In this document: in pieces, positions 1-64,000 of the stretch
Position numbering within the stretch: position 1 is the stretch's first letter
Layout: every line of letters starts with the position of its first letter
Source of the DNA: a virus
Lineage: Duplodnaviria; Heunggongvirae; Uroviricota; Caudoviricetes
IMG/VR virus record: IMGVR_UViG_3300029611_000001
Location: 25,067 to 89,066 of that record
Strand: one strand, 5' to 3'
DNA: 64,000 nt
The notes under the pieces: model-generated
What the model saw: only the letters and a program-made list of their open reading frames with translations
Database searches by the model: none
What the model was told of the DNA's origin: nothing
Made by a program: the position numbers and the translations under genes

Positions 1-3000
1 GTATCTTCTAATACTGAATCTATAGAAAGTGATCGTTTTTATCAGACAGAGGGTAATAATGTCAGTTTGGATGAAAAAATAAATGAACTCCTGAACAATG
101 GTGAAATAGATTCAGATGAGGCATTTACAATGAAAGTATTTGGTCATTTAAATGATGGTATAACTCAGAAACCGAAAGAGGATATATTGTCTGATTTTGA
201 TTATGAGTTGGCTATGGAAGATCTTTTGTCTGCACCTATAGAGGTTAGAGAACGTATAGTAGACAAGATATATACAGGTAATCAAGATCTTTTATCTCCA
301 AGAGAGAAGGAGATATATGATAAATACAAGCAGGATATTGATGATTACATATCATTTCTTGGAGACAGTCCGGCTAAGATGATAAAAGATTTATCAGATA
401 AAGTTAGGAGACTTACTGAGCCTCGATCTGTGTATGAGGATAATAAAGCTATTATTGATATGGCTAAATCCAATTTGGAACCAGATCAAAGGAAGGAACT
501 TGATGATGCTATTTCTTTGTATGTTGATATAATGAACAGACGAGATAAAGGGGAGAAAGTTGACGAAGATAAGCTTGCCGATTCGGTATTTACCATAGAA
601 GATCTTGGCCAGGTTGGAAACATCACGGATCTCCTTCCTTATATCGAACAGAACAGGATTATTGATAAAGGTCGTATTTCCGAATCTACGTTAAGTAATT
701 TTGGGGAGGATGATGCTAATATAGATTCTCTTGTAAATGAATTAGACGAATCTGATAATACGCCGGGAGCCAATATAGATAGCGCCCAGAATCCAGAGAC
801 GTTGATGGTAAGAAGAATCTCCAACGACGGCAATGAAAGGTATGAAATTGCCGGTCTTAGAGCCGATAAATTTATATCTTCTATAAAATCATTGGTTCCT
901 ATTCAAATAAGCTCTGAAACGAACGCTAATGGCACTAAAAGGTATTCTCTTAACATAGGTGGGGAAACGGCTACTATAATTGAACTTCCTTATCATGCGA
1001 GATGGTCTATAGACAAAGAATCGGCTCGTGTTCTTAATCGCTACACAGATGTGTCTATTCAGGACGTGGGTAATTCCTATTCTTTGGTTTATAAGCGTCT
1101 TGATTCAGATGAGTTGGTTCCGTACAGAACGGGTGTCGGATTCGGAGATAATGAGGTAGATAAAATAGATCAGGAAGCATTATCTTCTTTGAAAAAAGGA
1201 GATAAGGTTAATCTCGAAATAGATGTAAATGATACCTATAATCAGTCTCTTTTTGCCGAATACAATGATGCTGTTCAGTCCGGCGATAAAAAAAGAATAG
1301 AATCTGCTGAGAATAAACTGGTGTCCAATATGGTTATCAAGGTCATGAGTGGAAACAGATTCGTTTCTGTTGTAAAAGCTGACACAGGAGGCATAGATGG
1401 TATAAGTAAGATAAGAAGAACGGCTTTTAACAAGTGGAAGAAGGACGCCGGCCGGTCGGCTACCATCGGCGTCGGCACGCATGTTGTTGCCCAGACCCTT
1501 CCCGGAAGACCGGTGTTTAACATGAAGGTGAACGGTCAAGGATATGGCCAGGTAGAAAATCTCCCTATTACCGAAAAAGGTGCTGAAAAAGTATCTGATG
1601 TCGGATATGTATTAAATGGCAAAGTCGTGCTTAAGAACGGATCTAAATACACAGGCTTCCCATTTGCTTATTCTATATTAAATGACAAGGGGAATAATTA
1701 CAAAAATGTAAGAGTTCCGGTAGTTGTCATCAAAGGTAAAAACGGTTTTAATTATCTTTTCCCAGTTAGCCTGCGTTCTGTGGAATCAGAGGAAGGGCGG
1801 AAATGGATGTCTTTTATAGATATGCTGCTTGAATCCGGTGATTCTGAATTGCTACAGATGGGTCAAGATGATATACAAGATCTTAATGCGTATCTAACCA
1901 AGTTAGGCCTTGATCCGGCTTCGTATCAAGTATCGTATTTGAATCCTATTTCAGGGCTTAGAAAAGCTCGTGAGGCTATAGAAAAATTATCTACGGTTCC
2001 TGATGTTGTTAAATGGGTAGAAGATGAAAGCAGGAATGTGAAAGACATTGTGACGTCTGAAGTAGAATCTGGAATAGATTTCGAAGGTGAGATGTTTGTC
2101 GCTCCTAAGATCAGGATTCAGTTTGGTAAATCATCTTCCAGACCTAAATCACTTATAGAGGATGATCTTCCTTTCTCTGATGAGGGTAAGACCGTTACTT
2201 CTAAAGAATACGTGGATGTTTATGAAGAGGAAATGCCAGAGGAAGGGGCTGCCCGGGAGACTCAGACGGCGCCATTAGCTCAGCCGGCTCCTGCGGCACA
2301 AGCTGCGCAGTCTTTACCTGGCAAGAAGCGTACCTCCAGGAAAAACTTCTCTCTTATGTTAAACGAAATAGAATCTCATATAGAAAAAGAAGGATTGCCG
2401 TCTTATGCTAATATTTTTGATTTTATAGCAAGGAAGATTGTAGGAGGTGATTTGAGGTTTCTTCGTGAGAGAGGTAATCCTAAAAGCCTTAAGGAAGAAA
2501 TGGGATTAGAACCTAAAGGAACAGTAGGTGATAAAATATCCACTCCTTCCAGTAAAGGTGGTAAGACTTTAGAAGAATATGTTTCTTGGCTTCGTTCTCA
2601 AACAGATCAGGTGGTGGTTGATTATGTTGGGCCAAGATCTGACGAACAAATTATATCAGAGTTGAAAAACTTTTTGAAATATATTAATTTTGTTCCAAGC
2701 AAGGCTTTGAATTATTCTCTTAGAGTCAATGGCATGGATACCCTAAAAGAATATGGCACAAAAGAGGAAGTAGAAAAAATGGAATCTGATATCAATAGTT
2801 TGGTTTCTAAAGTTTTGCCTACGGTGGATAATAAAACTGTAGAAGATGTTTCTACTGCAATAAAATCAAACAACTTGCCTGCCATATGGGAGCCCGTGGA
2901 AAGCCTTGATATGACAAACGAGGAAAAAATAGAGTTTTTGAATAACGTAGCAGATTTCCTTAGCGGCATACCAGAGTATGATGCTGTCGTGGAGTCTATA

Positions 3001-3954
3001 GAGTCAGAATCAGATAATATTTTAAATGATGGAAAAGAAGGAAGTGCAGAAGGCGGTGCAGTACGCACTGAGGAAGATGGCGATAAAAAGGGAGATGGAG
3101 AAGGCAAAGGACAATCCAGAACAAATGTCGAAGTTGAAAGAAATGTCGAATTACCTGGATCTGAAGAAGGAAGAGTAGATAACTATAGGAAGAACGGAGA
3201 TAAGTTCTCTGACATTGCTGAAGTTACTTTATGGCTACTTAGAAGGGCTGCCGGCATAACCTCTATCCCGGAAGGAGAAGAGGTTTATGTAGAGGGAGAT
3301 GAGGTTAATAGTATTATGACCGATATGGAATCAAGGTATGGTATAGACACCATCAATCACTCGCATACGACTAAGGCTATAAGGGACCTTAACGGCGTAT
3401 CAGGTTATAAAGTAGAATACGGCTTAACCTTTTTGACATACGATCCTTTTATTAGAATATCCAATCTAAGGAAAGGATCTAAGGCTGCGAAAGACGAACC
3501 TCGTATATCCGAAGAGTCGCTTACTCACATATCAAGGGTGACAACCCCTTATTTCCTGTACGGCGGTGACGAAGCATATACATCTGTTCCGGCTAAAGTA
3601 GAACCTATACCGGAGAAGATAATGGGTCGTAATGGTATTAAATTTGGTATGAGTGTAGTCGAGCTAACCAAATTAGGGTACAAAAAAGCTGGTGGAAACT
3701 GGATATATAAATTCTATATGAACTCAGGTGTGTATGATTTGTATAATATCAGTACCGGTGAAGCGTTTAGGGCAAAACCGAATCTTGGAGTTAAGATAAG
3801 TTCCAGTGCATTCATCCGCTCTTTATCTCAATCTGGTAGAAAAATACAAAATATGATGAGTAATATGAGCCAGGAAGAGATAGACAGGAATAAGAATCTC
3901 GTAGAAGGTTCTGATAATTCGGATTCGATAAATGAGTTAAATAAGGAGTGTTGA
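1..3954 (+). CDS. Giant virion/ejected-type protein, N-terminus beyond window start (at least 1295 aa); acidic, with PAPAAQAAQ linker
   Basis: Frame is open from nt 1 to the TTG at 67; uninterrupted 3.9-kb ORF; no recognisable catalytic motif. Confidence 0.7.
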   Translation, partial: VSSNTESIESDRFYQTEGNNVSLDEKINELLNNGEIDSDEAFTMKVFGHLNDGITQKPKEDILSDFDYELAMEDLLSAPIEVRERIVDKIYTGNQDLLSPREKEIYDKYKQDIDDYISFLGDSPAKMIKDLSDKVRRLTEPRSVYEDNKAIIDMAKSNLEPDQRKELDDAISLYVDIMNRRDKGEKVDEDKLADSVFTIEDLGQVGNITDLLPYIEQNRIIDKGRISESTLSNFGEDDANIDSLVNELDESDNTPGANIDSAQNPETLMVRRISNDGNERYEIAGLRADKFISSIKSLVPIQISSETNANGTKRYSLNIGGETATIIELPYHARWSIDKESARVLNRYTDVSIQDVGNSYSLVYKRLDSDELVPYRTGVGFGDNEVDKIDQEALSSLKKGDKVNLEIDVNDTYNQSLFAEYNDAVQSGDKKRIESAENKLVSNMVIKVMSGNRFVSVVKADTGGIDGISKIRRTAFNKWKKDAGRSATIGVGTHVVAQTLPGRPVFNMKVNGQGYGQVENLPITEKGAEKVSDVGYVLNGKVVLKNGSKYTGFPFAYSILNDKGNNYKNVRVPVVVIKGKNGFNYLFPVSLRSVESEEGRKWMSFIDMLLESGDSELLQMGQDDIQDLNAYLTKLGLDPASYQVSYLNPISGLRKAREAIEKLSTVPDVVKWVEDESRNVKDIVTSEVESGIDFEGEMFVAPKIRIQFGKSSSRPKSLIEDDLPFSDEGKTVTSKEYVDVYEEEMPEEGAARETQTAPLAQPAPAAQAAQSLPGKKRTSRKNFSLMLNEIESHIEKEGLPSYANIFDFIARKIVGGDLRFLRERGNPKSLKEEMGLEPKGTVGDKISTPSSKGGKTLEEYVSWLRSQTDQVVVDYVGPRSDEQIISELKNFLKYINFVPSKALNYSLRVNGMDTLKEYGTKEEVEKMESDINSLVSKVLPTVDNKTVEDVSTAIKSNNLPAIWEPVESLDMTNEEKIEFLNNVADFLSGIPEYDAVVESIESESDNILNDGKEGSAEGGAVRTEEDGDKKGDGEGKGQSRTNVEVERNVELPGSEEGRVDNYRKNGDKFSDIAEVTLWLLRRAAGITSIPEGEEVYVEGDEVNSIMTDMESRYGIDTINHSHTTKAIRDLNGVSGYKVEYGLTFLTYDPFIRISNLRKGSKAAKDEPRISEESLTHISRVTTPYFLYGGDEAYTSVPAKVEPIPEKIMGRNGIKFGMSVVELTKLGYKKAGGNWIYKFYMNSGVYDLYNISTGEAFRAKPNLGVKISSSAFIRSLSQSGRKIQNMMSNMSQEEIDRNKNLVEGSDNSDSINELNKEC

Positions 3955-3956
3955 GT

Positions 3957-4535
3957 ATGAGAAGGAGATACGAAGATGTTTCAAGTCTTGTTCAGTATCA
4001 GTTGAAGACCAATCAGCAGGGGAATATAGAGGTTTATGTTGATGACAGGTTTGTTGGAAACGTAAGTGAAGGAGTCTGTAATTGGAAGGATATTGAATAC
4101 AAGAGTAAGGTTACTATATCTTTGAAAGGAGTCAAGGATAAGGCTAAAACTTCAAGTAAAAGAGTCGGTCCTTATTGTTACATTTGTTGCATATTTGGAG
4201 GAAATGAATCTTATCATGCAGGTCCGAATAGTAATATAAAAAAGAGTCCGGTTACCACCTTTATAATGTATTGTTATAAAAATGGGGATATTACAATTAC
4301 CACTACTTATACTAAAAATTTATCTGGAACTCTTCAGATAGGTAAAACACAATTGACTATCAATTACAAACAAAGTAAAAGTCAGTCTTTCTCCGGTGGT
4401 TCTGTAGATTATGTAACATCCGTATCTGATTTCCCTTTTGTTACTGGTCCAGGAAGTGATAGCGTTGAGTTCAAAGGAGAGGGAAGATTGATAGTTGAGA
4501 CAGAGGCTTCGCATTATGAAATAGAAGTTTCATAA
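3957..4535 (+). CDS. Hypothetical beta-rich protein, N-terminus MRRRYE (paralog of 22197 gene)
   Basis: ATG 3957 overlaps preceding stop; N-terminal similarity to ORF at 22197. Confidence 0.55.
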   Translation: MRRRYEDVSSLVQYQLKTNQQGNIEVYVDDRFVGNVSEGVCNWKDIEYKSKVTISLKGVKDKAKTSSKRVGPYCYICCIFGGNESYHAGPNSNIKKSPVTTFIMYCYKNGDITITTTYTKNLSGTLQIGKTQLTINYKQSKSQSFSGGSVDYVTSVSDFPFVTGPGSDSVEFKGEGRLIVETEASHYEIEVS

Positions 4536-4576
4536 TTTCTATTTTTATACTATCTTTGTCTAAAATATTTATCACT

Positions 4577-6835
4577 ATGGGTGTCAAATGTCAGATAGAA
4601 AAAAAGGAAAATGAAATAAAACGGGTTAAGGCTCCTAACGGGGAGCCTTCCGTTCTTTACGAAAGTGCTTTAAAAGTATTAGGAAACAGCGAGCGGGCTC
4701 TTCAGGTATGGGCTAAGGCTTACACTCCTGGTTTTTTGTCGTATTACGGTCATTGGAATAACCCGGCTCCAGGGGAGATGTTTAACACCGATCCCAATGG
4801 CGAACCTCTTTTAGAAGATGTGCTGTCGTATATGAAGCGTCAGACTTATTTTGCTGATCCTTTAACGGCTCAGGATGTTAAGGATGTAAGGGATTTCCTT
4901 TTGTCTACTCATTATTTTTTCAATGCGTCTTCATTGTCTAATGCTATTCTCTTCGATTTTTATGTAGATGGCAGTTTGATACTGAATGAGCAGAAATTAA
5001 GGAGATCCGGTTTGTATGATGAAACAGAAATAAGTCGTATTTTATCCGATCCTTCTGTTTTAAACGAGGTTTCGACTTCCATGAGAAAGTTAATAGATTC
5101 TTCTATTAACGAACATGATAGGGAAAAAGATAATTATTTTATGTCTATTGACTATCAGTATGGTCCTATTGTTTACAAGGAGGGAGTGTTTAACCAATTT
5201 GGTAAAAAAGTACCATATAATCCTTCTGAGCTTTATTATGCTATGCGTAAAACAGTAGCCGGCATAAAAAACTTTTCTGAATTTTCATCTGCTTTTGAAT
5301 CGTTGAGAAATTCATATCCTGAACTGGTTGAGAAATTCGTTTCTGATAAAGAATTTGCCGAATCTATGTTTGATGAGTTCTCATCTACGAATAAGATTCC
5401 GGTAATAAACATAGAAGGGGATGATGTGGTGGAAGGCAAGAGAAGATCTTTGTCTAAGCTACAAGATCTTTCTTATTACAATTCCGGCAAAATAGAGTTC
5501 CTAAGAGCTCGTATATCAGCTTATTTACATAGGGCTAATGCCGACACCGAATCCGATTTAAGAAGCATGATATGGGATATAGAAGAGGCTTGTACGTGGT
5601 TTGGCATAGATATAATAGGGACATCGGAAACTTATGATGGCACAGAAGAATCTTTGAATAAGATAGATAATTTGATGCTGGATCTTGATATTTATGTGGC
5701 CAGGCATAATGATGTAAATTATGCTCCAACGCTGGCATCTTCTATAGATGATGTTCTTGGTGATAGTACAGACTATTATTTTGGATTATTGCCGGAGTAT
5801 ATGGATAATTTGAATATCGTTTATTCTGAATCCGATATAGACCCAGTAGAGGCATTTGAGAAACATTCATTGCTTAAGGTAGGAGATAATCTATATCAAA
5901 GGATTAGCAAAGATGATCTTAACGAGATGTATCAAATATCAACAGTATTAGCCAAGCACAACCTAACTCATTTTTCTACTAAAATATATCCTGAATCTTG
6001 TTTTAAGAACGGCGTTTTGGATAAAGAGAAAGTACGGAACGTAGATGATAATACGCTCATGGCTTCCATTAAAAAATACGTCAGATCGTTCATGGATTCT
6101 CAGAACACAGAGGACATGATAATGACCAGGATGGCGTTTGGGCACCCTGCGGTACTTGACGTTCCTTACGTGGATGTGGATCGGGAGTATAGTCGATACA
6201 TGAACAAAAAACAAGATAGCGAAAACCCATTATCCTTATTCGATTTATACCAATCTTACCTTGACAACAAACTCCATAAAACAAAATTATATGATAATGC
6301 CTATAAGTATCTTGACTTCAAACCTGGTCCATCTTTGGGTCTTATTTCTGATGATCCTGATATTTTGAAATCAATAGAATTATCTTTATCTGGAAAAGAC
6401 AGGTTGATGTTGTTTGATTATAGCATGACCAGTACCGACCCTTCTTTATCAGAATTGTTTTATTTGGAGAGGTATGACCCTTCGTATGCTGGGAATGATT
6501 TTGAACACTATTTTTACACCAGGCACCCGTATTTGTTAAAAGAAAAATCGGGTTCTAATATCGTAGAGCAAGATGGTGTTATAACAGCAGAAGGTATTTA
6601 TGATAATTTTATAAGAGTAGGTAATAAGATATGGTCTAAAGTAAGCGAGAGTAGTTCCGGCTCTATCTACCAAAATCTGACAGGAACCGAATCGGAGGTG
6701 AAATACGATTCTACTCAGAAGGCTAAGACGGTAGAAACTGATTACGCTCCATACCAAAACAGATCTGGCTTGACGCAAGACATGACCGTAAACAAGTCTG
6801 AATTGGATGATCTTAACAAATTGGAATGCAGGTAA
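4577..6835 (+). CDS. Large hypothetical protein (about 753 aa)
   Basis: Long ORF; TAnnTTTG-like box tatctttg at 4551-4558 upstream of ATG 4577. Confidence 0.7.
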   Translation: MGVKCQIEKKENEIKRVKAPNGEPSVLYESALKVLGNSERALQVWAKAYTPGFLSYYGHWNNPAPGEMFNTDPNGEPLLEDVLSYMKRQTYFADPLTAQDVKDVRDFLLSTHYFFNASSLSNAILFDFYVDGSLILNEQKLRRSGLYDETEISRILSDPSVLNEVSTSMRKLIDSSINEHDREKDNYFMSIDYQYGPIVYKEGVFNQFGKKVPYNPSELYYAMRKTVAGIKNFSEFSSAFESLRNSYPELVEKFVSDKEFAESMFDEFSSTNKIPVINIEGDDVVEGKRRSLSKLQDLSYYNSGKIEFLRARISAYLHRANADTESDLRSMIWDIEEACTWFGIDIIGTSETYDGTEESLNKIDNLMLDLDIYVARHNDVNYAPTLASSIDDVLGDSTDYYFGLLPEYMDNLNIVYSESDIDPVEAFEKHSLLKVGDNLYQRISKDDLNEMYQISTVLAKHNLTHFSTKIYPESCFKNGVLDKEKVRNVDDNTLMASIKKYVRSFMDSQNTEDMIMTRMAFGHPAVLDVPYVDVDREYSRYMNKKQDSENPLSLFDLYQSYLDNKLHKTKLYDNAYKYLDFKPGPSLGLISDDPDILKSIELSLSGKDRLMLFDYSMTSTDPSLSELFYLERYDPSYAGNDFEHYFYTRHPYLLKEKSGSNIVEQDGVITAEGIYDNFIRVGNKIWSKVSESSSGSIYQNLTGTESEVKYDSTQKAKTVETDYAPYQNRSGLTQDMTVNKSELDDLNKLECR

Positions 6836-7343
6836 TTTTTGTATATATATATATAGTTTTTTCATGGTTATAATTTGGGAAGTGAGGCTTGTGAAAGTCT
6901 CACTTTTCTTATATATGCACGTATATCAATAACATACAAGAAAAGTTAGATTTTCATTGTTTATGAATTATTTTTGTTAAGTTTGCAATATTAGTTTCAG
7001 GAAGGGATTATGGAAATAAGGAAAAAGTAAGAACCGAACGTAACTAATAACAGTAGGAAATGAGAATCAGTACCATCAAACGTAACAACAGCATTCATCT
7101 TATGTATAAAAACATTATGAATGATTTAGGTCAATTAAGAACTGTAGTTTCAAAATCCTATATTTATAATCTGATACAAAATCAAACCGGATTAAGTATC
7201 AGAACTATATCCCATGTACTTAACCATACCAAAGAACAGGATACGGATTCTTTGTGAAAAGCATGTATTTTCATACATTTGTTCGTTCTTTAGTTTTAGT
7301 AGGGAAAAGTTTTTCATGGTATTTTAGTTTAGATTAGTTGAGG

Positions 7344-7378
7344 CAGGATTCGCAGTGATGCGGATCCTGTTTTGATTT
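7344..7378 (+). terminator. Rho-independent terminator (11-bp stem, GTGA loop, U-tract)
   Basis: caggattcgca-gtga-tgcggatcctg followed by ttttgattt. Confidence 0.6.
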
Positions 7379-7592
7379 ACAGCGCTTTACCCAAAAAAGG
7401 AAAAGCGAAAGTTGCTGATTATCAATTTTTACCCATAAATGGGGAAAACTACTCGTTGTATATTATATTTCCGTTTTTACTGAAAATCCTTCCATTTTAT
7501 CGGAAACAAACTCAGCCTTGTTCCACCCTGCAATCATGATCTTTGTTACGTGCTTCATGCACGTATGTTTAACAATTAAATACTATAAAATT

Positions 7593-8600
7593 ATGGGTGG
7601 TGATAAAATCGTCCTTTTAGATGGAGCCGGGGCTAACGGTGGTGGTGCAGCCACTAACGGTCTTCTTTCAATGATTCCCGGCATGTTTGCTAATTTGATA
7701 GGTGGTAATAAAATGGATCCGAATCTGGTGGCGGCTTTGATGAACGGTCGTAACAACCAGGACGGTTTCGGTGGGGCTAACGGTTGGTGGCTCTGGATAA
7801 TTGTTTTGTTCTGGCTGTGGGGTGGACGCGGCTTCGGTAACGGTTTTGGAAATGGCGGTGATTGTTGTGCCAATGGTTTGCCGGCTCAGTTGAATAACGA
7901 TTACGGTCGTGAACTTTTGATGCAGGCAATTCAAGGTAATCGTAGCGCCATAGATCAGATTGCTTCTGCTTTGAACTGTTCTACTACTCAACTTCAGAAC
8001 GCTATCTGCAACGTACAGGGTGCTATTGATAAAGTAGCTGGTCAGGTAGGTATGACTTCTCAGGCTGTTATCAACGCAGTTCAACAACAAGGTTGTGAAA
8101 TAGGAAATCAAATCAGCTCTTGCTGCTGCAATCTGAGTTCGTTGATCAATCAAAGCACTTGCCAGACTCAGGGAATGATTACTCAGCAAGGTTTTGATAA
8201 CCAGCTTCGCACGTTGGAACAAACCAATATCTTGCAGAACGGTCTCAACCAAGGTCTGGCTAACAATCGTGAGCAAGCTACAAGCCAATTCAATATCTTG
8301 TCTGCGAAACTTGACGCCCAAACCGTTATGATCAACGACAAATTCTGTCAGTTGGAAATGAGGGAGATGCAGAACACTATTGCTCAACTTCGTGAAGAAA
8401 AAGCGGCTTTGACAGCTTCGGCATTATCTCAGCAACAAACCCAGAATATCGTTGGTCAATTACGCCCGACGGCCGTCCCGGCCTACCCCTCTTGTTCTCC
8501 TTACCAGGCTTATACTTGGGGACAGGTATTCGGAGGAGGTTGCTGTAATAACGGATGCGGATGTAACAACGGATGTTGCAATAACAACGCTGCTGTCTGA
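7593..8600 (+). CDS. Gly/Asn/Gln/Cys-rich membrane-anchored protein (one TM, Q-rich coiled coil, C-terminal GGGCCNNGCGCNNGCCNNN)
   Basis: ORF 7518-8600; probable start ATG 7593; TM segment WWLWIIVLFWLW; extreme compositional bias. Confidence 0.6.
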   Translation: MGGDKIVLLDGAGANGGGAATNGLLSMIPGMFANLIGGNKMDPNLVAALMNGRNNQDGFGGANGWWLWIIVLFWLWGGRGFGNGFGNGGDCCANGLPAQLNNDYGRELLMQAIQGNRSAIDQIASALNCSTTQLQNAICNVQGAIDKVAGQVGMTSQAVINAVQQQGCEIGNQISSCCCNLSSLINQSTCQTQGMITQQGFDNQLRTLEQTNILQNGLNQGLANNREQATSQFNILSAKLDAQTVMINDKFCQLEMREMQNTIAQLREEKAALTASALSQQQTQNIVGQLRPTAVPAYPSCSPYQAYTWGQVFGGGCCNNGCGCNNGCCNNNAAV

Positions 8601-8623
8601 TTTTATTAAGAAAGGAGGCTAAT

Positions 8624-9037
8624 ATGGCTTGTGTTTCTAAAATAGGATCGTTGTATGAGATGGTTACGAAGAATGTTATTGTCAGTACGACAAATACAGT
8701 CTTCGGTATTAACCCACGGGCTTGGATCGCCCTTCCGTGTGAGGGTCTTATCCTTCTTAAGATAAGGCAAGTAGTCCCCACAGCCGGAAGTGCTCTACCG
8801 GTACAGATTGCGGTCCCGGCAAACAGCACAGTTTCAACAGTAGGAGCCGACACCTGTTGCCCGGTTACGGGAGTGAATGTCGTGAACCCTATTAACGTAG
8901 CTGTCACGGGTGCCGCTATGGTAAATGGCACAGAACGCCTTCTGTACTTCAATAAAGTTCGTGGCGTGTTAAGATTAATGGATTGCTGTGTTCCAGTAGC
9001 GGCAGCCCAGGCGTCTGAAGTTAAAGCAGGTAAATGA
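8624..9037 (+). CDS. Hypothetical protein (137 aa)
   Basis: ORF followed by perfect terminator. Confidence 0.55.
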   Translation: MACVSKIGSLYEMVTKNVIVSTTNTVFGINPRAWIALPCEGLILLKIRQVVPTAGSALPVQIAVPANSTVSTVGADTCCPVTGVNVVNPINVAVTGAAMVNGTERLLYFNKVRGVLRLMDCCVPVAAAQASEVKAGK

Positions 9038-9043
9038 TTTCAG

Positions 9044-9072
9044 TAGGGTGATGGAGATCATCACCCTATTTT
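9044..9072 (+). terminator. Rho-independent terminator (10-bp perfect stem)
   Basis: tagggtgatg-gagat-catcacccta-tttt. Confidence 0.7.
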
Positions 9073-9087
9073 CACCTAACTAATATT

Positions 9088-9582
9088 TTGATCATGTTTT
9101 CAGATTTGAAGAAAGGGTTTCAGGTACATACCCTTGATACTAATACAGTACCTAAATACGAATTGGGAAAGGTAGTAGCCGTATCCGAACCCAGGTATCT
9201 TCCTCCTCAGCCAGGTCAGTATCAGGCGATGCAGACCCGCGTGGTGGATCTGACGGTAGAGCTCACTGGCGAAACCAAGACCTATACGGTCCCGGAATCC
9301 CAGAATGTGGCTAAGGCTATGGGCATAACATTATCTACCAGCATAGATCCGATTATGAACGAGCTGAATGCCATAAAAAGCACCAGTCAGGAAATAATAG
9401 ACAGCGTAGATGCCCATCGTGCCAAGATAGAGGCTTGTGAATCTATATTAGAAGATATCAATCCGGCATTCAAGCAAACGAGAGAGCAGGATCGTAAAAT
9501 AGCTGGTATAGAAAATAAGGTGAATGACCTTACTGATTCATTCGAAGATTTAAAGAAGTTAATTGTAGAACGTTTGAAATAA
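9088..9582 (+). CDS. Hypothetical coiled-coil protein (164 aa)
   Basis: ORF in co-oriented block. Confidence 0.55.
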   Translation: MIMFSDLKKGFQVHTLDTNTVPKYELGKVVAVSEPRYLPPQPGQYQAMQTRVVDLTVELTGETKTYTVPESQNVAKAMGITLSTSIDPIMNELNAIKSTSQEIIDSVDAHRAKIEACESILEDINPAFKQTREQDRKIAGIENKVNDLTDSFEDLKKLIVERLK

Positions 9583-9589
9583 GTATAAT

Positions 9590-9958
9590 ATGATAGTATA
9601 TGATTTAAATTCAGGACACAGAGAATATCCTGGATATGACGAGATAGAAGACAGACGAGGTGGAGGCAGAGGCAGAAGCCGGCGTTCTGATGGGACGTAC
9701 ATGGGGTATGGTGGTGGTATTTACGACCATTACGGTATGCATGAGAAGATGAAAGAAATGGAAGAGCGCGAAAACGAGCTGGAAGAAAGGGAAAGAAGGC
9801 TCGAAGAGCGCGAACGTCGTCATGAAATGGAGGACCGGGAATACCGGAGGATGGGTTACGAATCCTACCCGACCGATTACTATGGAGACGACAGATACTA
9901 CGGTGACGGACCTCAGATGCGTAGAGGTCGCGGACGTGGCAGAGGTCGTTCTTATTGA
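9590..9958 (+). CDS. RG/RGG- and ERE-repeat low-complexity protein (probable nucleic-acid binding)
   Basis: RRGGGRGRSRR and RRGRGRGRGRSY termini; EERERRLEERERR core. Confidence 0.55.
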   Translation: MIVYDLNSGHREYPGYDEIEDRRGGGRGRSRRSDGTYMGYGGGIYDHYGMHEKMKEMEERENELEERERRLEERERRHEMEDREYRRMGYESYPTDYYGDDRYYGDGPQMRRGRGRGRGRSY

Positions 9959-10051
9959 GGAGCAGACGCAGAGGATCCAGCTTATCAGAAATATGTAGAT
10001 ACTTACGGCTACCATTTTTCTAATGCTCTCGCTGATGAGGCGGTAAAGAAG

Positions 10052-10345
10052 ATGGTCAACGTCGATGGATCCAAGAGGATCTGGAAGCAGCCGGAAATAA
10101 AAGATATTTTTGAAAAGTGCGGAGCGAAGAAGCCGGATAAAGCGACATGGGGCGATGTCCAATATGTCTTTGCAATGTACTATTCGGATGGTTTTCCGAA
10201 GGTCTTCAAATGTGAGAACGAGTTGGTGAAAGCTACGTTAATGTATTTGGATGATCCGGATGCTCCCGAAGGAGTAGCCTTTATAAGATGGCTTGCCGTG
10301 CAAGATTACCTCGGCGAAAAAATAAACTGGAAGGATCTGACCTGA
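10052..10345 (+). CDS. Hypothetical protein (97 aa)
   Basis: ORF; imperfect hairpin plus T-tract downstream (about 10440-10490). Confidence 0.45.
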   Translation: MVNVDGSKRIWKQPEIKDIFEKCGAKKPDKATWGDVQYVFAMYYSDGFPKVFKCENELVKATLMYLDDPDAPEGVAFIRWLAVQDYLGEKINWKDLT

Positions 10346-10509
10346 GATCCAGATCCAGGTCCTTCCGGTGGTGCGGGAGCCATAGTAAAAAATATGATTC
10401 CCGCATTCCCGTTTTTCCCGTTTGGAAAAAAAGGAATAAAAATATTATACCGGTCGGCGGGCAATAGAATACCCGTGGCCGGTTTGTTTCACATAACTTT
10501 TTTTTGACA

Positions 10510-10683
10510 TGAATATAGCACACGAATCTAAATCGAATAAAACCCCATTGTATTTAATAGGAGAGTTGATTGGCGTACCGAATACGGTTATGGACTCAGC
10601 ATTGCATGAACTGAAAGATAGAATAGACAAAGACCCTAAATATAAAGATGTTAAAAATTGGCTCGAGTCTTTACCCAAGATCT
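10510..10683 (+). CDS. Small hypothetical protein (57 aa, below ORF-track cutoff)
   Basis: ATG 10510 to TGA 10681-83, followed by terminator at 10708. Confidence 0.4.
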
Positions 10684-10707
10684 GAACCTATTTTTTTCAA
10701 TACCAGG

Positions 10708-10742
10708 CCCGATGCGATTTTAACGTATCGGGTTTTTATTTT
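10708..10742 (+). terminator. Rho-independent terminator
   Basis: cccgatgcg-attttaa-cgtatcggg-tttttatttt. Confidence 0.6.
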
Positions 10743-10787
10743 AATTTATATTGTTTTATTTTAAATCTAATTAATTCATGAATGTCG

Positions 10788-10795
10788 TACATTTG
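10788..10795 (+). promoter_or_regulatory. Bacteroidota-type -7 box TAnnTTTG (tacatttg)
   Basis: Matches TAnnTTTG consensus about 18 bp upstream of ATG 10813. Confidence 0.4.
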
Positions 10796-10812
10796 TTGAA
10801 AAACTATTCTAT

Positions 10813-11040
10813 ATGGAAAATAAGGAAGATTACGTTGGTTACGAAGATCAAGAACTGTGTAACCGGTATTACAAAGAGGCTGACGCCATGAGACAAAAGC
10901 AGGACTGGTCTCGGCTTAGGGCTGTCCCTGCTCCGGCCAAGGGAACGCCATCGCCCGGCTGGGGACAGCTTGGACGTGGAAATGATGTCCGTGTTAAGTA
11001 TGTTAGCATCAATTCAGGATTAGGAGGGGACAGGTTATGA
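10813..11040 (+). CDS. Hypothetical protein (75 aa)
   Basis: ORF with overlapping stop/start with the next gene. Confidence 0.45.
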   Translation: MENKEDYVGYEDQELCNRYYKEADAMRQKQDWSRLRAVPAPAKGTPSPGWGQLGRGNDVRVKYVSINSGLGGDRL

Positions 11041-11252
11041 CCGTAGAAGAATTAGCTAATAAAAGATACGGTGGCGAATTTGTTTTCATGCTTGGTCATT
11101 TGGAAGGTGTAACAAGATTCGTTTTTGAATGTTTCGATCCCAGACCTGATCACGAAGGTAAAAATACTTATATGGTTTCCTATTTTGATAAGCGCATCCG
11201 TAGAAGAGACGTAGTAGATGTGCCGTGTTATATGAATATTTTGCCAAAATAA
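11037..11252 (+). CDS. Hypothetical protein (71 aa)
   Basis: ORF, ATGA overlap. Confidence 0.45.
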   Translation: MTVEELANKRYGGEFVFMLGHLEGVTRFVFECFDPRPDHEGKNTYMVSYFDKRIRRRDVVDVPCYMNILPK

Positions 11253-11455
11253 TGAAAATATTAATCTTAAATGTACCTATATTTTCCGGTAATATTATTT
11301 CTCCTACCTGGATTAAAGCTGCAAGAGATTTCCAATCTAAATCGAAGGCAGAAAGAGATTCGTATTGTTCGGTTTGTGGATGTGCGGGAGGGTGTAACTT
11401 GTGCGATGATATAAGTAAATATAGGATTTCAGAACAACTAAAATATTATATATAA
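11225..11455 (+). CDS. Small Cys-rich protein (CSVCGCAGGCNLCDD)
   Basis: ORF; Cys cluster. Confidence 0.4.
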   Translation: MLYEYFAKIMKILILNVPIFSGNIISPTWIKAARDFQSKSKAERDSYCSVCGCAGGCNLCDDISKYRISEQLKYYI

Positions 11456-11456
11456 T

Positions 11457-12092
11457 ATGGTTAGAATCGCATATTTCGGAACCGATGGCTGCCCTGGTCA
11501 TCATGTTATTCCAATACGAGGTAAATTTACGGAAGAGGATGTTAAGGTAATAGAATCTGTAGATTGTGATGATTTTTATAAGGTGTTTGATGTCATGCGT
11601 TTTAAGATAGCTGAGTTTAAAGGATGGACGATATTGGGAATCCCGGCAAGCTTAGACGATCATAGACCTGGAAGCAAAACCGTTATCTTCATAGAGGGTA
11701 AAGCTAACGAAGCTGATTTTATGGAAGTCATACAAGAGTATTCTTTTCTTAAAAATAATGTAAAGAAACTTGCCGAATTGTATCATGATGGAGAATGGCT
11801 TGCGACTGGTAAATTGAATCAAGATCCGCCTACTAACAAGGAGCGGTTTCAATTTACGTTAGACAAGGATGATGTTATTAACATGATTAGGGGAGTCGAT
11901 TTAGATCCTTATTCTGATGTGGCGAATGAAATGGAGAAAATCGGATTGGGATCATCATCTGATTCTTCATATGAGGGTCCCACATGGTCTTGGTTTGTTA
12001 ACAAAGTAGAACTTTGGCAGAAGAATAATGTATGGGATAGTTTCTCCGCTGAGTTTTTGTGGGGTTTGTATTGTAGGATAAAGAAAGTATAG
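11457..12092 (+). CDS. Hypothetical protein (211 aa)
   Basis: ORF. Confidence 0.55.
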   Translation: MVRIAYFGTDGCPGHHVIPIRGKFTEEDVKVIESVDCDDFYKVFDVMRFKIAEFKGWTILGIPASLDDHRPGSKTVIFIEGKANEADFMEVIQEYSFLKNNVKKLAELYHDGEWLATGKLNQDPPTNKERFQFTLDKDDVINMIRGVDLDPYSDVANEMEKIGLGSSSDSSYEGPTWSWFVNKVELWQKNNVWDSFSAEFLWGLYCRIKKV

Positions 12093-12115
12093 TAACAATT
12101 AATTTAAAACAAATC

Positions 12116-12979
12116 ATGGAATTAAAAGATTTTAAAGATGTGATTAGAGTAATGACAAAAGAAGAGTTCGAATCAACAATCGAAGAAGATATTAAATTCG
12201 TTGAGGGATTCAAGAATTTCTTAAAACATGATGATGCCACGAGGATAGTAGAGCATATCAAGTCTGTGTTAGAAGCATCAGTAGATTACTACTATCCTAA
12301 TCATCCTGAAGTAGAATTTGAAAAAGATTTTAATATACAATACGATGTCAATAATATCTTGAACAAATACGGCCACACCGAAATGGGTATGTATAAAATA
12401 CAGTTCTATATAGAGAATATTTTGGGTAGTATTCAAAACAAGAAGCCTGTAGACGTGGGAGAAGTCTCTGACGGATACCACACTTTCAATGAATTGTATC
12501 GGTATCGCATGTTGTATAACGCTGCCTTCTTTAATCTATTAGCCAGAAGCGGACAGGTTGAAGTTTGCAAATCAAGGAGACACAGCGACGGAGAAAAATG
12601 CTTCGGTTCTGATGATTGGTTTATTGTGATGGCGATCCTACCTACCGGTCAGGTATCTAATCACTATGAAAGCAAATACTGGGATTTGTTTGATGTTCCT
12701 GAAAGAGAAACCGCTTTCGAATACGATGGCCATACACCAAATGAAGCCTCCGACAGACTTGAAAAGTATCTCAAACTGCCTCGTCATGGCATGACATTCG
12801 AACAGGCTTTAGAACGGCTTAAATTAGGTCGTAAGATAAAAAGAATCGATTGGGGTAAAAAGTATATCTGTATGTTTGACGTAAATATATTGATGATAGA
12901 TACAGGTCAAAAAGTAGCATCAAATTGGAATCCAACCGAACATGATATTATGTCTAATGACTGGGAGATTGCGGGATGA
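12116..12979 (+). CDS. Hypothetical protein (287 aa)
   Basis: ORF. Confidence 0.55.
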   Translation: MELKDFKDVIRVMTKEEFESTIEEDIKFVEGFKNFLKHDDATRIVEHIKSVLEASVDYYYPNHPEVEFEKDFNIQYDVNNILNKYGHTEMGMYKIQFYIENILGSIQNKKPVDVGEVSDGYHTFNELYRYRMLYNAAFFNLLARSGQVEVCKSRRHSDGEKCFGSDDWFIVMAILPTGQVSNHYESKYWDLFDVPERETAFEYDGHTPNEASDRLEKYLKLPRHGMTFEQALERLKLGRKIKRIDWGKKYICMFDVNILMIDTGQKVASNWNPTEHDIMSNDWEIAG

Positions 12980-13251
12980 GTTTGTTTGTTTGTTCAAAAT
13001 GTGGCTGTATAGATAATACAGCCACATCCTGTTATTGGGCTCTTATAAGACCTTGTAAGAATCGTATTTACGATAAGTCGCTAAAGGGATATGAAGGCAA
13101 GCCTCTTTGTTCTGAATGTGCCGCTATTGAATATAGTAAGGGAGACGAAGTGGTGGTAGTTCCTGGAACGTGGCATGGTAAGTTCAAGAAAGAATGGCCT
13201 ACTGAAGAAGAGAAGAAGCATATTGGTAAAAACGGTATTTTAAATATGTAA
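12976..13251 (+). CDS. Zinc-ribbon protein (CSKCGC...CSEC)
   Basis: ORF; two CxxC pairs. Confidence 0.5.
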   Translation: MSLFVCSKCGCIDNTATSCYWALIRPCKNRIYDKSLKGYEGKPLCSECAAIEYSKGDEVVVVPGTWHGKFKKEWPTEEEKKHIGKNGILNM

Positions 13252-13254
13252 ATT

Positions 13255-13560
13255 ATGTGTGATAAGGAAATTGTTGTATGCGCAGCTATATGGGTTCAAG
13301 ATCACAAGAACAAGCCTCACGGTCCAGTAAACATACCATCCGGAACCGTATTTTGTGGATTGAGACATTGTTCTATCATTTCTCAGTTTGCAGCTTATGG
13401 TATTGCTCATAAAAACCGCAGTGTTCAAGGATTTTTGACGAGCAAGAATCGGTTTTTAACAAGAGAAGAAGCATCTGAACTTGTTAGAAACAATAATCAG
13501 GAAATGGTAGTAGATAGGAGTGCTATTAGAGAACAATTGTATTCAGAAGATTTGTATTAA
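13255..13560 (+). CDS. Hypothetical protein (101 aa)
   Basis: ORF. Confidence 0.5.
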   Translation: MCDKEIVVCAAIWVQDHKNKPHGPVNIPSGTVFCGLRHCSIISQFAAYGIAHKNRSVQGFLTSKNRFLTREEASELVRNNNQEMVVDRSAIREQLYSEDLY

Positions 13561-13577
13561 CTAAAAAATAAAACAAT

Positions 13578-13928
13578 ATGGGATTTATAATCAGAAAGTC
13601 AATATTTTATGATATGATGGACGGCAATCAATTAAAGTATGAATTTGACAACAGGGATTTAGATCATATCACATTTAAAGGTGATGGTAAAGAATCTTTT
13701 TCATTTAACAGAGCACTTGTTGAAAATTTAATTGAGACATTTGAAACCATGCAGGATATATACTTCGATAATTATAGGCTTAAGGTTTATACTGGTAATT
13801 GCATAATTCAATTGAACGTAAATCCAAAGGACCCCAGTGAATCCTTTTTTGACGTATATGATAGAGATGAGATGAAATTGATATACGGAATAAAGATCAG
13901 TATTCTGAAAGAAATGTTTATCATATGA
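13578..13928 (+). CDS. Hypothetical protein (116 aa)
   Basis: ORF. Confidence 0.5.
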   Translation: MGFIIRKSIFYDMMDGNQLKYEFDNRDLDHITFKGDGKESFSFNRALVENLIETFETMQDIYFDNYRLKVYTGNCIIQLNVNPKDPSESFFDVYDRDEMKLIYGIKISILKEMFII

Positions 13929-14242
13929 TTACCAAGCAGGACATACAAACAGCAGCATCGTATATTTTCCGAAGCAGTTTTGTCTCGGAGGACCAGGCAA
14001 GGAAAGCAATGGTAAAAGCCGGCAATAACGCTACCAAGATCCTCGTCAAGACCTTTAGAGGCAAGTTGTTCAAGAAAGCTTTTGAAAGAGCCCGTAGAGG
14101 AAAGGATATCAGTTCTTTTGAAAGACAGGAAAAAGAAAGTGGTTTCAATTTTCTACACAATCCTAATAATGGTCGTATGCAAAGTGGTCATATTATAATA
14201 GATGGAATTGGTCTTTTTAAACAAATAATTCATGAAAGGTAA
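13925..14242 (+). CDS. Hypothetical basic protein (105 aa)
   Basis: ORF. Confidence 0.5.
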   Translation: MITKQDIQTAASYIFRSSFVSEDQARKAMVKAGNNATKILVKTFRGKLFKKAFERARRGKDISSFERQEKESGFNFLHNPNNGRMQSGHIIIDGIGLFKQIIHER

Positions 14243-14401
14243 AAAAGTTGATATTCGTTTAGGCAGAGGTCTGGCGAATCAGATTAAGATAAACAAAACC
14301 ATCCCAGTGTCTCATAAACCAAAAGAAGAACGTCGAATGATGTTTGTTTGTGGTGATGATATTGCTTCTCTTATAAAGCGGTTTGAAAACGAATCAAAGT
14401 A
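14231..14401 (+). CDS. Small hypothetical protein (56 aa)
   Basis: ATG 14231; strong terminator immediately downstream. Confidence 0.4.
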
Positions 14402-14406
14402 ATATA

Positions 14407-14441
14407 AAGTCGGACATGTATCTTGTCCGACTTTTTTTTTA
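14407..14441 (+). terminator. Rho-independent terminator (10-bp perfect stem, T9 tract)
   Basis: aagtcggaca-tgtatct-tgtccgactt-ttttttttt. Confidence 0.75.
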
Positions 14442-14453
14442 TATATTTGTGGC

Positions 14454-14777
14454 ATGGCAAGAGGTTATTATTGGATACCACAAACAGATGAAACGTTAAA
14501 TGGCAGAAGCTATTACGTGGCTAAGATAGTAGGGGATATCACGTTTGATACTAAACGAAAAAGAATCGTATTTCAAGCTGATAGGTATTTCCCTGTAGGA
14601 TCTGTTTTCCATTTTACGCACAATTGCTTCAATTATATCATAACTTGCCGACTTCGCAAGCCAGGGCTTTGGTTTGAAGCCAGGAGAGAAGATTCAGGCT
14701 CTATTTGCCCTGAAGATATTGAGCGCTTTGAATCGGGAAGGTTTATTCACCGAGATGGGTACATGCATTACATATAA
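14454..14777 (+). CDS. Hypothetical protein (107 aa)
   Basis: ORF; hairpin plus T-tract at 14832-14868. Confidence 0.5.
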   Translation: MARGYYWIPQTDETLNGRSYYVAKIVGDITFDTKRKRIVFQADRYFPVGSVFHFTHNCFNYIITCRLRKPGLWFEARREDSGSICPEDIERFESGRFIHRDGYMHYI

Positions 14778-14887
14778 GCTGAACTTGACGATTTTTCGTC
14801 AGATTATAATTTTTTTTCATATCATTTTTAAGCCATCAGACTGAGAAGTTAGATGGCTTTATTTTTTATGATATGCTTGATTTTTAA

Positions 14888-14895
14888 CTACCTTT
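14888..14895 (+). promoter_or_regulatory. Bacteroidota-type -7 box (tacctttg) upstream of giant gene
   Basis: TAnnTTTG about 25 bp upstream of ATG 14920. Confidence 0.4.
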
Positions 14896-14919
14896 GTCTC
14901 ATAACAAAAATGTTTTATC

Positions 14920-17900
14920 ATGGTATCAACGTGTATTATTAAAAGAGATAATAAAAAGAAAGTTGTTTCTGTCTCTACCAGATCAGGGGACAGGTCTATG
15001 TTGTTTGATAAAATAGCATCTATTCCCCTTATGGAGAACAGGGAACGGGCTACTACTGTTTTTAAAACCGTATTTTCCAACAAGTTCTTAAAGGCTTTTG
15101 GCGACTGGAGAAAGAGAGTGCCTATCAACAAACAGGCTTATAATAAGGTAAAATCCAACATCGATCTTATCCCAGAAGCCTATAGAGAAAGGGTACTGGA
15201 TAAGGCTTCTAAGATGAGTAATCCTGTTCTTGTGTCAAAATCAGATGCACCTTATGAAATCCAAGAATCGGGCTTTGGATTTTACAGCCAAGATCTGGGT
15301 GATAATATTATGTTGGTAGATGCTATGGTCCCGTCAAGTATTTCCGTACCGGAAGGACCGGGAATAGACGCAGGGCAGTATCTACAAGATGCTATATCTT
15401 CGGACTTCACTCCCGTATCTATGGTACAGGATAAGGGTGTTAATTATATGGTTATAAAAGACGGTCTTAAGATATTTAGCCCAGAAGAGCTACCACAGAC
15501 AGATTCTAATCCTGTGGGTGTAACGTATCAGACCGGAGAGCCTCGTTTGTTTTTCATGAACGATCGTAGTCAATTATTTGAAGATTACGGAGAAGCTCTT
15601 CGCTCTGGCGGAAATGATATTAGAATAGGATTCTTATCAGGCACCGTTCAAGAATCTACCGTGGATGGCGTGGCAGACATTACTTACAAGGCTGGAAAGT
15701 ATGTTCTTAATAATCCCAAATCTTTTATACCGGTCATGACCGCTTCTGCTTCTACTTCTTTATCAACAAAAGGTGGTATAATTAACTACCTTATAAAGAA
15801 AGGTCTTTTGTCAGGATCTAAGATATTCGATCCGGAAACAAGAAGCTATTATCTTACAGGAGAAGGTCATACAGGACAAATTAGACTTTTCAATTCAGCC
15901 TTATCATACACCGAGCTCCGTAATCATTTTGGTTCCGATGTTTCCATGAACGACCAAGGTATGATAACCATAAGCTCGTTGGATAATAGTAATGTAACTA
16001 TGAGGCTCGCCACCGGAGGAACGGAAAGGGTTAGCAAAGAGCAGATAAAGAACGATCTTAAGTCAGGAAGATACAATGAATTGGACGCCAAGTACGATCA
16101 TTTTGATGCGCTTGTAGTTTCATTCATATTAGAAGACAACGATCTTTATGCTGATACTAAAGCTAAGATCGTATCAGATTATAGCAGGCAGGAACGTGAT
16201 CAACGAAATTCTATTGTCGAGATACTGAAAACTCTTGGCGTTAGTGTCATAGGTATGACCGATTATATAGAGAAGTACCAAACCAAATACGGGCACGAAC
16301 CTTCTGCTAAGGCATTGGCGGATATTGCCAATAATGTAATAGCAGTTGGTGAAGATGCTACTTTATCTGATTTAGTAGAAGAAACAGCCCACTTTCTTGT
16401 AGAGGCATACAGAGATCAGAATGCTGTTGAGGCTGTTCTGCAAGATGTAGAAGGTACGGAAGAGTGGAACCAGTATGCAGGTCAGTATTATAATACATAC
16501 GGTAAAGCGTATGAAGGAGCTGAGCTTGATAATGCTGTTAGGAGAGAAATTCTTGGAAAGATCCTCGCCAGGGAGATGCAGGCCGGCACAGCACAGGCGC
16601 CGGTAGAGCCCACCTCCTTCCTGGGGCGCGTCCGGCAGCTTTTCTCTGGAATCGTAAGCTGGCTTAAATCAGCTTTATCAACCCAAAGACAAGATTTGAA
16701 TAACGTTATTAAAAACATTCGTGATCTTGCCATTACTGACATAGATAAAGGATTTGACACCTCTCTGTTAAAGGATAATGACTTTACATTATACTCCCTT
16801 TCTTCTATGAACAAGAACAAGTTTCTTGAGTCTAAGATCAGATCACTAAGAAAAACATTAAGAGACTTACGTCAGATAAGCTCTGATAGGGCTGTAACTA
16901 CGTCTATGACCCTTGCGCAGCTTAAGACCATAGAAGATAAGATAAATAAGGTAGAGACCGAAATAGACAAGAATGAGATGGCGGCTGCCATGAACAGCAT
17001 GATCTCCACAGCCGAAGCTCAGGTCAGATACTTAAGCAATGTGGTGAACACCACCCTTCATGGTGATACCAAAGACGGCAAGCTTCACTTCAATACCAAT
17101 GATCGAAAGAACGTAGATATTATCAACAATCAGGTTCTTCCGATCATGAACGATCTTCGAGGATATATCCGTAACAGAAGTACCGAATTTGATGAACGTG
17201 AAAAGCAGGATTATACAAATAGGATCAACACCGTCATTGCCGACATCAATGGTATTCAGCCTGATATTAAATCAGTACAAGACCTTGATGAAAGTACGTT
17301 GCTTGATAAGTTAATGAACGAACTTCATGTGCCGGCAGATAAGGTAAAGAGAGTAAAAGAATTTTTCGACAAGGTTCAACACGATGTTTCTTGGATAAGT
17401 AGGTGGTTTGGTATATTAGAGCATTCTTCCAGTCCGTTCAATAACGCTCTTGGAGCTATGATTGCCAAAGACAATTACAATGCGATGGTGAATGCCCAGC
17501 CCGCCATATCCGATTTCCTGGCATATGCGAAAAAGCATGGTTTTAACAAATCTGAATTTGAAAAACTGCTTCAGAAAGTAGACGGAAAAACTTCTAATTA
17601 CCTTCGTAGTGCTCTTGATATGGCTAAATACGATCGTAATAAGAAGCTGGCGCAGATGCGAGCGTTTGCGACTGCCATGAACATAGAGATATCAGAAGAA
17701 GAAATTGGTGATGTGGTTGACAATAACCGTAATTACGTATTTAAAAGAGAAGTAGTTGACAAGGATGGAAATACGGTTACTGAAAACGCTAAATTCAAAC
17801 CATCGTCTGATAGGGTTAATACCGATATTTTTACCATCGAGCAGGAAAAGATCTATACGGAACAGATGGAAAAGTGGGATGCTGAAAATTCGGAACTGGA

Positions 17901-20900
17901 ATTTAGTGAAAGTTATGCCACAAGAATGGAATCCATATACAAAAAGGCTGAAGAAGAATTAGGGCATCCAGTTTCTCAAACAACCAAAGAATACCTTAAT
18001 GCTCTATCCAGGCAAAAACGGATACTGAGGCAGCCTTTTATTGATAGCGGTGGTAATTTTGATGAAGTTGCCTATTTTAAAAGCAGCAATTACGAAGAAG
18101 AAGGACTGCTTCGTAAACAACGTAAAGAAGCAGCTTCAGAATACATATATGTAGGAACCAGGAGAGTGGAAAAAACCGGCGACCAACTTAAGATGGCCAA
18201 AGAAATACAAGCTATAAATGAAGTTTGGAGAAAGGAATCAAATAATGTTACTAATGCCGTATCAGAATCGTTTTTGCAAAAATTGAGAGCGATTCAGAGC
18301 GAATCAGGAGGGGAAGCTGCATTGAGAACGCTTATGTTGGGTGGTCACCTGTCATTCAACGATCGGTTTTGGAATGATATAGAATCGGAACAGTCAGCGC
18401 GCACCGAATCAAATAACAAGGCTTCGTATCTCAAAATGGCGCATGATATCATTAGTTCTACGACAAGCGATAGAGATGCGACTGACGTGGATTCTATTGT
18501 GAAAGATATAGAAAAAAATAAGGCTATTATCAAGGAAATAATCGGAAACAATCGCGATGTGGCTGATATCGGAGAAATTAACGAAGCAACATTTACCTCA
18601 TCCGAAAGAGATGCTTTTAGGGCCGCATCTGAAGCTATTGAAGCCGATTACGCTATTTTGATAGATTATGCTAAGATGGTGGGTCTTGAAGATATTGATA
18701 AGTACCTTACTAAAAGCAATAAGGCTGAAAACGAAGTAAATCAGTCTTATTTAAATGCTCTTGCTGACTCCAAGGAAGTGGAATGGAAGTTCGTACAACG
18801 TCATACTACGGCGAAGAAAGCAAAAAGGATTCAGGCTTTAAGGGATAAGCTGTTTAAGGCTGCTGATAACCGATATCTGTTTACCGTATCTGAAACCAAC
18901 TACCTGTCAGAAAAGCTTGGTATAAGCAAAGAATTAGACGGTAGAGATTTTAGGAATGCTGTTAATGCTAAGATGGCCAGCTTGTTTTTAAATAATACAA
19001 GAGAAGAGGGTATAGAAGCTGACATAAAAGCGGGCATAGAAGAGGCCAATGCTATTGTTAATGAATTTGCCAGGAGCCAGGTCTTTTCGTACTATAAACG
19101 CATGGCGCCTACTGGATATGCGGCTATGATCGACAAAATCGGTCGAGGTGAGATAGATGTGGCGCAGATGGTTAAGGACGTACAAAACGGTACATCCACC
19201 CAAGATTATGGCATGGATATATCGTACCTTTCTTTCGATCCTGCAAGGGCATGGGTGGCTGAATCTGAAGCCGAAAATAGCGGCCGTAATCCTGATTATG
19301 TAAAAGATCATGGGTATGGTCATCGAATGCCTAAGAAAAGCCTGTATCGTGATGAATCGTATTTCAATGACTTTGGCATCAAGTATGATGTTGACGGTAA
19401 TGAGGTTGCTACTAAAAATGTAGAGCAGTGGAATATGATTCAAAAACTCAAGGAAATAAAAAGACAATCCCTTGATCTATACAAAGAGCAGAGCCCGAAC
19501 CTGTATGCTATTCCACAGATATCAAAACAAGACATAGAACGTATAGAAGGATTGGGTATTAACTTCAAAAATACGGTTCGTAATTTTGTATCAGATCTGT
19601 GCCTGGACAGAGTAGACGATTCTCTATATGGTAAGACCAGGCAAGGAGAAGTGTATGACCCGGAAGACAGACTTAGGTCTATACCTAAATACTACATATA
19701 TGAGTTGGAGAACCAAGATGATGTATCTCACGATTTTGGCTACTCTTATTCGATGCTTATGATGCAGTCATCGTTATACAACGAAAAGCAGAAGTCTATA
19801 GAGCTCGCTCAAGGACTGGAACAGATGTTACTGAACAAGCAATTTGAAGGCGGTAAGAAGGCTGAAGCAACCCAAGCATATCAGATGTTCAGAGACTTCT
19901 TCAACGATCATTATTATGGCATTAGGATGAACACCAAAAAACTTACGGTGAACATCGGAGGATATACGGTAGACCTTACAAGAATTATGATGGCTGTTGA
20001 AAGATTTATGTCGGTCATGAACTTGGCACTGTCTCCGTTTGTGGCAGCTACCGGCGCCTTAACAGGTCATATCAACCTCATCATGGAATCTGCCGTAGGA
20101 CAGTATATAAGCAAAGACTCCCTTAAATACGCATCGGCTGAATTTTCACGCCTTGCTCCATCTTGTATAGCAGAAACCGGAGACATAGATAGGAAAAGCA
20201 AATTATATGTCATAGGTGAGAGAATGGGGATATTCGATATCCGAAATCGTATGTATGGTGCCGGATACAATAGAGCGGCCAGGACCTTAATGCGTTCGCC
20301 TATGTATGCTTTTATGGAAATCCTGGACTACCCTCTTGATCCGCAGGTTATGATTGCTACTATGGACAATGTTCGTTATTACAAAGGCCGGTTCTACACG
20401 TTCCAAGATTTCAAGATGGAAAAAGAACGCAATAAAGAACAGAGTACCATAAAAAGAGAATGGAACGCATTAAAAGATCGTACTTTATGGAGTATGGTAG
20501 ACGTCGTGGATGGGAAGGTGGTTGTAAAGCCCGGATCAGGTGTTACTGTTGAGGAAGTTGAAACCCAGATGGCTATAACCAGGAATCAAGTCCGTAGCTT
20601 GTCGCAGATATGTAACGGATTTTTGAATGAAGAAAACCGAACTGCTGCATCGCGCAACTGGATAGCCAGGTTCATGACCGCCCACCGAGGATGGTTGGTG
20701 CTGGCGGCTCAACGTCTATGGAAAAGACGTGGCTTCAATTTCCAGACAATGCAAGAAGAGGAAGGGTTGTCAATTACGTTAAAGAATATGATAGCCAAAA
20801 CATTTAGCCTGGCTTCCGAGTCTGGTATGAAAAACATCATAGATGCCTGGAATGAAAATAAAGACAATATGAATGAGGTAGAAAAAACCAATCTCAAACG

Positions 20901-21366
20901 TCTCAGTGTCTATGCCGGCACGTTCCTTATCATGCAGGCCGTATCTATGCTTCTTGCCGGATGGCGTGATGATGATGAAAACGAAGAAAGTTGGCTTACT
21001 CAATTCGGATCCTATGTCGGATTCAGAACCATAAACGAAATAGCTTCACAGATGCCGTTTATTATGGAGCTTAACGTTGTAGATATCATTAACGACCCGT
21101 TTGTTATGGGACGGAAGCTGAAGGATCTTACCGATCTTAGGAATTATTCACTTGATAAAGTAACATCCGGTACATACAAGGGAGAGTCTAAGTTATTTAG
21201 GCAACTCGCCAAACAGACGTTTATCAAACAATGGTATAACATTAAGACGCCGGAAGACGTAGCACGCGCCTATAACTGGTGGCAGCAGACGAACAACAAG
21301 TCAATGATGTTCTTCATCGGCGCCACTCCTGATTCGGAAGGAGACGATGATGTTAGCTACAAATAG
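14920..21366 (+). CDS. Giant protein (2148 aa), largely alpha-helical; candidate virion/ejected protein of crAss-like type (function unverified)
   Basis: Uninterrupted 6.4-kb ORF; size comparable to the roughly 2180-aa virion RNA polymerase of a crAss-like phage; no DxDGD motif found by eye. Confidence 0.75.
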   Translation: MVSTCIIKRDNKKKVVSVSTRSGDRSMLFDKIASIPLMENRERATTVFKTVFSNKFLKAFGDWRKRVPINKQAYNKVKSNIDLIPEAYRERVLDKASKMSNPVLVSKSDAPYEIQESGFGFYSQDLGDNIMLVDAMVPSSISVPEGPGIDAGQYLQDAISSDFTPVSMVQDKGVNYMVIKDGLKIFSPEELPQTDSNPVGVTYQTGEPRLFFMNDRSQLFEDYGEALRSGGNDIRIGFLSGTVQESTVDGVADITYKAGKYVLNNPKSFIPVMTASASTSLSTKGGIINYLIKKGLLSGSKIFDPETRSYYLTGEGHTGQIRLFNSALSYTELRNHFGSDVSMNDQGMITISSLDNSNVTMRLATGGTERVSKEQIKNDLKSGRYNELDAKYDHFDALVVSFILEDNDLYADTKAKIVSDYSRQERDQRNSIVEILKTLGVSVIGMTDYIEKYQTKYGHEPSAKALADIANNVIAVGEDATLSDLVEETAHFLVEAYRDQNAVEAVLQDVEGTEEWNQYAGQYYNTYGKAYEGAELDNAVRREILGKILAREMQAGTAQAPVEPTSFLGRVRQLFSGIVSWLKSALSTQRQDLNNVIKNIRDLAITDIDKGFDTSLLKDNDFTLYSLSSMNKNKFLESKIRSLRKTLRDLRQISSDRAVTTSMTLAQLKTIEDKINKVETEIDKNEMAAAMNSMISTAEAQVRYLSNVVNTTLHGDTKDGKLHFNTNDRKNVDIINNQVLPIMNDLRGYIRNRSTEFDEREKQDYTNRINTVIADINGIQPDIKSVQDLDESTLLDKLMNELHVPADKVKRVKEFFDKVQHDVSWISRWFGILEHSSSPFNNALGAMIAKDNYNAMVNAQPAISDFLAYAKKHGFNKSEFEKLLQKVDGKTSNYLRSALDMAKYDRNKKLAQMRAFATAMNIEISEEEIGDVVDNNRNYVFKREVVDKDGNTVTENAKFKPSSDRVNTDIFTIEQEKIYTEQMEKWDAENSELEFSESYATRMESIYKKAEEELGHPVSQTTKEYLNALSRQKRILRQPFIDSGGNFDEVAYFKSSNYEEEGLLRKQRKEAASEYIYVGTRRVEKTGDQLKMAKEIQAINEVWRKESNNVTNAVSESFLQKLRAIQSESGGEAALRTLMLGGHLSFNDRFWNDIESEQSARTESNNKASYLKMAHDIISSTTSDRDATDVDSIVKDIEKNKAIIKEIIGNNRDVADIGEINEATFTSSERDAFRAASEAIEADYAILIDYAKMVGLEDIDKYLTKSNKAENEVNQSYLNALADSKEVEWKFVQRHTTAKKAKRIQALRDKLFKAADNRYLFTVSETNYLSEKLGISKELDGRDFRNAVNAKMASLFLNNTREEGIEADIKAGIEEANAIVNEFARSQVFSYYKRMAPTGYAAMIDKIGRGEIDVAQMVKDVQNGTSTQDYGMDISYLSFDPARAWVAESEAENSGRNPDYVKDHGYGHRMPKKSLYRDESYFNDFGIKYDVDGNEVATKNVEQWNMIQKLKEIKRQSLDLYKEQSPNLYAIPQISKQDIERIEGLGINFKNTVRNFVSDLCLDRVDDSLYGKTRQGEVYDPEDRLRSIPKYYIYELENQDDVSHDFGYSYSMLMMQSSLYNEKQKSIELAQGLEQMLLNKQFEGGKKAEATQAYQMFRDFFNDHYYGIRMNTKKLTVNIGGYTVDLTRIMMAVERFMSVMNLALSPFVAATGALTGHINLIMESAVGQYISKDSLKYASAEFSRLAPSCIAETGDIDRKSKLYVIGERMGIFDIRNRMYGAGYNRAARTLMRSPMYAFMEILDYPLDPQVMIATMDNVRYYKGRFYTFQDFKMEKERNKEQSTIKREWNALKDRTLWSMVDVVDGKVVVKPGSGVTVEEVETQMAITRNQVRSLSQICNGFLNEENRTAASRNWIARFMTAHRGWLVLAAQRLWKRRGFNFQTMQEEEGLSITLKNMIAKTFSLASESGMKNIIDAWNENKDNMNEVEKTNLKRLSVYAGTFLIMQAVSMLLAGWRDDDENEESWLTQFGSYVGFRTINEIASQMPFIMELNVVDIINDPFVMGRKLKDLTDLRNYSLDKVTSGTYKGESKLFRQLAKQTFIKQWYNIKTPEDVARAYNWWQQTNNKSMMFFIGATPDSEGDDDVSYK

Positions 21367-21544
21367 ACGAAGAATATCAGACTTGCATTGTTTTTGTATG
21401 ATTCCAATATGTTATATTAGCATCGTCAAAGAGTAGATTGTACGTTTTTTGTTCTTACTTGAAAAGTTTGTAGGTTTATTTTTTCTGAAATTGTTTTCTT
21501 ACCGGTTCTCAGTCAGAGATGATAGGGAACCGGTTTCTTTTGTT

Positions 21545-22192
21545 ATGAAAAAAAATAGTATCTTGCAAAAAAAAATGAGAAGAAGATTTCAAATAGGGAT
21601 GGGGGTAAATCCCTCGCTTATAATCAATAAAGGCATATACATCCAACATGTAGATGGAGGATTATATACAAAACAAAATTGGTCTAATAAAGGATATTCC
21701 AATGATCTATGCAATGGAATAGCTCTTGTAGATAAAGTGTGTTTTGTTATAGCCACCGAATATATTGGCACATTTCGTTGGGGTAAGGATGGAGAAATAG
21801 ACAATATATTTGCACAAGATAGTTCTCATATGGGAACTATTAAAAAGGATTATTGGGGGCGTGAAAATCAGAATGCGTATCTTGAATATGATACCAGTAA
21901 TACAGATTACGCTTTTAATAAAGCTAATAGCTATTTATTTAAAAATGGTCAAAATGGATATGTAGGTGGCGCCGGAGAGTTTTTTTTGATATCATTGTAT
22001 GCTAATGAAATAAACGAATGCCTTTTAATGGTAGGAGGTACGATAATGAGTAATAGAATGTGGACATCCACTCGAAATGAAAAATTTACCTATTCGTGGT
22101 ATTATGATATAAACATCCAAGGAGATCATTTGGATACAGGTTCAAGGGGTAGTTCACATTATGTCCGTCCTTTTACTGAATTAATTTTATGA
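21545..22192 (+). CDS. Protein with DUF1566 / Fib_succ_major-like C-terminal domain (possible receptor-binding or tail tip)
   Basis: ORF 21449-22192, probable start MKKNS at 21545; C-terminal motifs MWTSTRNE...YSWYY...YVRPF. Confidence 0.5.
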   Translation: MKKNSILQKKMRRRFQIGMGVNPSLIINKGIYIQHVDGGLYTKQNWSNKGYSNDLCNGIALVDKVCFVIATEYIGTFRWGKDGEIDNIFAQDSSHMGTIKKDYWGRENQNAYLEYDTSNTDYAFNKANSYLFKNGQNGYVGGAGEFFLISLYANEINECLLMVGGTIMSNRMWTSTRNEKFTYSWYYDINIQGDHLDTGSRGSSHYVRPFTELIL

Positions 22193-22196
22193 AATT

Positions 22197-22925
22197 ATGA
22201 GAAGAAGATACGAAAATGATATTAAGCTATACGAATATGTAATAAATAGCAACTGTATAGGCGGAACCATATTCGTAGATGGAAAAAATGTAGGTGTCGT
22301 AAGCTCCAGTCCTTTGATTTACGTTACTCCAAAACCAATCATCTCTTCTATTAGTATCTCAGGGGGATTGCCCTCTGATAATAGAGAATTGATAGATACA
22401 TATACTGAAAATAGTACAGATATTCAAGGATTAGATAAAATAGCTATAATTGTTTCTCCACAAAATGGAAATGATTATAATATTCTACACGTTAGTTTGC
22501 CTGTCATTAACTTTGTTCTTGTTTCTACTCCTATTACTTACAAAAAATATAAAGTTTATCATAATCACGCTCCAGAGTCTATTTACAATGTTGTTCCTGG
22601 ATTATATAACCTGAATTACACCTACCAAATAAAAGAGGAGACAGATGAAGGGACACCTGGCAGCCCTACCTATAAAGCTCTTTACAAGGATGGTTCAAAA
22701 TGGAATCTGGGGGTTGTTGATAGCAATGTCAATATAGAAGGTAGACTTAATAATACAGTATCGTTAAACACTGTTTCTATAATACATATTCAGTCTAATA
22801 TACAAGATGATAGCTACATAGTATTTAAAGCTGACGTAAACCTGTATCTAATAGATCCTTCTGATAGATATAACCCTGTATATAATAATACTATAACCAA
22901 ACAATTGCGATATGAGTTCAAATAA
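22197..22925 (+). CDS. Hypothetical beta-rich protein, N-terminus MRRRYE (paralog of 3957 gene)
   Basis: ORF; N-terminal similarity to ORF at 3957. Confidence 0.55.
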   Translation: MRRRYENDIKLYEYVINSNCIGGTIFVDGKNVGVVSSSPLIYVTPKPIISSISISGGLPSDNRELIDTYTENSTDIQGLDKIAIIVSPQNGNDYNILHVSLPVINFVLVSTPITYKKYKVYHNHAPESIYNVVPGLYNLNYTYQIKEETDEGTPGSPTYKALYKDGSKWNLGVVDSNVNIEGRLNNTVSLNTVSIIHIQSNIQDDSYIVFKADVNLYLIDPSDRYNPVYNNTITKQLRYEFK

Positions 22926-22933
22926 AAAAATAA

Positions 22934-22963
22934 TTATGGCACCAAGAACTATTGGTGCCATAA
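22934..22963. terminator. Bidirectional terminator hairpin at strand-switch point
   Basis: ttatggcacca-agaactat-tggtgccataa, 11-bp perfect stem with A/T tracts on both sides. Confidence 0.65.
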
Positions 22964-22966
22964 TTA

Positions 22967-23224
22967 TTAAAACCGTTTCTTGTAACAAGAGTCCACTACC
23001 TTTACCTTTTCTTCTTTGTTCTTACCATAATTAAATTCATACGCATCTTCGAATGAATAAAAAACAGCATAACACGACATGCCAAACATATCGTATTTTA
23101 TCCTGTTTTTCCATTTCCCAAAAATGTTTTGATATTGGCACCAATATTCTACTTCCCCATTAGTTAATTTCCTTTCAACTATTCTAAGAGGAATATGAAA
23201 CAAGTTTCTAAGCATTAACTTCAT
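22967..23224 (-). CDS. Hypothetical protein (85 aa)
   Basis: ORF. Confidence 0.45.
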   Translation of the reverse strand: MKLMLRNLFHIPLRIVERKLTNGEVEYWCQYQNIFGKWKNRIKYDMFGMSCYAVFYSFEDAYEFNYGKNKEEKVKVVDSCYKKRF

Positions 23225-23696
23225 GACCTTCCCTATCTGTGAAAACTAAACCAATACCTTCTACAATATATCCTACTACAGGAGCTTTGTCAAATTCCTC
23301 CTTCGTAGCCCAAGTAGCATTATCAGGCATAAGATCCTTGAATGCGTCCGAAACATCACCTTGGCACCAGCAGTTATTTGATACAACAATGCCTTTCCCT
23401 TCGATATTGATATACATCTTTCTTCCACCACATCCAAGGCTGTTCCATCCGCTCGGTACGTTTTCCACCATAGGCTTAAGCACCCAGCTTTCACCGTCTA
23501 TCCTAATCCATCCAGGATCGTCTTTGTGCTTGTCGTACATATTTTGCCAAAAAGAGCATTCGTAGCACCATCCCTTGTCTTCCATGATAGTTCTTATCTC
23601 ACACCTTTCAAATCCATCTGCATCCATCGTGTGCGGAGAATGAGGCTGGTGAGGGGTGCCACATTTTGGGCATACGAGTTTTAAATTCTTTTCCAT
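23208..23696 (-). CDS. Cys/His-rich hypothetical protein (162 aa)
   Basis: ORF; CPKCGTPHQPHSPH. Confidence 0.5.
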   Translation of the reverse strand: MEKNLKLVCPKCGTPHQPHSPHTMDADGFERCEIRTIMEDKGWCYECSFWQNMYDKHKDDPGWIRIDGESWVLKPMVENVPSGWNSLGCGGRKMYINIEGKGIVVSNNCWCQGDVSDAFKDLMPDNATWATKEEFDKAPVVGYIVEGIGLVFTDREGHEVNA

Positions 23697-23697
23697 A

Positions 23698-23931
23698 TTA
23701 TTTCACTTTTACGATCTTAATAGAATCTCCGATATTGTATTCCCCTTGGTATCCAACGAATTTTATAAATCTATTACTGTTAAATATTGAAAATCTTCCG
23801 TCTTCACCATAATACATTATACATCCACCATCTAAAGGACGTAGATCATATATAACCCATCCGTCATTAACCCGAATATCATGCGAACATGATGATAACA
23901 CAAGTGCCATCAATAAAACAAAATACCTCAT
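23698..23931 (-). CDS. Small lipoprotein (signal peptide plus LSSC lipobox)
   Basis: MRYFVLLMALVLSSC N-terminus. Confidence 0.5.
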   Translation of the reverse strand: MRYFVLLMALVLSSCSHDIRVNDGWVIYDLRPLDGGCIMYYGEDGRFSIFNSNRFIKFVGYQGEYNIGDSIKIVKVK

Positions 23932-23938
23932 ATTATTT

Positions 23939-24130
23939 TCAGCATAAAAATTTGTAACCTGGTTTTACGGCCTCTGCTTCTTCTCTCGTATCAAACATTA
24001 AGGTAGTGACAGCTCCTATGCCTTCACAAACGTAAGATACTTTCACCCACCACCTAAAAATCCCAGAGCCGTAATCATCATAGTACGGCTCAGAAAGAAC
24101 CTCTTCTACGTACCCATCTAAGTAATTCAT
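23939..24130 (-). CDS. Hypothetical protein (63 aa)
   Basis: ORF. Confidence 0.4.
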   Translation of the reverse strand: MNYLDGYVEEVLSEPYYDDYGSGIFRWWVKVSYVCEGIGAVTTLMFDTREEAEAVKPGYKFLC

Positions 24131-24843
24131 GATCGTTCCTCCTTGTTTTTAGGTTCTGCCTCTTCGAGTATGCTGATCACCTTGTCAACAATATCCGAAT
24201 CAGACATTTTCTCAATAAAAACATCCATTGCCTTAGTTATGTCATTGGCTTCTTTTTCTTCAAGAGCTATTTTTCCACCGGTAATAGCATCAGATAATAA
24301 TGTAGATAAGTATCTTATCTTATCAATGCTCATAAACGTAAACGGGTTACCTCCTTGACCTCCACCCATTTCTTTCATAATCTGATATCCACCTGAAATA
24401 AGTCTGCTGGATGTCAGAGCCAAGGAAGACACGATAAGGGCCAGGACCGCCGCTTCCGTCCGCTCCTCAGACACACCCTTCGACCACACGGCTGCCCTTA
24501 TAGCGCCAGCCAGGTTGTCTATGTATGGCATGAGGCAGTCTTCCATAACTTGTGTTATATCAGCTATAACCTCACTACGCTCTTTATTTATGTAATAGAT
24601 AGAAGCATTATACCTCTTTATCTCCTTATCCATATCATTTAAAAAGCGCTTGATGTTGTGCTTATACATAGGACTGCCTTTAATTACCTCCTTCAGTTTA
24701 ATAATGTAATTATAAGCCTGGTCGTTTACGAACAACGTCATGGTCTCAACCGTTGAATGAAGTGTGTTAAGACTGTTAAGAATCTTATCGAAATTGTTTA
24801 TCAAATAAGCTCTTCTGGCTTTTGCTGCGTAGTTAATCATCAC
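24127..24843 (-). CDS. Hypothetical protein (238 aa)
   Basis: ORF. Confidence 0.55.
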   Translation of the reverse strand: MMINYAAKARRAYLINNFDKILNSLNTLHSTVETMTLFVNDQAYNYIIKLKEVIKGSPMYKHNIKRFLNDMDKEIKRYNASIYYINKERSEVIADITQVMEDCLMPYIDNLAGAIRAAVWSKGVSEERTEAAVLALIVSSLALTSSRLISGGYQIMKEMGGGQGGNPFTFMSIDKIRYLSTLLSDAITGGKIALEEKEANDITKAMDVFIEKMSDSDIVDKVISILEEAEPKNKEERS

Positions 24844-25363
24844 ATTCGAATTTTAGATTTTCAAGTTCATTCAATTGTTTCTTAGTCAATTCGATCAGGT
24901 ACGTTCTCCGTTCCTCTGCATGTTTTAAAGCTTCTTCTTTGCTCTCAAAAGCATCCCTTCCTATTTCATAAGGAGTGATCCTATCAGGAATGTCGGCTAA
25001 CAAAAGACCACCATACTCTTCTATTTTAGCTTTTACTTTTCTTATTATACCGTCTCTCATGCACGCATCTGTAATCCATATAAACCTATCACATTCTTCT
25101 AATTCCCTTTCGTACAATTCATACCATTCTGGTTTAGGAAATCTTAATGTAAATCTAATCTCGGTATCTTTTTCTAAGACATTAATATCATACGCCTCCG
25201 GCCACAGCTCTTTTATACTGTTCTCGTCTTCAGCATATGCTACCAATACAAATGAATTACTGGATTCTGCACTACACCAATATGGATATTTTATAGGCCA
25301 TTTGACTGGACGGTAATCATTGTTACAGTCATCCTTTCTAATGTAAAATCTTGCTTTAATCAT
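24833..25363 (-). CDS. Hypothetical protein (176 aa)
   Basis: ORF. Confidence 0.55.
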   Translation of the reverse strand: MIKARFYIRKDDCNNDYRPVKWPIKYPYWCSAESSNSFVLVAYAEDENSIKELWPEAYDINVLEKDTEIRFTLRFPKPEWYELYERELEECDRFIWITDACMRDGIIRKVKAKIEEYGGLLLADIPDRITPYEIGRDAFESKEEALKHAEERRTYLIELTKKQLNELENLKFECDD

Positions 25364-25364
25364 G

Positions 25365-25673
25365 TTATTCTACTTTTTTGATTTCGCTTAAATCGTCTTC
25401 ATGCACCAAATAAGATCCTCTTCCCGGTCTTCCTTCTTTATTAACTTCCTGGATTGTAAATATAACTGTTCCAGGACTCATGATTTGCACGCTCTTAAAA
25501 AAACCAACAAGAGGCTCTTTCGAACGTTTGTAAAAAACGCTCACTTTATCTCCCTTCTTTAACCCATAAACAGAATCGAAATACTCTTTTTTGATTCTAT
25601 CAATATTGTCTTTATGATTTCTTATAGCACGAAGCTCTTTTTCCCATAAATAATTTAGCTGTTCTTTTGTCAT
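25365..25673 (-). CDS. Hypothetical protein (102 aa)
   Basis: ORF. Confidence 0.5.
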   Translation of the reverse strand: MTKEQLNYLWEKELRAIRNHKDNIDRIKKEYFDSVYGLKKGDKVSVFYKRSKEPLVGFFKSVQIMSPGTVIFTIQEVNKEGRPGRGSYLVHEDDLSEIKKVE

Positions 25674-26236
25674 TTCTTTTCCTCCTTACTTAAAGGCATT
25701 AACCCTTTTCCGTGCTTGTCATACCACAGCATAGCTATACAGTTCCATGCACATTGTGCAAGATGAAAACATCCTGTATCGGAATCCACTCTTTCCCCTT
25801 TCATGTATTCCATTAGGTGTCTAAACATTGCAGCTCGATACCGTTCAAATCCGTCGTCAAGATTCTGCCAATTATTAGACCCATATTTCTTGGCTCCGGC
25901 ATGATAGACTCTTACAATGTCTTCAATCTCTTCCATCGGAAGCAAATCCCATCGTAGTTTGTCGTCAATGATGTCATTTTTCACTGATTTTATTGAAGTA
26001 CTTTTTTCTGGATCTCCTACACGAATAAGTTCCATAATGTCTGTTTCTATAATAATTGCGTCTCCATTGTAATAAACTTCAGCAAACTTGTCATTTTCTT
26101 TTATGTTTGTTGCTGAAGTCACTAAAGATCCTTTGTATATTATAGTGTTTTTATCTATCTTATCATCTTTCAGTGTTTGAAAAATAGATCCTTTTGGATA
26201 AAGGATGTTTTTAGTATTATTGTCCATTTTTTCCAT
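25670..26236 (-). CDS. dATP/dGTP diphosphohydrolase-like protein (phage dNTP pyrophosphohydrolase N-terminal domain)
   Basis: Motif RWDLLP...VYHAGAKKYGSNNW typical of dGTP_diPhyd_N-type phage enzymes. Confidence 0.5.
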   Translation of the reverse strand: MEKMDNNTKNILYPKGSIFQTLKDDKIDKNTIIYKGSLVTSATNIKENDKFAEVYYNGDAIIIETDIMELIRVGDPEKSTSIKSVKNDIIDDKLRWDLLPMEEIEDIVRVYHAGAKKYGSNNWQNLDDGFERYRAAMFRHLMEYMKGERVDSDTGCFHLAQCAWNCIAMLWYDKHGKGLMPLSKEEKK

Positions 26237-26280
26237 CGTTTTATCGTTGTTTTAATCAATTAGTATAATGATATAGTCCA

Positions 26281-26628
26281 TTATTTTTCTTCTTCGCCTA
26301 TAAAGCGATCAAATTCTTCTCCGCTCATAACAATGCGGTTAATGATAATTATGCCGTTATTGCTATAATCACCACTTTTAACTCCCATATCATCAAGCTC
26401 CTTCTTTAATTCTTCAAATGTGGGACCTGTCTTGCTTTTAAAAAATAAAGTAGCATGTACAATCTTTTCGTTGTTTAGTTTTGCTCTCACGGTATAGACA
26501 TATCCTTTTTCCTCTTCATCCTTTTTGTTGACACCATCAAGGATGCTATTTATCATATCCTTGTCCTCACGTGATAGGTTAGATATAGCGATTCTGCCCT
26601 TTAACCTAAATATTTCGTTTTCGTTCAT
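26281..26628 (-). CDS. Hypothetical protein (115 aa)
   Basis: ORF. Confidence 0.5.
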   Translation of the reverse strand: MNENEIFRLKGRIAISNLSREDKDMINSILDGVNKKDEEEKGYVYTVRAKLNNEKIVHATLFFKSKTGPTFEELKKELDDMGVKSGDYSNNGIIIINRIVMSGEEFDRFIGEEEK

Positions 26629-26912
26629 AACCTTCCATTTTTGTTGTTTTCAAAATATTGTCTTACGGCTTCTATAGCCTTATCATCATCAAAAGCCTCT
26701 TCAAACTCCGTATAGAACCTATCTCGTTCCATGCAGAATGTGTTTTTCCCTTCCGGTATAGGACGGAACACAACCACCCTCTCTTTGTCGTGATTGGTTC
26801 CTATTATGTTATTATCTAAGATAATAGAATACCTTCTTGAACTCTTGTTGATAACAACATCATGTTGAAGACCATACAATTTAAGTATTTCCCTTAATTC
26901 ATTTGTTTCCAT
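26625..26912 (-). CDS. Hypothetical protein (95 aa)
   Basis: ORF. Confidence 0.45.
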   Translation of the reverse strand: METNELREILKLYGLQHDVVINKSSRRYSIILDNNIIGTNHDKERVVVFRPIPEGKNTFCMERDRFYTEFEEAFDDDKAIEAVRQYFENNKNGRL

Positions 26913-27269
26913 TTATATTATTCCTTCCAAATTTACTTTAATAGAACCATTTATAGTTTTAATGCTCCCATCTATGGTTGAAATCACATCATCTAAATAA
27001 TTTATAATACCTTCCATGTCATCAACCACCTCCTCCATATAAGTTACAGCCTGATCTGATTCCCAATATCTTTCTGAGTCTTGTAACGATTCAGGTATAT
27101 TATCTCTCGCCTCAGTCTCTTCGTCTAAAATCATATCAACATCATCTTTGGCTGAATTTATGTTGTGCTTCAACTCTGACAACTTTGATTTGATGTATTC
27201 AAAATCCGTTTTATACTTATTTACATTGTTAATAACATCCGATATTTTTTTTCTTCTCTTGTTGTTCAT
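26913..27269 (-). CDS. Hypothetical protein (118 aa)
   Basis: ORF. Confidence 0.5.
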   Translation of the reverse strand: MNNKRRKKISDVINNVNKYKTDFEYIKSKLSELKHNINSAKDDVDMILDEETEARDNIPESLQDSERYWESDQAVTYMEEVVDDMEGIINYLDDVISTIDGSIKTINGSIKVNLEGII

Positions 27270-28687
27270 GCCTTTATCCTATTATAATATTCGATAATCT
27301 TTTCTTTTCTATCTCCTGGTTTTACTGCCATATTCTCAGCCAAGAACCTAAAATACGACACCGGTATGTCCTTGAATCTAATTCCTTCATATTTTCCAAA
27401 CCACATTATTATACTGTCAAGATCGTCTTCTCTCCTACCATCTCCATTCACAGATTTAAGCGAGGCTGCCCGGCGAAGGATCTCGTCTTTGGTAATAATA
27501 TCACCCATCCTTATATTGGACAGAAGTTGATCTCCGGCAAACATACACCAGCCCTTAGAAGGGAATTGTTCGATTGTCAAGTCTTCTATCCGACCGAAAC
27601 GCCTCATGTTGTCGCAGCAATCAACTATCAGCGCCTCTTTCTTGTCAGGATGGATGCGGACGGCGCGGCCTAATATTTGGTAATATGTTGAATATGAGAA
27701 TGTTGGGCGACCAAACATCACACAATCAAGTTCAGGAAAATCAAATCCGGTAGCAAGCGTTGAATAATTAAAAACCACCTTCAACTTTCCTTCTTTGAAA
27801 TCGGATATAATTTGCTCTCTTTTCTTTTTGGTTGTTAGCGATGTTACGACACCGGTTATGGCTCCCATCTTGGCATTCATGAACTCTGATATTCTATTAC
27901 ATGATTCAATAGAATCCATGCAAACCAAAATGGCTTTACGTTCGTTCATAAGTTGAAGAAGGCGCTTGTAGATAGAGTTGTTTAAGCCATTTCGTACAAT
28001 ACTTTCTTTAATAGATTCGTTGGTGTATTCAGCTCCGGTGCTGTTCAACATCAGAGCCGATTCATCAAAAGACCATCGTTCGTACTTAAGTGGACACCAA
28101 AACCCTTGAGAAGTTAATTCTTGTATTTGAGTCACATGAACTATTTTCTTGAAGAAATTATGCTCGTCTTTCGTCAGCATATTGAGCTTGCTGTAGTTTC
28201 CTTCCAGCATGGAACTGTAGGTTCGGAGGCGGCAGGGAGTGGCGGTGAAGCCCAGCACCTTCGCCTCTGGGAACCTGTTCATAAACTCCATAAATTCAGA
28301 ACCTTCTTCAGGAGAATACCCGCTATGCACCTCATCTATCAATAATGTGTCTATCCCTATATCTTTCAACCTTGCTACGTCTTTCTTTATGCTTTTAAGT
28401 GTAGCATAAGTCATAGCCGATAACTCTTTTTTTTTACATGAAGCAGAATATATGGTAGGTTTAGAACCGAATGATACAGCCTTCGCATAATTCTGCTCCA
28501 GAATCTCTTTAGATGGCTGTAATACAAGGATAGGTCTTTTTAATTCATGAGCTATCTTGCTAATTATCAAAGACTTCCCCGCTGCACACGGCAAGACTTC
28601 TATGCCAGGCTTCTTAGATCTTCCTGTAAGGAACTTAAGCCCGGCATCTACTGCCTCTTTTTGGTAAGGTCTAAGTTCAAAGCCCAT
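27266..28687 (-). CDS. SF2 DEAD/DEAH-box helicase
   Basis: Walker A PCAAGKS, motif II LIDEVH, motif III FTATP, motif VI YQILGRAVR. Confidence 0.85.
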   Translation of the reverse strand: MGFELRPYQKEAVDAGLKFLTGRSKKPGIEVLPCAAGKSLIISKIAHELKRPILVLQPSKEILEQNYAKAVSFGSKPTIYSASCKKKELSAMTYATLKSIKKDVARLKDIGIDTLLIDEVHSGYSPEEGSEFMEFMNRFPEAKVLGFTATPCRLRTYSSMLEGNYSKLNMLTKDEHNFFKKIVHVTQIQELTSQGFWCPLKYERWSFDESALMLNSTGAEYTNESIKESIVRNGLNNSIYKRLLQLMNERKAILVCMDSIESCNRISEFMNAKMGAITGVVTSLTTKKKREQIISDFKEGKLKVVFNYSTLATGFDFPELDCVMFGRPTFSYSTYYQILGRAVRIHPDKKEALIVDCCDNMRRFGRIEDLTIEQFPSKGWCMFAGDQLLSNIRMGDIITKDEILRRAASLKSVNGDGRREDDLDSIIMWFGKYEGIRFKDIPVSYFRFLAENMAVKPGDRKEKIIEYYNRIKA

Positions 28688-29054
28688 CGCAATCTATTTT
28701 ACTGTTTTTTGAAAGTTCTATTATCGCCTCTTTCAACATCTCCCTTGCTTTATCTTCGTTATCTTCAAGCAAGCATACACTGCACGATATGCCCATACGA
28801 TCCCCATAAGCCTCGGCATTACCTAATGTGAATGCGCAGCAGTAATCATAATCCATGTTTTTTGCTACGACAATAAACTGATTATCTTCTATCAGTACAG
28901 CATATTCAGCATCAGTTTCACACATGATAATGGCTTTATCTTTTTTTATAGACAATACCTTGTTTCTAAAAAGTCCGTTATAAATCCATAGTTCCTTTCC
29001 TGCATTTTTATAAAACGCAACCATATCTTCCTTGATTGTAACTTCTTTTTTCAT
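28677..29054 (-). CDS. Hypothetical protein (125 aa)
   Basis: ORF. Confidence 0.5.
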   Translation of the reverse strand: MKKEVTIKEDMVAFYKNAGKELWIYNGLFRNKVLSIKKDKAIIMCETDAEYAVLIEDNQFIVVAKNMDYDYCCAFTLGNAEAYGDRMGISCSVCLLEDNEDKAREMLKEAIIELSKNSKIDCDGL

Positions 29055-29057
29055 GAC

Positions 29058-29414
29058 TTACTTGTGTTTAACATCAGTAATTAAAACATATCTTTTAACA
29101 ATATCTTCAAGACTCACAGAAGAACGTATATATAGTTTTTCTTCGTACTCATATAGAGCGTACCCTTCTTTTATGTCTAATATCTTAATCACATGCTTGC
29201 CTCTTTCAAATGGATCCTCAAAGTAGTTCTTATGTTCGTATCTTTGACCTACTTTGATTTTGTCAGTTTTCTTCTTCATCTTATAACGATCTACTGCTCT
29301 ACCTGTTTTTATGAAAGCTGTCGTGAGTAAGTATAATAAAACTAAATACAAAAGGATCGCTACTCCACATATTAGATCTTCTTTCATTACACTCCTTTTA
29401 AATAGTTGAACCAT
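29058..29414 (-). CDS. Membrane-anchored hypothetical protein (118 aa)
   Basis: N-terminal TM helix. Confidence 0.45.
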   Translation of the reverse strand: MVQLFKRSVMKEDLICGVAILLYLVLLYLLTTAFIKTGRAVDRYKMKKKTDKIKVGQRYEHKNYFEDPFERGKHVIKILDIKEGYALYEYEEKLYIRSSVSLEDIVKRYVLITDVKHK

Positions 29415-29553
29415 ATATCCTCCAGCTTCTCCTGAAGCTCAAACGCTTTCTTGAAATTCCCGCATCGTACAGCAACGTCTCTCATGTATGTCAAGTTTAT
29501 AACTTCCGGATCTTGCCGGTATTTTGTTCTTAACTTTTGAACATCATCGTATT

Positions 29554-30573
29554 TCATCGTTTTATCTTTTTAGACGGATCCCAATCCGAAGAGAAAGGGC
29601 ATTCGTTTTTGTTATGTAATCCAAAGTCGCAATAATAACACAGTGCTGACGGGCAGGGTAGCTTGTTTTGCGAAACAGGCTGGCTTAGGGTGGCACGCCG
29701 CTTGCTATACCTGGCTCCTTCTGCTCCCTGGATGTACGCTTGAAATGATTTTACACTATTATCTTCAAAATCATACATTTTAGATAAAGTGTCATTTAGC
29801 ATTTCTATAGATTTTGTTTTACGTTCCTCATCCACCTTAACCTTTTGGTACTGCCTGGTCCTGGTAAAGAAATAGATGTTCATATCTGGTAGAACCCCAC
29901 CATATCTTCTATAGATGTAAAACGAATATATAGGATGCTGTAAATTTGTTTCCAGCTTTTTAGAATCAAAAATTTTATTACCTGATTTCCAATCTATGAC
30001 ATAATGATGGATCACCCCTTTGCTCTTTATAGCCAGATGAAGGTCTACTGATCCTACTATGTACACATGTGTATGAACGTCACCATTTATATCAACAGGC
30101 TTAGGAAGACGATACGGCAGCACAAAATCTTCTTCTACTCCAACTATAGCACCGTGTCTGATAAGTTTCTCACAGGGATTAAGATCACTATCAGCTATCA
30201 TAAACCTATTGCCGTCTTTTTTGAACAGATCCACAATCCAAGCAAGAAGCTCCCCAGATTGTTTCATGGCTATCATCATATTTTCTGGTGATTGCCAAGG
30301 TATGTCTTCTTGATAGGAATAGTAACTTATCGCTTCTCCAAGGTCTTTACCAGAAGGCTGTCTTCCGTTCTTAAAGAAGTATTCCAGTGTTTTATGGATA
30401 ACCGTACCATAAGATGTAGCTTCTTGTTTTTCTGTAGACCTTTTACCCTCTACGTAAGTCTTATACCATTTCATTGGACAAGTAAGAAACGTATCTATCT
30501 GGGAATAAGATATGGCAAGACGTTTCACACCATTAAACTCCTTATATAGCAAATGTGTTTCCGGGACCATCAT
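29554..30573 (-). CDS. PD-(D/E)XK nuclease, Cas4/RecB-like with 4Fe-4S Cys cluster
   Basis: N-terminal Cys (CPMKWY), GSVDLH, IDWKSG (ExK), QHPIY (QxxxY), C-terminal CPSALCYYCDFG...ECPF. Confidence 0.75.
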   Translation of the reverse strand: MMVPETHLLYKEFNGVKRLAISYSQIDTFLTCPMKWYKTYVEGKRSTEKQEATSYGTVIHKTLEYFFKNGRQPSGKDLGEAISYYSYQEDIPWQSPENMMIAMKQSGELLAWIVDLFKKDGNRFMIADSDLNPCEKLIRHGAIVGVEEDFVLPYRLPKPVDINGDVHTHVYIVGSVDLHLAIKSKGVIHHYVIDWKSGNKIFDSKKLETNLQHPIYSFYIYRRYGGVLPDMNIYFFTRTRQYQKVKVDEERKTKSIEMLNDTLSKMYDFEDNSVKSFQAYIQGAEGARYSKRRATLSQPVSQNKLPCPSALCYYCDFGLHNKNECPFSSDWDPSKKIKR

Positions 30574-30929
30574 AAGTCATTGTCTTTAAATCCTTCCGGG
30601 TAATATACGACATACTTCTTACCGTCTTCTGGTGTCATGGCAAACTGCATGTAGTTATTACGATTACGATGCTTACCATCTAATCCTCGCTTCCAATACA
30701 GAATCCCGTCTATATCCACATAAGACCGTCCGCGTTCGGCTCTAACTACGTCCGTGTGCAGCAGATACCCGTCGGAAGACACAATCCATACTTTATCTCC
30801 TTTGTTTAAATAAGATATTCTTTTTCTTACAACAACCTTTTTCTTATTATCCAATACAAATTCCTCGTCAGTCATACTCTTCGTCCTCCTCTTCTTCTGT
30901 TTCAAAATCAATTCCATAACACTGATCAT
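30570..30929 (-). CDS. Hypothetical protein (119 aa)
   Basis: ORF. Confidence 0.5.
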   Translation of the reverse strand: MISVMELILKQKKRRTKSMTDEEFVLDNKKKVVVRKRISYLNKGDKVWIVSSDGYLLHTDVVRAERGRSYVDIDGILYWKRGLDGKHRNRNNYMQFAMTPEDGKKYVVYYPEGFKDNDL

Positions 30930-31202
30930 AATGCTTGGTCAGTTCTTCTGGTTCTAAATCTTGTCCAAAATCCATGTTAAAAATATCGTAATTAGTAAAG
31001 CACTGTTCCTGCCGGCAGGAAATCTATGAATGCTGCTTTTATTTCTTCAATTAGGCCCAAGTGTAACCTTGGGCCATTGTATTTATTTTTTGTCATCTCC
31101 TTTTAGCTTCTTTAAAGTATCTGCAATCGGAAGCTGATCAATGACTCCCAATGCCGGAGCGACGGTCTTAACAACATTGTTAAGGAAATTACCGGTACTG
31201 TT

Positions 31203-32783
31203 CTAACCGCCGTCAAATACCGTGATATTTCCGAGGTTAATGTGCTCAAATGCCTTAACCTGTTCTCCAGCAATTTCTTTCCACTGATTAACCATCTTGT
31301 ACTGGATGGCTATCTGAGGATTGGATTCTGCTGCTTCCACCATAGCCTTAAATCCGTCGGCTTCTGCCATTAACGACTTTTTCTTACCTTCGGCTTCTGC
31401 TTCCAACTTCATCTTAATAGCCTTTGCTTCGGCTTCTGCTTTTGCCAAATTGGCTGCTGCTTCAGCGGCAGCCCGGCGTTTAATCTTTTCTGCTTCAGCA
31501 TCAGCTTGCAAGATAGCCTCTTCCTTCTGGGTTTCAGCCGGCACAATCTTTTCAGCCTTAAGCGCAGCCTGAACTTTCTTAGCCTTAGCTTCTTCCACTT
31601 CTTTGTCGGCAAGCTCTTTTGCTGTTTTTACAGCCGCTTCCGATTTAACTTTTTCTTCTCCGGCCTTCTTTTCTGATTGAGCTTTGATGATCTGTAGTTC
31701 TGATACTGACACAGCAACCTCCTTCTGGGCATTGTTGTATCCTATAGACGCATTTTTCTCAGCCTCAGCCTTCTTAATCTGAGCTTCAGAGTCTTGTATT
31801 GCTATAGCCGCTTCCTTGTCAGCTTCAGCCTTATTCTTTCCGACTTCTTCCATTCTTTCAGCCTCAGCTTTGTTTACCTCAAGTTCTGCCTTAGATCTTG
31901 CAATCGCCGATTCTTTGTCAGCCAAAGTCTTTGCAATAACCGCAGCCCTATCTCTATCGGCTTGAGCTACACCGATCTGTTTTTCTTTATCGGTTAAAGC
32001 CAAAGCTACTTCTTTTTCTTTCTTTGTTTCAGCTACTACCGTTTCCTTTTCTTTTTCAGTATAGGCAATTTGAATCTCTTGCTCTTTTTGGGTATTAGCT
32101 ACAGCCGTTTCTTTTTCCTTTTGCTGTACAGCAATCTTAATAGCACCCAGCTTTTCCTGTTCTTCGATATTAGCCTGTGCTTCGTTCAGGGCCTTACTTT
32201 CAGCTTCTTTGCCAAGATTCATGATATAGCCGGCTTCGTCTCTGATGTCACTGATGTTGATATTTAGGAGGTAAAGGCCTAACTTATTAAGTTCGTTATC
32301 AATGTTTTTTCTTGCCTTATCCAAAAACTCATCCCTGTCAGAATTAAGTTTTTCAATCGTCATTTCAGCAATGATCAAACGCATTTGGCCATAAACGATA
32401 TCCGTAATAAGATTTTCAGTAGATTCAGTATCCATCCCCAAAAGCCTTTCTGCTGCATTCTGCATAATTTCAGGATTTGTGCTGATTGCTACTGTAATAG
32501 TAGTAGGTACATCCACTCTGATATTTTGAGACGACAAAGCACCGGTGAGCCTACAATCTATTTGCATAGGCTCCATAGACAAAATATCATAGCTTTGAAT
32601 AATAGGCAAGACGAATGCCGCTCCACCATGATATAATTTCGCCGATTTCTTTTCCCCACCTGTCTTACCATAAACGACCAAGACTTGATTAGGCTTACAT
32701 CTACGATACCTTGATAAGACTCCGATGATTGTCAAAATAATCACTACAGCTAAGATAGCTGACACGTACATGATTGTTGTCAT
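31203..32783 (-). CDS. Flotillin / SPFH (band 7) family protein, YqiK-like, with long A/E/K coiled-coil tail
   Basis: N-terminal TM, VLVVYGKTGG...YHGGAAFVLPIIQSYDILSMEP SPFH core, EA-repeat coiled coil. Confidence 0.8.
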   Translation of the reverse strand: MTTIMYVSAILAVVIILTIIGVLSRYRRCKPNQVLVVYGKTGGEKKSAKLYHGGAAFVLPIIQSYDILSMEPMQIDCRLTGALSSQNIRVDVPTTITVAISTNPEIMQNAAERLLGMDTESTENLITDIVYGQMRLIIAEMTIEKLNSDRDEFLDKARKNIDNELNKLGLYLLNINISDIRDEAGYIMNLGKEAESKALNEAQANIEEQEKLGAIKIAVQQKEKETAVANTQKEQEIQIAYTEKEKETVVAETKKEKEVALALTDKEKQIGVAQADRDRAAVIAKTLADKESAIARSKAELEVNKAEAERMEEVGKNKAEADKEAAIAIQDSEAQIKKAEAEKNASIGYNNAQKEVAVSVSELQIIKAQSEKKAGEEKVKSEAAVKTAKELADKEVEEAKAKKVQAALKAEKIVPAETQKEEAILQADAEAEKIKRRAAAEAAANLAKAEAEAKAIKMKLEAEAEGKKKSLMAEADGFKAMVEAAESNPQIAIQYKMVNQWKEIAGEQVKAFEHINLGNITVFDGG

Positions 32784-32814
32784 AACTTTTAAAATTTAAT
32801 TGTTGATAAAAAAA

Positions 32815-33309
32815 TTAGATACTTAATTCTCCTTCTTCATATTTTATATTCGCCTTGTCGCCGTTTTTGTAGGTTTTTCCAGACAAGCATCTTACTCTCA
32901 TTTGCTCTTGTCTTCCATTTTTCGAAATATTTACCATATAATGATTCTTCCCTGATCTAAATACTATCTCCACCTCTCTGCCATTTAAATCTTCCGGACA
33001 TTCGTACACCATTTCTTGTTTTAACTTAAGAAGTAACTTATATACGTAAAACAAAACGATAAAGAAAAACGACCCTATCACAACCCCTACTAAATGGGAA
33101 CCCGAAAAGTAGGTAGTCCAGCTATATCCAAGAATAAAATGTGTTATGCCCTTGAATGATATGATGTCCGACAAAGACATACTTAAATCAGAAGCACTGT
33201 CAATGTCAATATCCGTATCCAGATCAGATCCTAATATCGACAACAAAAACTGTATAACAAAAGCAAATGACGCTATTAAAGCCATGCATAAAATTATGTC
33301 ACTTCCCAT
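32815..33309 (-). CDS. NfeD-like (YqiJ-type) membrane protein with C-terminal OB-fold
   Basis: Multiple TM helices plus C-terminal beta-rich GREVEIVFRSGKNHYMVNISKNG...; sits immediately upstream of flotillin, as in yqiJK operons. Confidence 0.6.
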   Translation of the reverse strand: MGSDIILCMALIASFAFVIQFLLSILGSDLDTDIDIDSASDLSMSLSDIISFKGITHFILGYSWTTYFSGSHLVGVVIGSFFFIVLFYVYKLLLKLKQEMVYECPEDLNGREVEIVFRSGKNHYMVNISKNGRQEQMRVRCLSGKTYKNGDKANIKYEEGELSI

Positions 33310-33550
33310 ACCCTTCTGTTATTATTTTGTAAACAAGATCAGTCATATCTTTGATGGTCTCCATATCATAATCAATAATAACAATATTGAATTTTTGTTC
33401 CACCATCACTTCCAGTTCAATTTGATCAACAGAATCTAATCCAAGTTCTTTAAACGTCACATCTTCTTCATGAACTATATCTATTTCCGAATTAAGAAAC
33501 TGAGTAATAATTATATCCTCTATTATCTTTCTGATTCTTACTTTTTCCAT
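33299..33550 (-). CDS. Acyl carrier protein-like (phosphopantetheine-binding)
   Basis: LGLDSVDQIELEVMVEQKFNIVI matches the ACP DSL motif and helix II. Confidence 0.7.
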   Translation of the reverse strand: MEKVRIRKIIEDIIITQFLNSEIDIVHEEDVTFKELGLDSVDQIELEVMVEQKFNIVIIDYDMETIKDMTDLVYKIITEGYGK

Positions 33551-34251
33551 TGCTTTCTAATTTTGTTAAATAAATACGTTTTTATGTTTTTCAATCGCTC
33601 TTTGTCTGTTTCCGAACTTCCGGTAAACAAATAATCCGGATTTCCTTTAGCCGGCGGCGTAGGCAATTTAGATACGGCAAACAACCAATCCATTTCCTTA
33701 TTCTTCTTAGACTCCAAATAAGGCTCGGTAGCGATCTTAAATTTTTCAGCTATTAAGTCAAAGAGCTTTGAGTTTTTAAGGTTCATATGGACTGAAAAAG
33801 CCTGAGAAGGCGGTTTCCATATGAAGTTACATAAGCTCATTGTGTAATCTCCTGACTCTGCTATATAAGATTCTGTTACCTGAAGTATGACCTCTTTCTT
33901 AAATGAGGTGTTACCCATAAACCAACACAATCTGGATTCCGCTTCTTTTCTGCTGACACCTATGTCTTTTGAATATGATTCGTACATTCCTATCATAATC
34001 TTCAACGTTTCCAGAACCTCGTCCGTCATTTCCGGTGTCTCTATATAATTCACAAAAGACGTTCCTTTGTTGGTTAATCTCATCACGCCTGATTTTAATT
34101 TCTCAACCAGGCCAAGCTCTATATATCTCCCAGCATCTTCTTCCGGCATGGCTTCGATCATAACCGAATCCTTCTGTCTTATGGCAAGAAGATTAGCAAG
34201 ATCATTAGGAGTCATGTCTGATGCTGCAAGTTGTCTGAAATTGATGTACAT
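33538..34251 (-). CDS. Hypothetical protein (237 aa)
   Basis: ORF; weak resemblance of SRKEAESRL to a PPTase motif, not sufficient for a call. Confidence 0.55.
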   Translation of the reverse strand: MYINFRQLAASDMTPNDLANLLAIRQKDSVMIEAMPEEDAGRYIELGLVEKLKSGVMRLTNKGTSFVNYIETPEMTDEVLETLKIMIGMYESYSKDIGVSRKEAESRLCWFMGNTSFKKEVILQVTESYIAESGDYTMSLCNFIWKPPSQAFSVHMNLKNSKLFDLIAEKFKIATEPYLESKKNKEMDWLFAVSKLPTPPAKGNPDYLFTGSSETDKERLKNIKTYLFNKIRKQWKK

Positions 34252-34253
34252 GC

Positions 34254-34460
34254 CTAATCAGCTTTAATAAAAATAACATCCTTGTTATCCTCCCTCTCCG
34301 CGTGATTACACGGACCTGCAACCACACCCACTGCCCCGCATGTAAAGTAATTAAATATACATCCTTCACATCCTGCATCTGGTGCCGTAGGTTCCACGCA
34401 TTTTAATCTCACAAGTCCGGCATCAAACACTTCTCCTATTTTAAATTCCTTCTTTTCCAT
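34254..34460 (-). CDS. Small Cys-rich protein (68 aa)
   Basis: ORF; CEGCIF...C...C. Confidence 0.45.
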   Translation of the reverse strand: MEKKEFKIGEVFDAGLVRLKCVEPTAPDAGCEGCIFNYFTCGAVGVVAGPCNHAEREDNKDVIFIKAD

Positions 34461-34475
34461 ATTTCCTCCTTGTTT

Positions 34476-35078
34476 TTAACTGTTGTATCCTTCTTTGATA
34501 ATCGAATTTCTACCGGTAGATACCGACTGTCGAAGATCGTCATGTACAGAATCTACCGTAGAATACTTGTTTCTGGTTGTAAAAATCACTTCCAGCATCT
34601 CCTTGTAATCACCTAAAGCCACTTCGTATCTTGGATCCACTTTGGCTTTTCTTTCAGCCTCGGCATTACTTTTAGCCAGCTCTCGGTCGAGAAGATCTTC
34701 TTTGATTCGGTCAGCAATCATATCAAGTTCTTTTTTAATAACTTCTCCTGCTGCCCGAAGTTGACCTTCTACGTCACCAAGCTGGTCTTGGACGGTTCCT
34801 ATTTCTTTCTTTAGGCGATCGTATTCGTTAATCATACCCATATCACCTGCATAGCCGGAAAAGTCCTTGATTATTCTGGTTCCTTCTTTAAGGAGCTCAA
34901 TAACTCGTCTTTTACGTTCTCTGCTTATTAAAGACGGAAGACGATAATTCATATCCGCCACCGCCTTATCATGTATGGAGTTGATTAAAAACATCTCTCT
35001 TTCATCTCCTGCAAACTCAGTAAGAACCAAAAGGAACTTACTTATCAGGTATTCGTTTTCTTCTACTGTCAGTCTCAT
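34476..35078 (-). CDS. Hypothetical coiled-coil protein
   Basis: ORF 34476-35231 trimmed to internal ATG 35078 to avoid a 139-nt overlap with the helicase gene. Confidence 0.5.
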   Translation of the reverse strand: MRLTVEENEYLISKFLLVLTEFAGDEREMFLINSIHDKAVADMNYRLPSLISRERKRRVIELLKEGTRIIKDFSGYAGDMGMINEYDRLKKEIGTVQDQLGDVEGQLRAAGEVIKKELDMIADRIKEDLLDRELAKSNAEAERKAKVDPRYEVALGDYKEMLEVIFTTRNKYSTVDSVHDDLRQSVSTGRNSIIKEGYNS

Positions 35079-35092
35079 GGTTCTTATTTTTT

Positions 35093-36226
35093 TTAATACA
35101 ATGACCGTTCTTCTTTTGTCTCTTGTTCTTGTTCCTGATTGTCCGTAACGTCTTCCACAGTATAGAGCTTGGGCGGCGTCGGCGGCTGGTTGGGGTTCAC
35201 GAACTTCGTCCCGCCCTCCCCGTACATCCATCCATGCCCCGGCAGAATCTCTGGGTGGATTGTATTAGTAAGCTCTTCCATACTAACTTGCCTTACCTTC
35301 AGTATATGATGAAACACCAGTCCGGCTGTCCTGAATGATGTTTTGTTTTCAGTTTTAAACCTATCAAGAGTCTGATACCAATCTTTCCCAAATATCATAT
35401 ACTTATCCAGCCCGTACCTACGAGGATTGTGCAAACCTATCATTAACGTACATAACTGACCCAGCGTATCAGATTGGTAAAAATCAGAAAGACGCGGAGG
35501 CTGCTCTTGTGGGCTTTTTATCCTTCCTTCTATCTCTCTGTTGAATTGTGATATGATGAGGAAAAATATGTTTTTATATACTAATTTAGCTTCGTTCATA
35601 ACCGCCACCAAATCATCTATAGCCGACTTAGGATCTAACCCCATTCTTTTTATCAAAGCAATATGATCGACTTTAAATATTATAAGACGTTTGTCTTTGT
35701 GTTTGGTAGCTATATGATACACAGCCGCCTCAAACTCTTTTACCGTACACGGAGCATCGATGTATATTATATTATTCCTGATTTCACCTTGAAGGATTTC
35801 AAACATCCTCATCTCTTCCACTGTATTAGAATCTTGCCTTCTTAATATTTCAGGAGCCCGCTTTTTCATATCCTGGCTCATTCTACGAAGAAGAAGATCT
35901 TGAGGATTCATTTCGAACTCGCAATTAACAAGAAAATAATCTTCTGCTTGCGGGTTGATCATCGGATTCATCACATTTTCCAATATCTTTTGGGCCACAT
36001 ACGATTTACCTACAGATGGCCGGGCTCCTATGGCAATAGCTTGCTGAGGGAAAATACCTCCAAGCAAAGCCTCATCAATATAATCGTATCCGGTTTTAGC
36101 GGGGATAAGCTCTCCCCGCCTGTATTTCAAGATATTCTCATACGCCTCTTCCATGACCTGTTTAGAGGTCTTGAATATCCTTCTTATATCTATCCTATTT
36201 GCTATCTCCTCGTGCATTTTTGTCAC
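35093..36226 (-). CDS. DnaB-like replicative helicase (RecA-like C-terminal domain only)
   Basis: YDYIDEALLGG...IGARPSVGKS Walker A; ISQFNREIE (SQLNR-like) motif. Confidence 0.8.
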   Translation of the reverse strand: MTKMHEEIANRIDIRRIFKTSKQVMEEAYENILKYRRGELIPAKTGYDYIDEALLGGIFPQQAIAIGARPSVGKSYVAQKILENVMNPMINPQAEDYFLVNCEFEMNPQDLLLRRMSQDMKKRAPEILRRQDSNTVEEMRMFEILQGEIRNNIIYIDAPCTVKEFEAAVYHIATKHKDKRLIIFKVDHIALIKRMGLDPKSAIDDLVAVMNEAKLVYKNIFFLIISQFNREIEGRIKSPQEQPPRLSDFYQSDTLGQLCTLMIGLHNPRRYGLDKYMIFGKDWYQTLDRFKTENKTSFRTAGLVFHHILKVRQVSMEELTNTIHPEILPGHGWMYGEGGTKFVNPNQPPTPPKLYTVEDVTDNQEQEQETKEERSLY

Positions 36227-36518
36227 CTTTTGTATCCGATTTGGATCCCCTATTAGCTTTTACTGATTTATACCTAAGACCGTTCTTGGTATGAGAACAA
36301 TCCTTTCCTTTTCTCCAGCCCTTACCCTTCTTCTTGTCCGTTTCGTAGTTTTTACGACCAAGCTCTCGGCGTTTGGCTTTCTGTTCCGGTCTGGCATTTA
36401 TCTCCTTGTCCTTTTTAGCCTTTTTCTTCCTGGCTTCGGGATGAGTCCTGTAGTACTCTGTTGATCTGCCCATGTGCTTATATTTTTTTTTGATTAATAA
36501 TAGCACAAAGATAGGCAA
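36195..36518 (-). CDS. Highly basic Lys/Arg-rich small protein
   Basis: ORF; KKKAKKDKE...GKGWRKGKD. Confidence 0.45.
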   Translation of the reverse strand: MPIFVLLLIKKKYKHMGRSTEYYRTHPEARKKKAKKDKEINARPEQKAKRRELGRKNYETDKKKGKGWRKGKDCSHTKNGLRYKSVKANRGSKSDTKGDKNARGDSK

Positions 36519-36526
36519 TTCGCGCC

Positions 36527-37093
36527 CTATTTCAACCTGCCGTAGCTCATATCAGGATCACACCAGACATATCCGTCTTTCTCATCATGAAGATACTCAG
36601 GACATCCTCTACATGCGCTACTGCCTGACACTATTTGATTGTTTTTATTAGGGCACTTATCTCCAGGCTTATGCCATTCTATTCTCGAACCTGATCGCTC
36701 TTTGTTTACATGACAGAACTGAAATATTTTCCCCATCGTCTTCTCTCCGAACATACCTATATGTGTGTACTCTTCCGGTATAGAGAGAAATTCAGATAAA
36801 TCTTTATACATCCTTTCCCGTTCCTCCGGCGTAGACCATAGTCTGTCAAGTTCGGCATGGACTCTTATCTTAAGAGACCTCAGTGATGGCCCCGCAAGCC
36901 GGCCTTTAGCTTTTCCCTTATTCGGCCCTGATTCATGAACACCGACATAAGCATTGCATGGTTTACACATCATAACCATCCCTAATCCTTTTCTGTTATA
37001 TATTTTATCGGCATTGACCAGCTCGGTTTCTTTTCCGCAATAAGGACAAATTTCGCCTCTTAAAACCCGTTGTTGGCGCTCATTAAGTTCCAT
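36527..37093 (-). CDS. Zinc-ribbon protein (188 aa)
   Basis: CPYCG...CKPCN, C...CRGC. Confidence 0.55.
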   Translation of the reverse strand: MELNERQQRVLRGEICPYCGKETELVNADKIYNRKGLGMVMMCKPCNAYVGVHESGPNKGKAKGRLAGPSLRSLKIRVHAELDRLWSTPEERERMYKDLSEFLSIPEEYTHIGMFGEKTMGKIFQFCHVNKERSGSRIEWHKPGDKCPNKNNQIVSGSSACRGCPEYLHDEKDGYVWCDPDMSYGRLK

Positions 37094-37335
37094 ACCCTAT
37101 TCTTTTGTTTTTCTTTAAACTTTTCATACAAACTGCTTTCAGTTTCCATTTCCGAAATCTCTACCTCTACGTCCTCTCTTTTGAAAATTACTTTCTTGGC
37201 TGTCGGATATGCACATTTAGAGATACGAATAGCATTACGAATAGCGTAAACAAAATACGTTTCTGGTGACGATTCGATCACCACTACCTCATTTAAAGTG
37301 TTTTTGTAATTTTCCATATTATCTGCTTGCTTCAA
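37060..37335 (-). CDS. Hypothetical protein (91 aa)
   Basis: ORF. Confidence 0.45.
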   Translation of the reverse strand: MKQADNMENYKNTLNEVVVIESSPETYFVYAIRNAIRISKCAYPTAKKVIFKREDVEVEISEMETESSLYEKFKEKQKNRVWNLMSANNGF

Positions 37336-37672
37336 TTATATAACCAGGATGATCTTCACACGCCTCTTTGTATTCGATAAGAAACTTAAGAAATGAATCA
37401 TAAGACCCCCATCCGTTTTCTGGTTCGTATCTCAAAAGACTCTTTCTCTTGGAGATCATAATATATATACCTTTTGTGAGTATCTTCACCATCTCCTTAG
37501 TATCTATTTCCCTACCCAATTCTTCCGGTCTCCAAACATAATCGTATAGTGTTTCTTTGTTTTCTGATACGAATATTTTTTGTGCCATCTTGTTCATGTT
37601 GTGGGTGATGTTTGCAACCCATTTACGATCCTCTTCTTTCTTCTTGCTCTTAATATAAACGTCCAGGCTCAT
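37319..37672 (-). CDS. Hypothetical protein (117 aa)
   Basis: ORF. Confidence 0.5.
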   Translation of the reverse strand: MSLDVYIKSKKKEEDRKWVANITHNMNKMAQKIFVSENKETLYDYVWRPEELGREIDTKEMVKILTKGIYIMISKRKSLLRYEPENGWGSYDSFLKFLIEYKEACEDHPGYIIEASR

Positions 37673-38663
37673 AATATTTCTCTTTTACTTTGTTATTAAT
37701 TATCAAATCTGCCACATCATCTCCGTCCCCTACATTCTCAACACTCTGAAGATAGTCCGATACTTTTATCCTTGACTTCATCATCATCCCATCTATCTTT
37801 TTACTCCATGTGTCAAATGCTTGTCCTTTGTCCGGAAAAGCTACAGTCTTTCTATCTTTTAAAACATCTATCACTTCCGGCCTTAGATTCTGCAACCCAC
37901 CGGTAGCTACAAATAACTCATCCGGTTTATTCACAGCGCATATAATAGCCGTCTTTTCTGATTCCACCAGATTAACCACCTTATCCGGATACTGGCTTAG
38001 AAGATGCTCTCCGAACAGGCATTGCCTAAACAAGAAGTCTCTTGCATGCAACGAGTGATAAAACATAACATGAGGCCGCTCATTGTCACCGTCTTTTTCC
38101 TTCACTCTTTTTACATCAATCTCATTCCCCTGGCTGTCGGTCTTTATATAAAAGTCCATGATCTTGCCGGTTCTACATACAAAATCTTTGTCTATCTGCC
38201 AGAATATACAACACCCTTTCCATCCCCATAAATCCATTGTTCCGACATGGTACCTTCTGAACACATCAGACACCCTTTCTTTCCCCCACAGAGACGATAA
38301 AAATCTAAATACGGTGTTTCTATCGTCTGGAACCACAGTCCTCTCAAACTCGCTAAAAGGTATGTAATTTACAACATCAGGATTTACAGGAGGACGATAA
38401 GCTCTTATACACTTATTTCCCGAAATCCAAAGATCTTTGTCACCTACATCCTTACCAGTAGGTCGTTTATCATAACCGCAAGTCCGTTCATGATCGCATC
38501 TTCCGAACTCGTTTCCAACAACCTGACCTGTTGCCACATCAATATAAGGAGTGAGGCACCGGCTTTTCCCACAAGCCGGGCAGGTTAGCTTCAGTCGGCT
38601 CCTGCCAGGTCTGCGGTCAAGTTGAAACCGAGGTACGTTTTCGTATTTTCTAAAATCAAGCAT
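37650..38663 (-). CDS. Putative DNA primase (N-terminal CHC2-like zinc ribbon, C-terminal TOPRIM-like region)
   Basis: CPACG...RCDHERTC zinc ribbon; location next to the DnaB-like helicase. Confidence 0.45.
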   Translation of the reverse strand: MLDFRKYENVPRFQLDRRPGRSRLKLTCPACGKSRCLTPYIDVATGQVVGNEFGRCDHERTCGYDKRPTGKDVGDKDLWISGNKCIRAYRPPVNPDVVNYIPFSEFERTVVPDDRNTVFRFLSSLWGKERVSDVFRRYHVGTMDLWGWKGCCIFWQIDKDFVCRTGKIMDFYIKTDSQGNEIDVKRVKEKDGDNERPHVMFYHSLHARDFLFRQCLFGEHLLSQYPDKVVNLVESEKTAIICAVNKPDELFVATGGLQNLRPEVIDVLKDRKTVAFPDKGQAFDTWSKKIDGMMMKSRIKVSDYLQSVENVGDGDDVADLIINNKVKEKYYEPGRLY

Positions 38664-39006
38664 TTTTAACTCCTCTCATTGCCTCTATGATTCTATCTGC
38701 TATAGTTATAGACCATGACACCACATCTGGTACATATACTCCGCAATCTATTTCACCTTTTCTATTTTGTGCTTTAACAAACTCAATAGAATAAGCCTTA
38801 ATAAGATCGAATCTACGTTGCTCCCAGTCTACATCTTTGTTTTCGTCATTTACAGGAAGGGTATCGAGATAAAAATTTAAACTCTCACTTATCACATTCC
38901 CATTATCACCATAGAACTGTATTCTGTCATGGTCGCTTCTTGTAGTTGAGCTACTGAAAGTGATTACGTCTATTATCTCTCCTGTTCTTCTAATTTTTCT
39001 TTTCAT
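38656..39006 (-). CDS. Hypothetical protein (116 aa)
   Basis: ORF. Confidence 0.5.
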   Translation of the reverse strand: MKRKIRRTGEIIDVITFSSSTTRSDHDRIQFYGDNGNVISESLNFYLDTLPVNDENKDVDWEQRRFDLIKAYSIEFVKAQNRKGEIDCGVYVPDVVSWSITIADRIIEAMRGVKNA

Positions 39007-39236
39007 ACTCTTCTTGTATTTCTGACCAATATAGGCATTATTATTTCGATGGTCTTGCCATATTTCTTATGAGATGCAAGTACACATATTGCATATTTAT
39101 CTCCTATTTTCAAATCTTTCGATAATCTTAATCTCGAACCCCTTTTGATGTTAATAAAATAATCACCAAAAGGATTGATGCATATCGGTTTTACGATTTC
39201 TATATAATCTCCTTCAGGAATAACAATATCGTTCAT
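39003..39236 (-). CDS. Hypothetical protein (77 aa)
   Basis: ORF. Confidence 0.45.
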   Translation of the reverse strand: MNDIVIPEGDYIEIVKPICINPFGDYFINIKRGSRLRLSKDLKIGDKYAICVLASHKKYGKTIEIIMPILVRNTRRV

Positions 39237-40549
39237 ATTATGAATCTTTTAGACATTTCCTCTGCAATATCATACACGACCGTATGATCCTCTTCATTGT
39301 ACGGCTTATTGATATTCAGCACTCCTTTTCTCACTTTGAACTTCTTATCTTTTCTAAGGTGATTCAACATTCCTTGTTGGAACACGCAGTCCGCCTTTTC
39401 AAGTGCTATACTGTCTTCTGTCCATTCTTTCAACGTATATCCTTTGCTGCTCGTGCTTTTTGGAGAAAAGTTCATAATACGTGCATCAATCCCATACCAT
39501 GCTTTAACCATTCTTCTTTCAGCTTCTAATTGAAATGCGTATGATTCCCATATTCCCCCTGATTTAAAGTCGAGAATAACCACTTCTTCCTTCTCCACGT
39601 CTCTTACCTCCTTCTTCGGATCACCTTTTTTGAACTGCCCTGTGGCCCTTTGATACACGGCTCCAAAATAACCTTCTTCTTTGTATTTGAATGTCATTTT
39701 AACCATCGCATCTATCGGCGTAGCTACCAAATAGTCCTCTAATGACAATATTCTTTCAATCATCATCGGCTTAACCTTATACTCTGAACAAAATTTGGCA
39801 AACTTCATAATTCTGACAATCATATCATCAAGATCATCTATGCTATTAAAGAATCGGTCAAGATTTTTCTTCGATATCTTCAGCTTACCTTCTTGTACGG
39901 TCTTAACTATAAAACTTCGATTTAAGACCATATCTCTACCTGTTAGGTACAATCCGTATAAGTAGTGCATGATCGTTCCCTTATCAGCTTCATACTGCGC
40001 CACCTCTTCCGGATTGCGACCAAGCATCTTCATCTCTTGCTTCCATTCCTGAAGTGCGGTCTTATCATCTACATACCCATCTTTGATTAAAGTTGTTACT
40101 GAAGCATATATCTTGGCCGTCCCATCATCCATCTTCCTTACATAAAAACGATTATCGTCTAATGTCAATCTTACGAATTTGGGAGTCTCAATCTTCTTTA
40201 ACTCATCACAGATATAAAACGGCTCTAACGTTTCCTGATTTTCTGTAAACGGATTCGAATCTTCCTCTCCAGGGTTAGGATCTGCTTCCTCTGCCGGAGC
40301 TTCCGGTTCTTCTCCCTGGGCCTGCTCTGGCTCAGGCGCCGGCTCTTCAACTACTGGAACCTGTCCGCCTCTTTCTGCTATGTCTCTGTTCTTTATTAAA
40401 GACATAACCTCCTTCTTCAACTGCTCTGGTGTTTGATTAGGATCTGACACCGACATCACAACATCGTTCATTCTAAACAACGTATTTCTTTCTCCTTCCA
40501 CCATAGGAACAAATCCTAAATCTGTCAATATTTTTATTTTCTCTTTCAT
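39233..40549 (-). CDS. Possible YqaJ/lambda-exonuclease-like PD-(D/E)XK nuclease with acidic Pro/Glu-rich N-terminal linker
   Basis: ATPIDAMV ... VVILDFKSGG ... YAFQLEAERRMV resembles the ExK plus YxxQ motifs of YqaJ-type exonucleases. Confidence 0.35.
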   Translation of the reverse strand: MKEKIKILTDLGFVPMVEGERNTLFRMNDVVMSVSDPNQTPEQLKKEVMSLIKNRDIAERGGQVPVVEEPAPEPEQAQGEEPEAPAEEADPNPGEEDSNPFTENQETLEPFYICDELKKIETPKFVRLTLDDNRFYVRKMDDGTAKIYASVTTLIKDGYVDDKTALQEWKQEMKMLGRNPEEVAQYEADKGTIMHYLYGLYLTGRDMVLNRSFIVKTVQEGKLKISKKNLDRFFNSIDDLDDMIVRIMKFAKFCSEYKVKPMMIERILSLEDYLVATPIDAMVKMTFKYKEEGYFGAVYQRATGQFKKGDPKKEVRDVEKEEVVILDFKSGGIWESYAFQLEAERRMVKAWYGIDARIMNFSPKSTSSKGYTLKEWTEDSIALEKADCVFQQGMLNHLRKDKKFKVRKGVLNINKPYNEEDHTVVYDIAEEMSKRFII

Positions 40550-40731
40550 GATCTTCCTCTAATCAATTCTTCTTTAATACAATGTAACACTGTTTCCACT
40601 TCATCTTTATCTTTATCTTTCACTGCGATAGCTATATCCTTACCATAACTCTCTCTCTGTATGTGAGCATAAAAGATAGTTTCATTGTCAGCTTCTATTC
40701 TTATTTTATAAAGTTTTCTCATATCTGTCAA
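40546..40731 (-). CDS. Hypothetical protein (61 aa)
   Basis: ORF. Confidence 0.4.
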   Translation of the reverse strand: MTDMRKLYKIRIEADNETIFYAHIQRESYGKDIAIAVKDKDKDEVETVLHCIKEELIRGRS

Positions 40732-41230
40732 TTATTTCAATAATTAATCTACCTCTTTCTTTAATCATTCCCCTGTTTTCCATATCCAGTACCTTCTTTA
40801 CCGCATACTTCCACACAAAAGGAAATTCTGTTTCAAGTTTATCAAATTCCATCCTGTCAAGATACATGTCGAATACCGTATGCTCCGATTCATGTAGGAA
40901 AACTATATTATCCCTGCAAGTAGCAACCGACTTATATATCCTTTTCGGAAGTATGTGACATACGTTACATACTGTAGGAAAATGAATAGCCTTACCGGTC
41001 ATAGACATTCGAATAGTACTCAACTCCTCCAACATAAGACGAAAAAACCCGGATAAATCCGGGTTCTCTAACTTTTTCTTCTTGCTGCTGTTTTTAATGG
41101 ATGTAATTCTGTCTTTTTTCTTCGGAGTCAACTCTTTGCTCCTGCAAGCCTGGCATAAGCCATGACTTCTTATCATTACTTTTCGTCCGCATTTTTCGCA
41201 GACGTATAGCTTCTTTTCCTTGCTTTCCAT
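40706..41230 (-). CDS. Zinc-ribbon / HNH- or NinG-like protein
   Basis: CEKCGRK...CQACRSK and CNVCHILPKR...H..H. Confidence 0.35.
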   Translation of the reverse strand: MESKEKKLYVCEKCGRKVMIRSHGLCQACRSKELTPKKKDRITSIKNSSKKKKLENPDLSGFFRLMLEELSTIRMSMTGKAIHFPTVCNVCHILPKRIYKSVATCRDNIVFLHESEHTVFDMYLDRMEFDKLETEFPFVWKYAVKKVLDMENRGMIKERGRLIIEIIDRYEKTL

Positions 41231-41415
41231 TCGAATAATAATGATATTATTGAAAAGAATAATCCCGCTGAAGCCAGTAGATAAGGTACGTTCATTAATA
41301 ATTTAGATACCTCGTCTGTCTTAATCACTATCAGAAGGAAAGCGCCTGCTGAAAGCAATGATATTATCGCCACAACAAGCGCTATGTTGGAAACTACATC
41401 AGCCTTACTCTTCAC
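41176..41415 (-). CDS. Small two-TM membrane protein (holin-like topology)
   Basis: Two hydrophobic helices and a charged C-terminus. Confidence 0.4.
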   Translation of the reverse strand: MKSKADVVSNIALVVAIISLLSAGAFLLIVIKTDEVSKLLMNVPYLLASAGLFFSIISLLFEWKARKRSYTSAKNADEK

Positions 41416-41875
41416 TCTTCTTCTCGCCTAATTTTTCAGCTCCCTTCTGAAGATCGTATTTAAACACTTCAATGATTTTCGTTTCCACAATAGACTCGCA
41501 ATTCCAGTCTCCTAACGTACCCTGCATACCTTTAGTCAACACAGCTTCGGCATCCTTAGGATTGCCGGCCTGGATATACATATAGCATGGAGTTTTCTTT
41601 TCTTTACCTTTCTTTTCATCCAGTGTAATGTAATTCACCTTACACTTATACCAGTACTCAGCTTCTCCGTTGAAGAAGATTTCCGACACTTTAATAGGAT
41701 TAATTTTTACAACCTCGAAAGAATTGTACAAATCCTTGAAGATCTCCAACGATCTTGATTCTGCCTCTGTGTAAGACAAGGCATCCACTAAATACTTTTC
41801 AGTTACTTTCTTTTTTTTGCCGTTCTCGATATTATCAATCTCGGCTTTTACCGTAATTTCAAACCAGCGATTCAT
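41405..41875 (-). CDS. Hypothetical protein (156 aa)
   Basis: ORF. Confidence 0.5.
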   Translation of the reverse strand: MNRWFEITVKAEIDNIENGKKKKVTEKYLVDALSYTEAESRSLEIFKDLYNSFEVVKINPIKVSEIFFNGEAEYWYKCKVNYITLDEKKGKEKKTPCYMYIQAGNPKDAEAVLTKGMQGTLGDWNCESIVETKIIEVFKYDLQKGAEKLGEKKSEE

Positions 41876-41886
41876 TGTATTAATAT

Positions 41887-42195
41887 TTAATTAGTTGATT
41901 TCTTTCCTTTCTCTATACTGTTTTTAAATCTTTCAGAACACCACTGCAAAACGTCCATCATCATCATCTCATTATTAGATAAGATACCTTTTATAACTAA
42001 CGCCAATTGATGCTGTGACATTCGTTGGCTCATATCAAATCTTCTTTCCTCTTCATTTACTATCGTAGCCACGAAATACTTACACCCCTCTAAGTGCGTC
42101 AGAGCCTCAATCATAGCTTCTTTTATCTCTTTTTCTTCCATCCTGTTTGTTTTTTTTGGACAAAGATATGTCTTTTGATAATAAAAAAGATTCAA
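41887..42195 (-). CDS. Hypothetical protein (102 aa)
   Basis: ORF. Confidence 0.45.
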   Translation of the reverse strand: MNLFYYQKTYLCPKKTNRMEEKEIKEAMIEALTHLEGCKYFVATIVNEEERRFDMSQRMSQHQLALVIKGILSNNEMMMMDVLQWCSERFKNSIEKGKKSTN

Positions 42196-42221
42196 AATGA
42201 TTTAATTTAGCTTAATTGCTG

Positions 42222-42896
42222 CTATTTTAATTCGTCAGGTATAGGAACTGGTATAGACATGTCGAACTTTTTTCTGATAAACACCTCTGTTTCTTCATTG
42301 AATGGATAGGCCTCCTTGATAAAATTCATAGCCACCTCCATGTCGCCATCTGCTATATCTTTATACCTCTCAAAGATGCCAACCATGTCGTTGTTATATG
42401 AACGCTCTTGTTTTATATTGTACACGTATTTCAATACCCTATCTTTGATTTCATTGGCTTTTTTCACGGTGTCATTGAAGGTGTTTATACTTGTCAATTC
42501 AGGGTTTTTATTTTTCTCATCTATCTTATCAAACTCTTCCTTGCTATATCCTGTTTCTCCTTTAACAGCCGGGCAAACACCCTCCTTCATGATCCAAAAC
42601 TGTTCATACGATCCTGCCAGATATCTCGATTCTGTTTTAAATGCATTATACTTGACAAGCAAATTAGCCACCTCAGTTGCACCTTCTATGGTTCTAAAAC
42701 CGATGCCGATATCTTTTAACATAAATACCGGAACTCCCATTCTTGGATACACGACTTCTTTTTCGTTCTTTATATTCCAGTTTTTAGCTTCAATTGGAAT
42801 ACCTTTACCAGCAAGCTCTTTGTCTATATACAGATATATCTCTTTGCATGTCAATGATACAATCTCATCCCTGCTTAAATCAAAAACTGTTTTCAT
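42222..42896 (-). CDS. Hypothetical protein (224 aa)
   Basis: ORF. Confidence 0.55.
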   Translation of the reverse strand: MKTVFDLSRDEIVSLTCKEIYLYIDKELAGKGIPIEAKNWNIKNEKEVVYPRMGVPVFMLKDIGIGFRTIEGATEVANLLVKYNAFKTESRYLAGSYEQFWIMKEGVCPAVKGETGYSKEEFDKIDEKNKNPELTSINTFNDTVKKANEIKDRVLKYVYNIKQERSYNNDMVGIFERYKDIADGDMEVAMNFIKEAYPFNEETEVFIRKKFDMSIPVPIPDELK

Positions 42897-43096
42897 TTTT
42901 CTTTATTTATTAAATTAAACAACTTACTTCTTTGTTCAGGCTCCGTATATTCTACCCATATATCGGCTGCCACATTTCTAAGAAATTCCATAAAGTCTTG
43001 ATGATCCCTGTATTCAGCAGAATCAACTTTTCTCACAAAACTTAGAATTTCCTTTAACATCTTATTGTTTTCTTCAAGAAGCTCTCTGTCGGTCAT
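42893..43096 (-). CDS. Hypothetical protein (67 aa)
   Basis: ORF. Confidence 0.4.
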   Translation of the reverse strand: MTDRELLEENNKMLKEILSFVRKVDSAEYRDHQDFMEFLRNVAADIWVEYTEPEQRSKLFNLINKEK

Positions 43097-43102
43097 AACC
43101 TT

Positions 43103-43351
43103 TCAAATTTTCTTCTTATGGTGTTGATTCTTTACCGCTCCGGCTACCTCCGACAACTCCACGTCCCTTTCCATTGTTACCCGAAAATCTTCTTCTGTTA
43201 AAGAAAAAGACATAGTTAATGTAGGAGTATCCTTAAAATACCAATCACATAATTCTTTTAACTCTTTACGTTCATCCTCGTTTTTACATTTATGAATGGT
43301 AAGGTAATTCATTCTTTCCTCTTTTTCTTTGTCTGTTAAATCTTTTTTCAT
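43103..43351 (-). CDS. Hypothetical protein (82 aa)
   Basis: ORF. Confidence 0.45.
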   Translation of the reverse strand: MKKDLTDKEKEERMNYLTIHKCKNEDERKELKELCDWYFKDTPTLTMSFSLTEEDFRVTMERDVELSEVAGAVKNQHHKKKI

Positions 43352-43384
43352 AATTCTAACTTTTAAAATTGAGTATATAATTAC

Positions 43385-43645
43385 CTAAGGTAATAGATCA
43401 TCCAAATAAGCCCATGATTCCATTTCATCTAATCTGCATAAAATACATCCTGGACGGCTGGATATAAAAGTTCTGTTCTCTTCCAATATACCCATAATTG
43501 GATTCTTTGATCCTATTGTTGATTTCTTAGGGAGAAACACAATAAAACGGTGGCAATCTGGAATTACTGTTATAGAATGCCACACGCTGTTAATGCGCCA
43601 TTCTGCACCAGCTTTAAAAAGAGGAATAGCATATTCTTGTTCCAT
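43385..43645 (-). CDS. Hypothetical protein (86 aa)
   Basis: ORF. Confidence 0.45.
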   Translation of the reverse strand: MEQEYAIPLFKAGAEWRINSVWHSITVIPDCHRFIVFLPKKSTIGSKNPIMGILEENRTFISSRPGCILCRLDEMESWAYLDDLLP

Positions 43646-43651
43646 GTCTAT

Positions 43652-44107
43652 TTAGTTTTGAATTAATGTGAAAAGAGCAATTATAGCCGCAACTGATATA
43701 ATAGATAAAATAACGTTTGCCAATGCATGCTTTAAGAGGCGCCTTTCGAGATTTGCGATATGCTTTCTTAGTCCTTCGCAATGTTTTTTTGTAGATCTGG
43801 ATTCTTTGAGTTCTTTGTTGTATTTTACCATATTTTTGTCGCACCATTTCATTATATCAGCACTTGCTTTGTTAAGCATATCTCTGATTTTTTCATCATC
43901 ATAGAATGGTATTTCAACATCAACACAAGTATTTGGCCTGTATAATAATCCGTATGTATCAAAGCACACTTTCAATGTGACAACTTCAGGCTTAGCCATT
44001 TCTTCGGCTTGTTTCTTTATCTGCTCATCTGTTGCTTCGGCTTTAGCTTTAAGCTCATTGTAGTCTTCTATATTCAGCAAAGCCATGTTTTCAAATTCTG
44101 TATTCAT
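43652..44107 (-). CDS. Hypothetical protein with C-terminal TM anchor (151 aa)
   Basis: ORF; C-terminal hydrophobic helix. Confidence 0.5.
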   Translation of the reverse strand: MNTEFENMALLNIEDYNELKAKAEATDEQIKKQAEEMAKPEVVTLKVCFDTYGLLYRPNTCVDVEIPFYDDEKIRDMLNKASADIMKWCDKNMVKYNKELKESRSTKKHCEGLRKHIANLERRLLKHALANVILSIISVAAIIALFTLIQN

Positions 44108-44293
44108 ATCTACTATTTCTTATTTAGAGTGAATGTTTGCCAAATGCTTTATCCCAACGCCTGCTTGCTATCTGTACACATACTACCAACGCATCACGAT
44201 ATTTACGGGATTAGATGGTTCTTATGTGGCGGATGTTGATAATCCTAACAACGCATTCGTACTGATTTTTGCAAACTGTTCACTCAATTATTT

Positions 44294-44545
44294 TTAATTT
44301 TTAATTAATTCAACTCCTATAATATCTTCGTAATCAATATAGTGCATCATTGAAACACCGTTGTCATCATTAGCCATTATTTCAACACAAGCAGAACATC
44401 TATTGAATGCACCTTCGATTGTTATACCTGTTAATTGCCTAAAGAATCCTAAAAATTTCTTTGGCCTGATAATCCTAATACGGACAAGATCATTCCAAGT
44501 TATTCCTTTATATTCACAAATAGATTTAAACTTCTCGGCTGTCAT
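44294..44545 (-). CDS. Hypothetical protein (83 aa)
   Basis: ORF. Confidence 0.45.
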   Translation of the reverse strand: MTAEKFKSICEYKGITWNDLVRIRIIRPKKFLGFFRQLTGITIEGAFNRCSACVEIMANDDNGVSMMHYIDYEDIIGVELIKN

Positions 44546-44564
44546 AATTCGATTATTTTAGCTG

Positions 44565-44849
44565 TTAGTCATTTTTTGGAATCCAGTTATCCGTATCACA
44601 GTGAAAGCAATATCCGGTTTTAGGATGCTCCGCACCGTCTTTAGCTCCGCAGGTTCCGCAATAATATTCCTTATCATATTCTGGGGAAAGACCTTTATTT
44701 CGTTCTTTGATAACAGCTTTTCTTTCTTCGAGCATCATCATTTTATCAGGATTACGACTCAAATAAAACTTTCTGACTTTATGTATTTGCTTATCAAACA
44801 GATCATCGGACTCGGCAATTTGTTTTGCTGTATATTTACTCATGCTCAA
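44565..44849 (-). CDS. Small zinc-ribbon protein
   Basis: CGTCG...CFHC. Confidence 0.45.
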   Translation of the reverse strand: MSMSKYTAKQIAESDDLFDKQIHKVRKFYLSRNPDKMMMLEERKAVIKERNKGLSPEYDKEYYCGTCGAKDGAEHPKTGYCFHCDTDNWIPKND

Positions 44850-45003
44850 TTATTTTTAAAGTTTATCTATTATTTTATCACCCATTTCCTGCCATTCATC
44901 ACTCACGCTTATAACCAATCCTATGACAGTGAATGATAATAGCAACGTAAAAAATAAGCCATAACAGAAAGCAGATAAAAACACATACATACCTCATGAT
45001 TTT

Positions 45004-45750
45004 TTAGTTGTTAGATAAAAGCAAAATCGGTTCATTTGACTCCGCAATTGCTTTTATTTGTTCTGGATTGACAAAACTCTTAACTTGTTCGCTTATATTA
45101 CAAATGGACTTGATCATATCAACGAATAATTTCGAGGTACATTCGTTACACTCCACTTCCATTACCTGTTTATGTCTATTGTATGATATGCTCGTTACAC
45201 AATTCAGCCAGTGCGCATAAGTTCCTTTTTCTGTATTTAACCTGCCGTATTCTACTTTTGTCTCTCCATTTCCATATTCAATTACTCTTTTTAGAAATGG
45301 TTTTGCATAAACACTAAAACCGAAAGGTTGGGTGTTTAAGGCATCTAAACGGGAAGTTCCATCTCTCCATTTTCCATTTTCATCGCCTCCTGTCCATTCC
45401 TTAGAGGGGTTAGGGACAATATTTCCGTTTTTGTCATAGGAAAACATGCAATTCGTTTCCAGTTGATACTTAATAACAGGCACTTCTTCTACTATTTTAT
45501 AACTCAAACATCTCTTCAGGACTTCCCTGATTTGACTTTCCAAATCAGAAAGTGCTATACTATTGAAATATCCTTCGTTGCCTAATCTGTTTGTAGGTAA
45601 TTTGATCCCATAAGAATGAATCTTGTCCACATCTTCTTTTGACAAGGTAGTGGTAAACACTCCTTCTTTGGTGACATTCACTTTAACAGTTACAGACAAA
45701 CTGTTATTAGCGTTCTTTTCCGTTATATTTAGTGTTGTTAATGCTGCCAT
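45004..45750 (-). CDS. Hypothetical protein (248 aa)
   Basis: ORF. Confidence 0.55.
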   Translation of the reverse strand: MAALTTLNITEKNANNSLSVTVKVNVTKEGVFTTTLSKEDVDKIHSYGIKLPTNRLGNEGYFNSIALSDLESQIREVLKRCLSYKIVEEVPVIKYQLETNCMFSYDKNGNIVPNPSKEWTGGDENGKWRDGTSRLDALNTQPFGFSVYAKPFLKRVIEYGNGETKVEYGRLNTEKGTYAHWLNCVTSISYNRHKQVMEVECNECTSKLFVDMIKSICNISEQVKSFVNPEQIKAIAESNEPILLLSNN

Positions 45751-45768
45751 AATCAGATATTTTTAAAA

Positions 45769-46020
45769 TCAATTCGAATAAATATAATACATTCCTGCTT
45801 CATATACCTTATGTACATCAGGGTCATTCTTGTCTTCCGGTTCCAATTCACTCTCTTCACAAGTATAATCCCATTCAGAGTTGTAGTACATATCCTCGTC
45901 TGTTTTCTCCAAGGAACAATCTTTCATTAGATTCATATTTTCTCCCCATACTGCAACTTCTTGTCGTTGCTCTTCTTCCGCCATAAGGGATATTTTGTCT
46001 TTCAATTCTTTCCAGGTCAT
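45769..46020 (-). CDS. Hypothetical acidic protein (83 aa)
   Basis: ORF. Confidence 0.45.
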   Translation of the reverse strand: MTWKELKDKISLMAEEEQRQEVAVWGENMNLMKDCSLEKTDEDMYYNSEWDYTCEESELEPEDKNDPDVHKVYEAGMYYIYSN

Positions 46021-46044
46021 GATTTTTAAAAGATGATTAATAGT

Positions 46045-46428
46045 TTATTCTACATCAAAAAGCTGATCTAACACCAACAATTCCGCATTCATATCTTCAT
46101 CTTTCGGGAAACGAACTTTTATATTTCCAAACTTAGATGTCTTAAACAAGATGTAGGGGTTCATATCTTCGGCAGTCACCGGCTTATATTCCTTAACTTC
46201 CGACATCTTGAGATACCAGTCACCTATTTTTACAAACCCAGAAAAGATAGAACACAGATGCGCTTTTACGGACCGTATCTCCTTTTTATCTTTGAAAGGT
46301 ATAATTTCGTCCTTTCCCCTTATCCTGATTGACAGAAAAGGACGAATGTTATCTGTTTCATTTTGAAATTTGAAGCCTGTTATAGCTTGTTTGGGGATTC
46401 TTCTTCCCATTAATATGAAATAAGCCAT
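46045..46428 (-). CDS. Hypothetical protein (127 aa)
   Basis: ORF. Confidence 0.5.
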   Translation of the reverse strand: MAYFILMGRRIPKQAITGFKFQNETDNIRPFLSIRIRGKDEIIPFKDKKEIRSVKAHLCSIFSGFVKIGDWYLKMSEVKEYKPVTAEDMNPYILFKTSKFGNIKVRFPKDEDMNAELLVLDQLFDVE

Positions 46429-46498
46429 TGCAATAAGTTGTTTTACTTTGTATTCTATAATCCTACCAACAAGTTCCCCGATGATAGAAAATATTCTA

Positions 46499-46666
46499 AT
46501 TCATAGAGGAAAGAAAAGAAGTAGCTCTTTCAAATTTTCTTCTTAGTTCATTAGACCATTGATGATCATAATCTGCCAATAATGATCCCATTTCCATTAT
46601 TAAGGAATAAACTTCTTCTTTTCTTGCTAAAAAAGATTGTTTGTCTTTTTCTTTTAATGTTTTCAT
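46499..46666 (-). CDS. Small helical protein (about 55 aa, below ORF-track cutoff) downstream of 45-bp repeat copy 1
   Basis: ATG at 46664-66 (minus) through stop at 46496-98. Confidence 0.35.
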
Positions 46667-46707
46667 GACTGTAACTTAAAAATGAATAATTAATTGATTT
46701 ATAAAAA
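46664..46707 (-). repeat. Copy 1 of about 45-bp conserved element (core TGAATAATTAATTGATTTATAAAAA); promoter-like or island boundary
   Basis: Near-identical copy at 52988-53033; both directly precede a small minus-strand ORF start. Confidence 0.6.
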
Positions 46708-46737
46708 ATGTGTTAAAATGACATATAAATGCCTTGA

Positions 46738-47535
46738 TCAATTGGACACAAATGTACAAGTTTTATTAAGATACCCTTCTGTCATCTCTATGAAATTCAC
46801 ACAATCTAATTTGCTTAACTTGTAAATCAATGCCGGATTGTGTACTATGGCTATAATTTGCGTTTGTGGTTTATGGAATGACAATACATTATAAATTTGC
46901 ATTATATTGTCAATGTCAAGATTCCTGTCTGGCTCATCCATGAGAACCGTGTATTCAAAACTGCTTTCTGTTAATGTTATGCGGTTTCTTTTATAATACT
47001 TCAACAGACTATCAATTCTTTTAATCCAAAACGCATTTGATTTTTTCTTGTATTCTACAAGATCTTGTATTGGAAACGTATAATCCTTTTGACCGAACAT
47101 TAAATTGAAAAGTGATTCCAATGATAACACCACTTTCTCTCCATAAGATCTTCTAATATTATTCACATACAAATCTAAGTTGCTGATGTTTTTCAATACG
47201 CTATCTCGATTCATCTCCGCCGATGGCAATAAACGGAATACTTTCCCTGCATAATCGGATGATATATCAATCCCATCAAGAACCTTATCATCATCATCAA
47301 ACATAGGTGGAAAATCCAGTGCCTCGGTCGGTATTTCAGAGCACATGGACTTCTCGCATAACGCATACATTGACATGATGTTAAGCAAAGTTGATTTTCC
47401 ACTACCGTTTTTACCTATAATTACATTCACTCCTGGCTTGAAAATAAATTCTCTACCATTTTCAAACGCTTCTATGTCAGAAGCATATTCAAATGGAGTT
47501 TTTGTATTGTCTTTTATTTTTACCGATGTTATCAT
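46738..47535 (-). CDS. ABC-type (AAA_21/SMC-like) ATPase
   Basis: Walker A GKNGSGKST, signature-like SYGEK, Walker B VLMDEPDRNLD, H-loop IVHNP. Confidence 0.75.
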   Translation of the reverse strand: MITSVKIKDNTKTPFEYASDIEAFENGREFIFKPGVNVIIGKNGSGKSTLLNIMSMYALCEKSMCSEIPTEALDFPPMFDDDDKVLDGIDISSDYAGKVFRLLPSAEMNRDSVLKNISNLDLYVNNIRRSYGEKVVLSLESLFNLMFGQKDYTFPIQDLVEYKKKSNAFWIKRIDSLLKYYKRNRITLTESSFEYTVLMDEPDRNLDIDNIMQIYNVLSFHKPQTQIIAIVHNPALIYKLSKLDCVNFIEMTEGYLNKTCTFVSN

Positions 47536-47547
47536 ATGTAATCCTTT

Positions 47548-48384
47548 TTAAAAATCAATTACCGCCCGAACCCTGTAACTATTGTACTCAATGTTGCTGT
47601 GCGTGCCGCCATTGGAGAAGCTCACGAACCATGCGCTGACCTTGCTGTACTCGGTACTGGACCAATACCGCGCCGAGGAGAGGGGAGATGCCGAAACATA
47701 AGCGAATGCTTTGTTTAGTTCGTCCATATGATGGGCCATTAAATTTAATTGACCAAGAGATGGTATATACTCGTCATCTTCCAGCAGATTTCTCAATTTT
47801 GGATTTCTGGCTACAAGGCGTTCCGTATTGCCGCGTCCGTCAATATCAAACAGCGCATCACATTCACGTTCGTAATATGTCTCACTTCCGGATTCTTTAC
47901 GGCTATCATTGTCAAGCAACCGTACACTATCATGCTCCTCCAGCGAGATAGCAAACGATACGTCTTTGTGTTTTAATCCGATATAACGCACATTCTCTTT
48001 AATATTCTCTCCAGTAAACGGCTCAGCGTGTCCGTTTCCGTAGATTAGATACAAACCATCTTTTCTTGATGGTACTCTATTTTCACATACGCATCTTTCA
48101 TTTTTTGGTCTTACAATTATGTTCAACTCATTCAACACATGATCTTTTATGACTTCCTTGCTTATTCTTTCTACAAAACCATAATTCCTTTGTTTAAGCT
48201 CATCATTTACCATACATCTGATCCAATTTTCTATCTGATTGTTTCCTCCGTATGTATTATGCATGCACCTTTTTACAAGCTTTTCCAATAATGATTCTAT
48301 GTTTTTGATTATATCTTCTTTGGTAAGGTGAAGTTCATTTAGTATGCAGTTTCTTACCGCCTTGTATTCTTTACTTGTGCTCAT
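47548..48384 (-). CDS. Protein with C-terminal DUF1566 / Fib_succ_major-like domain
   Basis: IPSLGQLNLM...YWSSTEYS...AWFVSFSNGG...YRVRAV; the 3' end of the gene is markedly GC-rich. Confidence 0.55.
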   Translation of the reverse strand: MSTSKEYKAVRNCILNELHLTKEDIIKNIESLLEKLVKRCMHNTYGGNNQIENWIRCMVNDELKQRNYGFVERISKEVIKDHVLNELNIIVRPKNERCVCENRVPSRKDGLYLIYGNGHAEPFTGENIKENVRYIGLKHKDVSFAISLEEHDSVRLLDNDSRKESGSETYYERECDALFDIDGRGNTERLVARNPKLRNLLEDDEYIPSLGQLNLMAHHMDELNKAFAYVSASPLSSARYWSSTEYSKVSAWFVSFSNGGTHSNIEYNSYRVRAVIDF

Positions 48385-48538
48385 AATATATCCACTTAAT
48401 ACTGTAAATTATATTTTTTCTCTCTCCCACTGTCTTCCCCTATAGGATTATTCCATCCATATTTTACAGCCGTAGCTTTAAATAGAGGAAGTCCATAAAA
48501 TCTATAATCATTCTCAAGATGAGCATATACTGTTGATT

Positions 48539-49219
48539 TCATTTCAGCTCTTTAATTAAAGCATCCGCATATATTACAGCTAATTCAGCCGCCTTATCAC
48601 ACGTCTCCAATATTAATTCACCGTGAGGTCCACGCCCTGATACGGATGTGATCGGAAGCATGGTTTTTGCCATCTCGTATCTACGTTGTTCCCAATCTAC
48701 ATGGGTGTTACACGGTTCTTGATTGACCTGTATATATCTTCCTTCAATATTAGAAGATCTTAATGTTTCCGCATTCTCTTCGCCGAATGCAACCAGAATA
48801 GACCCACATCCTGGACTTTCACCTATTGTTCCATCTTCTCTGTGGAATTTTATCCTTCCTTTCATGAACAATATACCTTTTGCTTTCGGGAATACAACAT
48901 CCTGAAACATCTTATTGTCAAGACGATTAAAAAGAAGAGCTATTCCATTATTGTGCTCTACCATACGAGCAATAAAATGCTCTATAGTCGGTCTTGAATA
49001 AGGTGGGTTTAACCATACCCTTCCTTCCCATTTTTGTTTTAATTCATCTTGCTCTTTGTTATACATAACCCTGGCTGTCCTCCATAACGGACGCATAGGC
49101 GCACATGGATCTAAATCAAATTTCCCTAAAGCGTCTATAATTTCTTTAGGTGTGTACCATTCATCTGTACTGTTTTTAGATTTCTCAAATGATGTATTTA
49201 TATATCTATGTTTTATAAG
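48539..49219 (-). CDS. Phage-type DNA N6-adenine methyltransferase (Dam family) lacking a canonical start codon
   Basis: In-frame upstream extension encodes DEWYTPKEIIDALGKFDLDPCA (motif I); WLNPPYS (motif IV); no ATG/GTG/TTG between the motif and the upstream gene's TAA. Confidence 0.7.
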   Translation of the reverse strand, partial: LIKHRYINTSFEKSKNSTDEWYTPKEIIDALGKFDLDPCAPMRPLWRTARVMYNKEQDELKQKWEGRVWLNPPYSRPTIEHFIARMVEHNNGIALLFNRLDNKMFQDVVFPKAKGILFMKGRIKFHREDGTIGESPGCGSILVAFGEENAETLRSSNIEGRYIQVNQEPCNTHVDWEQRRYEMAKTMLPITSVSGRGPHGELILETCDKAAELAVIYADALIKELK

Positions 49220-49882
49220 TTAATCCCATCCTCCAGTAGTGTACAAAGATACATCTTCCTCCTCTACGTTTACACCTTTAATAGCCTGTAGAAGTTTTTT
49301 CTTTGTCTCCCGGCACATATTGTAACCATATCCTTTATACCGATATGAGCGCTCCCATGTGCTTACTGGAAAAGGAATATTTTCGTCAATGACCAGCCTC
49401 TTCATATGAAGATGTTCGAAGAATTTCTCATGATAGAGTAGTTTGTACTCGTATGCTACTATGCTTGCGGATGAGAATGGAAAATAATCATCTTCTTTTT
49501 CTTCGTATTTGGGCTCCTTATAGTAAGCCATTTTTGTCACAGTAAAATCGAAGCTCCTAAGAATCTCTTTCGGCTTTCCAAACTCTGACTCTATGAACTC
49601 TATCCATACCTTTTCTCCCTCTTTCTGGAACGCACATACCTTCTCATTTCTGTACTTAAATTTCCATCCTTCTTTCTGATGTTTTTCATCATTGAACGAA
49701 TCAATAGCCTCCTGAAAATCGCTTTCACTTTCAAAGAAAATATCAATGTCTTTTACTCTTTCTCCGGAAAGGATATTTTTAAAACATCCACCAGCTATGA
49801 ATCCTTTGTGGCCTTCCATATACTTGTCAAGCCATCTTATTTGCCAGAAATTATCTGGAGTATCTATTACAAAATTATTCAT
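49220..49882 (-). CDS. Pol-beta superfamily nucleotidyltransferase (minimal NTase or CD-NTase-like)
   Basis: GGCFKNILSGERVKDIDIFF (G[GS]x9-13DxD) plus downstream FDF acidic residue. Confidence 0.55.
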   Translation of the reverse strand: MNNFVIDTPDNFWQIRWLDKYMEGHKGFIAGGCFKNILSGERVKDIDIFFESESDFQEAIDSFNDEKHQKEGWKFKYRNEKVCAFQKEGEKVWIEFIESEFGKPKEILRSFDFTVTKMAYYKEPKYEEKEDDYFPFSSASIVAYEYKLLYHEKFFEHLHMKRLVIDENIPFPVSTWERSYRYKGYGYNMCRETKKKLLQAIKGVNVEEEDVSLYTTGGWD

Positions 49883-49900
49883 ATTGCTTATGTTTTGCCG

Positions 49901-50155
49901 TTACCAAGCGAGATAAAAATTCCGCTTCACAATAATACAATGAGTGTAATTACTCAGGTCGATTCCGTTGTCCGTAAATGCATCCAGGACCCGTTTTTCC
50001 ACGTATTTGAGTTTTACTGTTATCCCCTTCTTAAACACTTCTATTAACTTCTCATTGCACTCAATAGGTCCAATAAGACAGTATCTATTCGAAGGACTGT
50101 CTGATATACAATATGTCTGACATCCTAACATGTTGCTTAAAATTACTTCGTTCAT
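49901..50155 (-). CDS. Hypothetical Cys-containing protein (84 aa)
   Basis: ORF. Confidence 0.45.
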   Translation of the reverse strand: MNEVILSNMLGCQTYCISDSPSNRYCLIGPIECNEKLIEVFKKGITVKLKYVEKRVLDAFTDNGIDLSNYTHCIIVKRNFYLAW

Positions 50156-50314
50156 AATTTCTCTATGATTCTAATATGGTGTCTACAAACTCCGTTATTT
50201 TATCAACGGATTCTTTTGATAAGGTATATCTTCTCCAATCCCATCTAAAATGCGCTTTTGGGAGATTTTTAGTAGAATATTTGGTGATTATATACAACTT
50301 TGCACCATCTATAT

Positions 50315-50360
50315 AAAACAGAAGCCGGATAATGATTAACGTATATCCGGCTTCTGTTTT
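50315..50360. terminator. 17-bp perfect inverted repeat hairpin (terminator or recombination site) after 344-aa gene
   Basis: aaaacagaagccggata-[12 nt]-tatccggcttctgtttt. Confidence 0.6.
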
Positions 50361-50366
50361 ATATGG

Positions 50367-51401
50367 TTAAAATTCTTTTTCGTTACCACCTTTTTTAGAG
50401 GTGGTTTTATCAAAAAGAGGGTCGTTAGGATCTGTTTTGGGATTATAGCTAAATATGCCTTTAGCTATTCTCTTCATATCTTCTTCTATGTTTGGATCTC
50501 CACATTCTCCCCTCATTATCTCGTCATACAACTTATCTTGTACTGGTAAAGCCTTATCTAACATTTCTTTGAACTTATCCCAATTGTAGTCTGAAGCCCT
50601 TCCCAATGCCTCTATTGCAGCTAAATGTTCTTTTAATTTAGGCTTTCCAAGATCCTCTGATAAGAATTGATGATCTTTTTTAGGTTTATACCCTTTCTCG
50701 TTTTTAGGGTTTCTTATCTTAAGTTCTTCAAGAACTCCCGGTCCAAGTCTTTTATAAACAATATCATTGATCCACTGACCAACAACGGCGGGCCTCTTAT
50801 GTATATTTTCCCAATCCCATCCCCTCATCTTGTAAATCATTTCAAAAAAGCTATCATTAAATGTTTTCACCCATTTACTTGCTTCCTCTGTAAGGAATTG
50901 ATTTAGGAATTTCTGTAGTTCGTCTTTCGCCCTATTTTTGTCTTCTTGATACCCTGTGGCTTCATCCACTAATGCTATGATACCAACTTTCGCGAGTGCT
51001 CTAACAATTATATCACATCTATTTATGACTGTTTGTTGATTGACACCTAAAGATGTTTTTTTGCTTAATGCACAATCTCTGGCATTAAGCATGATTTCGC
51101 AAATATCAGGTAATATTGTAGCTTCATAAGCCATTATTCTTCTATATCCTTTAAAACAAGGAAATGACTTATTTTTTACCGATAAATAACCATTTGGAAT
51201 ACAGTCGCTTATAGCTTTGGAGGATAGTATTTTTACTAATTTTGTACCCGATCTATCATTAGGATCGTCAAGTCCTAAAACGTTTTGCATTCCGGTAGTA
51301 GATAGGACTCTTCTACCATCCTCCAAAACGTAACAAGGAATTTTTAAACCATTGAGGTCTAATTCTCCTTCGTACTTGATTTTATTATCTATTTTTTCCA
51401 T
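50367..51401 (-). CDS. Antirepressor-like protein with Bro-N/KilA-N-like N-terminal domain and P63C-like C-terminal domain
   Basis: N-terminal LNGLKIPCYVLEDGRRVLSTTGMQNVLGL; C-terminal TGYQEDKNRAKDELQKFL...WVKTFNDSFFEMIYKMRGW. Confidence 0.5.
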   Translation of the reverse strand: MEKIDNKIKYEGELDLNGLKIPCYVLEDGRRVLSTTGMQNVLGLDDPNDRSGTKLVKILSSKAISDCIPNGYLSVKNKSFPCFKGYRRIMAYEATILPDICEIMLNARDCALSKKTSLGVNQQTVINRCDIIVRALAKVGIIALVDEATGYQEDKNRAKDELQKFLNQFLTEEASKWVKTFNDSFFEMIYKMRGWDWENIHKRPAVVGQWINDIVYKRLGPGVLEELKIRNPKNEKGYKPKKDHQFLSEDLGKPKLKEHLAAIEALGRASDYNWDKFKEMLDKALPVQDKLYDEIMRGECGDPNIEEDMKRIAKGIFSYNPKTDPNDPLFDKTTSKKGGNEKEF

Positions 51402-51405
51402 TGCA

Positions 51406-52317
51406 TTAATTAATTTGTGAATACCTTAATCGTCGTTTGGTATTCTGCAAAAATACATCGAATCTTTCAGATTCCGATAGATGTTTCGTGTTATATCTGA
51501 AAGATTCGCAATCTACATATCTTTGAAGATGTTTTCTCGACACCCAGAAATGGGTTCCAGAAATCATTTTCTTCAAATGGCTCCAATATCCTTCGATTGT
51601 GTTTGTTGATCTTCTGCCTATTACATACGCTCCCTTTTTGTGATATACTTTTTGATGATCAAACTTTTCTTTGTCGATCCCGTTATACGCATACCATTCG
51701 TCAGAATATATGGTAGAATTAGGATGAACGGTATTGTATATCAAAGGAAGTAAGGTTTTACCTTTTGTGTCTGTAACGACATAAGCGACAACAAATCCTT
51801 CTCGTTGGAGTGTCCCAAACACAGGGGTTTTATCTTTTAAAGATCTCCCCTGTGCATCTTTAACTTTATCCTTACTATGTCTATTCTTGTTTTTGCCACC
51901 AATATAAGTTTCATCCACTTCAATCTCGCCTTTCAAACACGGCTCTTTTATTTCAATACTAAAACAATTGTGAATACGTTGAAGCATAAACCAAGCCGTT
52001 TTCTGTGTTACTCCCACGATTTTAGACAACTGTAAAGATGATACTCCTCTTTTCATTTCAACAACAAAATAACAAGCCAACATCCATTTTCGTAATGAGA
52101 CTTTCGAATTTTCAAAAATCGTTCCTGTACGAACATTGAAGTATTTACCCGTGTTTTTACACTTGTACCTATTTCCTTTGCATTTATACACCTTAGATTC
52201 CGGATCAAAAGGAGAAACAACGTGATCTCCCCACCTTTCTTTTTCAAGAAAGGTTATACACGCTTGCTCATCAGGGAACAATTTTGAAAATTCGGGAAGT
52301 GATTTAAAATCGAACAT
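51406..52317 (-). mobile_element. IS1595-family (ISXO2-like DDE) transposase gene
   Basis: VEIDETYIGGKNKN and NTIEGYWSHLKKMI motifs; N-terminal zinc-binding region. Confidence 0.7.
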
Positions 52318-52485
52318 ACTTCTTATCTTTATATTGGATTATAAAAATACAAAAATATATTCATATAACCAACTAAAAATCAATTAAATTCATCGAATAT
52401 ATGATTTTGAATTATTTTTTTTTGTTGTTAAATTTCTAATTCTTTTCTATTTTTGAGGACTGTCTAACTTAATAATACTAATATC

Positions 52486-52863
52486 ATGGAAAATGGAAAA
52501 TGCTATGTTAAAGAAGTAATAGATTTTTCTATTAGAGAAATATCCTCTAATGAAAAAGTTATAATTTTTATTTGCGACACAAAACAACATGCAGAAGAAT
52601 TACTATCAAATATAAAGGAAAACGAAATAATTTACTTCCAAATGATAATAAACGACGGTAAAGTATCCTTTTTAATTAGACAGAGTAATCATCCCAATAT
52701 TGATATGATATATGAAACGGGTTATAAATATTCAGAATATAAACCATTTGAGTGGATTCTTAATAATCAAGTAAAATTCTTCTCTACTGGATATTATATT
52801 GATGACAAAAATACACTCGGTATAATTACAAATTACATTTGCTTGCCTCTACGAATCAAATAA
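52486..52863 (+). CDS. Hypothetical protein (125 aa), lone plus-strand gene in minus-strand block
   Basis: ORF. Confidence 0.45.
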   Translation: MENGKCYVKEVIDFSIREISSNEKVIIFICDTKQHAEELLSNIKENEIIYFQMIINDGKVSFLIRQSNHPNIDMIYETGYKYSEYKPFEWILNNQVKFFSTGYYIDDKNTLGIITNYICLPLRIK

Positions 52864-52987
52864 CATTCTCCTTTTTTATTAGGATGCTTCTTAAACGGAT
52901 CTTTTGGCAAATATATGTATTCATACTTATCAGTACATTTTTTTTGTTTCTCTAAATTAGATGAAGTGTTTTTTCTTTTTTCTTGTC

Positions 52988-53033
52988 TCATAATTTTAAC
53001 TTTTAAAAGTGAATAATTAATTGATTTATAAAA
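52988..53033 (-). repeat. Copy 2 of about 45-bp conserved element (TGAATAATTAATTGATTTATAAAAA)
   Basis: Matches 46664-46707; precedes a roughly 48-aa minus-strand ORF (ATG at 52988-90). Confidence 0.6.
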
Positions 53034-53087
53034 AGAAAGCGGTGATAAACTAAGTTACCACCGCTTTTACTATCATATTGTTTCGTA

Positions 53088-53483
53088 TTACTTTATTTTG
53101 TACATTGAGAAATCTTCAAAATCACCAGATATACAATCAAGTTTCAGCCAACCTTCTGACACCTTTACATCATAAACAATAGGTGGCTCAGGGTCACTAT
53201 CAAATACAATGACTAATCTCATTGTATTTTTATCAAAAGAGTATGTGAAAGGATCTGGGCTTTTCTTTTTGCCTTCATTGTAATATACAGTCATTACGCC
53301 TGTATCGTCATTATAAAATGTGAGTTCGAAAAATTCATCTGCGGGGAATTGCTCTCCCCATGAACCTATTAATATGCTGTTATTGTCATTATTCACATTA
53401 TCATCGTTACACGAAAATGTGAATAAAAGTAGCAAGGTTAATAATATATGTAGTACTTGTTTCATGTTATTGTTAAAATTCAT
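53088..53483 (-). CDS. Lipoprotein (signal peptide plus Cys lipobox)
   Basis: MKQVLHILLTLLLLFTFSCNDD. Confidence 0.55.
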   Translation of the reverse strand: MNFNNNMKQVLHILLTLLLLFTFSCNDDNVNNDNNSILIGSWGEQFPADEFFELTFYNDDTGVMTVYYNEGKKKSPDPFTYSFDKNTMRLVIVFDSDPEPPIVYDVKVSEGWLKLDCISGDFEDFSMYKIK

Positions 53484-54177
53484 ATCCGACCTTTATACTA
53501 AATCCGTTCATGTCACCACTTCCATCTCCCCATTCTTCATCAAATGATACCTTTTGTATAGAATATCCTATACCTAAATTAACAGCTTGTTTTTTAGTAG
53601 TCATAAACCGTACACCAATAAAAGGGTTACAATACAATCCACCTTTTTTTGCATGTCTTGGTGCTTCTTTGGTATTGAACTTATACCCTATTCTTAATGC
53701 AATAAAAGGTGATATTGGACCATTTAAGGCATATCCTCTCACATCAGCAAATATAGGTATGCTTACTGTTGAATAATCGGTCATATAGTGTATGCCGGTT
53801 CCACCTCCTACAAATAAATACTGATTGATTTGGCTTCCATACGTGAAATATAATTCTGGACCTTTGTATCCACCTGCCCAGTATCCAAGATCAATCATAA
53901 ATCTACTCCCTGTCAAATCGTACTTTTCATTGGATATCTTAAATGGAATTTTAGATTCTTTCTCTTCTTTGGTTATTTTACTGATATCTTCCATAGGGTA
54001 CACAAACGTACTACCATCAGAAGTGCGAATAGTAATTTGCTTGTCTGGTATCTGCTCGATAATAACCCCTTTTATAACACTTCCATTTTTTAAATGAATA
54101 GCTTCAACCATTTTGTTCTGTGAGTAAGCGCATACACTACCCAATAGAACAACTAACAATAATAGATACTTTTTCAT
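53473..54177 (-). CDS. Outer-membrane beta-barrel protein (signal peptide, C-terminal aromatic residue)
   Basis: MKKYLLLLVVLLGSVCAYSQ signal peptide; alternating beta pattern; ends ...VGYEF. Confidence 0.55.
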   Translation of the reverse strand: MKKYLLLLVVLLGSVCAYSQNKMVEAIHLKNGSVIKGVIIEQIPDKQITIRTSDGSTFVYPMEDISKITKEEKESKIPFKISNEKYDLTGSRFMIDLGYWAGGYKGPELYFTYGSQINQYLFVGGGTGIHYMTDYSTVSIPIFADVRGYALNGPISPFIALRIGYKFNTKEAPRHAKKGGLYCNPFIGVRFMTTKKQAVNLGIGYSIQKVSFDEEWGDGSGDMNGFSIKVGYEF

Positions 54178-54672
54178 ATGAAATAATTTTGCTCTTTCTG
54201 CCTCCTTCGAAAGATTAACAAAAAAAAGAAGCGTGGAGACTATTGGATACTACCGCATTGAGGTCTTGGACTACCCTTCGCACAATAGTAAACAATAGCC
54301 CCACGCCTTATGTCAGTATACTATTATCCCTCTTGTATAATCAGAATGCGTATACAACAACATAGGCGTAGGAGCTGTATGTCTATTATCTTGTGCGAAT
54401 GAAAGTGTCCAAGTTTCAATGCAAGATAATATCTTAACGCTTCTACGTCTTTATTCTAATACGTGAGGGCAAAGATAGTTATTCTATCTAATATTTTAAA
54501 ACGGCTTAAAAGGATTTAATTTGATGTAAAATGAATATTGGGAATTTTAACAGTTCGTATTTTTGCATAAACAACAAAATATCTAAGATCATGAACAAAT
54601 GCAAAAAGCCATCAAGAAAAACAGCCAGTAAAGCAGGCAAGTTATTAAGAAAGAAGATATCTTCCAAAGATG

Positions 54673-55017
54673 TTAAAACTCTTGCAGGTTACACTTTACA
54701 AGCCGCTTCCCGTCGTGGAAAAAGTAAGAGTGGTTGCCAAAAGAAAGGAAAATAAGTTCTTTAATACAAGCTTTTGGTATGGTCATTATACCAGAAGCTT
54801 GTTCTAATGTATTGGAATTACCAACAGCATAATGACCAGCTACAGATATAGATCTCTCATTTTCATGTACAACAATACCATAGCTCTCTATTTCTGATAT
54901 ATCTGTTTCGTAATCCTCCAGATCTACCCATGTTCTTTCTGATAGGTTGGAATCTATCCACTTAACTAATACCCGCTTGTTTAAAAGCGATTCTTTTTTA
55001 TGTCTATTCTTTTTCAT
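54673..55017 (-). CDS. Hypothetical protein (114 aa)
   Basis: ORF. Confidence 0.45.
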   Translation of the reverse strand: MKKNRHKKESLLNKRVLVKWIDSNLSERTWVDLEDYETDISEIESYGIVVHENERSISVAGHYAVGNSNTLEQASGIMTIPKACIKELIFLSFGNHSYFFHDGKRLVKCNLQEF

Positions 55018-55126
55018 AACTTGTTATATTGATTTTTTAGTAAACGAAAAGAGATTGTGCCAGCATTTTGACACAATCTCAATTATATGGGAATAATACT
55101 AAGGAAAGGTGTAAAGTGGTATATAA

Positions 55127-55420
55127 TTACCTGAAATAATTAAAAAGCCTATACCATCCCTTTCCGTTACATGTTTCACAATTCCATATTCCAGCAAGCT
55201 TCCTATATCCCCTTACCGGTATTCTCTCTATTTCTTTTGGTACGATCTTGACATACTTTCCTTCTCCGATTGGTATGGTCATATTACCTGCCTCTTTCGT
55301 GCAAAAGTATTCTATTTCAGATGCCATTCCTTTATACATATAGAACCGGTATAAGTTCCCGTCAGGGTCTACCCGATCCATGTAATATAATATCACTTTA
55401 TCTACTTTTATCGTTTTCAT
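55127..55420 (-). CDS. Hypothetical protein (97 aa)
   Basis: ORF. Confidence 0.45.
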   Translation of the reverse strand: MKTIKVDKVILYYMDRVDPDGNLYRFYMYKGMASEIEYFCTKEAGNMTIPIGEGKYVKIVPKEIERIPVRGYRKLAGIWNCETCNGKGWYRLFNYFR

Positions 55421-55668
55421 TCCTTTATTCTACTTATCTTTAAATTGTTATTCCCACAGTATTCCTTCAACCAACTATCCGTTAGATAACGATTAACTCT
55501 ATCGTATTCCTTTTTCGGACCCTTGCTCCAGAATTTCCATTCGTTTGTAATATCGTTCCCATATTTATCAAACCAATAGATATAATATACTACATTACCG
55601 TATAAATCCACTCTTTTTCTTTCCTGTATGACTACCTCGTAAGGCATTTCCTTGTCTCTTTTCTCCAT
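55417..55668 (-). CDS. Hypothetical protein (83 aa)
   Basis: ORF. Confidence 0.45.
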   Translation of the reverse strand: MEKRDKEMPYEVVIQERKRVDLYGNVVYYIYWFDKYGNDITNEWKFWSKGPKKEYDRVNRYLTDSWLKEYCGNNNLKISRIKE

Positions 55669-55742
55669 CTTTATCCTCCTTTCTTAAAAAAAACGACACC
55701 TATCTTCACAGACCAGTGCCGGCAACTAACTTACATGGAAAA

Positions 55743-56153
55743 CTACTTAACCTCAACTAATTCTACAGAGCTGTAGAATTTAGTGAAGCTACCAACAAAT
55801 TCTCTTATATTTTTATATTCTTCTGGTCGTTTTCTGTTACCGTCTTTTATATAATTTACCCACAGTCTATCCTCTATGTTCTTAACCGCATTCTCTATAG
55901 TAAATTTGTCGCTGACACACATTAAACACGAAGACCCGGTTTTCTTATGTGGTTTATACACCCTTGAAAAAGACCACATTTTTATCCTGTCGTATATATA
56001 TCCGTTGTTGGGATAAACGAATCCTATTCGTTTATCACCTTCTTTGGCGTAAAATACACCCGGTTCCTTTCCTCCCTTTCTATATACCACAAATCCTTTT
56101 TCTTTTAGGATCTTAACTACTTTATCTAATTCATTTTCTACGTTCATTTTCAT
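55743..56153 (-). CDS. Hypothetical protein (136 aa)
   Basis: ORF. Confidence 0.5.
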   Translation of the reverse strand: MKMNVENELDKVVKILKEKGFVVYRKGGKEPGVFYAKEGDKRIGFVYPNNGYIYDRIKMWSFSRVYKPHKKTGSSCLMCVSDKFTIENAVKNIEDRLWVNYIKDGNRKRPEEYKNIREFVGSFTKFYSSVELVEVK

Positions 56154-56604
56154 GCAAAAATTTAAAAACGACCCTCATTACATCTCCAAAGTTCTCCACT
56201 TTAACCCACTCATGAGCTACTGCTCTAAGTACGGATGTTTCGTATGTTGGAACATTGTCTTCTTCAACCACCTTACAAGAAGCCAGAACCCCTTCGGTCG
56301 GCTTTAGTCCACGGTCATGCAGCTCGCAGAGACCGTCCGGCCGGCGGAATGCGCACCACCCATCTTTCACTGTCGGCTGGATCATCGCTATTGGTTTTTC
56401 TTTCACTGCAAGATACCCTACCATCCACATTGTTTCTTTTAGCCTGTCAGCGTATCCGGCATCTATGATAGCTTCTATGTCTTTTGGCGTACCAATACAA
56501 GGAACCTCACACATGTTCTTGCATTTATCACATGTACAAGGCTGCTCCCATCTATTATGATCTATGCCAACCAACCTCTTTATCCGTTCTACTTCCTCTT
56601 TCAT
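56131..56604 (-). CDS. Cys-rich hypothetical protein (157 aa)
   Basis: ORF; CTCDKCKNMCEVPC. Confidence 0.5.
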   Translation of the reverse strand: MKEEVERIKRLVGIDHNRWEQPCTCDKCKNMCEVPCIGTPKDIEAIIDAGYADRLKETMWMVGYLAVKEKPIAMIQPTVKDGWCAFRRPDGLCELHDRGLKPTEGVLASCKVVEEDNVPTYETSVLRAVAHEWVKVENFGDVMRVVFKFLHENERRK

Positions 56605-56605
56605 A

Positions 56606-56890
56606 TTATACTGTCTCTGTTAGTTTTTCATAATACAACTTCATTTCCGGTGAAGCGTATTCCATGAACGCTTCGAATAAGCGAGGCACCTCTATTATCA
56701 TATTCACATTACAACCTTCTGCCTGTGAAAGCGATTCAAGATCATTACTGTATGAACATGTTACATGAGCTCCTACATTAAACACATGTAAATCTAATCT
56801 TACATATTCCATACATAAATCTAACGCTTTAAACAAGTTCTTTACTTCATTCTTGTCAAAAAGTTCTACAAATTCTCTCAACCCCATCAT
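56606..56890 (-). CDS. Hypothetical protein (94 aa)
   Basis: ORF. Confidence 0.45.
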   Translation of the reverse strand: MMGLREFVELFDKNEVKNLFKALDLCMEYVRLDLHVFNVGAHVTCSYSNDLESLSQAEGCNVNMIIEVPRLFEAFMEYASPEMKLYYEKLTETV

Positions 56891-57270
56891 TTTACTATCC
56901 TTTCTACGTGTTTAATTAATACTACTGCTATTCCCTTACCGGTTTTTATCGCACATTCCGATCCTTTTATCCATTCTACACACCCTACATACTTTTCCGT
57001 AGCATGAAATCCGGGATTGTATTTTCCAGATGTACTGAACTCTACCGTATCCCCTACCTTCAGATCATCAAAAGCGACAGACCATGTGGTCCAAATTCTA
57101 TCATGTCTCCCAGGCTGAATGGCCCCAATTACGCCCTTCTTACGACCGTTTTTTATTGCCCTTAGTATTATCTTCCTATCACCTTCGATAAGGCTGCAAA
57201 AGCGCCCGTAAAAGGTCAAATCAACCTGTTTTCCTCCTATTTCTTCTCTTATTTTTGTTATTCTGTTCAT
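56887..57270 (-). CDS. Hypothetical protein (127 aa)
   Basis: ORF. Confidence 0.5.
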   Translation of the reverse strand: MNRITKIREEIGGKQVDLTFYGRFCSLIEGDRKIILRAIKNGRKKGVIGAIQPGRHDRIWTTWSVAFDDLKVGDTVEFSTSGKYNPGFHATEKYVGCVEWIKGSECAIKTGKGIAVVLIKHVERIVK

Positions 57271-57514
57271 TTTCTGATTTTGTTTTATTTTTTTCTTTGT
57301 TTTTTCTATCTTCTATAGAAGATGATAATAACATTATCTTTTCTATGTTACTTTTTGACTGTAAAAAAGAATCGCATTTCATTACTACTACCACCTTCTT
57401 AAGTTCCCCATTATCATACAGCGATACACGCATCATGTTTTGCACCTCGTCCACTATCAGACCTGGAGTAGTCTTAGCCATTTTGCGTAGCTTATTATAC
57501 TCCGGTCTTTCCAT
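57221..57514 (-). CDS. Hypothetical basic protein (97 aa, overlaps neighbours)
   Basis: ORF. Confidence 0.35.
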   Translation of the reverse strand: MERPEYNKLRKMAKTTPGLIVDEVQNMMRVSLYDNGELKKVVVVMKCDSFLQSKSNIEKIMLLSSSIEDRKNKEKNKTKSENEQNNKNKRRNRRKTG

Positions 57515-57779
57515 TTCCTCTGTTTATTGCTCTATAGTATTTATCCTTATCCCCTTCTTTCAACTTCTCCAGATAGAAAATTCCATCATGTAAATGAGAC
57601 AAACAAAACCTGTATCCGTATTTCTGTACTCTTCTTACATGATCCCGCAGTCTTATCTCTTCACTTTTGTCTTGTACTTTGATTTTAATACTGTCTCCTT
57701 CTTTGATTGTGTATAAAATAGTTTGAATCTCTTCTTTTTTCATCTTATAAAATATTTTAACGGCAGCACCTATACTCAC
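57495..57779 (-). CDS. Hypothetical protein (94 aa)
   Basis: ORF. Confidence 0.45.
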   Translation of the reverse strand: MSIGAAVKIFYKMKKEEIQTILYTIKEGDSIKIKVQDKSEEIRLRDHVRRVQKYGYRFCLSHLHDGIFYLEKLKEGDKDKYYRAINRGNGKTGV

Positions 57780-57806
57780 GCACCACTACTGCCTTATGTT
57801 TAACAA

Positions 57807-58616
57807 TTAAATACTTAACTCTTCAATGGTCAAGCCTTTTTCTTTTGCCCATTTTAACATTGAGCATAATTCTGTTTCTGATTTATATTTCGGATCACGC
57901 CACGCCCATCCGAATTTATCCAGGACATGATGATATAATTCGTCGGCCTTTGCCGTGTAAATGTCTTTGAATAAATGCTCCGAACCTTCTGGTATAAGCA
58001 TCTCTGTTGTTGCAAAATCAGAATACGACAAACATCCGTAAGCGTATTCTGTTATTTTACTCCACGCTTCTCCGGCTTTAAATCCAAATTCTTTTACAAA
58101 AGCCAAAGTTAGATACATATTTAATAATATTGTTACATCATATCCCGAATCTGACTTTCTTTCTATTATTTCCTCTTCAAATTCCTTTAAATCTTCAGGC
58201 CCAAAAAAGATGTATCCTGGTACCGACCGGTAATTAGCCTCCGCATACTTCTTGCATTTATCATCATTGACAATCTTACCAATGTTAAATAACATCTTTT
58301 GCCTCCATTCATCACAAAACTCTACCTCTACGTTCATCCAATCGGTACCATAATTGTATTCTTTTGGATGTCCGACCGATGTTACCTTTATGTTATTTAC
58401 GCCATATCCGTAAAGGTATTCACTTACCTCATTCGCCCATTCCTGTACAAAAGGAATAAACTTATTGCAATAAGAATCAAAATCAAAATCCGATTCTTCC
58501 TCATATTCCGGCATCTCTTCATAATCTTGTTCAAAGAAATAGCGAGGATCCGCTATTGTTTCATAGAAACTTACGTTAATGAAACAAAACTCGTTGGTTG
58601 TCGTTTTTAATATCAC
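57807..58616 (-). CDS. Hypothetical protein (269 aa)
   Basis: ORF. Confidence 0.55.
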   Translation of the reverse strand: MILKTTTNEFCFINVSFYETIADPRYFFEQDYEEMPEYEEESDFDFDSYCNKFIPFVQEWANEVSEYLYGYGVNNIKVTSVGHPKEYNYGTDWMNVEVEFCDEWRQKMLFNIGKIVNDDKCKKYAEANYRSVPGYIFFGPEDLKEFEEEIIERKSDSGYDVTILLNMYLTLAFVKEFGFKAGEAWSKITEYAYGCLSYSDFATTEMLIPEGSEHLFKDIYTAKADELYHHVLDKFGWAWRDPKYKSETELCSMLKWAKEKGLTIEELSI

Positions 58617-58867
58617 AGCTTTTTGTATTTACGTACATTTTTCGTGCCATAGAATCTACACATGGCACGAATCTGACTATAAAATACTTTTGTCCTCCTG
58701 GCCTCAAAGTATTTAAACATTTCTTCATTCTTTGTTTCCCACACGTAATCCGTTTGGGAACTCATGTGATTTTTGTCCTTGCGTGAATAATGGTAATATG
58801 ATACCACAACACGTTTCGCACCATTCTTTATAGGTACGATATTCACATCTATGTTATTATCTGTCAT
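58613..58867 (-). CDS. Hypothetical protein (84 aa)
   Basis: ORF. Confidence 0.45.
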   Translation of the reverse strand: MTDNNIDVNIVPIKNGAKRVVVSYYHYSRKDKNHMSSQTDYVWETKNEEMFKYFEARRTKVFYSQIRAMCRFYGTKNVRKYKKL

Positions 58868-58986
58868 CTTATTATTGTTTTATGCATTATATAAATACAA
58901 AGAGCGCATACCTTCACAGGCCGGCGCTCCTTTCAATAAAAATGAAAAAACTAACATTACATAAACATATTGTTTTTTAATCTTTA

Positions 58987-59220
58987 TTACAATACTTTTG
59001 TTCCGCAATTATTATATCTTCCGTACTCTTTTTTCGTATCATTCAAGATTTCAAAAACCATCTTCTTGTGATCTTCGTTTGGTAACCTATCCTTAACAGC
59101 CGATATTACGCCCGCTATAGACGTAAAGCCTGAATCTGTTATTGAACACAGCAACACACCTCTGTCGGCTCCGGTGCTTATTGCTGACGCCTTTATAATA
59201 TCATTCTTGTATATTCTCAT
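58987..59220 (-). CDS. Hypothetical protein (77 aa)
   Basis: ORF. Confidence 0.4.
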   Translation of the reverse strand: MRIYKNDIIKASAISTGADRGVLLCSITDSGFTSIAGVISAVKDRLPNEDHKKMVFEILNDTKKEYGRYNNCGTKVL

Positions 59221-59398
59221 AATCTTTCGTTTTATTATCTACAAACTTATCTATATCGTCTCTTATTCTTTTTAGCACTCCGGCTATAATTGTCGGCATT
59301 TCTCCTCCGGTACGGTTCAGAGTTTCTATCACCCCGTCAATCTTACCCATTTGACGCCATAAGAAATTGGCGTCTTTCGCATTAAATTCCCCCATCAT
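59201..59398 (-). CDS. Hypothetical protein (65 aa)
   Basis: ORF. Confidence 0.4.
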   Translation of the reverse strand: MMGEFNAKDANFLWRQMGKIDGVIETLNRTGGEMPTIIAGVLKRIRDDIDKFVDNKTKDYENIQE

Positions 59399-59475
59399 GT
59401 CTTATTTTACAGTAAACAACTTGCTTTTTTAAGCACCAGTCTTGCGATTCTGAGAGTGAACACCGTCCTGTGTTG

Positions 59476-59631
59476 TTAAAAAAATATACAATCTTTGCAG
59501 AACATAACAGGCTCTTCGTCGTCACTAACTACTTTGACCTCATACTCTATGCCATACAATTTTAATCTAAATACATCCCCTGCTTCTTTAGAAGACAAAT
59601 CCATGTTCGGACCGAATGTTATTACTTCCAT
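59476..59631 (-). CDS. Small hypothetical protein (51 aa, below ORF-track cutoff)
   Basis: ATG at 59629-31 (minus) to TAA at 59476-78. Confidence 0.3.
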   Translation of the reverse strand: MEVITFGPNMDLSSKEAGDVFRLKLYGIEYEVKVVSDDEEPVMFCKDCIFF

Positions 59632-59649
59632 ATAATTATGTTTTATTGT

Positions 59650-59745
59650 TTGTGAGATGCCCAGAATCGAACCAGGACCGGCACATACGCACCGGCACGC
59701 CGCGTCATCCCTCTATGATACAGAAATAGGCATGTCTATCCTCAC
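59650..59745 (-). tRNA. tRNA-like element: canonical T-arm (GGTTCGATTCT) and acceptor 3' strand; 5' half not resolvable by hand (possible tRNA gene, intron-containing tRNA or tRNA 3' fragment)
   Basis: Plus strand TGTGAGATGCCCAGAATCGAACCAGG is the reverse complement of a tRNA T-loop/acceptor end; sits in an intergenic gap; 8-bp perfect hairpin GGCATGTC...GACATGCC upstream. Confidence 0.4.
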
Positions 59746-59804
59746 GAACCGACATGCCAAAACCCAAAACTTAATTTGATGAATAAAATAGATTAACAAA
59801 AATA

Positions 59805-60119
59805 CTATTCTAATTCTTTTATAATATCTTTCACAATATTCAGCCTCACCTCCTTCGTTTCTGGACTAAGACAACCAAACCACCCATAAAACGTTCTTGT
59901 TTCCTCTGGTTCTGTGGCCATACTTATCTTCTCCTCCAATTCCGGGAAATATATTCTCACCATTTCGTCTGAACGAAACTCATATATATTTTTATGTGTT
60001 TTGAGATACATAAACACTACATTTCTTAACGCAACACATATGTATTCCCCATCCTCTAACCTATCAATCATCTCATATACCTTTTTCCATATGAATAATC
60101 GCTCTTCTTTTGTAAACAT
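59805..60119 (-). CDS. Hypothetical protein (104 aa)
   Basis: ORF. Confidence 0.5.
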   Translation of the reverse strand: MFTKEERLFIWKKVYEMIDRLEDGEYICVALRNVVFMYLKTHKNIYEFRSDEMVRIYFPELEEKISMATEPEETRTFYGWFGCLSPETKEVRLNIVKDIIKELE

Positions 60120-60133
60120 ATCCTTCTTTATTT

Positions 60134-60475
60134 TTATGGTATTATTTGACTGTATGCAGACTTTTCCATGTACACAACACTATGTTCCTGTCCAAGTATT
60201 TTCTTTGCTGCTTCTTTCTTTATCGCGCAATATCTCCCTGTACGATACGGATTCTTTTGATCTGATCCATCCTCGACTTCGATAATAAAACAACCTCCGT
60301 CATCTATTATCTTTTTGCAATTGTCACATATTTCTCCCGTGCATATATGATGCGGCGCCTGCCCTTTGATGTTATTCCCTAATAAAGCAATCCCCATCTC
60401 TTCGCCACATATCATGCAGACTTCTATAGACGGATTCAATCCGTGTTCTGGATGTAATGTAATACCATCTTTCAT
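60134..60475 (-). CDS. Zinc-ribbon protein (113 aa)
   Basis: CMICGEEM...CTGEICDNC. Confidence 0.5.
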   Translation of the reverse strand: MKDGITLHPEHGLNPSIEVCMICGEEMGIALLGNNIKGQAPHHICTGEICDNCKKIIDDGGCFIIEVEDGSDQKNPYRTGRYCAIKKEAAKKILGQEHSVVYMEKSAYSQIIP

Positions 60476-60876
60476 TTTCTTTCCTCCTTCATTAATTCTA
60501 TTATAAACTTTTTATCTTGTTCCCACAATGGCAGCCCTTCTTTTACTGTGTATGCCACTGTTTCCCTCTCTCCTATTAATCGCACGGCAATCTCTCTTGC
60601 TTTCAAGTCATCCTCCTCATGCGATTTATTTATTAAATCATAGGCACATGATTCCACCTTTTGCCTTTCGATTATTATCGAACCCATTAACTCGCTTATA
60701 TACGATCCTAAAAACGATAAGACATTAATAGCTTTCCCAATATCATTTGAAATAGCACTTGCTAAATACATCTTATCCATATACTCCGGCAAAGCCTCGT
60801 ATGCCGTTTCTATGTTTTTATACTGATTTTCGTTTACCTCCCTTTTAATCAGTTCTTCAAATTCTTCTTTTAACAT
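60472..60876 (-). CDS. Hypothetical protein (134 aa)
   Basis: ORF. Confidence 0.5.
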   Translation of the reverse strand: MLKEEFEELIKREVNENQYKNIETAYEALPEYMDKMYLASAISNDIGKAINVLSFLGSYISELMGSIIIERQKVESCAYDLINKSHEEDDLKAREIAVRLIGERETVAYTVKEGLPLWEQDKKFIIELMKEERK

Positions 60877-60898
60877 GTTCTTCCCTATTTTAATGTTG

Positions 60899-60990
60899 TG
60901 TGAGATCGCCGGAATCGAACCAGCCTACCGCACCATGAATCCCATAAAGCAAATGCTCCGATCTTCGCAGACGGGAGCATTCTGTCTAAA
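60899..60990 (-). tRNA. tRNA-like element with canonical T-arm (GGTTCGATTCC) and acceptor 3' strand; close paralog of the 59650 element
   Basis: Plus strand TGTGAGATCGCCGGAATCGAACCAGC; a possible acceptor partner TGGGATT lies only about 25 nt upstream, which would give a minihelix-like fold. Confidence 0.4.
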
Positions 60991-61459
60991 GCATAAGAAA
61001 ATTAATGAAGAAATTTTTCTCACTTACGCCATAGCATCTAAAATAGCTATCAGCACTATTTCTATGACAAACATAATAAAAAATATCTTAAATGCCTTTT
61101 TCATATCGCTATCTCCTCCTTCTTCTTTATGTTTATAGTTCTTCTATATAGGCCCTCTCCGGTCGTAATATTCTGTGCGCTTACACTAATACGAACACAG
61201 TCCTTTAACCAACTCGGTCTGTGTTTAAGCAATTCTTTAGCACTCGTTCTTAATATCATCTCTTTGGCATCTGATACCGGCATAGACCTGTTGCTTATTA
61301 GTCTACTACTTTTCGAACCTGTAGAAGATACCCAATTTATCCAAATATAATGTATTGTTCTTTCCATCTTTTTTCTTTTTACGTTCCACAATAAACTGTC
61401 CTGGCTCTGCTCCGACCTACGTTCCACCTACAACCGCAGGCCTTAGCCCAAGGCGCCGC

Positions 61460-61720
61460 CTACTCCCCCTCTATGGCAGCCTGTTCGTACCTACAAAGCC
61501 AGTCTCCATCTACACAACTATCACTACGCGATAATAAACATTTATCCTTATAACAATCATAAAAAATACACCTATCACAACTGTAATCCTTAACGTCTAC
61601 ACAGCTAACTACCTTAGCATATACTATACCATCACTGCCTTCTATTCCTTTCACCCCAAAAATAGAACCTTCTACCTCCTTACTCAAATCTAAGTCAGGC
61701 GCAAAATCATATACGTTCAT
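61460..61720 (-). CDS. Cys-rich hypothetical protein (86 aa)
   Basis: ORF; CDRCIFYDCYKDKC. Confidence 0.45.
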   Translation of the reverse strand: MNVYDFAPDLDLSKEVEGSIFGVKGIEGSDGIVYAKVVSCVDVKDYSCDRCIFYDCYKDKCLLSRSDSCVDGDWLCRYEQAAIEGE

Positions 61721-61760
61721 GTTGTTTATATTTTAATTGTTAAACATTTCACTTACTACC

Positions 61761-61935
61761 AGCCTATGGAATGATGTTTTAAAACGCTATCATACTTTAT
61801 TTTGTTGGAAAACCTACAGAATACTGTTTTAAAACGCTGTAAGTCTTAATTTTGTTGGAAAACCTACAGAATACTGTTTTAAAACGCTGTAAGTCTTAAT
61901 TTTGTTGGAAGAGAGTCTTAATTTTGTTGGAAGAG
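61761..61935. repeat. Tandem 50-bp iterons (about 3.5 copies; two perfect copies of AACCTACAGAATACTGTTTTAAAACGCTGTAAGTCTTAATTTTGTTGGAA, plus a 22-bp sub-repeat)
   Basis: Perfect copies at 61811-61860 and 61861-61910; degenerate copy at 61761-61810. Confidence 0.85.
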
Positions 61936-62140
61936 AGTGCCCTACCCCTCCCTCTCTCCAACTCCCGCTAATCCTCCGGCTTTCCGCATAGAACCCACGC
62001 CCTACCGCCTCACTACCGGCATACGGAGAGCGCTACAAGCTTATACTCTGGCATGAAGTGTGGGGTGTTTAGAGATAATATCATTCCATAGAGAGAATAG
62101 AGAGTCTTCAGCCCACGCCCTACCGCCTGCTCCTCCTATC
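61936..62140. ncRNA. GC-rich structured element with internal direct repeat CCCACGCCCTACCGCC (x2); candidate small RNA or origin structure
   Basis: Sharp local GC rise in an AT-rich non-coding region; repeats at about 61992 and 62112; ATCATTCCATAG at 62080 is the inverted partner of CTATGGAATGAT at 61764. Confidence 0.3.
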
Positions 62141-62657
62141 AAGATAGATATTCAGACCTATAATCAAAGCCAGAAACAAAAAGCAAAAAACCATCACGAT
62201 ATTATACTGATCTGGTCCGTACTCTAACATAGAACGGATACCAACCGATAAAAAATACAGGTCAGATACTAATAAAAACCACCACATAAAATAAAAAATT
62301 TACAATAAGTATGTCCGAAAATACGGGTATTATAAAACATAACTAATTGATAATCAAGCATACCTCATTTTTAAGAAAAATACAATAAGCCTGATTTTCA
62401 ATCTATAGAGATGAAAAAGGCGGCATCCGACACCCTATTTTGGGTCAGAAAACCGCCTCAAGTTTCGTTTTAGACCAATTTTAACGACATGATATAGACA
62501 AAATACCGGCATTATATCCAAACTATCCTATTTTAGTTTCGTTTTAGACCAATATGGCACATATCCGCCGTTCACTCTCAGAATACCTACCCGTAAATAG
62601 AAAGAGTAGGATACGAAAATAGGGCTGCTCCGACGTTCGGAACAACCCTACTCCTAT

Positions 62658-62864
62658 TTAAATGCTGTTTATGTTTTCCTTGACGTATGTTCGTGATGTA
62701 TGAACTTTACGCTTGCATTTGTCCTTTCCTGTATCGGCATGATACGCTTCTTTGAGATCACGATACAACATAAATTCACGATACGCTCTTTTCCGCTTTT
62801 CTTTAGCTTCTTTCCTGGACAGACCGCGAACGTCTACCATGTGAGATTTAAATTTCCTTTCCAT
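62658..62864 (-). CDS. Basic hypothetical protein (68 aa)
   Basis: ORF. Confidence 0.45.
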   Translation of the reverse strand: MERKFKSHMVDVRGLSRKEAKEKRKRAYREFMLYRDLKEAYHADTGKDKCKRKVHTSRTYVKENINSI

Positions 62865-62886
62865 TTTCTTTATGCTTTAATTATGA

Positions 62887-63057
62887 TTAACCCCAGCGGT
62901 TAAGTGCTTCAATATAGAAACCTTCCGCCTCTTTGTACTCACTTTCGCTTAGTGCTTCAACCGTCTCGATATAGTTACGCAATGTTATTTTTACGCAACT
63001 GTTTTTAGATTTATTGAACGCTTCAGTTAAAGCGTTGATCATTGCTTTCTTTCCCAT
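62887..63057 (-). CDS. Small hypothetical protein (start trimmed to MGKKAM)
   Basis: ORF 62887-63108 trimmed so it does not overlap the tRNA-like motif. Confidence 0.4.
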   Translation of the reverse strand: MGKKAMINALTEAFNKSKNSCVKITLRNYIETVEALSESEYKEAEGFYIEALNRWG

Positions 63058-63082
63058 GTTATTATATTGTTTATAATTTAGA

Positions 63083-63165
63083 GGTTGCTCCGGAATCGAA
63101 CCGAACACGCATTCCTATTCTATACGAATTTTATGCTACAACCAACAGCCCGTAATTAGTACGTA
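63083..63165 (-). tRNA. tRNA-like element with canonical T-arm (GGTTCGATTCC); possibly the 3' portion of a tRNA whose 5' part is separated by the structured region 63160-63640
   Basis: Plus strand AGGTTGCTCCGGAATCGAACCGAAC; a partial acceptor partner GGTTGTA lies about 55 nt upstream. Confidence 0.35.
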
Positions 63166-63640
63166 GTTCTTGTGTACAGGCCCGTACTATGTTGTTATTA
63201 TATTTTCCGTCTGCTACACAACTTAGCCACAAATAAAGGCGATTGTGTCCTTGCGTTTTGATACGGCACGTCCCTACATGGTAGGCTACATGCTTGTACC
63301 CTGTAATTTAATCTACAGCCTTGTTCTATTTTCCGTGTAAGCAAGTAAGACACGTTTCGATCTGGAGATAAACCGCGTACAAAGGTATGTCTTCCAAACT
63401 GTACCAACATACCTAACATGAACCACACCTATTCGGGTGATTCATGCAGTAATACCAGCCCTTTAATTGCCAACGGCAAGGGCAAAGGTATATCTATCTC
63501 CAATATGTAAAATAACTCTTTGCTTGTCAGCTTCGGTCTAAAGCATACGCGGGACGTGCACCCACTGACAACGGCATACAGGCGCGTTTAACGGTACGCG
63601 TCAAACCTTTGGAGAGCTTAACTGCGCTCTCCGTGCCTTG

Positions 63641-63964
63641 TTACTGCTGGTTGCTTTCATGTGCGAGGTATTCACTTACACACTTTGCGATGGTACGGAT
63701 TGAGTAAGAAGCGATTCGTGTCGCTACATAAGTAGCTCTATACTCGTCGGTTTCACGAGTGAGCCACTTTGCGCTGTTCTTACCTTCCAAAGGTTCGGGT
63801 GAAGCAAACCCAAAAGGTTTATACTCTTCACCGTAGGCGATATTTTTCACCTCTTTATTCTCGATACCTTTTTCCTTATTAACCTTACCATCTTTGTATA
63901 TTTTAGAATACAAGGTAAATTTTACGAAGGTATCGCCAACCTTTGGTAACATTTGGCTACACAC
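63641..63964 (-). CDS. Hypothetical protein (107 aa)
   Basis: ORF. Confidence 0.5.
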   Translation of the reverse strand: MCSQMLPKVGDTFVKFTLYSKIYKDGKVNKEKGIENKEVKNIAYGEEYKPFGFASPEPLEGKNSAKWLTRETDEYRATYVATRIASYSIRTIAKCVSEYLAHESNQQ

Positions 63965-64000
63965 GGCTACCAGGCGTTTTTTATCTTTAGCGAGAGATGC

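Follow-up and report, generated by a model that had tools for sequence, protein, structure and literature searches.

A captured Bacteroidales flotillin operon in crAss-related gut phages, with a flotillin gene that is strongly selected and recurrently lost

In the replication block of a gut phage, two neighbouring genes that encode a predicted short NfeD-like membrane protein and a flotillin are shown here to be the phage copy of a two-gene Bacteroidales chromosomal operon with the same order (short NfeD-like gene, then flotillin gene). The pair was captured once, before the split of two ~150-kb crAss-related gut phage lineages, and inserted into the early/replication block, directly downstream of a gene for an acyl carrier protein (ACP)-like protein that the phage already had. 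Purifying selection acts on intact copies of the phage flotillin as strongly as on the replication genes, and the flotillin is conditionally dispensable. We regard the capture of host genes as well supported; the gene calls themselves are already in public annotation, so that the immediate surprise is modest.

Results

Inspection of the window (the whole stretch of 64,000 nucleotides that was analysed) by an ORF check confirmed three real, co-directional ORFs, all on the minus strand and exactly at the coordinates given by an earlier note on this DNA: the gene for the ACP-like protein (33299–33550; 83 aa, an acidic protein with a pI of 4.3), that for the multi-TM partner protein (32815–33309; 164 aa) and a truncated allele of the flotillin gene (31203–32783; 526 aa). 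The stop of the ACP gene and the start of the partner gene overlap by 11 nt, an overlap kept in both phage lineages, and a gap of 31 nt separates the partner gene from that of the flotillin. Upstream lies the gene for p237 (33538–34251, minus strand), a 237-aa protein without matches in Pfam, PHROGs, NCBIfam or PADLOC; the 3′ end of this gene and the start of the ACP gene share 13 nt. The cluster was said to lie inside the replication module of the phage, and its surroundings bear this out for what is a Bacteroidales phage: the upstream flank is a replication gene, encoding a DnaB-like replicative helicase (35093–36226, minus strand; Pfam DnaB_C, 62 bits; PHROG 37407, 2e-40), the downstream flank is a replication/recombination gene, encoding a PD-(D/E)XK exonuclease (29554–30573, minus strand; Pfam PDDEXK_1, 73 bits; PHROG 69), and a ResIII helicase and a primase-like protein are also found among the flanking replication genes (Pfam, PHROG). 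A GC-rich hairpin of 8 bp, GGCCCAAG-loop-CTTGGGCC (31054–31075, no strand assigned), lies just past the original full-length flotillin stop and is also conserved in phage csAssE-Sib; as it exhibits no T-run 3′ on the coding strand, it is a putative terminator at most. A sigma-70 promoter scan, using a model that does not represent Bacteroides promoters, remained at background level.

The trio of genes is already annotated in GenBank (complete genome of phage csAssE-Sib, 96.6% identical; OR575929.1), and JGI/IMG already names flotillin and ACP. The same position is occupied by the trio in at least 145 IMG/VR viral contigs, and a second phage lineage (131 contigs) exhibits an identical gene order at 82–83% amino acid identity. 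The earlier note had named a chimeric assembly as the consequence of finding the genes absent from all related phages. Whilst the resemblance of the pair to host genes (62–67% identity) could be taken to suggest such a chimera or bacterial contamination, the recurrence of this arrangement at an identical position in a complete genome, in the IMG/VR contigs and in the second lineage, together with the fact that the phage copies form a clade of their own, already refutes this explanation, to which we assign a negligible probability. Among GenBank phages, csAssE-Sib is the only one with a match to p237 or to the ACP, such that no “pre-capture” relative with p237 and ACP and without flotillin was found there; the nearest DnaB relatives (Cellulophaga phages phi17:2 and phi4:1 and crAss-like phages, at 25–29% identity) are absent from the flotillin and ACP matches. 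The viral-contig and protein matches listed are filled by near-identical relatives, and this sample is without intermediate lineages. In the literature, no paper was found that mentions csAssE-Sib, nor one that mentions flotillin together with crAss-like phages.

In the window flotillin, Band_7 (PF01145) is matched at 90.2 bits (cutoff 23.6) by residues 30–211, covering positions 4–176 of the 176 in the profile, and Flot (PF15975) is matched at 29.1 bits (cutoff 27), covering only positions 1–75 of 124. Residues 1–28 form a hydrophobic N-terminal membrane anchor and residues ~212–480 a coiled coil that is 62% Ala/Glu/Lys/Gln and contains one Pro. The partial Flot match is due to a premature TAG (31203–31205, minus strand): alignment revealed that csAssE-Sib and most relatives encode a 566-aa flotillin with CAG (Gln527) where the window reads TAG, and in a full-length relative the match extends over positions 1–120 of the Flot profile with 38 bits. 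The TAG removes 40 conserved C-terminal residues from the window protein; the C-terminal tail, NSTGNFLNNVVKTVAPALGVIDQLPIA, is conserved in both phage and bacterial homologues. The orphaned 3′ end of the gene (31083–31202, minus strand) still consists of 39 in-frame sense codons and the original TAA (31083–31085), which remains in frame past the TAG. The window allele is real, with exactly this allele present in 8 contigs from three sources. Thus, the earlier description of a flotillin with a long Ala/Glu/Lys coiled coil holds for the domains and the coiled coil, whilst the length of 526 aa is that of a truncated 566-aa protein.

TAG-to-Gln stop-codon recoding is known in some crAss-like and related gut phages. 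Decoding of the in-frame TAG as glutamine here, such that the window makes the full 566-aa flotillin, would fit the exact replacement of a CAG Gln codon by TAG and the conserved, in-frame codons that follow it. Against this stand the tRNA content, the stop-codon usage and the behaviour of ORF merging under alternative codes: the window contains zero tRNAs; the tRNAs of the complete relative genome are only those for Cys, Arg, Gln(TTG), Met, Tyr and Lys, with no suppressor among them; 10 other window ORFs end in TAG, 8 of these with in-frame extensions of at most 17 codons; readthrough of TAG fails to merge ORFs genome-wide; and other flotillin alleles are also cut by TAA stops and by frameshifts. 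Recoding was hence rejected as a very improbable explanation.

The 164-aa partner protein is NfeD-like as judged from its predicted structure, with the short-NfeD architecture of TM helices followed by an OB domain. Three TM helices are predicted (model helices at residues 2–25, 46–69 and 72–101). The protein also contains an acidic loop of the form D-x-D-x-D-x-D, and its C-terminus (residues ~110–164) is predicted to fold as an OB-type beta domain with a five-stranded barrel. In a structure search this beta domain superposed best on NfeD domains (3cp0, 3wwv, 2k14, 2exd and 8z5g), and Foldseek aligned 119 columns of the partner with YbbJ in 8z5g. At the level of sequence there was no Pfam match at E ≤ 0.1 and no NfeD or YqiJ model was matched in Pfam, PHROG or NCBIfam; PDB sequence searches with 5- and 80-sequence profiles afforded nothing significant, PF01957 (NfeD) was matched by one of 80 partner-family members (6e-5) and the family profile aligned with YuaF in register at E 0.1. 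Among the approaches used to assign the protein, only those based on structure were informative, and the designation NfeD-like is based on fold, architecture and synteny and not on profile matches. Of the domain families that the earlier note had named for the trio, Band_7 and PP-binding are present above their cutoffs whilst NfeD is without a match; likewise, its “YqiJ-like” multi-TM protein with an OB tail directly before the flotillin is supported as regards the TM helices, the OB-type domain and the gene layout, but not by any match to a YqiJ or NfeD model.

Comparison with bacterial chromosomes identified the source of the pair. The phage flotillin is 62–67% identical over its full length to Bacteroidales chromosomal flotillins (80 loci, spanning Bacteroides, Parabacteroides, Phocaeicola and Prevotella), and the phage partner is about 35–41% identical to the host partner proteins. 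A partner gene lies directly upstream of the flotillin gene in 79 of these 80 loci, mostly with a gap of 35–42 nt, the single exception being a locus with no upstream sequence present. Two further contexts also show the partner-flotillin arrangement, and the pair occurs on a bacterial contig in a lysS/pgi/gpsA context. The Bacteroidales operon (encoding a ~165-aa NfeD-like protein and a ~545-aa flotillin; examples are found in Bacteroides xylanisolvens, B. intestinalis, Parabacteroides goldsteinii and Prevotella spp.) has the same order and gene lengths as the phage pair: both flotillins exhibit Band_7, Flot and the conserved C-terminal tail, and both partners the acidic DxDxDxD loop, an SFKG..HF motif and the OB tail. 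Unlike the host operon, the phage copy resides on a virus, within a replication block, forms a separate clade and is often deleted or truncated. The phage flotillins constitute one clade and the phage partner proteins likewise one clade; since the identity between phage and host (60–70%) is lower than that among the host genera (76–89%), the donor cannot be named.

The flotillin exhibits a dN/dS of 0.036–0.063 at a synonymous divergence of up to ~1.8, to be compared with 0.041 for DnaB and 0.035 for the exonuclease. Of 73 distinct haplotypes, 52 carry an intact flotillin gene, as against 70–73 with intact genes for DnaB, p237, ACP, the TM protein and the exonuclease; in the other 21 (~29%), the window included, the flotillin gene is deleted or truncated. 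The deletions are independent events with at least 9 different boundaries, premature stops occur after residues 36, 69, 257, 276, 404, 425, 489, 499, 502 and 526, and the length of the coiled coil varies between phage flotillins. Haplotypes that have lost the flotillin still have the partner gene, and phages without flotillin persist as diversified sublineages, which indicates that neither replication nor assembly requires the flotillin. Frequent loss could reflect a cost rather than a benefit of the flotillin in many hosts.

The ACP-like protein matches PP-binding (PF00550) at 26.7 bits (cutoff 20.8) and PHROG 5934 “acyl carrier protein” at 2e-8; every NCBIfam ACP equivalog model remained under its cutoff (≤30 bits as against ≥66), which marks it as a divergent member of the family. 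Its serine motif had been reported as an intact DSL: the Ser, at the start of helix II, is indeed kept and invariant, but the window reads LGLDSVD where relatives read LG(L/F)DSLD. Neither D39 nor S40 varies between lineages in which the protein is only 38% identical; the corresponding flotillin identity is 83%, and the ACP evolves ~5× faster, with a dN/dS of 0.27–0.33. None of the 80 host flotillin loci contains an ACP gene; among the phage haplotypes the gene is intact in 72 of 73, and it persists where the flotillin is deleted. Its neighbour p237 is 78% identical between the lineages (dN/dS 0.07), intact in 73 of 73 haplotypes and conserved with the ACP in both. Absence from the host loci, faster evolution and retention after flotillin loss place the ACP outside the captured operon: ACP and p237 are a separate, faster-evolving phage gene unit, and the ACP neighbours the pair by insertion history. 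The grouping of ACP, NfeD-like protein and flotillin as one functional cluster, as initially made, is thereby contradicted, although some functional link between ACP and pair is possible given the translational coupling suggested by the 11-nt overlap.

Discussion

Jumbo phages are already reported to encode SPFH proteins and ACPs (PMC7760394), and RaK2-like jumbo phages (Yersinia phage fHe-Yen9-04, Erwinia Eneladusvirus) carry a phage-borne SPFH protein plus an ACP (PMC7760394). With this precedent, and with the genes already in public annotation, the suggestion that the trio is unusual phage cargo is only partly right. Vibrio phage KIT04 also carries an SPFH protein, with an upstream 82-aa protein that exhibits TM segments without an OB domain. 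The SPFH genes of these other phages share at most 34% identity with the window flotillin, limited to the SPFH domain, and represent unrelated acquisitions. A recurrent pairing of ACP and SPFH genes in other phages was considered and rejected: the ACP gene of Yersinia phage fHe-Yen9-04 has no SPFH gene within 8 kb.

The earlier note compared the pair with the yqiJK and NfeD-flotillin operons, and it is an operon of this kind, albeit one that stems from Bacteroidales rather than from enterobacteria. The two genes of E. coli yqiJ-yqiK, which encode a DUF1449/YqiJ inner-membrane protein and the flotillin YqiK, are arranged in the same way. YqiK aligns collinearly with the phage flotillin (24% identity, E 2e-20), both having Band_7 and Flot, and YqiJ resembles the phage partner in its TM helices and C-terminal OB domain. 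However, YqiJ has no DxDxDxD loop and matches YqiJ_N (PF21001) and YqiJ_OB (PF07290) with 58 and 54 bits, whereas the phage partner and 80 family members match neither; hhalign of the partner family against YqiJ gave a weak alignment (E 0.042, probability 1.3%) with the last TM helix, linker and OB domain in register. In further operons an OB-fold NfeD protein is the partner of an SPFH scaffold (E. coli QmcA-YbbJ (8z5g), B. subtilis FloT-YuaF, S. aureus FloA-NfeD, Pyrococcus PH1511 stomatin-PH1510); in comparison to these complexes the sequence similarity of the phage partner is at noise level.

We consider it probable, with moderate confidence, that the locus is best explained as a captured host operon with a selected yet dispensable flotillin that forms a predicted membrane cage with its NfeD-like partner. 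By analogy to QmcA-YbbJ and FloA-NfeD, partner and flotillin probably assemble together during infection, forming an SPFH cage that sits on the host inner membrane at its cytoplasmic face; the basis of this model is the membrane-attached cage assembly of SPFH proteins described in PMC13086221 and PMC12624060. Such a cage would act in addition to the host flotillin system, take its place or mix with it, and could either maintain a membrane organisation or integrity that suits the phage or change the membrane that other phages encounter.

This last option overlaps with an explanation that does not exclude the one just given: the pair as an accessory module for superinfection exclusion, defence or counter-defence, with the cage altering the inner membrane against injection or infection by competing phages, or blunting a membrane-acting host defence, and with the presence/absence polymorphism reflecting fluctuating selection or escape from a host sensing system. 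Flotillin-specific presence, absence and truncation in combination with strong purifying selection is typical of conditionally useful accessory genes, and early/middle gene placement is compatible with such a role. PADLOC, however, returned zero matches for flotillin, TM protein, ACP, p237 and p251, no known defence or anti-defence domain lies nearby and the literature searched holds no experimental precedent for flotillin-mediated exclusion, such that we consider an accessory module of this type plausible but unlikely. Somewhat more doubtful is the idea that the phage flotillin and its partner, 60–70% and about 40% identical to the respective host proteins, co-assemble with or displace the host flotillin cage, thereby taking over inner-membrane organisation, with the allele spectrum as the footprint of the resulting conflict. 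If this were true, a host membrane protease or stress sensor could be sequestered, for example, or rival phages blocked; the flotillin deletions, stops and coiled-coil length variants would then represent, for instance, escape from a host sensor of the foreign cage, and the retention of the partner after flotillin loss could mean that it also works with the host flotillin.

That the flotillin is instead a decaying passenger, neutral host DNA that is being lost and functionless for the phage, would account for the many deletions and nonsense alleles, one of them in the window. A neutral 1.7-kb insert would, however, lose the conservation observed here: dN/dS stays at about 0.04–0.06 despite the extent of synonymous divergence, full length and gene order are kept in two lineages that differ by ~17% in protein sequence, and ~70% of haplotypes are intact, which renders this explanation improbable. 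Even less probability can be given to ACP, NfeD-like protein and flotillin as a functional trio that builds a membrane replication or assembly compartment, perhaps involving acyl or lipid chemistry of the ACP. The genes are adjacent, co-directional and located within the replication module, with the ACP-TM overlap present in both lineages; against this, the ACP is missing from every host operon, evolves much faster than the flotillin and is intact in 72 of 73 haplotypes when the flotillin has been lost from 21, and the annotation of the complete relative genome, in which most genes are hypothetical, lists no PPTase or acyl-handling enzyme. The proposal that the proteins organise a replication or assembly compartment is unlikely as an essential role, given that the flotillin is disrupted in ~29% of natural haplotypes.

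To our knowledge, bacterial flotillins and their NfeD partners have no clear physiological role yet. Here, an abundant human-gut phage lineage has captured a whole host operon of this type, retains it under strong purifying selection and yet repeatedly discards the flotillin half. Phages with and without flotillin constitute a natural gain/loss series that could reveal the use of SPFH cages in infection and whether host and viral subunits mix.

Gene cluster and genomic context

The earlier note had placed three co-directional ORFs on the minus strand, and its coordinates proved exact: an ACP-like ORF (83 aa, 33299-33550), a TM (NfeD-like) ORF (164 aa, 32815-33309) whose start overlaps the ACP stop by 11 nt and, after a 31-nt gap, a flotillin ORF (526 aa, 31203-32783). 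Its domain assignments held in part: Pfam matched the 526-aa protein to Band_7 (90.2 bits) and Flot (29.1 bits) and the 83-aa protein to PP-binding (26.7 bits, cutoff 20.8), the latter also being labelled acyl carrier protein in PHROGs, but the 164-aa protein matched neither NfeD nor any other model in Pfam, nor any in PHROGs, NCBIfam or PADLOC. The flanking genes encode a DnaB-like helicase, a PD-(D/E)XK exonuclease, a ResIII/Helicase_C helicase, a zinc-ribbon/DUF6371 primase-like protein and a dGTP diphosphohydrolase; with such replication and recombination neighbours, the cluster does therefore lie inside the replication module, as had been proposed. A 251-aa ORF (34476-35231, minus) overlaps the 3' end of the DnaB gene (35093-36226, minus) by 139 nt and is only partly within one ORF in most related contigs; its true start probably lies further downstream.

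The region is 96.6% identical to the complete, 151-kb human gut phage csAssE-Sib (GenBank OR575929.1), where the trio is annotated as "acyl carrier protein", "transmembrane protein" and "flotillin family protein". The annotation of this genome includes crAss-type structural terms, e.g. muzzle and ring proteins, and for the DnaB helicase the closest relatives in GenBank come from Cellulophaga phages phi17:2/phi4:1 and from crAss-like phages (25-29% identity). Among IMG/VR viral contigs, flotillin is present on 145 and the ACP on 181, and a second lineage (131 contigs, up to 150 kb) exhibits a flotillin 82% identical and the same gene order as the window: DnaB, 200 aa, 237 aa, ACP, TM, flotillin, PDDEXK. 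The trio is thus present in related phages, and a chimeric assembly, to which its absence from them would have pointed, is excluded by its occurrence in a complete GenBank genome, in the IMG/VR contigs and, in the same order, in a second lineage. The csAssE-Sib genome is also annotated with a diversity-generating retroelement (VR/TR/IMH plus reverse transcriptase) adjoining a tail-fibre gene and with two TnpB/IS605-type genes (intervals 45751-47816, 58986-60125 and 64190-65413); in the second lineage the replication block is followed downstream by a TnpB and a NAMPT/NAPRTase gene.

The NfeD-like partner protein

An exhaustive profile search for the TM-protein family yielded 420 representatives, mostly of 150-190 aa, with a conserved acidic D-x-D-x-D-x-D loop, an SFKG..HF motif and the tail pattern LvGr…GD.V.I…yyI. 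The AlphaFold model of the 164-aa protein (mean pLDDT 73.5) exhibits three TM helices and a C-terminal beta domain (pLDDT 82-89), and the second-ranked Foldseek match was YbbJ from the QmcA-YbbJ SPFH-NfeD cryo-EM complex, with an alignment spanning TM plus OB. A viral homolog in BFVD (34% identity) is named "NfeD-like C-terminal domain-containing protein". Sequence links are weak: PF01957 matched 1 of 80 TM-family members (6e-5), the family profile aligned in register with YuaF at E 0.1, and hhalign against E. coli YqiJ gave E 0.04 and 1% probability. The 164-aa protein is a short NfeD-like partner on the grounds of its fold, architecture and synteny rather than of matches to sequence models. 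Its earlier description as a YqiJ-like protein with an OB tail was correct for the TM helices and the C-terminal OB-type domain but not for the family: whilst E. coli YqiJ matches YqiJ_N and YqiJ_OB, the family of the phage partner matches neither.

Origin of the pair

In a host scan using one genome per species, all 80 loci returned were from Bacteroidales (Bacteroides, Parabacteroides, Phocaeicola, Prevotella, Leyella, Xylanibacter), and the chromosomal flotillins share 62-67% identity with the phage protein along its entire length. A TM-family gene is located directly upstream of flotillin on the same strand in 79 of these loci, mostly with a gap of 35-42 nt, and the single exception has no upstream sequence; no homolog of the ACP or of p237 (the 237-aa protein gene upstream of the ACP, 33538-34251, minus) was found within 4 kb in any of the 80. 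On one bacterial contig the pair lies among lysS, pgi and gpsA, with a partner protein 39% identical to that of the phage (E 3e-40). In neighbour-joining trees the phage flotillins form one clade outside the crown host group, as do the phage partner proteins, and identity between host genera is 76-89% compared to 60-70% between phage and host. The single clades and this level of phage-host identity fit one fairly old capture, which would predate the split of the two phage lineages; they do not single out a donor. Two paralogous NfeD-like/flotillin operons seem to be present in some Bacteroidaceae genomes (loci L028 and L066 from one MAG, L060 and L074 from another, and L063 from Phocaeicola vulgatus), the P. 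vulgatus-type copy forming a divergent long branch in both trees. One 659-aa bacterial flotillin (P0159; locus L005, 8001-9980) contains two Band_7 stretches, with part of the SPFH domain duplicated internally; the duplication may be real or an assembly artefact.

Constraint and recurrent loss of flotillin

The dN/dS of flotillin is 0.036 against csAssE-Sib and 0.063 against the second lineage (dS about 1.8), with 0.041 for DnaB, 0.035 for the exonuclease and 0.27-0.33 for the ACP, the Asp and Ser of whose motif are invariant despite only 38% identity between lineages. Between the window and csAssE-Sib, dS is 0.28 for flotillin (31083-32783 versus csAssE-Sib locus L001, 9001-10701) and 0.20 for the exonuclease, but only 0.05-0.09 for DnaB, p237, ACP and TM; this unevenness suggests a recombination mosaic around flotillin.

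The length and position given for the 526-aa flotillin are correct, but it is a truncated allele: the csAssE-Sib protein has 566 aa, with CAG (Gln527) where the window has TAG (31203-31205), after which 39 sense codons continue in frame (31083-31202, including TAA at 31083-31085). The lost C-terminal tail, NSTGNFLNNVVKTVAPALGVIDQLPIA…, is conserved across phage and bacterial homologs, and Pfam Flot is covered from 1-120 of 124 in the full-length protein but 1-75 in the window allele. Recoding of TAG is unlikely: the window contains no tRNA, the tRNAs of the complete relative genome are only Cys, Arg, Gln(TTG), Met, Tyr and Lys, and TAG ends 10 other window ORFs, with in-frame extensions of at most 17 codons in 8. 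The identical 526-aa sequence occurs on 8 contigs (JGI, Logan, ENA; longest 149 kb) and is therefore a circulating allele rather than a sequencing error. Directly 3' of the original stop lies a conserved 8-bp GC-rich hairpin (31054-31075), scored as a terminator in our scan only for the opposite strand.

Across IMG/VR loci, flotillin was deleted independently with at least 9 different boundaries; among these events are a clean excision just past the partner stop codon at ATTTTT microhomology, fusions of TM to flotillin and an in-frame deletion within the coiled coil. The fusion proteins, of metagenomic origin (P0027, P0031, P0028, P0033, P0046, P0047; locus L192) join the NfeD-like N-terminal TM part to the C-terminal end of flotillin and are products of internal deletion across both genes. 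Premature stops follow residues 36, 69, 257, 276, 404, 425, 489, 499, 502 and 526, and the protein database holds hundreds of truncated flotillins (242-529 aa) on 140-150 kb contigs. In a sample anchored on the ACP and unbiased for flotillin state, flotillin was intact in 52 of 73 distinct haplotypes, compared to 72 for DnaB, 73 for p237, 72 for the ACP, 70 for the NfeD-like partner and 71 for the exonuclease; the loss is therefore specific to flotillin. The phage can propagate without flotillin, and most haplotypes keep the partner gene. About 17 haplotypes (loci L168-L247) carry an extra insertion of ~350 nt, flanked by the small ORF that follows flotillin and by the 119-aa gene, at a site equivalent to window ~30930-31080; it is absent from the window and csAssE-Sib.

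Role of the pair and the ACP

Jumbo phages have been reported to carry SPFH proteins and ACPs of unknown function (PMC7760394, PMC6034870). The unrelated T5-like Vibrio phage KIT04 encodes a 473-aa flotillin (LC487410.1; locus L252, 4680-6350). The product of the adjoining upstream gene, an 82-aa protein that has hydrophobic segments but lacks an OB domain, may be a minimal partner. The gene calls themselves are already public in GenBank, JGI and UniProt/BFVD, and our literature search returned no paper on the lineage of this phage or on flotillin in crAss-like phages. What is new here is that a whole Bacteroidales operon was captured, that its partner protein is NfeD-like, that the ACP is independent of the pair, and that strong constraint is combined with repeated, gene-specific loss, of which the nonsense allele in the window is one case.

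Two roles suggested in the earlier note are disfavoured: a replication or assembly compartment, taken as an essential function, because natural flotillin knock-outs exist, and a functional trio because the ACP has another origin, evolves at a different rate and is retained in a different pattern. From the conserved 11-nt overlap between ACP and TM only co-translation follows, and the ACP is shown to be a separate phage gene, upstream by chance. The pair itself is shown to be an NfeD-like/flotillin operon of host origin that functions when intact yet is non-essential.

Membrane-attached cages are known to form by co-assembly of SPFH proteins with NfeD partners from the same operon, the SPFH cage architecture being described in PMC12624060; as summarised in PMC13086221, QmcA-YbbJ comprises 26 heterodimers and, in S. 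aureus, FloA-NfeD has a stabilising effect on proteins under stress. PADLOC has no model matching the pair; a phage cage may act in membrane maintenance, in sequestering a host membrane factor or in excluding other phages. By analogy, the phage pair would most likely assemble into an SPFH-NfeD cage at the cytoplasmic surface of the host's inner membrane in early/middle infection, and this cage would serve as an accessory, host-mimicking function.

Follow-up and report, generated by a model that had tools for sequence, protein, structure and literature searches.

An accessory gene row, an IS1595-family cargo transposon and portable leader repeats in a human-gut phage related to csAssE-Sib

The analysed window, a 64-kb stretch to which all coordinates refer, is part of a ~150-kb human-gut phage related to csAssE-Sib (hereafter Sib). 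Two direct repeats of about 45 nt and the genes listed with them in the original prediction were all present, as confirmed by repeat search, alignment and profile searches (Table 1). The genes for the ATPase, the DUF1566-like protein, Dam, the nucleotidyltransferase (NTase) and an 84-aa ORF formed a co-directional row between 46.7 and 50.3 kb, with intergenic spacings of 12, 11, -4 and 18 nt in the tandem genes. The proposed gene identities were recovered, including those of the P63C protein and the transposase, the DUF1566 assignment by a weak match and that of the NTase through PHROG profiles together with a GG-x12-DxD motif (GGCFKNILSGERVKDIDIF) read in the sequence; the NTase had no Pfam match, and its counterpart in Sib is annotated as 'polyA polymerase'. 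The 145-aa parent gene of the 48-aa remnant is intact in Sib.

Table 1. Features of the accessory region and their coordinates in the window
Feature	Coordinates	Strand	Evidence or remark
Third, diverged leader copy	43349..43396	-	Heads 82-aa ORF 43103-43351
Indel cassette, ~310 bp	46431..46739	-	Left repeat + 56-aa ORF; missing where ATPase stop is 12 nt from next gene
56-aa ORF (MKTLKEKDKQ...)	46496..46666	-	Headed by left repeat
Left leader repeat, ~45-50 nt	46664..46713	-	Ends in ATG of ORF 46496-46666
Small ABC/SMC-type P-loop ATPase, 265 aa	46738..47535	-	SMC_N, AAA_21, AAA_23 matches
278-aa protein, C-terminal DUF1566/Lcl_C-like domain	47548..48384	-	Weak Pfam 9e-5, below gathering score; PHROG 4245
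48-aa ORF, C-terminal remnant of 145-aa gene	48396..48542	-	PHROG 5706, profile positions 106-144 of 149
Dam-family N6-adenine methyltransferase gene, 220 codons	48539..49201	-	Pfam Dam 4e-15 with in-frame N-terminus included
Pol-beta-type nucleotidyltransferase-like protein, 220 aa	49220..49882	-	PHROG 4400 6e-66 (no function); PHROG 1614 'nucleotidyltransferase' 1.5e-8
IS1595-family cargo transposon, 4849 bp	50283..55131	-	24-nt terminal inverted repeats; termini are exact homology breakpoints
Terminal inverted repeat, P63C side, GGTGATTATATACAACTTTGCACC	50283..50306	+	Repeat search
Perfect 21-bp stem hairpin + T-run, terminator-like	50311..50364	-	Directly after P63C stop
P63C-domain protein, 344 aa	50367..51401	-	3e-27; conserved partner gene of transposase
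IS1595-family DDE transposase, 303 aa	51406..52317	-	Pfam 4e-42, NCBIfam 5e-57
125-aa ORF, divergently transcribed variable slot	52486..52863	+	Comparison with sister elements
52-aa ORF (MRQEKRK...)	52833..52991	-	Headed by right repeat; one of five alternative small ORFs at slot
Right leader repeat	52989..53042	-	Inside transposon
Strong intrinsic-terminator-like hairpin, 13 pairs + T-run	53036..53067	-	Immediately upstream of right repeat
Cargo: 131-aa predicted lipoprotein, DUF5640-like	53088..53483	-	2.7e-6, just under gathering score
Cargo: 234-aa secreted protein, weak outer-membrane beta-barrel signal	53473..54177	-	Profile search
Cargo: 114-aa ORF	54673..55017	-	Hairpin 55051-55080 precedes
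Terminal inverted repeat, cargo side, GGTAATTATATACCACTTTACACC	55108..55131	-	Repeat search

The Dam gene had been described as startless, accurately: a conserved N-terminal motif lies in frame 5' of the first ATG, without a canonical start codon. The start codon at 49199-49201 is ATA, where every relative with the module has ATG; the defect is thus an ATG-to-ATA point mutation, and the gene is probably silenced or weakly expressed in this genome. In other respects it resembles the orphan Dam methyltransferases of phages (Pfam PF05869; TIGR01712), with a full-length domain, the NPPY motif and the N-terminal DEWYTP...DLDPCA region.

A presence/order matrix covered 80 ATPase-anchored IMG/VR loci; left-side counts were taken from 76 informative related contigs that extend 1 kb or more beyond the ATPase gene, and upstream counts from 66 contigs reaching 6.5 kb or more upstream of it. 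The left repeat was absent from 53/76 contigs and its cassette present in 23/76; 47 of the 53 contigs without the repeat kept the ATPase and DUF1566 genes in place, and 38 kept DUF1566 and NTase. Upstream of the ATPase, the transposase was detected in only two contigs (n = 2/66) and a copy of the repeat in one (n = 1/66), and each gene of the segment varied independently among relatives. Segment-wise blastn placed the ATPase, DUF1566 and NTase genes of Sib at the equal position, and the left repeat, Dam, the transposase and a full P63C gene were missing there. The right repeat is internal to the transposon; the left repeat belongs to the separate indel cassette, beyond the transposon's limits.

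These distributions make it very improbable that 46664-53033 is one accessory, defence or counter-defence island, gained or lost via the 45-bp repeats or moved by the IS1595 transposase. The repeats are real, direct and non-random, the enclosed genes are accessory with a transposase among them, and the ATPase matched defence-system ATPases in PADLOC (mad3, 2.5e-16; AriA, 2.5e-12); however, those matches were limited to the P-loop region of generic ABC ATPases, the right repeat is inside a transposon whose ends lie elsewhere, and the predicted single-repeat deletion product was found in no genome. L086, considered as such a product, was rejected as a cassette swap in which the transposase is still present. 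Movement of a 6.3-kb island as a unit between the repeats is refuted, since related phages carry the same genes in the same place without them; the stretch from 46.5 to 53.0 kb is made of parts of two different things in a hyperplastic accessory region, and is not one element.

Homologs of the ATPase were found on 326 viral contigs, and a wider search returned 668, all from phage-like or metagenomic contigs. It is conserved throughout the phage clade and so is not island cargo, and the other genes of the row are gained, lost or replaced singly. PADLOC gave generic P-loop ATPase and orphan-methyltransferase matches only, with no system architecture, and thus did not support the defence or counter-defence label; individual genes may still have an anti-defence role. 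Several defence systems typically contain ATPases of the ABC/AAA_21 type whose partners are swappable. The ATPase and its tightly coupled upstream gene resemble these, and the PADLOC similarity of the ATPase points the same way, so that, with no involvement of the repeats, the two genes might form a module with an exchangeable partner for defence, anti-defence or superinfection exclusion. The partner gene always lay 9-12 nt before the ATPase and was usually DUF1566-like (75/83 loci), being replaced by a radical-SAM protein in L251 and by an unrelated 262-aa protein in L254. This reading is nevertheless rather unlikely, at about one chance in four: the partner matched no PADLOC model, the homologs came exclusively from phage-like or metagenomic sources, and in Sib-like genomes the two genes are separated by a further ORF and a solo IS end.

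The transposase, which had been regarded as the island's own mobility gene, belongs to a mobile unit (50283-55131) that does not extend to the genes for the NTase, Dam, the DUF1566-like protein and the ATPase. Its catalytic triad (D135/D206/E242) is intact, all invariant residues are kept and the N-terminus is a Zn ribbon. The two terminal inverted repeats match at 21/24 positions and are the sole such pair in the 64 kb. In the core of the element the transposase gene is followed within 4 nt by P63C and then by the terminator hairpin; an AlphaFold model of the P63C protein (pLDDT 72) had no significant PDB match. The passenger genes occupy the stretch from the far inverted repeat to the transposase, and include a variable slot where a small ORF is accompanied by a divergent one. 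In sister elements the divergent position held at least six unrelated ORFs, all beginning ATGGAAAA or ATGAAAAA, and a 44%-identical homolog of the 234-aa cargo protein was present in diverged sister elements (72% transposase identity).

At the phage loci 45 inverted-repeat pairs were identified, 35 of them without perfect duplications. Perfect 8-bp target duplications were found in nine other phage contigs (L002, L085, L093, L103, L106, L111, L124, L141 and L030), and precise empty sites in relatives for five of these elements; the reconstructed empty junction was spanned by 40 loci for L002, one at 100% identity, and by 38 loci, including Sib, for L085, and the 323-bp copy in L030 had 16 empty sites. 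Ends of the same type and 8-bp duplications also flanked bacterial transposase-P63C pairs (L205, GGGGTAACTATATACAATTTTACAC; L206, GGCGATTATATA..., duplication CTATTTTT), in Azovibrio, Saccharibacteria and Bacteroides, a 3.1-kb Bacteroides element being 99.97% identical in four unrelated contexts with four different perfect 8-bp duplications. Transposase and P63C were also neighbours in phage lineages whose transposase identity was 72%, 55%, 51% and 50%, and in 10/80 bacterial loci from several phyla. As the sister copies show, the transposase acts on the 24-nt ends, and its insertions create 8-bp target duplications.

The inverted repeats could alternatively be halves of a regulatory stem-loop, either a split terminator or a cassette like the promoter-early stem-loops (PeSLs) of T4-type phages, with DNA exchanged by recombination. 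The arms stand back to back as a 51-bp hairpin in L006, L091, L092, L095, L108 and L113, and their spacing is continuous from 51 bp to 5.5 kb; yet the 51-bp and ~325-bp versions fit MITE-like deletion derivatives, as with the L030 copy, which has a perfect target duplication and empty sites. The different perfect duplications at nine phage sites, whose sequences are single-copy at the precise empty sites, and the comparable bacterial ends and duplications leave this explanation with hardly any likelihood.

The termini of the window copy of the transposon coincide with exact homology breakpoints, where about 30 relatives have ...TTATTTCA|AATACAAGCC and about 20 have ...GGAAATGAA|AAATATTC. No target duplication was found at this copy (flanks GAATATTT vs TGAAATAA), no simple empty site among related loci, and no exact match to either junction in IMG/VR, so that its present mobility is putative. 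The insertion shortens a 171-aa phage gene to 97 aa, and the truncated gene (55127-55420) takes its TAA stop from the cargo-side inverted repeat; with the missing duplication, this probably reflects secondary deletion or recombination between two differently placed copies. There is a smaller chance, of the order of one in four, that the copy is non-functional, being a fossil or hybrid from homologous recombination of two copies, or else a strain-switch artefact of metagenome assembly inside a shared element. Besides the unique junctions and the lack of a duplication and an empty site, this would fit flanks that are adjacent here and 0.5-8 kb apart in relatives, and the cargo-side end of L087 and L088, which lies 5 nt off in the same gene, also without duplication. 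Both ends are however intact, with 1-2 mismatches to the family consensus, and the transposase and P63C ORFs are full-length with the catalytic residues kept; moreover, a hybrid origin would not abolish mobility, and bears on how this copy arose and not on what kind of element it is.

Passenger-carrying insertion sequences of the IS1595 family are termed 'transporter IS' (Siguier, Gagnevin & Chandler 2009, Res Microbiol 160:232, as cited in PMC3129680 and PMC4611040). The window element shares with the family the DDE transposase with its N-terminal Zn ribbon, extra genes inside the ends, terminal inverted repeats that begin GG..ATTAT and, in the sister copies, 8-bp target duplications. Its ends fit what we take to be the consensus of the ISNwi1 subgroup, 'ggnnatTAT', and its size is presumably within the range of the passenger-carrying members of that subgroup. 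Unlike the 'transporter IS', it sits in a phage genome and not in a chromosome or plasmid, has a conserved second gene, P63C, directly 3' of the transposase across phyla, carries its cargo between the far end and the transposase with an exchangeable cassette slot and, in the window copy, has no target duplication. A literature search found no publication mentioning IS1595 together with P63C. The Bacteroides element (L242-L246) has the same transposase-then-P63C order, with ORFs that overlap or nearly so, the same type of ends (GGCATTTATATAC...) and 8-bp duplications, and its P63C is ~55% identical to that of the window; in contrast, its only passenger, an ORF of 226 aa on the opposite strand, lies downstream of P63C instead of upstream of the transposase.

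The core of the direct repeats matches at 31/32 positions (46676-46707 vs 53003-53034, repeat search), and a gapped alignment of about 46 columns (~87% identity) includes the CAT that is the ATG of both minus-strand ORFs, in agreement with the claim that each repeat directly precedes a small ORF. With up to three mismatches, a 26-nt repeat core occurred exactly twice in the 64 kb (0.00 expected). A third copy had been overlooked (nhmmer E = 4e-7), the 5' part of which is an IS-end-like 13-mer (43373-43385, GGTAATTATATAC). In the window and related loci together, 62 leader copies of 16 variants headed at least six different small ORFs in at least four upstream contexts; an identical small-ORF type was found behind differing contexts, a hybrid leader copy was present in Sib, and the slot behind the terminator and right repeat held the alternative small ORFs among otherwise homologous transposons. 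The repeats are copies of a portable 5' leader that runs through the ATG of small ORFs.

The leader probably serves as a phage-specific promoter, and its varied ORFs and contexts fit the earlier proposal of duplicated promoter-like sequences before small ORFs; promoter activity itself is only inferred. A simple promoter scan listed no sigma-70-like site at the left or right repeat, and no Bacteroidota-type TAnnTTTG box was seen in the leader, such boxes occurring upstream of other window genes. The closest parallel considered was the PeSL regulatory cassettes of T4-type phages (Arbiol et al. 2010, PMC2839356; Comeau et al. 2014, PMC4122927), which the leaders resemble as short, conserved and putatively regulatory elements of a large phage's hyperplastic region that flank small non-essential ORFs and coincide with insertion, deletion and replacement breakpoints among close relatives; the right copy is a composite of terminator stem-loop and leader. 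In contrast to PeSLs, the leaders have no recognisable sigma-70-type promoter, number only three in the 64 kb, two of them without a stem-loop, as an adjacent terminator occurs at the right copy only, have a conserved stretch that spans the 5' leader and enters the start codon, and gave no mini-circle evidence.

The original prediction was therefore partly supported, in its promoter-like repeats and, in spirit, its mobility gene, and not in the repeat-bounded 6.3-kb unit or the defence label. We consider it likely, with good confidence, that the region combines an independently varying gene row, an IS1595-family cargo transposon (50283-55131) and portable leader repeats. The three leader copies lie inside the transposon, behind the ATPase gene and at 43.35 kb, and the leader probably acts as a short shared homology where small-ORF cassettes swap between sites and genomes, as with T4 PeSLs. 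The mobile element is the 4.85-kb IS1595-type transposon, close relatives of which have demonstrably transposed into the genomes of related gut phages; the best bacterial transposases in the genome collection were only ~55% identical to that of the window, pointing to a separate phage-resident lineage and not to a recent host-to-phage jump.

The ATPase of the region was encoded on 326 IMG/VR contigs, mostly of 75-155 kb, which therefore offered ample material for comparison; the loci compared were the best 80 of these 326 contigs and the best 80 of the 235 contigs encoding the transposase. One annotated relative was found, csAssE-Sib (OR575929.1), a 151-kb phage from the human gut, which matched the query at ~94% identity over 43% of its length in nine pieces (megablast, 44-56 kb). 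The original prediction had taken 46.66-53.03 kb for a single accessory island bracketed by two direct repeats. The repeats are real, their cores (46676-46707 and 53003-53034) being identical at 31/32 positions, and the 26-nt core, sought with up to 3 mismatches, occurred twice versus 0.00 expected. The genes between them varied independently among relatives, and no empty site with a single repeat was found. The left repeat was missing in 53 of the 76 informative loci, 47 of which kept the DUF1566-like gene and 38 both this gene and the NTase, and the transposase lay upstream of the ATPase in only 2/66 informative loci. Related phages thus carried the genes in the same place without the left repeat, an outcome named beforehand as contradicting the island, and the island reading is refuted. 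As first stated, the finding is ordinary phage mosaicism, and beneath it lies a phage-resident family of IS1595/P63C cargo transposons.

Blocks shared in place with csAssE-Sib were the ATPase (97% identity), the DUF1566 gene (89%) and the NTase with the 84-aa ORF (94%); the left repeat with its ORF, Dam, the transposase and a full-length P63C gene were absent from this phage, in which a P63C remnant and the right-repeat ORF are contiguous and adjoin the homolog of the 43.3-kb site. This arrangement was rejected as an empty site for the transposase, because P63C is here a 62-aa remnant truncated at both ends, which indicates a deletion and not a pre-insertion site.

Features of the window, their occurrence among relatives, and copies of the transposon in related phage loci (L-numbers)
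Feature	Position or size	Occurrence or content	8-bp duplication
ATPase gene	46738-47535		
DUF1566-like gene	47548-48384	78/80 ATPase-anchored loci	
Dam gene	48539-49201	20-30 of 80 ATPase-anchored loci; alternative, 337-nt module	
NTase gene	49220-49882	56/80 ATPase-anchored loci	
84-aa ORF		50/80 ATPase-anchored loci	
Left repeat and its ORF	46664-46713; ORF 46496-46666	27/80 ATPase-anchored loci; alternatives, 332-nt module, 814-nt module or nothing	
Right repeat and its ORF	52989-53042; ORF 52833-52991		
Third, diverged repeat and its ORF	43349-43396; ORF 43103-43351		
Transposase gene		3/80 ATPase-anchored loci	
Window transposon	50283-55131 (4849 bp)		
Window transposon, first part in transcription order		end 55131-55108, hairpin, 114-aa ORF, 495-nt spacer	
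Window transposon, cargo part		234-aa secreted OMP-like protein, 131-aa lipoprotein (DUF5640-like), terminator	
Window transposon, slot part		leader repeat, 52-aa ORF, divergent 125-aa ORF	
Window transposon, last part		transposase, P63C, perfect 21-bp hairpin, end 50306-50283	
Copy in L002 (contig shared with L089)	3313 bp		GTTTTTTA
Copy in L085	3153 bp		ACTAAAAT
Copy in L093	3874 bp		TAAGGTTA
Copy in L103	4450 bp		TTATGTTA
Copy in L106	5467 bp		TTTAATAG
Copy in L111	3667 bp		TAATGGAA
Copy in L124	2811 bp		TAAAAAAC
Copy in L141	3917 bp		ATATATTT
Copy in L030 (MITE-like, without transposase)	323 bp (3111-3433)		AATTAGAA
Other ~325-bp MITE-like copies	L011 6203-6529; L082 7794-8120		
51-bp back-to-back end pairs (hairpins)	L006 4132-4182; L091 8815-8865; L092 6238-6288		

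The predicted gene list stood in most of its parts. The ATPase, P63C and the IS1595 transposase are solid, as is Dam once an in-frame N-terminus is added; the DUF1566 assignment is weak and stays under the Pfam threshold, and the NTase, which has no Pfam match, was assigned from PHROG matches and a Pol-beta-type GG-x12-DxD motif read in the sequence. The label of a defence island was not borne out, PADLOC-DB 2.0 giving no multi-gene architecture of a described system: the ATPase matched generic P-loop stretches of mad3, AriA, PtuA, GajA and others, Dam was matched as 'orphan MTase', and nothing was returned for DUF1566, the NTase, P63C or the small ORFs. Sequence searches against solved structures matched the ATPase with ABC-F and Rad50 proteins at the P-loop only, and gave no match for the NTase.

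All 668 detectable homologs of the ATPase were found on phage-like or metagenomic contigs. The upstream neighbour, 9-12 nt away, was variable, being a DUF1566-like protein in 75/83 loci, a pattern that would fit a two-gene module in which the partner can be exchanged. The distant phages L251 (2460-4295) and L254 (2703-4316) showed a 9-nt gap, with a radical-SAM protein and an unrelated 262-aa protein as the respective partners. An extra 73-aa ORF parts the ATPase from the DUF1566 gene in genomes like csAssE-Sib (also L046, L048, L049 and L079), and a solo IS-end-like sequence, GGTGATTATACACCACTTTACGCA, lies between these two genes in csAssE-Sib itself (~10076-10099).

The description of the Dam gene as startless was confirmed, its frame being open back to the NTase stop, with a conserved DEWYTPKEIIDALGKFDLDPCAP inside and no ATG, GTG or TTG. 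The start codon (49201-49199, minus strand) is ATA in the window versus ATG (ATG AAT ACA TCA...) in every relative carrying the module; it is thus a full-length Dam gene with one start-codon mutation (a single G-to-A), either very recently inactivated or a weakly initiating allele. Judged from this codon, the gene would probably be silenced or weakly translated in this genome. Dam and the 337-nt alternative segregate as two states among relatives. The 48-aa ORF at 48396-48542 is what remains, at the C-terminal end, of a 145-aa gene that csAssE-Sib retains in full (10971-11408); the 5' part of this gene is replaced by the Dam module in the window.

The left and right repeats could be aligned with gaps over ~46 columns at ~87% identity, reaching the CAT that forms the ATG of the minus-strand ORF behind each of them; the third, diverged copy heads an ORF of its own. 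A search with a profile built from these three copies (nhmmer) recovered 62 copies, in 16 sequence variants, from the window and the loci. Behind them stood at least six unrelated small ORFs (MKTLKEKDKQ, MRQEKRK, MKKDLTDKEKE, MKTSKENG, MKTIESRK and MKTKEEKQ), and at least four upstream contexts were seen, one ORF type occurring behind different contexts. The csAssE-Sib repeat is a hybrid, with an upstream half of the 43.3-kb type and a downstream half of the 53.0-kb type. Homology with sister elements is lost just behind the right repeat, in the first codons (52970-52991), and five alternative small ORFs occur in this slot, the one in L086 being homologous to the 'left' ORF. This locus, with a terminator context and a left-type ORF, was the only candidate for the predicted product of a repeat-to-repeat deletion, and was rejected as a cassette swap, the transposase still lying downstream.

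The left repeat falls within a clean 310-bp indel (46431-46739) and is absent where the ATPase stop is followed by the next gene at 12 nt. A strong terminator-like hairpin (53036-53067; 13 pairs and a T-run) directly precedes the right repeat, and a stem-loop terminator was present at all transposon-borne copies of relatives, and absent at the left and 43.35-kb copies. The many ORFs and contexts, the cassette swaps, the indel and the terminator together point to a portable 5' leader for cassette exchange, which probably includes a promoter, and the proposed alternative of duplicated promoters is accordingly plausible as a putative function. A simple promoter scan gave no sigma-70-like site at either repeat (promoters of the host, or phage-specific ones, may be of another type), and the TAnnTTTG box, present elsewhere in the window, was not seen by eye in the repeat. 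A role as general promoter of this genome arm was rejected, the leader being missing upstream of ~30 other minus-strand genes. Among described systems, the T4-type PeSL cassette (PMC2839356, PMC4122927) comes closest; here too, repeat copies fell on the breakpoints of indels or replacements that separate close relatives. The third leader copy contains at 43373-43385 a 13-mer, GGTAATTATATAC, identical to the start of a transposon end; such 13-mers occur only three times in the window, two of them in the real transposon ends, and this third one may be left over from an IS end that became fused to the leader.

The mobility gene of the original prediction is indeed part of a mobile element, but the limits of this element differ from those of the repeats. 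Its terminal inverted repeats (50283-50306 and 55108-55131; 21/24 identical) are the only such pair in the window. Homology to csAssE-Sib stops exactly between 50282 and 50283, and homology to other relatives exactly between 55131 and 55132; both ends are homologous to those of duplication-flanked elements of bacteria and phages. The transposase matched PF12762 (3.7e-42, profile positions 2-153 of 153) and NF033547 (5e-57; 193 bits versus a cutoff of 75), with PF12760 (5.8e-4) falling below the cutoff; it has an IS1595-type catalytic domain and an N-terminal zinc ribbon, and keeps D135, D206, E242 and all residues invariant among mobile copies. What defines the IS1595 family is present: the transposase domain and terminal inverted repeats in the element itself, and the 8-bp duplications in sister copies. 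The ends (GGTGATTAT, GGCGATTAT and GGTAACTAT) resemble what we take to be the 'ggnnatTAT' ends of the ISNwi1 subgroup (passenger-carrying variants, ISfinder family table).

Two other boundaries were rejected: a weak inverted repeat at 51394-51408 and 52479-52493 (12/15), both arms of which are the ATGGAAAA starts of flanking ORFs, and 52494-52501, which is the start of a variable slot. The conserved transposase block ends upstream at the latter position, the start codon of the divergent ORF, and this ORF differed in at least six sister elements, always beginning with ATGGAAAA or ATGAAAAA. Sister elements with a 72%-identical transposase carry a homolog of the OMP-like cargo gene (44% identity), which suggests upkeep by selection.

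The window copy is not flanked by an 8-bp target duplication (GAATATTT versus TGAAATAA), has no simple empty site in relatives, and its exact junction sequences had no match in IMG/VR. Its cargo-side end cuts the gene at 55127-55420 (97 aa in the window versus ~171 aa in relatives) and provides its TAA stop (AGG TAA within GGTAATT...); the remainder of the gene was not found beyond the other transposon end. In L087 and L088 the cargo-side end lies 5 nt away in the same gene, likewise without a duplication. The most economical account is that the transposon inserted and DNA next to it was later lost, or that two copies at different sites recombined; an assembly artefact, in which the contig changes strains within the element they share, is possible.

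Sister copies were detected as 45 inverted-repeat pairs in the phage loci, spaced from 51 bp to 5.5 kb. Perfect 8-bp duplications were present on nine different phage contigs and missing from 35 of the 45 pairs. For five of the nine duplicated copies, relatives hold the uninterrupted target with a single 8-mer: the reconstructed junction of the L002 element was spanned by 40 loci (one at 100% identity), and that of the L085 element by 38, csAssE-Sib among them. The duplications and empty sites together demonstrate transposition of this family into phage genomes. Transposase-less derivatives were found in two sizes, 51-bp end pairs and ~325-bp MITE-like copies, with 16 empty sites for the L030 copy.

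In the window, P63C begins within 4 nt behind the transposase, and the two genes were also adjacent in phage lineages with 72%, 55%, 51% and 50% transposase identity and in 10/80 bacterial loci (Bacteroidota, Saccharibacteria, Azovibrio, Pedobacter, Clostridium and Acuticoccus). Most close relatives (L083-L090, L002 and L051, by homologs of window 50485-51414) have in place of P63C a small ORF (MKKNKKFTISTTTT...) sharing only its last ~40 codons, and the transposase C-terminus differs accordingly. Two of the bacterial loci, L205 and L206, have the pair flanked by long terminal inverted repeats of the sequence type of the phage motif (GGGGTAACTATATACAATTTTACAC and GGCGATTATATATTTAACACACCTAA, respectively), L206 with the 8-bp target duplication CTATTTTT; perfect duplications were seen in two bacterial elements besides the phage and Bacteroides copies. 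Bacteroides chromosomes carry in unrelated contexts a 3.1-kb element composed of transposase, P63C and a 226-aa ORF on the opposite strand, with ends GGCATTTATATAC... and GGCAGTTATATAT..., four copies of which are 99.97% identical and have four different perfect 8-bp duplications. One Bacteroides copy (L245, 5136-6303) is itself interrupted by an IS with a Mutator-type transposase, which parts P63C from the 226-aa passenger ORF. No close bacterial donor for the window transposon turned up among 185,579 species genomes, the best match being ~55% identical.

The P63C domain is widespread in phages and Bacteroides, and we know of no function assigned to it. The AlphaFold2 model of P63C had a pLDDT of 71.8, and a Foldseek search of this model against the PDB gave a best E of 0.27, the APSES/KilA-N-like match at rank 3 not being significant. 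A literature search returned no paper combining 'IS1595' and 'P63C', and nothing relevant on csAssE.

All window genes between ~23 and 64 kb lie on the minus strand, and GC skew and AT skew flip sign sharply at ~22-23 kb (~22500); the flip coincides with the change from plus- to minus-strand genes and marks the border of two divergent transcription arms. The sequence TATCTTTG occurs at ~36500 and ~42160, upstream of the minus-strand genes 36473 and 42141, and matches the Bacteroidota -7 box TAnnTTTG. Such boxes and the lipoprotein- or OMP-type signal peptides of the cargo hint at a Bacteroidota host. Three tRNA T-loop-like motifs (GGTTCGATTCYGG; 0.13 expected by chance) lie on the minus strand at 59661-59673, 60909-60921 and 63090-63102, each ~30-60 nt upstream of an ORF start. 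Rfam and ARAGORN gave no matches over the window, including at these motifs, which may therefore be remnants of tRNA genes or a regulatory motif.

Passenger-carrying 'transporter IS' have been described in the IS1595 family (Siguier et al. 2009, cited in PMC3129680 and PMC4611040), and the element corresponds to them. It is unusual in residing and repeatedly transposing in phage genomes, in its conserved P63C partner, in cargo organised with exchangeable cassettes, and in its MITE-like derivatives within phages. A joint reading, which we offer tentatively and with somewhat less than even confidence, is that an IS1595/P63C transposon lineage is resident in a very common clade of ~150-kb human-gut phages, probably of Bacteroidota, where it would transpose repeatedly in a hyperplastic region, spawn the 51-bp and ~325-bp MITE-like derivatives, carry envelope-protein and small-ORF cargo, and provide portable homology driving mosaicism, with P63C serving this IS subgroup, in bacteria as well as phages, as a cofactor for transposition or regulation.

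In the accessory regions of phages, short direct repeats need not be the boundaries of an island and can instead be shared leaders with a regulatory role; the two are quickly told apart by comparing many close relatives. To our knowledge, phage genomes are considered to contain few insertion sequences, and the mosaicism of virulent-type phages is usually ascribed to recombination and homing endonucleases. Here, because of the target duplications and matching empty sites, a DDE transposon family is seen to have inserted at many different sites in widespread large gut phages. The transposase, P63C and the 24-nt ends make a minimal, tractable system for the role of P63C, and the elements, with passengers that include predicted cell-envelope proteins and an exchangeable cassette slot, offer a concrete and testable way in which genes could pass between Bacteroidota hosts and the phages that infect them.

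What the first reader, a model, noticed from the sequence alone, without database searches (positions are those of the whole stretch)
59650..63165. Three paralogous tRNA-like T-arm plus acceptor motifs that cannot be completed into canonical cloverleaves
Three intergenic sites on the minus strand carry perfect tRNA T-loops (GGTTCGATTCY) with adjacent acceptor 3' strands. Two share TGTGAGAT-[GC]CC-RGAATCGAACCAG. Hand-folding failed to find matching 5' acceptor strands at the right distance. They may be genuine phage tRNAs (possibly suppressor or intron-containing), tRNA-derived minihelices, or 3' tRNA fragments of attP type. The third is followed by about 480 bp of GC-richer, hairpin-rich sequence (63160-63640, for example ggagagc-ttaact-gcgctctcc). 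That could be a group I intron or a structured ncRNA splitting a tRNA.
Basis: seen in the sequence. Interest (0 to 1): 0.55.

Follow-up and report, generated by a model that had tools for sequence, protein, structure and literature searches.

The report
tRNA-like minihelices punctuating phage genes
Three short tRNA look-alikes (acceptor stem plus T arm only) sit just upstream of genes in a human-gut phage. One is fused to a previously undescribed ~460-base structured RNA, and they most likely act as cut-here signals for the host's tRNA-processing enzymes.

Summary
GGTTCGATTC occurs exactly three times in 64 kb, always on the minus strand (0.09 expected). ARAGORN and Rfam call no tRNA. Each site does have a 5' acceptor strand, only closer than in a tRNA. 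The units are 45-64 nt: a 6-7 bp acceptor stem stacked on a 5 bp T stem, a GG-containing linker (with or without a dispensable hairpin) in place of the D and anticodon arms, an invariant unpaired C, and no CCA.

All three are conserved in more than 100 related gut-phage contigs (closest record: csAssE-Sib). Substitutions in the stems preserve pairing. Each lies 20-23 nt upstream of a start codon and downstream of a long GNRA-capped hairpin. The phage's true tRNA cluster has the same layout. Gene gain and loss in relatives happens right after these units.

The roughly 480-nt stretch 5' of site 3 is non-coding and is a covariation-supported structured RNA (141 pairs) with no Rfam family.

Best reading: phage "t-elements", signals for RNase P and RNase Z that release the upstream RNA and the downstream mRNA. 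The structure is shown; the cleavage is inferred. The genuine-tRNA, split-tRNA/intron and attP readings are not supported.

The parts
59652..59712 (-). TLE1, a 61-nt tRNA-like element. Layout: AGGGAUG (1:72 is an A.A mismatch; pairs 2-7 form) - AC - GCGGCGU linker with an invariant GG - dispensable hairpin 59696-59677 - T arm CCUGG/UUCGAUU/CUGGG (59676-59660) - CAUCUCA - unpaired C.
59729..59758 (-). hp1, a 13-bp hairpin with a GUGA tetraloop. It is followed by UAUUUCUGUAUC, a terminator-like tail, and ends 16 nt before TLE1.
59632..59651 (-). 20-nt A/U-rich leader between TLE1 and the ATG at 59631. Its 5' part, AAACAAUAAAAC, is conserved together with TLE1. Downstream of it relatives carry different genes.
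60900..60944 (-). TLE2, a 45-nt tRNA-like element. Layout: UGGGAUU - CA - UGGUGCGGUAG linker - T arm GCUGG/UUCGAUU/CCGGC (60924-60908) - GAUCUCA - unpaired C. The acceptor stem has 7 bp, including G3.U70.
60951..60982 (-). hp2, a 13-pair hairpin with one C.C mismatch and a GCGA tetraloop. Three of its pairs show changes on both sides. It ends 6 nt before TLE2.
60877..60899 (-). 23-nt leader between TLE2 and the ATG at 60876. ACAACAUUAAAA is conserved; downstream genes differ among relatives.
63081..63144 (-). TLE3, a 64-nt tRNA-like element. Layout: UGGUUGU (1:72 is U.U, or U-A in some relatives) - A - hairpin 63136-63109 - GUG - T arm UUCGG/UUCGAUU/CCGGA (63105-63089) - GCAACCU - unpaired C.
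63058..63080 (-). 23-nt A/U-rich leader between TLE3 and the ATG at 63057.
63145..63608 (-). Non-coding structured RNA of about 460 nt that abuts TLE3. In the tested structure it accounts for 20 of the 24 helices (122 of the 141 pairs); the other four helices belong to TLE3. It includes long-range closing helices, and it has no Rfam family.
63611..63632 (-). Optional hairpin GGAGAGC-GCAGUUAA-GCUCUCC just after the stop codon of the upstream gene. It is replaced by an A run in about half of the relatives, so it is not part of the conserved RNA core.

Best explanation
The three sites are paralogous tRNA-like elements (TLE1-3) read from the minus strand, the same strand as all neighbouring genes.

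Structure (shown): each is an acceptor/T-arm minihelix. A 6-7 bp acceptor-type stem stacks directly on a 5 bp T stem that carries the canonical UUCGAUU loop. A short linker with an invariant GG, with or without one dispensable hairpin, replaces the D and anticodon arms. An invariant unpaired C sits at the discriminator position, and no CCA is encoded.

Function (inferred): they are not decoding tRNAs. They most likely work as cis-acting processing signals, like the t-elements of plant mitochondria. Host RNase P cuts at the 5' edge. A tRNA 3' endonuclease such as RNase Z, which handles CCA-less substrates, cuts after the unpaired C. Cleavage would free the upstream RNA, which then ends in the long GNRA hairpin (for TLE3, in the ~460-nt structured RNA). 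It would also release the downstream mRNA with a defined 20-23 nt A/U-rich leader.

Because the unit 'hairpin + TLE + leader' is self-contained, it also serves as a portable junction at which accessory genes are gained, lost and recombined.
For: Structure:
- The proposed stems keep 98.9-100% of cells paired, against 27-51% when the 3' partners are slid. Many changes are G-U/A-U/G-C exchanges.
- Changes on both sides occur in the TLE3 T stem (C-G to U-A), in the TLE2 T stem (G-C to A-U) and in the TLE3 mid hairpin.
- In L061, three acceptor positions of TLE2 changed and all still pair.
- Paralogs have different acceptor sequences that all pair.
- G.U pairs make the fold specific to the minus strand.
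- In 73 loci collected through the Pnk protein, so independently of the T-loop, UUCGAUU is 35/35, 37/37 and 44/47.
- The proposed folds lie within 0-1.7 kcal/mol of the MFE.

Not tRNAs.

Context:
- The leader is 20-23 nt.
- The true tRNA-Cys of the relative lies 17 nt before the next ATG, and the true cluster is preceded by a GUGA-capped hairpin.
- The phage tRNAs encode no CCA.
- Order and strand are conserved in relatives: tRNAs ... Pnk ... big RNA + TLE3 ... TLE2 ... TLE1.
- In different genomes each TLE is followed at 20-30 nt by different genes. In two loci TLE2 is joined to the gene that follows TLE1 in the window.
- L014 lost the upstream hairpin but kept the TLE1 core.

Precedent:
- t-elements found through the same GGTTCRANYCC motif direct RNase P/Z cleavage of plant mitochondrial mRNAs (PMC1920247).
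- RNase P, RNase Z and CCA-adding enzymes recognise the acceptor/T-arm elbow (PMC4810234).
Against: - There is no transcript-end or cleavage data, so the enzymatic step is pure inference.
- Thermodynamic signals are weak (z-scores -0.3, 0.0 and -1.4). The MFE of TLE2 prefers a linker/3'-strand pairing, although that pairing is not conserved in relatives.
- Position 1:72 is unpaired in TLE1 and TLE3. In TLE3 a helix abuts the acceptor 5' strand. Either could hinder RNase P.
- The sequences are closely related (81-97% identity), so most support comes from one-sided changes.
- The hairpins look like intrinsic terminators. If they are efficient, there would be little read-through to process.
- A trans-acting role for the released minihelix cannot be excluded. 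TLE1 and TLE2 carry G3.U70, and the closest relative encodes a Ro60 (Rsr) homologue.
Confidence: 0.5

Rival explanations
1. The TLEs are genes for trans-acting tRNA-mimic small RNAs. Candidate roles are decoys or sponges for tRNA-binding host factors or anti-phage tRNA-targeting toxins, partners of the phage Ro60 (Rsr) protein, or CCA-tailed and aminoacylated minihelices (TLE1 and TLE2 carry the alanine determinant G3.U70). Their position next to genes would then be incidental.
For: - The T-loop, a linker GG and the unpaired C are invariant, which is more than a cleavage signal strictly needs.
- G3.U70 is present in 44/46 TLE1 and 47/48 TLE2 variants.
- The closest relative encodes Rsr next to a weak YrlA-like hit, and also Pnk plus a phosphodiesterase.
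Against: - TLE3 has G3-C70.
- G3.U70 is replaced in some variants.
- There is no YrlA or tmRNA match for any TLE.
- rsr is about 75 kb away in csAssE-Sib.
- The fixed 20-30 nt spacing to whichever gene follows points to a cis role.
- The two roles are not mutually exclusive.
Confidence: 0.2
2. The TLEs are uncleaved cis-regulatory 5'-UTR structures. A tRNA-binding protein, or the ribosome, would bind them to control translation or read-through of the upstream terminator-like hairpin.
For: - Each TLE lies at a constant short distance upstream of a start codon and directly after a terminator-like GNRA hairpin.
- GUGAG(R) motifs upstream are complementary to the acceptor 3' strand (U)CUCAC, which would allow alternative pairing.
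Against: - No regulator was identified.
- The genes downstream are unrelated and interchangeable, which argues against gene-specific feedback.
- The GUGAGA motif is missing in some TLE2 orthologs.
- A full acceptor/T-arm mimic is exactly what the processing enzymes recognise.
Confidence: 0.12
3. The conserved motif acts at the DNA level, as a phage promoter or protein-binding site or as a recombination sequence. The RNA fold would be coincidental.
For: - Mosaic junctions coincide with the elements, and a TLE2/TLE1 hybrid exists.
- A near-consensus Bacteroides -7 box lies upstream of hp1.
Against: - Pair-preserving substitutions include G.U pairs, which would be A.C mismatches on the other strand.
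- The sequence matches the universal T-arm and has the tRNA 7+5 helix geometry.
- Promoter consensus hits are not enriched, and none is shared by the three sites.
Confidence: 0.08
4. They are genuine but unusual tRNAs (suppressor, intron-containing, or split by the ~460-nt RNA acting as an intron), or 3' tRNA fragments marking attP sites.
For: - The T-loops and acceptor 3' strands are perfect.
- RNAalifold can pair AGGUU at 63608-63604 with the TLE3 3' strand.
Against: - ARAGORN and Rfam find nothing here, yet they find the phage's real tRNAs at 43-68 bits.
- None has a 7-nt anticodon loop. TLE2 is 45 nt. The TLE1 mid hairpin is deleted in L040 and L072.
- There is no intron family hit.
- The change at position 72 in L034 and L064 creates the local U1-A72 pair and breaks the distal pairing.
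- No host tRNA gene carries the 3' end of TLE1 or TLE2.
Confidence: 0.03

Closest known systems
t-elements of plant mitochondria (wheat, Arabidopsis, Brassica Ogura CMS locus)
   Same: They are non-cloverleaf tRNA-like units defined by a GGTTCRANYCC T arm plus an acceptor-like stem. They sit in transcribed intergenic regions next to mRNA 5' or 3' ends, and RNase P and RNase Z use them to make those ends (PMC1920247).
   Different: This case is in a bacteriophage of gut bacteria. The elements are much more reduced (45-64 nt, no D or anticodon arm). They are paired with a GNRA hairpin at a fixed 20-23 nt from the start codon, and they sit at gene-shuffling junctions. Cleavage has not been shown.
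MALAT1/MEN-beta with mascRNA (tRNA-like 3'-end processing of a long ncRNA)
   Same: A long structured non-coding RNA is directly followed by a small tRNA-like module. Cleavage of that module by RNase P would create the long RNA's 3' end (Wilusz 2008, cited in PMC4810234). This is my own comparison.
   Different: The known case is eukaryotic and nuclear, and mascRNA is a fuller cloverleaf. No weak Rfam mascRNA match falls on a TLE; the only one falls on a true tRNA. Here a protein-coding gene follows the module.
GOLLD and ROOL large phage/prophage RNAs
   Same: They are large (over 450 nt), multi-helix, covariation-supported RNAs encoded by phages and associated with tRNAs. GOLLD sometimes has tRNAs covalently linked (PMC12286853, PMC5737381).
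   Different: There is no match to either Rfam model, nor to any of the 4227 families. The RNA is known only from one clade of gut phages. The partner is a tRNA-like minihelix, not a tRNA. Oligomerisation is unknown.
PeSL cassettes of T4-type phages (promoter-early stem-loop mobile regulatory cassettes)
   Same: They are repeated intergenic cassettes containing a stem-loop. They flank small accessory genes and mediate modular gain, loss and replacement of genes (PMC2839356, PMC4122927).
   Different: PeSLs are promoter plus terminator. Here the conserved core is a tRNA-like RNA fold plus a leader, and a promoter could not be demonstrated.
tRNA-like domain of tmRNA, and YrlA (bacterial Y RNA)
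   Same: Both have an acceptor/T-arm mimic without an anticodon arm. TLE1 and TLE2 carry G3.U70, as tmRNA does.
   Different: ARAGORN finds no tmRNA. There are no YrlA or tmRNA hits beyond a 17-nt T arm. TLE3 lacks G3.U70. There is no tag reading frame, and no rsr gene is adjacent.

Membership tests
canonical tRNA | Cloverleaf with a D arm and an anticodon arm (7-nt loop), detected by ARAGORN or the Rfam tRNA model | tested here: not met
   ARAGORN finds 0 genes. There is no RF00005 hit even at E<=10. Orthologs in 19 loci are never called, while the true phage tRNAs score 43-68 bits.
canonical tRNA | 7-bp acceptor stem stacked on a 5-bp T stem with the GGUUCRANYC loop | tested here: met
   Position 1:72 is mismatched in TLE1 and TLE3.
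t-elements (tRNA-like processing signals) | T-arm consensus plus an acceptor-like stem in a non-cloverleaf unit, in a co-oriented intergenic region | tested here: met
t-elements (tRNA-like processing signals) | Transcript ends coincide with the element borders; cleavage by RNase P and RNase Z | not testable with these tools
   No RNA-end or enzymatic data are available. Indirect support only: the phage tRNAs are CCA-less and show the same spacing to the next ATG.
tmRNA | Detected by ARAGORN or the Rfam tmRNA models; tag ORF; G3.U70 | tested here: not met
   One search finds none. One search gives only a 17-nt T-arm match (9.8 bits). G3.U70 is present in TLE1 and TLE2 but not in TLE3.
YrlA / bacterial Y RNA | Match to the Rfam YrlA model and adjacency to an rsr gene | tested here: not met
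   There is no YrlA hit in 59000-64000. The relative's only YrlA-like hit (28.5 bits, below the gathering score of 69) lies next to rsr, about 75 kb away.
group I intron (for 63145-63608) | Match to an intron model; interrupts a gene whose exons rejoin | tested here: not met
   Searches give no hit. TLE3 is complete without the distal strand.
GOLLD / ROOL (for 63145-63608) | Match to the family covariance model | tested here: not met
GOLLD / ROOL (for 63145-63608) | Large, non-coding, multi-helix RNA with covariation support; phage-encoded and linked to tRNAs | tested here: met
   No conserved ORF and frame-shifting indels. 141 pairs, 22 of them with changes on both sides, against 1-6 in slid controls. 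Immediately followed by TLE3 in 46 of 47 Pnk-anchored loci in which the RNA was detected (the exception is L133).
attP / host-tRNA 3' fragment | Identity to the 3' end of a host tRNA gene | tested here: not met
   The pattern for TLE1 and TLE2 hits 4 places in 185,579 genomes. None is a tRNA gene, and one is a copy of the phage element itself. TLE3 was not scanned.
PeSL-like mobile regulatory cassette | Repeated intergenic cassette at the borders of variable accessory genes | tested here: met
PeSL-like mobile regulatory cassette | Contains an early promoter | tested here: inconclusive
   Consensus scans are not enriched, and the three sites share no common promoter.

The most novel reading that the evidence does not exclude
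This gut-phage clade uses a 'tRNA punctuation' system. Reduced tRNA-like minihelices, each paired with a GNRA hairpin and a short leader, recruit host RNase P and RNase Z to cut accessory-gene transcripts. They also act as portable adaptors for gene shuffling. One of them makes the 3' end of a previously undescribed ~460-nt ornate RNA, which would be a phage counterpart of MALAT1-mascRNA and a new companion to GOLLD and ROOL.
Probability: 0.35. Interest if true: 0.8.

Novelty: new variant of a known kind. Interest (0 to 1): 0.62.

Why it matters
- If the TLEs are cleaved, this would be, to my knowledge, the first case of t-element or tRNA-punctuation-style mRNA processing in a bacteriophage. 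It would show how a phage borrows the host's tRNA-maturation enzymes to define mRNA ends in Bacteroidota-type hosts, where leaders are short and A/U-rich.
- It offers a mechanism for plug-and-play exchange of accessory genes.
- The attached ~460-nt RNA adds a candidate to the very short list of large structured phage RNAs of unknown function. Its link to a tRNA-like module bears on why GOLLD and ROOL associate with tRNAs.
- Practically, GenBank record OR575929.1 annotates 'hypothetical proteins' over TLE1 and over the structured RNA. These are probably spurious.

Tried and rejected
- A joint covariance model of the three TLE families was abandoned. MAFFT misaligned the 5' acceptor strands because the middle parts differ in length.
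- An all-against-all column covariation scan of the large RNA for pseudoknots gave 761 'covarying' pairs. It is dominated by phylogeny and unusable.
- Promoter scans (sigma-70 type and Bacteroides TTTG/TAnnTTTG) were not enriched and gave no shared promoter.
- A literature search for csAssE found nothing relevant. The supplement of the 10,006-csRNA virus survey is not held, so overlap with that catalogue could not be checked. One 2026 preprint was not held.
- The flanking proteins have no Pfam family and only two PHROGs of unknown function.
- A distant BLAST of the large RNA against 50,697 phage records found only csAssE-Sib.
- The neighbouring conserved non-coding stretch 61721-62657 was tested in the same way. 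It showed no excess of compensatory pairs (6 against 2-9), so it serves as a negative control.
- Derivation of the TLEs from the phage's own tRNA-Gln or tRNA-Met was considered. No sequence similarity was seen.

Full report
OBSERVATION

The motif GGTTCGATTC occurs exactly three times in the 64-kb window, all on the minus strand, at 59664-59673, 60912-60921 and 63093-63102. The expected count is 0.09, and none of 100 shuffles reached three. All local genes are on the minus strand, and the three sites are intergenic.

ARAGORN finds no tRNA or tmRNA in the window. Rfam finds nothing at gathering score. At E<=10 it finds only a 17-nt T-arm match to a tmRNA model.

ANATOMY

Read on the minus strand, each site does have a 5' acceptor strand. 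It simply lies closer to the T arm than in a tRNA.

- TLE1 (59712-59652, 61 nt): AGGGAUG-AC-[linker + hairpin]-CCUGG UUCGAUU CUGGG-CAUCUCA-C.
- TLE2 (60944-60900, 45 nt): UGGGAUU-CA-UGGUGCGGUAG-GCUGG UUCGAUU CCGGC-GAUCUCA-C.
- TLE3 (63144-63081, 64 nt): UGGUUGU-A-[hairpin]-GUG-UUCGG UUCGAUU CCGGA-GCAACCU-C.

Each is therefore an acceptor/T-arm minihelix with the tRNA 7+5 geometry. Position 1:72 is mismatched in TLE1 and TLE3. A linker replaces the D and anticodon arms, an unpaired C sits at the discriminator position, and there is no CCA.

The proposed folds are at or within 1.7 kcal/mol of the MFE. Thermodynamic z-scores are unremarkable. The phage's real tRNAs also do not fold into clean cloverleaves by MFE.

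Each TLE lies 20, 23 and 23 nt upstream of an ATG. Each lies 16, 6 and 1 nt downstream of a long helix. Two of these helices are capped by GNRA tetraloops, GUGA and GCGA.

RELATIVES AND COVARIATION

The closest record is the uncultivated human-gut phage csAssE-Sib (OR575929.1, 151 kb), at 87-96% identity. That record annotates hypothetical-protein CDSs over TLE1 and over the region 5' of TLE3.

A pattern scan of IMG/VR returned at least 120 contigs of 80-155 kb carrying TLE1 and TLE2. Seventy-three further loci were collected through the nearby Pnk protein, so independently of the T-loop.

On 46, 48 and 25 distinct sequences, the proposed stems keep 98.9-100% of cells paired. When the 3' partners are slid, only 27-51% pair. 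Most variation is one-sided, through G-U. Changes on both sides occur in:
- the TLE3 T stem (C-G to U-A);
- the TLE3 mid hairpin;
- three pairs of the TLE2 upstream hairpin;
- the TLE2 T stem (G-C to A-U).

One ortholog (L061) changed three acceptor positions of TLE2, and all three still pair. The paralogs have different acceptor sequences that all pair. G2:C71, G53:C61 and the unpaired C are invariant in 58 of 58 distinct cores. In the T-loop-independent set, UUCGAUU is 35/35, 37/37 and 44/47.

The many G.U pairs make the fold specific to the minus strand, so it is an RNA feature. The TLE1 mid hairpin is deleted in L040 and L072, apparently between direct repeats, so it is dispensable. Each linker keeps an invariant GG. 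I infer that this may mimic the D-loop G18G19; that is not tested.

CONTEXT

The order in relatives is conserved, all on one strand: tRNA-Met, -Gln, -Arg, -Cys ... Pnk ... large RNA + TLE3 ... TLE2 ... TLE1.

The true tRNAs encode no CCA. The true tRNA-Cys lies 17 nt before the next ATG. The true cluster is preceded by a GUGA-capped hairpin with a U run, 6 nt before tRNA-Met. 'Hairpin - tRNA(-like) - about 20 nt - ATG' is therefore a shared layout.

Each TLE is followed at 20-30 nt by different genes in different genomes:
- TLE1: MEVITFGP, MMGEFNAK or MRIYKNDI.
- TLE2: MLKEEFEE, MKDGITLH or, in two loci, the gene that follows TLE1 in the window.
- TLE3: M[EG]KKAMIN or ME[KR]KFK...

A fourth cassette type, with the same hairpin apex CGUGAGGAUA as hp1, is present in 27 contigs. 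There it lies between homologues of window ~48.05 and ~49.17 kb; the window lacks it. The cassettes therefore mark junctions of gene gain and loss, reminiscent of the T4-type PeSL cassettes (PMC2839356).

Across the ~105 kb of csAssE-Sib fetched and the 64-kb window, a descriptor scan finds only the six tRNAs, the three TLEs and one YrlA-like T arm.

THE SEQUENCE 5' OF TLE3

Window 63608-63145 has no conserved reading frame. Frames and lengths differ among 42 orthologs, six orthologs have no ORF of 45 aa or more, and there are frame-shifting indels. Even so, it is 81-97% conserved and is present once in each of 97 loci.

RNAalifold predicts 155 pairs. I tested a version that uses the local TLE3 acceptor stem. 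It has 141 pairs in 24 helices, 99.3% of cells paired, and 22 pairs with changes on both sides. Shuffles give a mean of 10.9 and none of 500 reached 22; slid controls give 1-6.

The same procedure on the neighbouring conserved non-coding stretch 61721-62657 gives no excess, 6 against 2-9. That stretch is a useful negative control.

No Rfam family matches, including GOLLD, ROOL, introns and RNase P. This holds in the window and in the most divergent orthologs.

RNAalifold's alternative pairs AGGUU (63608-63604) with the TLE3 3' strand. That pairing is broken in the sequences where position 72 became A, whereas the same change creates the local U1-A72 pair. The local minihelix is therefore preferred, but a switch between the two cannot be excluded.

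It is absent from about half of the relatives, so it is not part of the core.

WHAT IT IS NOT

- attP or host-tRNA fragments. The pattern for the TLE1/TLE2 3' end occurs four times in 185,579 representative genomes. It is never in a tRNA gene, and one hit is a copy of the phage element itself.
- Genuine, suppressor, intron-containing or split tRNAs. There is no anticodon arm, TLE2 is 45 nt, there are no predictor hits, and there is no intron model hit.
- tmRNA or YrlA. There are no model hits.

MECHANISM

The structure is shown; the function is inferred. The acceptor/T-arm stack is what RNase P, RNase Z (for CCA-less precursors) and CCA-adding enzymes measure and bind (PMC4810234). In plant mitochondria, non-cloverleaf t-elements found through the same GGTTCRANYCC motif direct RNase P and RNase Z cleavage, and that cleavage makes mRNA 5' and 3' ends (PMC1920247).

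By analogy I propose three steps:
1. RNase P cuts 5' of each TLE. The upstream RNA is left ending in its hairpin. For TLE3 the upstream RNA is the ~460-nt structured RNA, as in MALAT1-mascRNA.
2. A 3' tRNA endonuclease cuts after the unpaired C.
3. The downstream mRNA is released with a uniform short A/U-rich leader.

This would insulate each accessory gene from its upstream context, and it would explain why genes are exchanged exactly there.

Unresolved points:
- Whether hp1 and hp2 are efficient terminators. The tail after hp1 resembles that of the clear terminator at 62654-62616.
- Where the promoters are.
- Whether the released minihelices have a trans function. TLE1 and TLE2 carry G3.U70, and the relative encodes Rsr next to a YrlA-like hit as well as Pnk.

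VERDICT

The elements are a new variant of a known kind (t-element-like tRNA mimics), here in a phage. They are coupled to a structured ~460-nt RNA that matches no described family. I am about 0.9 confident in the structural description and about 0.5 confident in the RNase P/Z processing role.

Noticed in passing
window 61721-62657 (tandem repeats at 61775-61938): A conserved non-coding stretch of about 900 nt lies between the TLE3 and TLE2 gene groups. It holds a 50-nt repeat (2.7 copies) and a 22-nt repeat (2.1 copies), and it is present in about 100 related loci. It shows no excess of compensatory pairs, so it is probably not a structured RNA. It may be an origin or iteron region, or a regulatory region.
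   Followed up: partly
window 62616-62654 (minus strand): A strong hairpin followed by UAUUUUCGUAUC lies right after the 68-aa gene. It looks like an intrinsic terminator ending the unit TLE3 / 56-aa gene / 68-aa gene. Its tail resembles the one after hp1.
   Followed up: partly
L001 3238-3396 and L002 556-843 (OR575929.1 148558..148716 and 556..843): GenBank CDSs annotated as 'hypothetical protein' overlie TLE1 and the ~460-nt structured RNA. No reading frame is conserved over the RNA, so these annotations are probably spurious.
   Followed up: partly
L201 16601-18725 (OR575929.1 about 72.6-74.7 kb; outside the window): The closest relative encodes a Ro60-related (Rsr) protein. It is preceded by tRNA-Tyr, tRNA-Lys and a sub-threshold YrlA (Y RNA-like) match (28.5 bits, E 0.006, gathering score 69). 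This looks like a phage Ro/Y-RNA module.
   Followed up: partly
L002 2615-4409 (about 1.2-3 kb beyond the window's end): A polynucleotide kinase/3'-phosphatase and an NrnA-like phosphodiesterase are encoded upstream on the same strand. These are RNA-repair-type enzymes near the tRNA-like elements.
   Followed up: no
L127 1027-1150 (minus strand): The true tRNA cluster of the relative is preceded by a perfect Bacteroides-type promoter (TTTG, 20 nt, TAACTTTG). A long GUGA-capped hairpin with U5 then ends 6 nt before tRNA-Met, so a terminator-like hairpin sits inside the pre-tRNA leader.
   Followed up: partly
L038 about 10880-11075, and 26 other viral contigs (L202-L227): A fourth paralogous cassette: a hairpin with the same CGUGAGGAUA apex as hp1, a TLE with acceptor UGGGACG/CGUCCCA and a 6-bp T stem, and a 32-nt leader. 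It lies between homologues of window ~48.05 and ~49.17 kb, and the window lacks it.
   Followed up: partly
window 59741-59746 (hp1 loop) and about 61021-61016 (upstream of hp2): GUGAG(R) motifs are complementary to the acceptor 3' strand plus the unpaired C, (U)CUCAC, of TLE1 and TLE2. This could allow an alternative pairing. The motif is missing in some TLE2 orthologs and remains unexplained.
   Followed up: partly
window 61024-61104 (minus strand): A 26-codon hydrophobic ORF (MKKAFKIFFIMFVIEIVLIAILDAMA) has a GGAGG upstream and lies just before hp2/TLE2. It is conserved at the DNA level in relatives.
   Followed up: no
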